From Lingula anatina (Eukaryota; Animalia; Brachiopoda), in assembly GCA_051362555.1 (NCBI GenBank), contig CM120644.1:44035-70453 (forward strand): 26,419 bases of DNA, given 5' to 3'. How positions within the stretch are numbered: position 1 is the stretch's first letter; each line of letters opens with the position of its first letter. The notes beneath the pieces are model-generated. The model was not told where the DNA came from. It did no database searches and saw only the letters and a program-made list of their open reading frames with translations. The position numbers and the translations under genes were made by a program. This document shows, piece by piece, positions 1 through 26,419 of this stretch.

Positions 1-77
1 TAGTAAAACATGCCCTAAAATGAGAAACCCAACTGACTATCCCCCCCATACCCAAATGGCCTCATACCTATAATGGT
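1..77. repeat. Terminal direct repeat, left copy (likely k=77 assembly overlap)
   Basis: Identical to 26343-26419. Confidence 0.95.
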
Positions 78-331
78 GCCCTCACTTGTTGGGGAACCTA
101 ATTTTTCAAAGTAGTAAAAAAAAATAGGGGATTATTTAATGCCCCCCAAACCCCCCAAAATTATTATTTATAAAGAATAGAGTATTTTATATGAAAATTT
201 AATTTTTAATGAACAGAGAGAGTTCAGAGGAAAACATAGAAATAAGCCCCTATATTTCAACTAAATTATAACATATTATAATAATAGATATTGTGTTAAA
301 AAAAACTACAAGAAAATTGAGAGTAAGAACA

Positions 332-679
332 ATGAATAATTACAAGAAAAAAAATGATTTTACTTGATTATCAAAAGATGGTAAAACTCCATTACTATAC
401 AAAGAAAAATTAAAAGAATTAGCATTAGAAAAAGATTTTAATAATGAAAAGTTATATGCTTTTTATAACAATCCCAAAACTAAAGCTTATTTTTTATATA
501 AACTTGAAACTTCTGATAATTGAGCAGAAAAAAAGTTCTATAGTGAAATGGTAACTAAGTTTGTATTACCTTCATTTAAAAAACACGCTGAAAGTGGAGT
601 AGATAGACCACCAATTAATATAGTCTTAGAAAATAGAATAGACCCCAAAAAGATAGAAAAAGTAAAAGAAAATGTATAA
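332..679 (+). CDS. Putative terminase small subunit (115 aa, code 4)
   Basis: Open with 2 TGA; stop overlaps the TerL start; function inferred from position and size only. Confidence 0.5.
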
Positions 680-2075
680 AAGTTGAAATACTCCCAAAAT
701 ATCACGTTCATTTGATTATTTAAATATAGTTATAAATGATATATTACACGATAGACAACCACGTTGAGAAATAATCCATCAAGTTTCGGGCCGTAAATCT
801 GCTAAAACATTTTCAGACATTATTACTTGAATAAAAATGTGTATTCTATTTCCATTGACATATTGTTATGTTATTAGATATGAGAAACATACTCTTATTG
901 ACTTATGAGACCAAACAACACAAATAATGAACCTCTATTTTAGAGATATTAAATATGAAACAAAATATAAAGCGATTTATTTTCCAAATGGATCCAAACT
1001 TAGAATACTTGGACTACAATCTAAAACTGAAAAAAAGATATCTTTAACTGGACTTTCGGCAGCAGTAGGTCATTTAGCAGTAGTTCACTTTGAAGAGGCC
1101 TATGAATTTCCAAGAAGTAAAGATAATGACGCTATAAAAGACGTATTAGAAGCTATTCGTGGTTATAAATGATTATTACAAGTATATTCGTGTAATCCTT
1201 GAAAAATTAACAATCATTACATAGCATATTGTCATAAAAAAGTTCCATTTGATAAGTTTAGACTTAGAAAAGAGGGGATGATATTGACAGAAAACGAGAA
1301 AAAACACACTTTATACCATTATGGGAACCAAATGGGGAACGAATTTATCTCTAAAAAAGAAAGAGAGGTTCTTTATCAAGAATACTTTGACCCTATACGT
1401 AGGGATGTTGCACTTTATGGTATCCCAGGTATAGAGCAAGGTGGAGTATACGAAGGATACCTACACAGAATTAAAGCTATTATGCCAAGACGTAGTATTT
1501 CAAGAGTAAGTTTTGGGATAGATTATGGGTTAAAAACGGATGCAACTTCTGCTATTTTTGTAGGTTACGATGAGAGTATGAATTGACTTGCAATAATGGA
1601 AGAATATTATTGAAAGAATAGTGATGAAAAGCTTTTTAAAGATGCATCTGTTTTAGCATATGAGGTTTATAGATTTGTCATTGAAACATTAAAGAAATAT
1701 AGAGTTTCATTTTTAGTAAATGTATTTTTAGAAATAGATGATAACTCGGAAGCTTGAATAAAAATGATTAAAGATTTCCATAGAAACAATCCTGATCCAT
1801 ACGAAAGAGAATTTTCATTAATTATTAGAAAATGTTTTAAATCTTCTATTAAAGATAGAATAGACGTTGTTAAAAAATTAATAGCAAAAGGTGGTTTTTA
1901 TGTAATAAATGCTCCTAATTTAATTGCAGAAATGGATAACAGTGAATATGTAGACGAACCAGCAGAATATAAAAAAGATATTAATTCTTTAAGACGTAAA
2001 GACGTTAATGACCACGCTATAAATGCAATGGAATACACATTTACTCGTAAAATTAAAGCTTGAATGAGAAACTAG
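672..2075 (+). CDS. terL: Terminase large subunit (467 aa, code 4)
   Basis: Joins track ORFs 927/1278/1764. Walker A-like SGRKSAKT, FPNGSKLRILGL, Walker B VVHFEEA, SCNP coupling motif, nuclease GIDYG and DHAINAMEY. Confidence 0.93.
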
Positions 2076-2087
2076 TATAATACACTT

Positions 2088-5000
2088 ATGAAAATAAACA
2101 CTAATCCAGTTCAAAATATAATAGATAACTTGGAAGTACCTGAAATTACTCATAAAATCGAACGATTAACTCATATTTTTCCGTTTGAATTTATAAGTGG
2201 TTTCATTAATAGGGCTGAAACTGGTGAAATACCTGACGAATTAAGTGAAACTAAATATGTATCCGACATAGAAAAAGTTTTTACTGGTAGAGAAAGTATT
2301 ATTGCTATTTGAAAAGGAGCAAACTCTTATCAATTAACTAAATACAAAGAATATTTAACAGCAACAGATGAAAATGTTAAAAGAATATTAAGAGAACAAT
2401 TAGAAAAAATAGAAAATTGAGATGAGGATACAACAATAAGCAATGATATTAGTATTGGTGAATTTTTTGTTGGTTTAGCATTTAATATTACATATAATAC
2501 AAAATTTGAAAGTAATGACTTATATGCATCTCAAAAAGTAGCATCCTCTTTTGAATTATTAGTAACTATTAATCCATTTACTCCAACCAATGAACAAATA
2601 GCAAACCTTCAAAAAGTAGAAAAACAAAAAATGGCAGTTTTGTTTCAAGTACCAGAATTAGGAGGAAAAACTTGATATAAATTAGATAGTATTTCTTATA
2701 AATATAATGGTAATCAATTTATCAATGCTACTTTATCTTTTATGTCATATGACGATGAATTGGAAGATAGTGGAATAGCAGTAGAGCAATTCATTCATTT
2801 TGCGGGTCCTGGAATGGGTTACATATATCCACAATTAACATATGACGATAAAGGTAAAAAACAATTTACACCTACTTATAATGAAGCTTTGTTACATAGT
2901 ATCGGAGTTAAATACGTTCAAATAGATTTCTTTGGTCCTGCTATATTTTATAGATTAGGAGGACAAATCATTCCTATTGTTAAAGAAAATGTTGGTGAAA
3001 ATATTGGTGAAAATATTAGAAAAGTAAAATTACCAAGAGAAATGTTGGTTAATAAATTTCTAAGACCTAAAAAAATAGAATTAAATAAAGTAACTTCAAA
3101 TATTACAACATTTTTTCCATTATTTAGTCATTATTTTACAATTGATAAAGAATATCAAACTTGAAGAGAAATGACAAATAAAGCGGGAAACGCTCTTAAA
3201 ATTCCTACATTTTCAGGTAATATTATTTCGTATAGAGAAGGTGGTGTTTTAGATGCTAGTAAGATAATTACACAAGAACAAATAGAAAATACTAATCCAC
3301 GTATTGCGGGAATGAATTTTAGACGTCCTTTGTTTTGAAATAACTTTAAATTTAGTTGACCTTTGGATTGTAATGTTTCTATTTCTGGTTCATCTTATGT
3401 AGATGCTCCATTTGAAATTGAATATAACCAAGATACTCAAAAATACGAAGAAAAAAATTTAATTAACTTAAAAAATGTTAATATGACTTTTGCAGATTTT
3501 GTTAATTATAATTTATTAATTATGCAACATATTTCTACATTGCCATTAGGTATTGGTGAAAGTATAGTTATGGATATTACTCAAATACCATTGATAGGTA
3601 AATTTTTAAACTTTATAACTGGGGGTTCTAAGCCTAGTTGAACTTATCATAAACATATGATTAGTCCAATAGCTAAATTAAATGGACTTATACCTTCTGA
3701 AATTGCTAGTCATATTATGGCAGTATATAAAAATGGTAGAGCAGTATTTCCATTAGATTTATTTAGTGATAATACAAGTATTAATTTAACTCAATTGTTA
3801 GATACAAATAATACTATTACTTCTTTCTGCTTTGAAATGACAGATACAATTACAAGAAAAACTGGTGAAGCATATGTAGAAAATACTTTTGCTTGAACTA
3901 AAGATAAAAATATAAAAGATTTAAATTGAACTGCTATTGAAAGTAAAACAGCTTTTAGAGTTCTTAGTTTAGATTTAAAAGCTTTCTCTCAAAGTGATTT
4001 TAGAATAACATTTTGAAATGATATAGAAAAACCTTCAATTTGAACTGGTATGTTTAAAACTCAATCTAAATTCAGCGGACGTAAACGTGATATTCAAACA
4101 ATATTAAAAATAGATAAGATTGATTTAGAAACAAAACCTGATTTCAATTTAGGATGACCAAAAGATATGTATGGTGCTTTACCAATTATACCTACCGGAC
4201 TTGTTATTAACTTTAATGATATAGAAAATAATCAAGTATTTTTAACAAAAATAGGTAAAGAATTTAATAAAAGTGATTATTTTGATTTAGGTCCACAAAC
4301 ATTTCATTTAGATTTTCCAAAAGCGGCAAGAATAAATTCTCATAGACAAGAACTTTATTATAGAGCTATTTATGCTGATAAATTTTCATTTTTACCATTA
4401 GACCAAAAACCTTTAATTTTTGATAGTGTAGAAAAAATTGGAAGTGAAGGTAATATAAAAACAGATATATTGGATACAGAAACAAGAATATTATTTGAAA
4501 AAATCTTTAGTCTACCAAGAACACCTGATAAAAAACAATTAACCTGAGATGATTTTTTTGATGTAGGAAAACATACAAATATAAAAATTAATTTTAATAC
4601 TGAATTTAAATATGAAAGTAGTATAAGTTTACAAAGTGAAATACGTAAAGGATATAGATTAACTACAAGAGAAACATATGAACCTAAACGTAGATTAATT
4701 AGTTCTGGTATAGTTATTCAATCTGCTACTCGTTCAAGGTATGAAAAAACTTGAAGCAATGGTTATAATATTTGAAGTCTTTTTAGTGGTTATCTATTTT
4801 TAGATACAAGTAAAGAAACTAGATTAGTTGAAAATTCTATTTCAAATGTAGAACCTTTTATAATTGATGAAATTATAGAAATACCAATAATACCTGGAAC
4901 AGAAAACCCAGAAACTTTTTTTAGTGACCCAAAAAATAAATCTAGTTATGGTAATGGGATTATTTCAAGAGGAAATATTTTTACAGCAGATTTTGATTTA

Positions 5001-5336
5001 ACATTTAAAATAGAAAGAATTGGAAACCATCAATTTAAATTAAAAATCACAGATAGACAATTAAAAAAGATTTCATTTAATACTATAATTGAAAATTTTA
5101 GAATACAAAATATACAAAATTTAAAACCTAATTCTGGTTTAGTTAGTGGTTTACCAGTTGGAACATTAACAAGTGGAGGAGGACGTAGACCAACAAGAAC
5201 AAGAGATGTATATGGTGATGTATATAAATCAGACCCATACATAATATCAACTTATTTACCAGTAAAAAAAGATGTAAATATGAATGTGTATGAACGTGAT
5301 ACTATTATTGTAAAAAATTTAATGCTTAGTGTATAA
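2088..5336 (+). CDS. Large probable virion protein, tail or internal (1082 aa)
   Basis: One frame with no TAA/TAG joins five track ORFs; lies in the structural module; no recognised motif. Confidence 0.7.
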
Positions 5337-5375
5337 TTTTATTTAGTAGTGGAGTTTTTATCCCACGAAAAAGAA

Positions 5376-5840
5376 ATGACTGAAAAAGACATTAAAGAAA
5401 TTCCTGTAGAAACAGAGGTTGAAAAACAAGAAAAAAGTGAAACAACTTTAAAAAAAGATAACTCACAATCAAAGGAAAGTTATTTCGCTTTAAATAGAAT
5501 TTTGAAACGCGAACAAAGTGCTTTATTAAAAGAAAAAGAAGAATTTCAAAAAGAAAAAAATACTTATAAATTTTCTAATTTATTTAATAAAAGCGGTGGT
5601 AAGTCTAAGTACTTAGAACAAGTTATAAAAATTAAATCAGATGAAATCATTAGTGGTGAATTTGATGAAAAAAAAATGAAAACTTGAAAAAAAGAGTTAG
5701 ATTGAGCGTTTGAAGATAATACTATTAGCCACGTTACAACTGGACCAAAGATAGAAAAAGAGGACAAAAATAAAGATTTAGAAAAAACTAAAACTGATAA
5801 TATGTCTTTAAAAGATTACTATAATAAAGCATTTAAATAA
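5376..5840 (+). CDS. Putative capsid scaffolding protein (154 aa; alternative GTG start at 5349)
   Basis: E/K-rich, coiled-coil-like, immediately upstream of the capsid gene. Confidence 0.6.
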
Positions 5841-5865
5841 TTTTCCTAATAAGGAGTAAATTTAA

Positions 5866-7341
5866 ATGGCAATCAATTATGATCCTAAGTTCCCAACAGG
5901 TCAAAACTGACAAATGGGTTCTATGGCGTGAGGTAACAAAATCGCCAAAGGTTCTGTATTAGAAGGTAGGTTACTTGGTAGTATGTTAGCTACAAGTAAA
6001 CTAGCTCAAGCTGGTATTTATAGAATGCACGATTGAGTTAATGAACCATTCTATGTTAAAAGAATGAAAATTGCTAGACGTGAATACATAAGACCGGCAA
6101 ATGATCCTACAGGACTTTCACCTAATTTAGCATCAATAGACCAAGACAACGTTTTTATTAATAAAATGGTAGGTTTTGCGATGACAAGAAATCCTTGAGA
6201 TAGAAGTGCATATAACAATACAATTTATGGAGCAACTGACTTACAATGAGCCTCAGTAGGTTCAGAGGAAGCACACTTCCACGATTACAACTTTTATGCA
6301 ATGATGATTAATGCCTTTTTATTACCAAAATTAGCTACAACAGCTATAACTCAAGCTAATAAAACTGGTATTGAATTAAATCAAACAAGAACAGATTTCA
6401 AAGATTTAGCAACTAGAATTGCGTTAAAGAAAAAAGGAGTTCATATTGTAGACGAAATTGGTTCTTTAATGGAAACATTATTAGATAGCAATGGAGACTT
6501 AGATATGAAAAAACTTGAAAATACTAAGAAAGCATATATTACTATATTAGATATGCTACGTAGTTTAAAACAAGTTACCGATAAATATACACAATTAGGG
6601 GTTCCAATCAATAGAATTAAAATCTTTGTTTCATTAGCATTACAAGATTTAATGAGATTAGCTAAAAGCAGAACACAAGCTTTAAATGGTTATGATTTCA
6701 TTGAAAATGCTGATGGAGACTTTATTGTTGGAGGTGTTACATTTGTAGCAGAACCAAAATTAGGTAAAAAAGTATATCCTACTGCTAAAATTAGTGACGA
6801 TGTGGAAAGCTATGAAGGTGTAGCTGGTGAAGACGTATACTTAGACTTAAGATACGTTCACTTAATCGCTTTCGATAGTCAAATTCCACACTATTACCAC
6901 TCTCAACAAGAAGCAGGTATGGTATCTAATTCTTTCCAAAGATTAACATACAACACTGTATACTACAAAAAATATGGTGCTAACGTTGTTAAATTCTTCA
7001 AAAATAGAACTTATTTCGTTATCGGCGGAAAAGCTTCTAATAGTGGAGTAGAAAATGAAGGTTGAACTGCATTAATGAAAGCAATAGCAAATGCTAATAT
7101 AAGAGGTTGAGTATACTCAAATAGAGATACAGAACTAGGTGCTTACTACAATGCTAGATTAGATACTTTCACAAAAACAAAAGGAGGTTCTGATAAAGCT
7201 GATTGTGCGGACCAAAATCCAATTACAAGAATGATAAGACATTCTAAATTTGATTTAATTCAATCAATCAATACACAAGCTAATATAACAATTAAAATGG
7301 TAGGAAGTAAATTCACACCAGAAATTGTTACTTGAAATTAG
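5866..7341 (+). CDS. Putative major capsid protein (491 aa)
   Basis: AAGGAG RBS at 5851; high-expression codon bias (TTC, TAC, AAC, ATC, GCT); follows the scaffold and is followed by a strong hairpin. Confidence 0.7.
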
Positions 7342-7350
7342 TAGCTGATT

Positions 7351-7383
7351 TATGTAGGGGATTTGTATGTAGTCCCCTGCATA
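7351..7383 (+). terminator. Stem-loop after the capsid gene (attenuator or mRNA stabiliser; no U-tract)
   Basis: TATGTAGGGGATT / AGTCCCCTGCATA inverted repeat. Confidence 0.6.
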
Positions 7384-7397
7384 TGTGAGTGATAATT

Positions 7398-8774
7398 ATG
7401 AATGAAATTGAATACAGACTAAGATATAACTATAGCGGACCCATTCTAAAAGAAGATGGTGCTTATGACTGAGCTATTCAACAAATAGAATATATTAGAA
7501 AATATTTAGCAAATTATAGTGCTAAGCATATGTGAAGTAATGGATTTATAGTAGATACTGAAAATGAAAGTGTTCGTAAGTATATCAACGATATTCTATT
7601 TAATAGAGAAAAATTACTTTCATTATTTTTACATATAGAAACTCAATTAAGTCTATATGGAAAATTTATTATTACAATTGATAATACAAAAGATGGTGTT
7701 AAGTTGGGAGAATGTTTATTAAGTAGTGCTGTTGTGTCTCGTGCTTACGTTATGGAACAAACAGCAAGAGTATTTAAAAAACCAATAATAGAAGATAGTA
7801 GACCATTTATTGTAAGAGAGTTTTGAACTACAAAATATGTGGAAAGAGAATTTTACAGAAATATTGATAAGTTCTACACATTAGATAAAGTATCAGAAGT
7901 TCCCAAAGCACTTATGCCATTAAAATACGAAAAACACAATCTGGGATTTTTACCAGTATATCAATTCCAAAATTTAAATAGTCACCACACCGGAGACCAA
8001 CCAGATTGGAAATTATGTCTAGCATATGAAAAGATATTAATGCAATTATTTACAAATCTGTATGACGAAATAATTAACAATACTACAAAATTATTTGGAG
8101 ACTTTTCAAGTGTAGATAAAGTTGATAAAAATCTTTTATTAAACAAAGCACAAGCTAAAGTATTTCTTAATATGTCTCAATCAGAAGATGGTGTAGCTAT
8201 TACAACTATGCAAGGAGACCCAAAAATAAAAAGTTATATTGATGGTATTAAAGAAACAATAGATTTATATTTCCAAGTAGCAGGTTTTGCAAGACAAACA
8301 GATAGCCAAATTACACAAACGGCCACAAAAGAATTATTAGTTAAAGTAGATGATATTAAAACTTTTAGAATGAAAAAATATAATCGTCAATTTGAATATA
8401 AAACTTTCTTTTGACGTTTGTTACAAGTAGCTAAAAATAATCCAACAGATGGATTGTTACTTGATAATATGGAAGACTTTAAATTCGAAGACTTTGACTT
8501 TATTATCAAAGAACCAAAAGAAATTAAATCTATTAACTTTATACAAGATAGTATTGCTTTAATTGATATTGGGGCACTTTCACTAGTAGATTTCATTATG
8601 GAAAACGAACAAATTACAGAAAGCGATGCTGAAACTAAATTAAAGAAAATAACGGAAGAAAGAAAGAAATATAAAGATTTATTTGAACGTTTAGAGAAAC
8701 CAGAACCTATGAATAATGGTATGAATAATAATAAACCAGCAGGTAAAGGAGAACAAAAGAAAAATGCCAACTAG
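7398..8774 (+). CDS. Portal protein, SPP1 gp6/A118-like (458 aa)
   Basis: SLYGKFII and HNLGFLPVYQFQN segments; C-terminal ITESDAETKLKKITEE; typical size. Confidence 0.78.
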
Positions 8775-11745
8775 AATAACTTTCAATTATGATTTCATAA
8801 TTAATACAATAAATACTCCAGATGTTTTAAATATCATTAAACAATATGGAGTAAAAACAGATGAACCAAGATTTGGTGAATACTTAAGATTAGCAATGCT
8901 TAGAGTATATCAATTGACAACTGGAACAATTGATAGAACAAAATGAAATAACACATTAGCGGATCCACAAGTTGAACCTAAATATGATATTTCACAAATT
9001 AATCACGTTGTAGCTGCTACTGCTGAAATTATTAATCATTTTAAATCTTTTGGGCCAGAAAACTTATTAGGTCTTAATAATTCTTATGCTTCTGGTGATT
9101 TTTCTTTCCAAACAACAAATCCTAATTTACCTGACTTTATACCTGAAAATGCTATTAGAGAATTACAACTTGCTAAATTTTTAATTAAAACTAATTTCTT
9201 TGCTAATAACAAACCTATAACAGAAACAAATCAATTTGAATGTTTACAACCTATCGAAACAGATTTAGGTTGTATCAAAGCACGTATAAATCCTGCTAGT
9301 GGTTATACTGATTTTATGCAAATACCACCAAATGCTCATAATGCTATTTGGTTTTATATGGGCGATAATAGAGTATTAACTCAATCTCAAATGGATGATA
9401 GATATGCTTTTAAAGGAGCAGAAAGAGGTGGTGGTGGAACAGTAGAATATACAAACCAATTAAAAGCAACTAATCCTAGTAGAGAAGGAGGTATAAACCA
9501 ATATTTAATTAATGCAGGTAATAAAGATAACATTGCTGCTTTAACGCGTCAATTAGAAACTACCGAAAATACAGTAATACAAAATACTAGTAATATTAAT
9601 GATGTTAAAAATAGAACCGCTGCTGGTTTTAGAGCAACAGGAGAAAGAGTAGATGCTAATACAGCATTATCAACTGATAACAAAAATAGATTAGACAATT
9701 TACCATCTGGCGGAACAGGACCAAGAGGACCAAAAGGAGATAAAGGAGACCCGGGACCAAGGGGACCGAGAGGATTTACAGGACCAGAAGGACTAAAAGG
9801 TGATAAAGGAGATAAAGGAGACCCGGGACCAAGGGGACCGAGAGGATTTACAGGACCAGAAGGACTAAAAGGTGATAAAGGAGATAAAGGAGAACCAGGA
9901 CCAGGTGGCGGAGATGCTACATTTAGAGGTGGAACAAAAGTTAGTGATGTAAAAATATATAAAAATAAAAATGGTAATTTAGAAATATGACATAAAGATA
10001 GAGCAAGAATGTATTTTGATGATAGTAAAGTAGCAATTGTTGGTCTAGCATTTAGTGCTGGAATGAATGAAATTGTAAATGTAGGTATTGGAAAAAATAT
10101 GTTTAGTGCTGTTAATAAATGACAACTAGATAAAGCAATTAATTCTTTACCAACTAATAAATGAGGTAATTTTGATGTTTCTGTTAATTCAGATGGTGAA
10201 GCAATATTAAAAGTTGATGGAACAGAAAATCTAGCTTTATTGGGTTCTTATAACGAATTTCATAAAATTTTATCAATGAGAGGTAACCAAATTAAAGGTT
10301 TGGGAGACCCAATAGCAGAAGATGATGCTGTTAATAAAAGAACACTAGATAAAGAAATTAAAAATATACCAAGTGGTGGTGGCGATACTACTTTCTTGGG
10401 TGGAACAAAAATTAAAGATGTAAAAATAGTTCAAACAATAACTAGTGATGGTTATAAAAAATTATTAATTTGAATTGATAATTGAAAAGCATTAGAATTA
10501 TACAAAAATCATTTAGTAGGAAGTTCAGGTGTTCTTTATCCAGGTGGTAATATTTCTATGAGGGGTGCCTATAAAATATCATCATTAAAAGATGGAACAG
10601 GACCAAAAGATGCTATTAATAAATCTCAATTAGATACTGCTATTTCAAATATACCAAGAGGCCCAAAAGGAGAAAAAGGTGATAGTGGCGGAGAGGCGCC
10701 AAACTTTGTTATTCAATGAAATAAAGGAATGCCTAGATTAATTGAAAATAATACAGGAAAATCAATTACAGTATGACATAACACAGATAAGTTTGTGGTA
10801 TTAACATTTGAAGATGATAGTAAAATTAATAACTCAAAATGAGAAATAGATATTGATTTTATATTACCAAAAGCAGAAAATAATATGATAGAACAAGATA
10901 AGTTTATATCAGTAGCAAGTTTAATGTTTACAAATGATATAGATACAACAGATGAATTAAATTGAAATGTAATGAATGTAGATTTTGATACTGCGGGACA
11001 ATGTTACAATTGAAATTCATTTACAGCAACTTCTGGGGTTCCAGGAGATGTTGGTAGATATACATTTACATTAAATCCAAAACTTGAAAATTGTTTTGCT
11101 TTATTACACTTTTTCAAAACTGGACCTGATAGAGTATATAGAAAAAGACATTTTACAACAATTTTAGAAACAGATAGCACAAAAGAATTAACCTATCTAA
11201 CAGCAAAAACTACATCTACTTATCCAGGTAAATTATATAGTGCTGGTGATGCTAAAATAAAAGATGATGTTGGAATGACAACAACTACTTCAATGTTAAA
11301 AATTAATGTAAACTCAAACGAAGATAGTGAAGGAGAAAATCTTGGTAAATTAATTAAGTTCTTAAAAATTGTATTTGTTAAAAGTACAATTAGCGATTTT
11401 GTTTTAAGAAAAGAACAAACACAAATTATTAAACCAGCAAATGGAACAAGAATAACATTTACATTATCACATCATTACGAAGCATCAGAAATAGTAGAAG
11501 AAGAACCAATTTTAAATCCAAATGAAGCAATTGATGAAATGTTAAATAATAATGAGTTTACATTTAATAGCGAAACAACTGAAAATCTAATTAAAACTTA
11601 TAATACAGCATCTAAAATTAGTGCCTGAATTAAAGGTATTCAAGCAAGAGGTAGAGTTTTAAAAAAACCTAGAACTTGATTAATTAGAGTTGAAGAGTTT
11701 ACAAAAGATTTGTTATTAGCAATAGGAGTAACACCAACGAAATAA
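8764..11745 (+). CDS. Fibre/adhesin protein: head-tail-adaptor-like N-terminus, collagen repeats, YadA-like neck repeats (993 aa)
   Basis: Continuous frame in code 4; Gly-X-Y run at ~9709-9906; three (D/S)A(V/I)NKxxLD motifs. Confidence 0.8.
9733..9893 (+). repeat. Perfect 72-bp tandem repeat (~2.2 copies) in the collagen region
   Basis: CCGGGACCAAGGGGACCGAGAGG at 9751 and 9823. Confidence 0.9.
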
Positions 11746-11990
11746 TGAAAGATTTTTTTGATTGAATTAAAACTTGACCTGAATGATTAAAGATATCTTT
11801 AATGATATTTTTTGGGCTTATATCAATTACAATTTTAATAATAGCTATCTTATGTATGACAGGAGAAATACAAGATAAAACATTTGGAATTATTTGTAAA
11901 GCAATTACTATTTTAAAATCTGTATTAACAAGTTCAGGTATAATGTTGTATCTAAAACATAAATATAATATTAAAAAATATAAAAATTAA
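11745..11990 (+). CDS. Small membrane protein, holin-like (81 aa)
   Basis: TAATG coupling to the fibre gene; 1-2 hydrophobic helices and a basic C-terminus. Confidence 0.55.
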
Positions 11991-11994
11991 TGTT

Positions 11995-12200
11995 TATTCT
12001 TATTTAGGTTATAGTATATATTTATATATATATTTAATATATAGATATAGTATATATAGTTAGTATAATAATTTATTATTATAGTAAGTATATTACTAAA
12101 GAATATATGTTAAATAAATATATATAGATATGTAATATAAGCTAAATTATCATTATCCCCAGTTTCCTGGATTTTAATAGCTTATATATGTGTTTATTTA
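11995..12200. other. Non-coding TA-dinucleotide-rich tract
   Basis: Repeated TATATA/TATAG, almost no C. Confidence 0.6.
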
Positions 12201-12239
12201 TTTATTCTTGGTTCTTATCTAAGCTTATATAATAGTTTT

Positions 12240-13601
12240 ATGGCAATATCAACAATTTTAGCATTCACTGGAAAACTAAATGCTTGAGCTACTGCTTTAA
12301 GCGGAAGTTCTACAATAATGGTATTAAGATCCATTGGTGTAGTTAATCCATCTAACTTAGTCTTAAATACAATGTTAAGAGTTATGTTTCCAAGATTAAT
12401 ATACAAATTTCCACAACTTTTAAAGTTATTAGATACTAGAAAAGTAATACTTTCATCTAAATCACCATTTCTTACAGCATTAAGAAAACTTGGAGAAAAA
12501 GATAAAAGATTTCAAAAAATTTTAAATAAAAGAGTAATATCTGCTTTTGTTCAAACTCCAAATAAGTATTTACAATTACAACTTAATCAACTTTTAGGAG
12601 ACGTAGTAAATGCTGCTGTTAAAAAAACAACTGGAAAATCTATTGTTGAAATGTCAAATGGTGCTGTTAAGAAAGTTGATATGAAAACTTTCTATCGTTT
12701 TATTAATAACAAAACACAACAAGGTAGAAAAATATTTATAAGTCAAATTAAAAAAAGACTAGCTACATTACTTAAAAATTGATTGTTATCTATGAAATGA
12801 GTGCCAGTTAATAGTTCTTGGATTAAAGAGATTTTTTATATTCCATATAACCCAAAACTTCCAACAGCTAAAAGAGTTTTATTAACAGAAAAAGAACTAA
12901 GAGAAATGAATTATGGAATGATGTGAACTGTAATTGATAAAGGTGGAAAAATAACTCCAAAAAAGTATGGAGGTATCATTGGTTATCAAGGTGTTAAGAT
13001 TTCTATGATTGAAGAAATGGCAAACTCACCAAAAAATGCTGGTACTGTATATTGACGTAGATATTGAAGAAATAGATTAAATAAGTTTAAAAGATTTTTA
13101 CGTGGTGAAAGAAAAAGAAATAGAAATATAAAAAGAAAAGAAACTAAGGAAAGAATACGTAGAAACAAACAAACAAGACTAATAAAAAAAGGAACAGCAC
13201 AAAGAAATAAAAATAAAAGATTAGAAGATAAATATGAAACAAAGATAAAGAAACGTTCTACTCAATCTTTAAAGACGTTCGAAAAGGCCTTTAAAAGTGG
13301 TGATTTTCAAACGATTTCTCAAATTAAGAGTAAAACTACTAAACTTCAAAATGTTTGAAAGAATAGACGTCTTTCTATAAAAAAACAAATTCAAAAATCA
13401 GGTCTTACATTAACGGCACAACAAGAAACAAGAATATATGGAATTGTAAAATCTAAAAAAACTGGACTTGCATTTAGAAAACATAAGAAAGCAACATTTT
13501 TAAAGACTATTGGAAAGAGCGGTCTACAAAAAACAATTGGATATAGAAGACCAACAAAAGAACAAATAAGAGCTAAGAGAAAATTGAAATTAAAAAAATA
13601 G
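12240..13601 (+). CDS. Highly basic protein with a central KTSC-like domain (453 aa)
   Basis: WVPVNSSWIKEIFY...GYQGVKISMIEEMANSPKNAGTVYWRRY resembles the KTSC pattern; K/R-rich C-terminal ~175 aa. Confidence 0.72.
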
Positions 13602-13614
13602 TGTATAATTGATT

Positions 13615-13882
13615 TGATTATTTCGACGATACTGTAAATAATTGTCCCCGTCACTGAGACACAATTTTCAGTGGCTATTCTAGTTATACTTGTAAGTGAA
13701 AACTTATTTAAAAAGATGGTTACTAGGACCAACAGCAATGAGAAGAGTTCTCTACATTATTTAAACGTATGCTGTGCGGATGTAGAGTATCTCTTTTCGA
13801 TTTTGGGGAAAGATTGTATAGTTTAGGAATATACTCCGGAACAGCTGCCGGATTGTTGGATCGTATCCAACCTCCCCAACCA
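13615..13882 (+). ncRNA. Structured non-coding RNA with a 3' tRNA-like domain (5' end approximate)
   Basis: TATAAT at 13604; three multi-stem hairpins including a GAAA tetraloop; cloverleaf ending in CCA; terminator follows. Confidence 0.65.
13804..13882 (+). tRNA. Non-canonical tRNA-like element, no assignable anticodon
   Basis: TGGGGA/TCCCCA acceptor + A + CCA; GTATA/TATAC D arm with GG in the loop; TCCGG/CCGGA arm with 8-nt loop; GTTGG-ATCGTAT-CCAAC T arm. Confidence 0.7.
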
Positions 13883-13894
13883 TTAAAATATAAC

Positions 13895-13943
13895 ATAGAC
13901 TAAGTTGCGTTATTTTCCTTTCTCAACTTAGTCTATTTTTTTT
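13895..13943 (+). terminator. Rho-independent terminator
   Basis: 13-bp perfect stem ATAGACTAAGTTG/CAACTTAGTCTAT followed by T7. Confidence 0.85.
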
Positions 13944-13969
13944 ACAACATAATTTTTTTATGATATACT
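13941..13969 (+). promoter_or_regulatory. Sigma-A promoter for the DNA-metabolism operon
   Basis: TTTACA-17 bp-TATACT with extended TG; AGAAAGGA RBS downstream. Confidence 0.75.
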
Positions 13970-14001
13970 TTTAAGTGACATAGTCAAAGAAAGGAAAAAA
14001 A

Positions 14002-14142
14002 ATGAAAAAAAGATACAGCCATTATCAAATGGAAATATTGTGTACGAGCATATGAGAAGGAATATGTGTGGAATGTGGAGAATTGGTGGATGACGAAACA
14101 ATCGATACAGGTTATTGTAGAGAATGTTGATTAAATAGATAA
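14002..14142 (+). CDS. Small Zn-finger protein (46 aa)
   Basis: CVEC...CREC; strong RBS. Confidence 0.7.
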
Positions 14143-14143
14143 T

Positions 14144-14809
14144 ATGATTTGCGAAAAACAAGAAATAATTAAGAGAAAGTGAAAATATGATTTGATTTTT
14201 AATGAAAAAACTCAAACATATACAAATCCTAATAATAAATATACAATTAGAGTTTCTCAATTATCTAATTATTCTAAAAAGTATTTTGAATTATTTGTTG
14301 AACAAGGTGGACCAATCGCAAGAGAGGTTTTAAGTAAAGCTATTGCTAGAGGAAATGTATTGCATAAAGTATTTCAACTATTAATAACTGGAAAAAATAA
14401 TCATTTGCATAATGTTTTAAATAAAAAACAAGCAGAGAAAACCATATCAAAAAATACAATGAATAAAGTTATTATTCTTTCTAATTTTTGAATGGAACAA
14501 AAAGATAGATATCAATGATTATTAAGTGAAGAACCATTAATGGCAGATATTAAAAAAAAGTCTCAATTGGGAGTAGTTGGTACAGTAGATGCTGTTCTTT
14601 ATGATAAAAAAACTGATAAAGTAATAGTTGTAGACTTAAAGACTACTAAATCTGAGCCAGTTCTTAATGTTATATGGTGAAAATACATAGTAAATATGAT
14701 TTCATATAAACGTTTACTTACAGATAATTTTAATACAGATAAAGAAATAACTATGGAGTTATGATTTATAGAAAAGCACGGAGTAGTAAGAAAAGAAATA
14801 TATGTTTAA
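14144..14809 (+). CDS. PD-(D/E)XK exonuclease, RecB/Cas4-like fold (221 aa)
   Basis: ARGNVLH, SEEPL, GTVDAV and VDLKT motifs. Confidence 0.85.
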
Positions 14810-15062
14810 TTTTTTTAAGAAAAGAAAGACTTATACAGAGATAGCTTATAGAAAAGTCAAAGAAAGGGATAGATATGAAAGAAAGTTGTTTTTAGCATCT
14901 AAAAGTGATAATGAATTAAAAAAACATTTAGAGAGAATAAAAGTGTTACTAAATAAAGAAAAGACTTTATGAATTCAAAAATCACAAGATATAGATGACG
15001 GAGATAGAGATGTCGATTTAATCAAAGAGATTTTAAATGAAAGGGAAAATAATGACAAATAA
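14802..15062 (+). CDS. Hypothetical protein (86 aa)
   Basis: Open in code 4; overlaps both neighbours. Confidence 0.65.
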
Positions 15063-15315
15063 AATAAGATTAAAAGAAATTAATTTAATTGCAAGATGCA
15101 AAGATTGTGGAGGAAAATTAGAATTAACATTAGAAAATATAACAATTGATTTAGAATATATGAGCAGTATAGAGGCTTTTGCTCTATACAATCCAGATGA
15201 ATTATATGAAAGATTAAAATGTGAATGTGTAAGAGATAGAGAAGAAGCAGAAAAAGCAATGGTTAAACCAACAATAGATAAAATTAAAGACAAAGATGAG
15301 GAGGATTACGAATAA
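15052..15315 (+). CDS. Hypothetical Cys-containing protein (87 aa)
   Basis: CKDC...CEC; GAAAGGG RBS. Confidence 0.7.
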   Translation: MTNKIRLKEINLIARCKDCGGKLELTLENITIDLEYMSSIEAFALYNPDELYERLKCECVRDREEAEKAMVKPTIDKIKDKDEEDYE

Positions 15316-15641
15316 TGGAAAACGTTTATGCATTATTAATACAAACAAAAAAAGAAATAGATAGATTAAAAAAAGAATATGACTATTTCAAGGGACAAGC
15401 ATTAGAACAAATGAAAGCAAGTGATTTAACTGCTATCAATGCGGGAGACTATACAATTGTTTTAAAGAAATCACATATAAAAAAGACAATTGCATATAGA
15501 AAAGTCTTAGATTTAATAGATGTTCCAACAAAGATTAAAGATGATTTAATTAAAAAATATACAACAGAAACATTAGTTGGAGAGGTTATTTCAGTCATAT
15601 TTACAAATAAAAAAAAGATAGAGGAGAATAAAAATGCTTAA
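15315..15641 (+). CDS. Hypothetical phage protein (108 aa)
   Basis: TAATG coupling; coiled-coil N-terminus. Confidence 0.7.
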   Translation: MENVYALLIQTKKEIDRLKKEYDYFKGQALEQMKASDLTAINAGDYTIVLKKSHIKKTIAYRKVLDLIDVPTKIKDDLIKKYTTETLVGEVISVIFTNKKKIEENKNA

Positions 15642-15783
15642 CTTAATAAAAGTAAAAAATATTGAAAATAAAAAATGCTCGGATTGTAATAAAGTAAAAG
15701 AATACTTATACAAATTTGAGAAAAGTTATTTTAATTTTTTACATTGTAAAGAGTGTTTAGATAGTGAGTTAGGAGGATTTTAA
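15634..15783 (+). CDS. Small Zn-finger protein (49 aa)
   Basis: CSDC...CKEC; GAGGAG RBS. Confidence 0.65.
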   Translation: MLNLIKVKNIENKKCSDCNKVKEYLYKFEKSYFNFLHCKECLDSELGGF

Positions 15784-16262
15784 TGAATATTTATGTAAAA
15801 ATAGCGCAAGCACAAGAGGCTCTTAGAAAGTTAAAAAGACCAAATTTAGAACCAAATAATTTTTTAGGTAGTGAATACATTTCTTGGGACGGAAATAATG
15901 AAATATATATTCCTGGTTTATGAGAAAGTGGTTTATCAGTATTATTTGAAACTAAATTATTAACTGGGGGTTACCAAGAAACAATTAACAAGAAAACTCA
16001 AAAAAAAGAAGGTTCTTGATGAGCTGTTGGAGATGGTAAGATGAAAATCATTGAAAGAGATACTGGTGTAACACTAGAAATTAATGGTGGAATTGCTGGA
16101 AGTAATGGAAGAGGTTTAGACTTTGCTTGAAAAAGTGCAGTAACTTACTTTAAAAGAACTAAGTTTGAAGATGTATTCTTAACAGGTAAAACTATTGGAG
16201 AGGATCCAGAAAATCCAAAGGCAGATAAAGATAGATATGATGCTGATGAATGAAAGAAATAA
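15783..16262 (+). CDS. erf: ERF-family ssDNA annealing protein (159 aa)
   Basis: MNIYVKIAQAQ N-terminus; KSAVTYFKR resembles the ERF GSAxTYxxR motif; EDPE tail; AGGAGG RBS. Confidence 0.75.
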
Positions 16263-16264
16263 TA

Positions 16265-16654
16265 ATGGCAACTAAAATAAAAGACCCTATTATAAATTTA
16301 AGAGTTTATATTCCAATTAAAATCAAAGAGGAACTAAACTTTTTTAAAAGAATAGATAAAAATGGAGACAAATTTGTATATGTTAGAGGAGTTATTTCAT
16401 ATGGTAAAGATAGAGAGGATATGAAACGTTGAATAAGTATCTTTTTTAGAGACGAAAGAGTAATAGAAAGAGTATTAAATTTTGTTGATAAAAAAACTGG
16501 TAGATATTTAATATTAGGAAATAATGTTCTACTTACAGGTTTTAAAGAAACCAAAGTATCTGTATATGATGGTGAATTAGAAGAAAGTATATCTGCATAT
16601 CATTTTGAACCAGTTTTTTCAATGCAAAAAAAAGAGGATTATGAAAGTAATTAG
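16265..16654 (+). CDS. SSB-like OB-fold protein (129 aa)
   Basis: WISIFF...LILGNNVLLTG pattern; lies next to ERF. Confidence 0.55.
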
Positions 16655-17287
16655 ATTATCATTATATAAGAATAATATTTTCTACATATCCATTGACCCT
16701 GGGAGAAATCTCGGGGTCTGCCTATCTTACAATTGAGATGTAAATGGATTTGAGGCAGACTATGATAGTGTTCAAGATGTACTAACAGATGGAATTAGAG
16801 AACAAATATATACAATTGAAAATTATTGAGTTGATAAACTTGTACGTGAAGCAAATGTTATAGATAAAATTGTATTAATTATAGCTCCAACAAGAAAGTT
16901 TCCAACGTCTTTGACTACTAGAAAGATAAATGCACAAGTAGAAATGTGAAAGATAGAAACCAGAAAATTAGCAGAAAAACATAATTGAGGTTTTGAATGT
17001 GTAGAAATAAATGAATATGCAGCATTTAAATATTTATTTGCTTCAGTAAATATGACTTGACGCGGAGAAAAATCTTTAAAAGAGTTTTTAATTCCATATT
17101 ATTTAGCAGATAAAAAGGATAAAAAACATAACAAAAAGAGAGTAAGACACGTTCTTATTAAGAATGAAAACACGCTCATTTAAACAATAATACTGAAATT
17201 GATGTATTAATTGAAAATAATCTTAATCATAATTTTAGAGATGCTCTTATGTTTTTGATATATCACTTAAGAAATTGACCGACATAA
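16641..17287 (+). pseudogene. RuvC-like Holliday junction resolvase, frameshifted near 17160-17180
   Basis: N-terminal ISIDPGRNLGV; frame stops at 17183, while the C-terminal NHNFRDAL lies in the -1 frame ending at 17287. Confidence 0.65.
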
Positions 17288-17664
17288 TGATTAAACTATT
17301 AAAAATAAATACATTTCAAGCTACAATCTTTATAAAATCTCATTTTGTAGGAATGGTAAATAAAGACGGACTATTTTCTAAATTTTGATATGAAGTAACT
17401 TTATTAAATAGAGATGGATTTGAGGACCATTCATTCTTAATGTGTTTTTCAGATATAGATGAAACAGAGAAACATAAAATGAGACGAAATTATAGATTGG
17501 CAGTAGGTAACATAGTTTATGTAACGGGAGAATTTTTATATACATATGCACCATCATATGTAGAAATAAGTATAAGACCTAAATTAATGTTGATTTTATT
17601 TGTAAATAGTTGAAGAACTTGTCAAGTCATAAAGAATGTAAATAAAGTGGAGTTAAATGTCTAA
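17287..17664 (+). CDS. Second OB-fold-like protein (125 aa)
   Basis: LAVGNIVYVTGEF motif; TAATG coupling. Confidence 0.55.
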
Positions 17665-17759
17665 TGTATTTTAATAGATGTATAAAATGTAAACTTTTAT
17701 TTCCAGCAAAGATAGAATTTGTAACAATATGTCCGATGTGTGTAAGAGGACAAACATAA
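17664..17759 (+). CDS. Zn-ribbon micro-protein (31 aa)
   Basis: CIKC...CPMC; GGAG RBS. Confidence 0.55.
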   Translation: MYFNRCIKCKLLFPAKIEFVTICPMCVRGQT

Positions 17760-17820
17760 TGGAAAAAAGTATTACCAACATTTCCAAATAATGGAAATAA
17801 TGGAAAAGAAAGGAAAGATA

Positions 17821-18111
17821 ATGAAATTAACAATAAAAGAAACTAACGATATATTAAAAGAATGTTTAACAGAAAGCGAAATAGATGTTATTAATAGAAT
17901 AACACATACCGACTTTTTAAAACTAACACAAACAAGAAAAATAGAGGAATTAGGATTAGTAATTGGAAAAGGAGATATGTTAATTAGAGTTATGGGCGCA
18001 TATCATATGAAAGATAGTATTGATATTTGTAGAAAAGCATTAAAACTTATATATGACGATAAGATTTTTAAAAAAATTGCAAAAAAATATCCAGATAGAC
18101 CTAGTTATTAA
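17821..18111 (+). CDS. Hypothetical protein (96 aa)
   Basis: AGAAAGGA RBS. Confidence 0.65.
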   Translation: MKLTIKETNDILKECLTESEIDVINRITHTDFLKLTQTRKIEELGLVIGKGDMLIRVMGAYHMKDSIDICRKALKLIYDDKIFKKIAKKYPDRPSY

Positions 18112-18124
18112 GAAAGGAAAAGAA

Positions 18125-18271
18125 ATGAAAAATTGATTTAAAGATAAAACAATACACGATTTATTTATATATTCTGTTGCATTTTGTGGAATTATTGTAT
18201 TTATTTCATTTGCTCTTTTTTTAGTTTTTTTATTAGGCTATGCAATAGCACAATTAATTATTAATTTTTAA
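18125..18271 (+). CDS. Small membrane protein (48 aa)
   Basis: AGAAAGGA RBS; long hydrophobic stretch. Confidence 0.6.
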
Positions 18272-18283
18272 GAAAGGAAAAGA

Positions 18284-18855
18284 ATGAATAAAAATATGAT
18301 GTTAGAGGTTAAAAGTGGAGATGATTTATGAAAACACCAGATTATGCTGTTGAAATAATCATTCCATTTTTACAAGAAAGATTTAAAGGAAAGATAATAT
18401 GATGTCCTTTTGATAAAGCTGATAGTCCATATGTAAGATTACTTCTATATGCTGGTTTTAGAGTAATATATTCACATATAAACGACGATAAAGACTTTTT
18501 TACATATAAACCTAAAAAGTTTGACTTAATAGTAAGTAACCCACCTTGAAGTATTAAAGATAAGGTATTACAACGTTGTTATGATTTAAAGAAACCATTT
18601 GCTTTGTTATTACCAATACATAGTATCAGTGGTAAGTTTAGATGAGAAATGTTTAGTAAGAATAAACTGCAACTATTAATGTCACGTGAAAGAATTAATT
18701 ACATACATACTAAACCGCAAAAGTTTAAGAGAGCACCATTTGAAAGCGCATACTTTGCTTATAGAATATTCAAAAAACCTTTGAACTGAGAAAAAACCCA
18801 GGTGGGGGTCCCTATTAGTGATTGAAAAATAGTAGGTAATAATTCGAGTGTCTAA
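18284..18855 (+). CDS. Phage N6-adenine DNA methyltransferase; frameshift at ~18332 or shortened start at ATG 18328
   Basis: IWCPFD, DFF, IVSNPPW and KPFALLLP motifs; upstream SGDDLWK is one base out of frame with TPDYAV. Confidence 0.8.
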
Positions 18856-18944
18856 AATATATTATGATTTGTTAAATTATAAAAAAATTTTTGGTGTGGT
18901 ATAGGTAGTAAAAAAAGTTTTTATTTTGAAAATAAAAAAATAAA

Positions 18945-19703
18945 ATGATTTTAGTAAGTGTTAAAAAGCACAATGAAAGAAAGGAGTTAATAGATATCAG
19001 CAAGAAAATAAGATGTGATTTTTGTTATAGATTATTTAAACAAGTGGAAAATGAGAGTAAATGTAAAGATTGTTCTAAACATATTCTTTTATGTAAAGCT
19101 TGTAAATTAGTCCCAGCAGAACATAATTTATGCTCTTGTTGTTATTTATGTTGTAAATGTCAAAAGAGGGGAAAAATACAATCAATGAATTATGATTATG
19201 ATAGTGTAATGATGAGCACTAAAAAAGCTATTTGCTTTAAATGTGGAGTTAATGTGGCAAATAATCCAAAACTTACAAGTTATATAAATCAAGTTAACCA
19301 TAAATTATTATGTGGAAATTGTTATAAAACTTATAAAGAGGATGATAAAAAATATTTTAATAAAGGAGCATTTAGAACACAAATATTTAAATCAGTAGAC
19401 AATGTAGATGAGTTAATTAAATTAATGGAGGTTGAAAGTCAAGTTGAAGGCATTGAAGGTGAAATAAGAGCATTAAAAATGGTGGCAGAATGACTTAATA
19501 AAGAAACTGAAACAGACATTCCATTAAAGGAAAAAATATTTAATTTCATTTCATATCATTTAAATAAAAATAGAAATGCTAGAAGGGGAGGTCTTTGTAT
19601 TTTAAGAGATGCACTAGAAGAAACTAAAAAAAAGTTAGATAAAAAAAAAGATAAAGTGGTTGAGAAAAGAGATGGTATTACTGAGAAAGTGAAAAAAGAA
19701 TAA
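18945..19703 (+). CDS. Cys-rich multi-Zn-finger protein (up to 252 aa; start uncertain)
   Basis: About seven CxxC-type pairs; continues past TGA 19491. Confidence 0.65.
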
Positions 19704-19901
19704 ATGGAAAAAGTATTAGATATTTTATGTATTGTTATAGATAAAAAAGCTTTTGAATGTGATGATTGTAGCAGAGCTCCTATCATTCAAGTTATAGAGA
19801 ATGATAAAGTTGGTTTTTATTGTGAAAAATGTTTTACAAGAGCTCACAGAGAACTTTGTGAAAAATTAAAAACCAAAATGTGAAAAAGCAGAATTATTTA
19901 A
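19704..19901 (+). CDS. Zn-finger protein (65 aa; possibly frameshift-truncated)
   Basis: CDDC...CEKC. Confidence 0.55.
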
Positions 19902-19954
19902 TCAAGCATTAAATATATTAGATGTAAGAGAAAAGAAAGGAAATAAAGAATAAT

Positions 19955-21667
19955 ATGACAGATATAAAAGAAACAAATCCTAAAATGGGATTAAAAGAAA
20001 AAGGTGTAGCAGCTGGTTTAGGAGTATTAGCTATAACTGGTCTTGCTGTTGGTATTGCAGGAACAGATAAAGTACATAGACTTGAAACAGAATTAAAAAA
20101 AGAAATCAAAGCTACAAAAAAACAAACTGGACCTAAAGGTGAAACTGGTGATAGAGGACCAGAAGGACCAAGAGGACCAATGGGGGATAGAGGTAAAACT
20201 GGTGTTAAAGGAGATAAAGGTGAAAAAGGTGATACTGGAAAAGATGGTAAAACTGGTAAAACTGGTCCCTAGAGGAGTGAAAGGTGAACCTGGACCAAAA
20301 GGTGATAAGGGAGAACCTGGGTAAACCTGGAGAAAGTGGACAACAAGGACCTCAAGGAATTAAAGGAGACACTGGAGCTCCTGGACCAACTGGATTACCA
20401 GGATTAGATGGGTTACCAGGACCACAAGGACCAAGAGGTAATACAGGTGAAAGAGGACCACAAGGACTACAAGGACCAAGAGGATTTACTGGTAAAACTG
20501 GACCAGTAGGACCACAAGGACCAAGAGGTGAAAAAGGTAAGTTTGAAACAGAATATAAAGCAAAAGTAGATGTTTTATTAAAATCATTTGATGATTTAAG
20601 AACAAAAATAGATAATCATATAGGTAAATATAAGGAATTAAAAAGTGATTTTAGAACTTTAAAATATAGATATGAAGGAACTGATGGAGATGTTGTTGAT
20701 ATTTCAGATGAAATTAAAGAATTAAAAAACAAAATTAATACAATGTCAACAGAGGAATATTTTGATGAATACTTTGAAGGTAGAGTTCAAGAGATAGCTG
20801 ACTATGTTTTTGAAGGACTAATTAAAAGTTTAGAAAAAGGTAAAGAAAAAGTAAAAGAAAAAGATACAGACTGATTTAGAAAAGCAAGTGATATTTCACA
20901 TAAAGAAACTTGAGGAAAAGCACAAACACCAAGAGATGATCCAAGTGTTAATTTATATAAAAAAAATAGAAACTTTAAAAGAAAAAAATGGATGATTAGA
21001 GTTAAAAATATCACAAAAAGAAAGTGAATTAAAAAGTATTAATAAAAAATATGAATATGCTTTATTTTTAAATAAAAAGATTTCTAAATTAAAAAAAATA
21101 ATAGAACATTCTAAACAAGCATTTAAGTTAAAAGATGAAATTATCGCTAAAGCAGCAGAGAGAGTTGAAAACTTAGAAAATGATAAACTAGCTTTGGATG
21201 GTCAATTAAATATCAAAGAAAAAGAATTAGATAAATTAAAAATTGATTTAGCAGCATTAAAACAAGAAAAAACTCATATAGAAAATACTTTAAATACTGA
21301 AATTAGTAGATTAAAATCTAAAAGTTCTAACAAAGAACAACTAGATGATTTACATAAAGCAATAGCAAATGATGCTTTCTTACTTAAAAAAATGAGTAGT
21401 AAAACTTTAAAACAAAATGAACTTTTAGAGTTTGCTAAATCATTTATTTTTGATATTATGAAAACAAAAGCTAAAATGGTAAATCACTTTAAAGTTTGAC
21501 ATTATGGAACTTTTCAAATATCATTATCAACATTAGAAAACTGAGTTCAATTTAGAGCTTTGGTATTAGATCCTAATGCCAAAGTTGGTGATACTAAATG
21601 AATAAATGGTGAATGTAAATATGAAGATGTTGGTTTAACATTTGAACCTGAAAAAACAGGTGAATAA
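19955..21667 (+). pseudogene. Membrane-anchored collagen/coiled-coil protein (~569 aa) split by three +1 frameshifts
   Basis: N-terminal TM segment; Gly-X-Y register continues across CCC-TAG (20267) and GGG-TAA (20319); coiled coil continues across A8 (20959-20966). Confidence 0.75.
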
Positions 21668-21682
21668 GAAAGGGTAACACTT

Positions 21683-21729
21683 ATGGGGCTGAACTATTAT
21701 ATTTAATAATGGTCTTGCCCCATTGTTTT
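21683..21729 (+). terminator. Stem-loop, possible terminator
   Basis: ATGGGGC...GCCCCAT followed by TGTTTT. Confidence 0.45.
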
Positions 21730-22245
21730 AAATCAAGTGATTATTAGAAAAATTGATTGAACCCTGATTAAAAGTGCTAATTCTTTAAAACAAAAATTAA
21801 AAGATAATTGTATTTATGTTGGCTCAGTGGTTGAAATCAAAGAGATAATTTGCCATAAAGATACTAAGTATTTTCTTAGTTAGATTAAAAAAGAAAGGAA
21901 ATGTTAAATATTGCTGTTATACAATTTTAAGTCATAGATTAGTTCATTGTGTATTGAATAACAAGAAACAATTTATGGATGATTTAAATGGCATTATGAA
22001 ATAAAAAATGAAAAACACACAAAAAATATATTATATAAAACAAAATAAAAAAAGCACTTTTGAATGTGGAGACAAAAATGGTAATTGTTGTAATGATGCT
22101 ATAGTTTGATATGAGTGTATTTTTATATTGTATGGAATGTTATAAAAGATTAATTCTTAAAATGAAACTCAAAGAGACATATACATAAAAGATACAAACA
22201 CACTTAAAGATGCATTAGATGAAATAGAAAAAGAAAGTAAAGAAA

Positions 22246-22804
22246 ATGAGTAAAATGACTGATAAAGAATTAAAAACATTAATTATAAGAATGATAAAAC
22301 ATTCTATGAAAGAAAATAGTATTGATGATCCCTATTTTATGAAATATTGTAAAGAAATGAAATATAGCAGTGTTATTTAATCACTATTTAAAAATGTTTT
22401 TAATAGAAAAATTAGATACAAAATTGAAAAGAGCAAAGTGGATAGATGAGAAAGATATTAGAGAAATTGTTGAAAAAGTTGCTAAAGATATTAAGTTAGA
22501 TGATGAACCAAATATTATGTTACCCAAAGAATATATTGATTTTTTAAAAAGTGTTGGATTTACAATTAATGAAACTAGAAAAATAATTGAAAAAGACTTA
22601 ACAGATAAAGATGGTGATACAAGTTATATTTATGCTTTTTTATTTAAAGGTGATACTTGTTGTGGAGAAAACATATTTGATAAAAAATATCATTTATGAT
22701 TGGAAGAACATACAAAAAAACAATCATTTAAAACTTTGTATAAAACAGATGATTTTGAGTTTGCAAAAAAATATATTAAGGAATGAATTAAACTAAATAA
22801 ATAA
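22246..22804 (+). pseudogene. Hypothetical protein with a +1 frameshift at CCC-T (22330)
   Basis: ATG 22246 frame joins the 22370 frame if one C is skipped; code-4 end at 22804. Confidence 0.5.
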
Positions 22805-23217
22805 TTATGGAATACATAGATACACTAATTACTTTTATTGTAATATCAACAATAATTAAAATTATTTTAATAGCATACATAATGCATTTAATGGTAAAAA
22901 CTAATAATATTATGGCTATGAACAGGGGGGATTGGAAAAAACTATAATTTCATATATTGATAGAATTAGAGAACTGGAGAATTAAAGTAGAAAAATTAAA
23001 GAGAAATGGTAAAGATATATAGCTGTGCATCCTGTGGCAGAACAACAGAACATAATTATTGTAGAAAGTGTTACTATTGCTTATGATGTTGTATATGTAG
23101 AAGGAGATAGCTAAAACACAATCTGGGGGGAGACAAGTTATTCTTTATATCTAATTTTTTTTTATTGTGTTTTGTACCTAATGTATCCCCCCAATTTTTA
23201 AAGAAAGGAAAAATATA

Positions 23218-23537
23218 ATGACAAGTGAATACTTAAAAAAATATATAAAAGAAAACAAAGAGAAAAATTAGAAAATATCAAAAAAAATATAGAGAGGAAA
23301 ACAAAGATAGAGCAAGAGAGTATCAAAAAGAATACAGAGAAAAACACCCTGATTATTGAAACAATTATAGAAAAAGAACTGGGTAATAAATATAATGATT
23401 ACCAAAAAAAATATCAAGAAGAGTATAGAAAAGCTAATGCTGGTTATCAAAGAAAATATAGAGCATTAAATAGACAAAAATGGAAAGAATACTATAGAAA
23501 TTATAAAAAAAAGAACCAAGATAAGGAGGATATGTAA
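23218..23537 (+). pseudogene. Frameshifted basic Y/K/R/E helical-repeat protein
   Basis: YQKKYREENK-type repeats broken at an A run (~23263) and GGG-TAA (~23381); strong RBS. Confidence 0.55.
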
Positions 23538-23864
23538 TGTTTGATAAAAAAAAGTTTTTGATACAAGCAACAATAATTTTAATATGAGTAATAGCATTTG
23601 CCATATTAGCAGTATTAAAAGGTTTTGAAATAATATAAAAAGAATAGAATAGAATGATTAAATTAAAAAAATGTATAATTTGTGAAAAAAAAATAAAGAA
23701 ATGAGATTACTGACATTGATGTAAAGAGTGCTTTTCTTTGGTTGATAAACCAAGTAATTTTTTTGAAATAAAAGGTATAAAAGATTTTTGAAAAGCACAT
23801 AGAAAATTACATAGTAATTATTATAGAGATTACAGAAATAAAAATATAGATAAACTAAAAGCAT

Positions 23865-24143
23865 ATGAAAGATGATATTATTCAATTCATAAAGAGAAAA
23901 AAAAAGAATATAGAAAGAAAAATAAAGAAAAATATAGTCAATATTATAAAGAATATAGAGTTAAAAAATAAAAAAAAAGCTTTGAAATATCAAAAAGTAT
24001 ACCAAAAAACAAATAAAGAAAAATTAGACAATATCAAAAAGAGTATAGAGAGAAACACAAAGATAAAGCAAAAGAGTATCAAAGAAATTATAGAGAAAAA
24101 AATAAAAATATTATTTGTATTCCTGGTATTGAGGGTAACTTAA
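23865..24143 (+). pseudogene. Second frameshifted Y/K/R/E repeat ORF
   Basis: KEYRKKNKEK/YQKEYREKHK repeats switch frames; similar to 23218-23345. Confidence 0.45.
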
Positions 24144-24320
24144 TTAAATATAGAAAATAAATTATATTACTGAATTACATAGTGGTTTTTTAAAAGAATT
24201 ATAAAACCTTTAATACCAGAAATACAAGTTATAAAAACCCAGGTGGGGGGTCTGTTTTATTTCCATTTTTCAGTCCCCCCATAATTTGTCTAAAATTATA
24301 GGTGTTAATTTTTGAAATGA

Positions 24321-24349
24321 TTCACTAAAAATTGATATGATGGTATACT
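24321..24349 (+). promoter_or_regulatory. Sigma-A promoter
   Basis: TTCACT-17 bp-TATACT with extended TG. Confidence 0.6.
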
Positions 24350-24439
24350 GGTGCTTGTTTGTGCTAGATACTTTTTTTTTTGCTTAAAATGTTAATTAGT
24401 TAAGCCATCCAATGGCTAAGAATGGAGAAAATAGCAATT

Positions 24440-24895
24440 ATGAACTATAAGCTAACATTGCAAGAATTGCAAGAATTGCAAGATGGAGCAATTAAAAGAA
24501 TTAATCACCACATAGAGCACTATATGGATGATAAGGATGCAATCCTTAAATGATACATAAGAAAGGAGAAAAGAACAGAACCAAAGGATCACCCTAGTTG
24601 AAAAGGTAAACTAACAAAGGGACAACTTAAAAAGTTAAAAGGAGATATAAAAAATGGCTATCCTACTTGTTGAGCTTTTAGCTTAACAATTGCCACCCAA
24701 TCCTTTATTTTTAATTTTGAGAATGGAGAAATAGCAGAGGATTTAATGGATTTATGAAATAAAAAAGAACATAAAAAATATATAGCCCCAAAGCTAAAAG
24801 AAAGAATAGACCAAATAATAAAAGCCATTAAATACAGAATAGCTAAAAGAGCAACAGCAGCAGAGGGATCACAAGCTAAGAAATGGAGAGCATAG
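24440..24895 (+). CDS. Hypothetical protein (151 aa; alternative start 24422)
   Basis: Open in code 4 with 4 TGA; GGAG RBS; absent from the ORF track. Confidence 0.65.
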
Positions 24896-24900
24896 AAAAA

Positions 24901-25194
24901 ATGAACTACTACACAAAAGAAAAGCTAGAGCAAGCTTTAAAAAAACACTATAAAAGCAAAACTAAAAACTATTTAATTATTAAGTTTAAAGACAAGACAC
25001 AAGGGCCAACCCCAAGCTATAAAATTAAAGACTTTGAAAGCTTAAAAGAGTTGATAGCTTGCACCCTTTATTGATACTTAAACATAACAGACAGAGAAAG
25101 CTTAAACAGGGACATTAAAGCTATTATAAACAAAGAAATTAAAGCACAAGCTAAAGAATTAAAAGATATTAAAATGGCAAAGCTTTTAATTTAA
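24901..25194 (+). CDS. Hypothetical protein (97 aa)
   Basis: Extends past TGA 25072 to TAA. Confidence 0.6.
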
Positions 25195-25286
25195 CATATA
25201 ACCCTAATTTATTAATTTTTAATAAAAAGCCAGTTTTTTAAGCTTAAGCTATGGATCACAAAAGAAAGAAAGAGAGAATAGAGAAA

Positions 25287-25736
25287 ATGACAGAAAAACA
25301 AACAGCAAAACAATTAAAGCTATTGAGTTTTTACAATAGCCAAGAAATGGAGAAAATAAAAGAAATTATAGACTACAGCAAACACATTAAAAAGCATTTA
25401 GAAGCTTTAAGAGAATATAAAAGAAGATATAAGAAACAAGAGAAGCACAGAGACAAGCCAGGGGTTAAAATGTTTTTATCATTAACTAAATTAAAAATCC
25501 AAAGCCCAGCAGCTTATTTAGAAAGGATCACAGGGGAGCTATTGACTAAGTTTTTAGCTATATATCAAAAAGCACACAAAAGAGCTAACCAAGAACTAAA
25601 AAGTAAATATAACAGAGGAGAAAGCAAAAGCTTTAAACCTATTAAGTTTTTAGATAGTTTTAAGCATCCCTTATATGTTGAAATTAACAACACAAGGGAT
25701 AGCATCAGTTGAGAGTTTAAAGAGTTTATAGAATAA
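25287..25736 (+). CDS. Hypothetical basic protein (149 aa; alternative start 25251)
   Basis: Extends past TGA 25710 to TAA. Confidence 0.6.
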
Positions 25737-25911
25737 CAAGAACCAGACAATAACCACAACATAGAAAAGAATGGCAGCAGTTAGTTTAATTGTTGCCATT
25801 TTTGCTATGTAACACATAACAAACAAAGCAATTAAGGGGTAACACTTAAAGGCAATAAAAGGATCACAAGCTAAGCAATGGATCACAAACTAATTAATAA
25901 TTAAATTAATT

Positions 25912-25943
25912 AAAGAATAGCTAATTTTTAGCTTGTTTTTTGT
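25912..25943 (+). terminator. Possible Rho-independent terminator
   Basis: AGCTAA-TTT-TTAGCT hairpin with T-rich tail. Confidence 0.45.
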
Positions 25944-26342
25944 TAGTATTGACAGAGTAAAACTAAGGGTGCACTTTCAAAATTAAAGTTAAAAATGGCT
26001 AAGTTATAAAATTAAAAAATAAGCTATAGAACTAAAAACTAGCTAAACTTTGAGAAGCACAAAAAAAGACCACAAGCTAAACTATAAACTAATTAAACAA
26101 TTTAAAAACTATAAAAAGAATAAAACCACTAAAAACATATTAAAAAGCCCCCAAATTAAAGAATTAAGCAATAAACACTATAAAACCATTAAATAATTAA
26201 ATATTAAGCTAATAAATACATTAAAAGCTATAAACTAATTAATTATTAACTAGTTAGTTATTAAGTTATTAAATCCATTATTAGCCCCCCATATTTAGCA
26301 TATGATCCTAAGTTTCTACTAGTTAGTTATTGAGTAGTTAAA

Positions 26343-26419
26343 TAGTAAAACATGCCCTAAAATGAGAAACCCAACTGACTATCCCCCCCATACCCAAATG
26401 GCCTCATACCTATAATGGT
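26343..26419. repeat. Terminal direct repeat, right copy
   Basis: Identical to 1-77. Confidence 0.95.

What the first reader, a model, noticed from the sequence alone, without database searches (positions are those of the whole stretch)
13631..13798. Multi-hairpin RNA domain with possible pseudoknots
Seen: (1) AATTGT/ACAATT (13640/13661), whose loop GTCACTG (13650) can pair with CAGTGGC (13669). (2) TTCTAGT/ACTAGGA enclosing TAAGT-GAAA-ACTTA. (3) GAGAAGAG/CTCTTTTC plus CTCTACAT/ATGTAGAG, whose apical TGCTGT (13770) is complementary to ACAGCA (13732) and to ACAGC in the tRNA-like loop (13841). Inference: a tertiary-folded RNA or switch. The tRNA-like unit might direct RNase P cleavage to set its 3' end.
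Basis: partly seen in the sequence, partly recalled or inferred. Interest (0 to 1): 0.7.

Follow-up and report, generated by a model that had tools for sequence, protein, structure and literature searches.

The report
Phage RNA with remodelled tRNA tail
A gene-free gap in a small phage that likely infects mycoplasma-type bacteria holds a hairpin-rich stretch followed by a reshaped methionine-tRNA look-alike that has lost its anticodon, likely one non-coding RNA that the host's tRNA-cutting enzyme would trim; it matches no catalogued RNA family, and the proposed pseudoknots are unproven.

Summary
All listed pairings exist at the stated coordinates, and the hairpins fold better than shuffles (z -3.94). 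The window is a complete 26.3-kb phage that reads TGA as Trp and is related to Spiroplasma phages. The finding is the 5' part of a larger unit: -10 box (13604), about 190 nt of hairpins, a tRNA-like unit (13804-13882, encoded CCA), then an intrinsic terminator. The tRNA-like unit likely descends from tRNA-Met(CAT): its T arm matches those of viral Met tRNAs, but the anticodon is gone. One relative (low-depth contigs) keeps the stems and CCA and replaces the anticodon loop. That breaks the proposed TGCTGT-to-13841 contact; the ACAATT pseudoknot register is also lost. Five-base loop pairings arise in 79% of shuffles. No Rfam family and no distant homologue were found. Main rival: a C4/CI-like regulatory RNA. 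The leader can pair with the tRNA's 5' half in a fold of equal predicted energy, but no target was found. Expression is untested.

The parts
12240..13601 (+). Context: last gene of the virion-gene cluster, 453 aa under code 4, with a weakly KTSC-like domain and a very basic tail; not specifically linked to the RNA
   Evidence: Homologues in Spiroplasma prophages. A homologue hits Pfam KTSC only at E 0.14. In 20 of 24 homologous loci the next ORF starts within 8 nt, leaving no room for an RNA.
13599..13609 (+). Likely -10 promoter element (TATAAT 13604-09); predicted start near 13616
   Evidence: Sequence. The same 11-mer occurs once more, at the gene junction 5327-37. 4 of 6 plus-strand GTATAAT sites lie at gene junctions. 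The consensus scan did not list this site, so the promoter is inferred.
13616..13649 (+).
   Evidence: Diverged below the alignment threshold in the relative.
13650..13675 (+). Hairpin P2, 10 bp, 6-nt loop; also scores as a weak terminator-like site
   Evidence: Pair probability 1.0. The relative's unaligned letters read as a 3' strand complementary to 13650-60, with both G-U pairs turned Watson-Crick (my reading of the loose end; its own 5' strand not seen).
13678..13728 (+). Stem P3 (7 bp) enclosing a GAAA-tetraloop hairpin (13692-13707) and a large internal loop
   Evidence: Pair probabilities 0.55-0.80. Both strands are kept in the relative, one A-U becoming G-U; the tetraloop hairpin is unchanged.
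13740..13798 (+). Long hairpin P5: 8 bp, 2x3 internal loop, 9 bp, 7-nt bulge, 4-5 bp, apical loop TGCTG
   Evidence: Pair probabilities 0.91-1.0. Two stem changes in the relative are pairing-compatible if the unseen partner strand is unchanged; one change falls in the internal loop.
13804..13882 (+). tRNA-like unit, likely derived from tRNA-Met(CAT): 6-bp acceptor, D arm, anticodon stem with an 8-nt non-coding loop, 2-nt variable linker, T arm, discriminator A, encoded CCA
   Evidence: Folds as a cloverleaf alone. ARAGORN finds it only at 85% of threshold. A model built from it retrieves true tRNAs. T arm matches those of 3 viral tRNA-Met genes apart from loop position 54. Relative: 2 changes in 70 nt outside the loop, 6 in the loop.
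13895..13943 (+). Predicted intrinsic terminator: 13-bp stem 13895-13907/13924-36 and a T run
   Evidence: Sequence; pair probability 0.999; C>T changes in two relatives each leave a G-U pair. Not listed by the scan because its loop exceeds 8 nt.
13941..13969 (+). Separate promoter-like site for the downstream operon
   Evidence: 10 of 12 consensus matches plus TG.
14002..14809 (+). Context: first genes of the downstream operon (46-aa Cys-rich ORF, PD-(D/E)XK exonuclease)

Best explanation
The 400-nt gap between the virion genes and the exonuclease operon holds folded hairpins, a tRNA-shaped unit ending in CCA and a terminator-type hairpin, and likely makes one ~330-nt non-coding transcript that host RNase P is predicted to cut at the tRNA-shaped unit. 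Shown: the sequence elements, the predicted stems, the unit's resemblance to tRNA-Met(CAT), and the pattern of change in one relative (stems, T arm and CCA kept; anticodon loop replaced). Inferred: (1) transcription from the -10 box at 13604 to the terminator at 13895-13943; (2) RNase P cleavage just before 13804 (+/- 1 nt), which would give the ~188-nt 5' RNA a defined 3' end; (3) exonuclease trimming back to the encoded CCA, leaving a ~79-nt tRNA mimic that cannot decode and would probably not be charged; (4) selection acts on the tRNA shape as a processing tag, not on the anticodon. The job of the released 5' RNA is not shown; my guess is a phage-acting structured RNA whose hairpins protect it from host exonucleases.
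For: Gap of 400 nt with no plus-strand ORF kept in the relative; GC 38% in the RNA against 16-31% in 7 other gaps. Fold z -3.94; top 3 of 625 windows by energy. In 149 Mycoplasmatales genomes the unit's model gave hits at E<=0.001 in 9, all 9 ordinary tRNAs. Best global match among the tRNAs of the fetched loci (73 distinct tRNA/tmRNA genes) is a tRNA-Met(CAT), score 57 against 31.6 +/- 4.4 for shuffles. 3 of 80 viral loci carrying its T-arm pattern are full-threshold tRNAs, and all 3 are Met(CAT). Relative X3: 9.0% divergence in six coding contigs (112 of 1245 nt), 5 of 93 in the 5' domain, 2 of 70 in the tRNA-like unit outside its loop. RNase P is in all Mollicutes surveyed and their tRNA genes encode CCA (PMC4014445, passages). 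RNase P cuts tRNA-like tags in MALAT1, plant mitochondrial t-elements and phage RNAs (PMC4919922, passages).
Against: No expression or processing data. Only one informative relative, seen as two contigs of depth 3.5 and 4.4, where single differences may be errors and a common genome is assumed. No two-sided covariation was observed; the five stem changes in X3 are one-sided transitions, and by my rough count from the substitution spectrum all five would keep pairing about 1 time in 10 by chance. The cloverleaf is irregular (6-bp acceptor plus A-C mismatch, 5-6-nt linker, 2-nt variable loop), and in the precursor it competes with an equally stable fold (acceptor probability 0.08-0.48). The first ~90 nt are under 80% identical in the relative. 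The promoter did not pass the consensus scan. No homologue in related Spiroplasma prophages.
Confidence: 0.5

Rival explanations
1. C4/CI-like regulatory RNA. The tRNA-shaped unit is the active product. Once cut out by RNase P it would pair, through its variable loop or 5' half, with its own leader or with phage mRNAs and so control termination or translation of the downstream exonuclease/recombination operon and superinfection specificity.
For: Same layout as P4 (promoter, leader, processed RNA, terminator, replication genes; PMC4825925, passage) and a similar size to the 77-nt RNase P-processed C4 RNA, whose variable loop sets specificity (PMC5320573, passages). The two regions that differ most in the relative are the loop and the leader. 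The leader pairs with the unit at -20.1 kcal/mol; 2.6% of 1000 shuffles and 2.4% of 762 genomic 34-mers do as well; the two folds differ by 1.3 kcal/mol or less. The relative's loop is complementary over 7 nt to AGAAAGG, which occurs 12 times in the genome, including just before ORF 14002.
Against: The window's own loop has no such target: best complements lie inside genes, not at start codons; 8 matches at 3 mismatches, 1 being itself, against 3.55 expected. The leader pairing was found after the fact and cannot be checked in the relative. The downstream operon has its own promoter-like site. No Rfam C4 match. No integrase or repressor family among the proteins scanned.
Confidence: 0.2
2. The tRNA mimic is the product (a decoy or competitor for host tRNA-binding proteins or nucleases), and the upstream hairpins are only accessory: a weak terminator for the late genes (P2), a 5' stabiliser, and a possible RNase III site (P5).
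For: The mimic is the best-conserved part. P2 scores as terminator-like. P5 is a 17-bp interrupted duplex, and RNase III and RNase J are present in Mollicutes (PMC4014445). Earlier unchecked notes of this scan describe hairpin-plus-pseudo-tRNA cassettes in other phages.
Against: A decoy for anticodon nucleases should keep its loop, which is the most changed part. P3 and its GAAA hairpin are conserved above the coding average, more than a spacer needs.
Confidence: 0.18
3. The 5' domain is a pseudoknotted ribozyme, riboswitch or T-box-like element that binds its own tRNA-like tail (loop 13770 to 13841; TGGT 13717 to the ACCA end).
For: The complementarities exist; TGGT and ACCA are both unchanged in the relative.
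Against: The 13841 partner is replaced in the relative. No Rfam hit above noise. My descriptor scans found no HDV-like fold, hammerhead core or T-box bulge (motifs recalled, not from a call). Theta ribozymes are proposed to process tRNA 3' trailers, so they lie on the other side of the tRNA (PMC10879173, passages).
Confidence: 0.06
4. A decaying captured tRNA gene with chance hairpins; no current function.
For: Five unrelated windows reach a similar z-score; the element is missing from all distant relatives searched.
Against: 2 changes in 70 nt outside the loop against 9% in coding DNA; all stem changes keep pairing; terminator intact.
Confidence: 0.06

Closest known systems
tRNA-like processing tags (mascRNA/menRNA behind MALAT1 and MEN-beta; plant mitochondrial t-elements)
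   Same: A non-decoding tRNA shape placed behind another RNA, where RNase P would set that RNA's 3' end (PMC4919922, passages). This is what the element most likely works like.
   Different: Here in a bacteriophage, with encoded CCA, full D arm and a recognisable tRNA-Met origin; cleavage untested.
Phage P1/P7 C4 antisense RNA and P4 CI RNA
   Same: ~77-nt RNA cut from a longer leader by RNase P, variable loop, placed ahead of an operon with a terminator.
   Different: No Rfam match; four-arm cloverleaf rather than three stem-loops; no target found for the window's loop; no immunity genes recognised.
tRNA-Met(CAT) of phages and Mollicutes
   Same: T stem and T loop (apart from position 54), G-C-rich anticodon stem, discriminator A and CCA.
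   Different: No CAT anticodon, 8-nt loop, 2-nt variable linker, longer linker before the D stem; below ARAGORN and Rfam tRNA thresholds.
GOLLD and ROOL RNAs
   Same: Structured RNAs of phages and prophages lying at tRNAs (PMC12990946, passages).
   Different: This 5' domain is only ~190 nt, matches neither model, and lies at a degenerate rather than a working tRNA.
Bacterial Y RNA (YrlA)
   Same: tRNA-like domain with D, acceptor and T arms; one member is cut by RNase P (PMC4201824, passages).
   Different: No Ro60 gene among the proteins scanned and no GNCGAA motif.

Membership tests
Functional tRNA-Met(CAT) | 7-nt anticodon loop with CAT | tested here: not met
   8-nt loop without CAT; wholly different in the relative.
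Functional tRNA-Met(CAT) | Canonical cloverleaf spacing (7-bp acceptor, 2-nt linker, 4-5-nt variable loop) | tested here: not met
   6 bp plus A-C mismatch, 5-6-nt linker, 2-nt variable linker; ARAGORN passes it only at 85% of threshold; no Rfam tRNA hit at E<=10.
Functional tRNA-Met(CAT) | T arm and NCCA end | tested here: met
   T arm as in 3 viral tRNA-Met genes; ACCA at 13879-82, kept in the relative.
tRNA-like RNase P processing tag | Acceptor/T-arm helix, D-loop GG and T-loop TC, RCCA end, single-stranded leader | tested here: met
   Present in sequence; cloverleaf pair probabilities 0.93-1.0 in the isolated unit.
tRNA-like RNase P processing tag | Cleavage by RNase P at the base of the acceptor stem | not testable with these tools
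   Needs in vitro assay or end mapping.
C4 / CI antisense RNA | Match to the family model | tested here: not met
   No Rfam hit.
C4 / CI antisense RNA | Loop complementary to targets in the regulated transcript | tested here: inconclusive
   No target for the window's loop; leader pairs with the unit's 5' half at p about 0.025 post hoc; relative's loop fits the ribosome-binding motif.
tmRNA | G3-U70 acceptor, no anticodon arm, tag reading frame between the tRNA halves | tested here: not met
   G3-C70; both acceptor strands lie within 79 nt; ARAGORN and Rfam negative; alignment to two Mollicute tmRNAs no better than shuffles.
Theta / HDV-like ribozyme | Nested double pseudoknot with J4/2 cytosine, at the tRNA 3' trailer | tested here: not met
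   0 hits with a loose descriptor over 13600-13890 (descriptor recalled); the domain is 5' of the unit and a terminator lies 3'.
T-box leader | Antiterminator bulge TGGNACC and position ahead of an amino-acid gene | tested here: not met
   Only TGGT present (motif recalled); no Rfam hit.
Y RNA (YrlA) | Ro60 gene nearby and GNCGAAN0-1G motif | tested here: not met
   Motif absent; no Ro60/TROVE family among 28 proteins scanned in PHROGs and 28 in Pfam.
GOLLD / ROOL | Match to the family models | tested here: not met
   No Rfam hit.

The most novel reading that the evidence does not exclude
A Mollicute phage has rebuilt a tRNA-Met into a self-gated regulatory RNA: the 5' leader clamps the tRNA's 5' half until the cloverleaf refolds, RNase P then releases it, and the freed, strain-specific former anticodon loop serves as a guide - an independently evolved counterpart of C4/CI.
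Probability: 0.12. Interest if true: 0.78.

Novelty: new variant of a known kind. Interest (0 to 1): 0.5.

Why it matters
If expressed and processed as inferred, this is an undescribed phage non-coding RNA in a poorly studied group (phages of wall-less, code-4 bacteria) and a bacterial-virus case of a tRNA reshaped into a processing tag. It is small and fully bounded, so the key step (RNase P cleavage, and whether the leader gates it) is directly testable in vitro. Nine literature searches of the open library listed no paper whose title or abstract start describes it; that library lacks most subscription papers. The architecture itself has precedents, and no function is shown for the 5' RNA.

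Tried and rejected
Genetic code: table 11 and TAG=Q leave the genome fragmented; TGA=W raises plus-strand coverage by ORFs >=100 aa from 41% to 83%; all 10 Trp of the terminase are TGA and several align with Trp in homologues. Small ORF 13671-13826 (51 aa): rejected; the relative has a 1-nt insertion near 13688 and 3 of 4 listed changes are non-synonymous (my reading). Homologue searches that found nothing real: blastn in phages (none) and plasmids (2 chance pieces); viral patterns (1 hit in GC-rich unrelated DNA, none, first 80 of >=120 loci, only ordinary tRNAs, first 80 of >=120 loci, 0 hits with the 5'-domain model); metagenome pattern (6 loci, none scoring); tRNA-like model in 149 Mycoplasmatales genomes (only tRNAs) and 5'-domain model in 151 (1 hit at E 0.027, 21 bits, judged chance); both models on related prophage loci. 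Both models come from one sequence, so distant homologues could be missed. Protein anchors: no relatives by word search; terminase relatives at 35% identity or less. Expression: no RNA holder listed; three RNA runs of the same species label, about 6% read each, gave no reads on the element, which is no test because the phage was not shown in those runs. Single-sequence fold of the upstream KTSC-like domain was too poor to search (pLDDT 48.7). A link between that protein and the RNA was rejected. attP: no integrase recognised. Packaging RNA: the phage has a conventional large terminase. Supplements of papers were not read.

Full report
Setting. The window is a complete circular contig (77-nt terminal repeat) of a phage that reads TGA as Trp. 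Its terminase, portal, 1082-aa protein and 453-aa protein have distant relatives (22-35% identity over the main matches) in Spiroplasma phages and in prophages of Mycoplasmatales genomes (28 of 399 genomes hit by the terminase). The host is therefore probably a Mollicute (inference). The finding lies in a 400-nt gap (13602-14001) between the virion genes and an operon that opens with an exonuclease.

Observation. The region folds at z -3.94 with 0 of 200 shuffles as stable, and the three most stable of 625 windows overlap it. Against over-reading: 5 unrelated windows among 182 scanned reach a similar z in a noisy scan. The confident helices are P2 (13650-75), P5 (13740-98), the anticodon and T stems and the terminator (probability 0.91-1.0); P3 is 0.55-0.80. 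The loop contacts are not beyond chance: 79% of 1000 loop shuffles give a 5-bp contact, 6% one with three GC pairs. The folding program cannot model pseudoknots, so their zero probability is not evidence.

The unit is larger than the finding. A TATAAT box lies at 13604-09, inside an 11-mer repeated at another gene junction; it did not pass the consensus scan, so the promoter is inferred. After the hairpins comes a tRNA-like unit (13804-13882) with encoded CCA, then a 13-bp hairpin with a T run, then a separate promoter-like site. ARAGORN and Rfam report nothing at standard settings; Rfam gives only noise at E<=10; ARAGORN finds the unit at 85% of threshold.

Origin of the tRNA-like unit. A model built from it, with my cloverleaf imposed, hit 9 of 149 Mycoplasmatales genomes at E<=0.001, each at a true tRNA. 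The best global match among the tRNAs in the fetched loci is a tRNA-Met(CAT), 57 against 31.6 +/- 4.4 for 200 shuffles (shuffles compared with the 60 best tRNAs only). Its odd T loop is natural: 3 of 80 viral loci with this T-arm pattern are full-threshold tRNAs, all Met(CAT). The anticodon is gone and the core spacing is altered, so it is not a working tRNA.

One informative relative. Run X3 holds a phage about 9% diverged in coding DNA (112 of 1245 nt in six contigs). Two contigs of depth 3.5 and 4.4 cover 13689-13781 and 13805-13971. In the 5' domain there are 5 differences in 93 nt, 4 of them listed: three in stems that keep pairing (partner strand seen for one only) and one in an internal loop. 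In the tRNA-like unit there are none in 13805-39, two in 13848-82 (one G-U, one at T-loop position 54, giving the loop of two viral Met tRNAs), and five substitutions plus an insertion in the 8-nt loop. The CCA is kept and change resumes right behind it. Terminator changes in X3 and X2 leave G-U pairs. Upstream of 13689 the relative does not align; its 30 visible letters keep the 5' strand of P3 and read as a 3' strand complementary to window 13650-60 with both wobbles turned Watson-Crick (my reading), while ACAATT is not at its place. So the hairpins are supported, modestly (one-sided transitions; roughly 1 in 10 by chance on my count), the contact with 13841 is refuted, and the other two contacts are unsupported. 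Low depth means single differences may be errors.

Alternative fold. The leader 13631-49 can pair with 13805-22, which would block the acceptor and D stems. The two folds are within 1.3 kcal/mol; the duplex is matched by 2.6% of shuffled leaders and 2.4% of 762 genomic 34-mers. This was found after the fact and cannot be checked in X3.

Mechanism. Most likely (0.5) a stand-alone transcript is cut by RNase P at the tRNA shape, giving a ~188-nt 5' RNA and a ~79-nt non-decoding mimic. RNase P is universal in the Mollicutes surveyed and their tRNA genes encode CCA (PMC4014445, passages); tRNA-like tags are known RNase P substrates (PMC4919922, passages). Rivals: C4/CI-like regulator (0.2; PMC5320573 and PMC4825925, passages; no target found); mimic as product with accessory hairpins (0.18); ribozyme or T-box-like element (0.06); decay (0.06). 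None of these steps was tested experimentally, and no run could test expression.

Distribution and novelty. No homologue was found beyond X2 and X3 (searches listed under Tried and rejected); single-sequence models limit reach. Homologues of the upstream gene run straight into the next ORF in 20 of 24 loci printed (25 fetched), so the RNA is not part of that gene family's context. It fails membership tests for tRNA, tmRNA, C4, theta ribozyme, T-box, Y RNA, GOLLD and ROOL, but likely works like a tRNA-shaped processing tag. Papers were seen as passages only (also PMC12990946, PMC4201824, PMC10879173); others only as search listings; no supplements. Earlier scan notes on similar cassettes in other phages were not checked and are not counted as support. 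Verdict: real, probably transcribed, uncatalogued; architecture has precedents; interest 0.5.

Noticed in passing
window 13840-13847: The former anticodon loop contains the self-complementary hexamer CAGCTG, which could allow a kissing dimer; the relative's loop is instead pyrimidine-rich and complementary over 7 nt to the phage's AGAAAGG ribosome-binding motif.
   Followed up: partly
window 13717-13721 and 13878-13882: TGGTT in the P3 internal loop is complementary to the AACCA end; both are unchanged in the relative. Short enough to be chance.
   Followed up: partly
window 12240-13601: 453-aa protein with a KTSC-like domain by eye and a very basic tail; homologues in 26 of 398 Mycoplasmatales genomes, where checked between capsid-like and connector-like prophage genes; Pfam KTSC only at E 0.14 for a homologue.
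   Followed up: partly
window 11991-12239: 249-nt gap of 16% GC with long AT-rich inverted repeats and a strong fold score; possibly an origin or terminator region.
   Followed up: no
window 23120-23200: G-run/C-run stem enclosing about 55 nt just ahead of a ribosome-binding motif.
   Followed up: no
window 25737-26342 and 1-292: About 900 nt without long ORFs across the circular junction, with C-rich runs and short repeats; candidate origin or packaging site.
   Followed up: no
window 19955-21042: Collagen-like gene split over two frames near 20270-20290; frameshift or assembly error. A similar split affects the repetitive ORF at 23219-23500.
   Followed up: no
L157 351-427, L193 390-464, L236 390-464: Viral tRNA-Met(CAT) genes with a non-canonical T loop (T at position 58).
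   Followed up: partly
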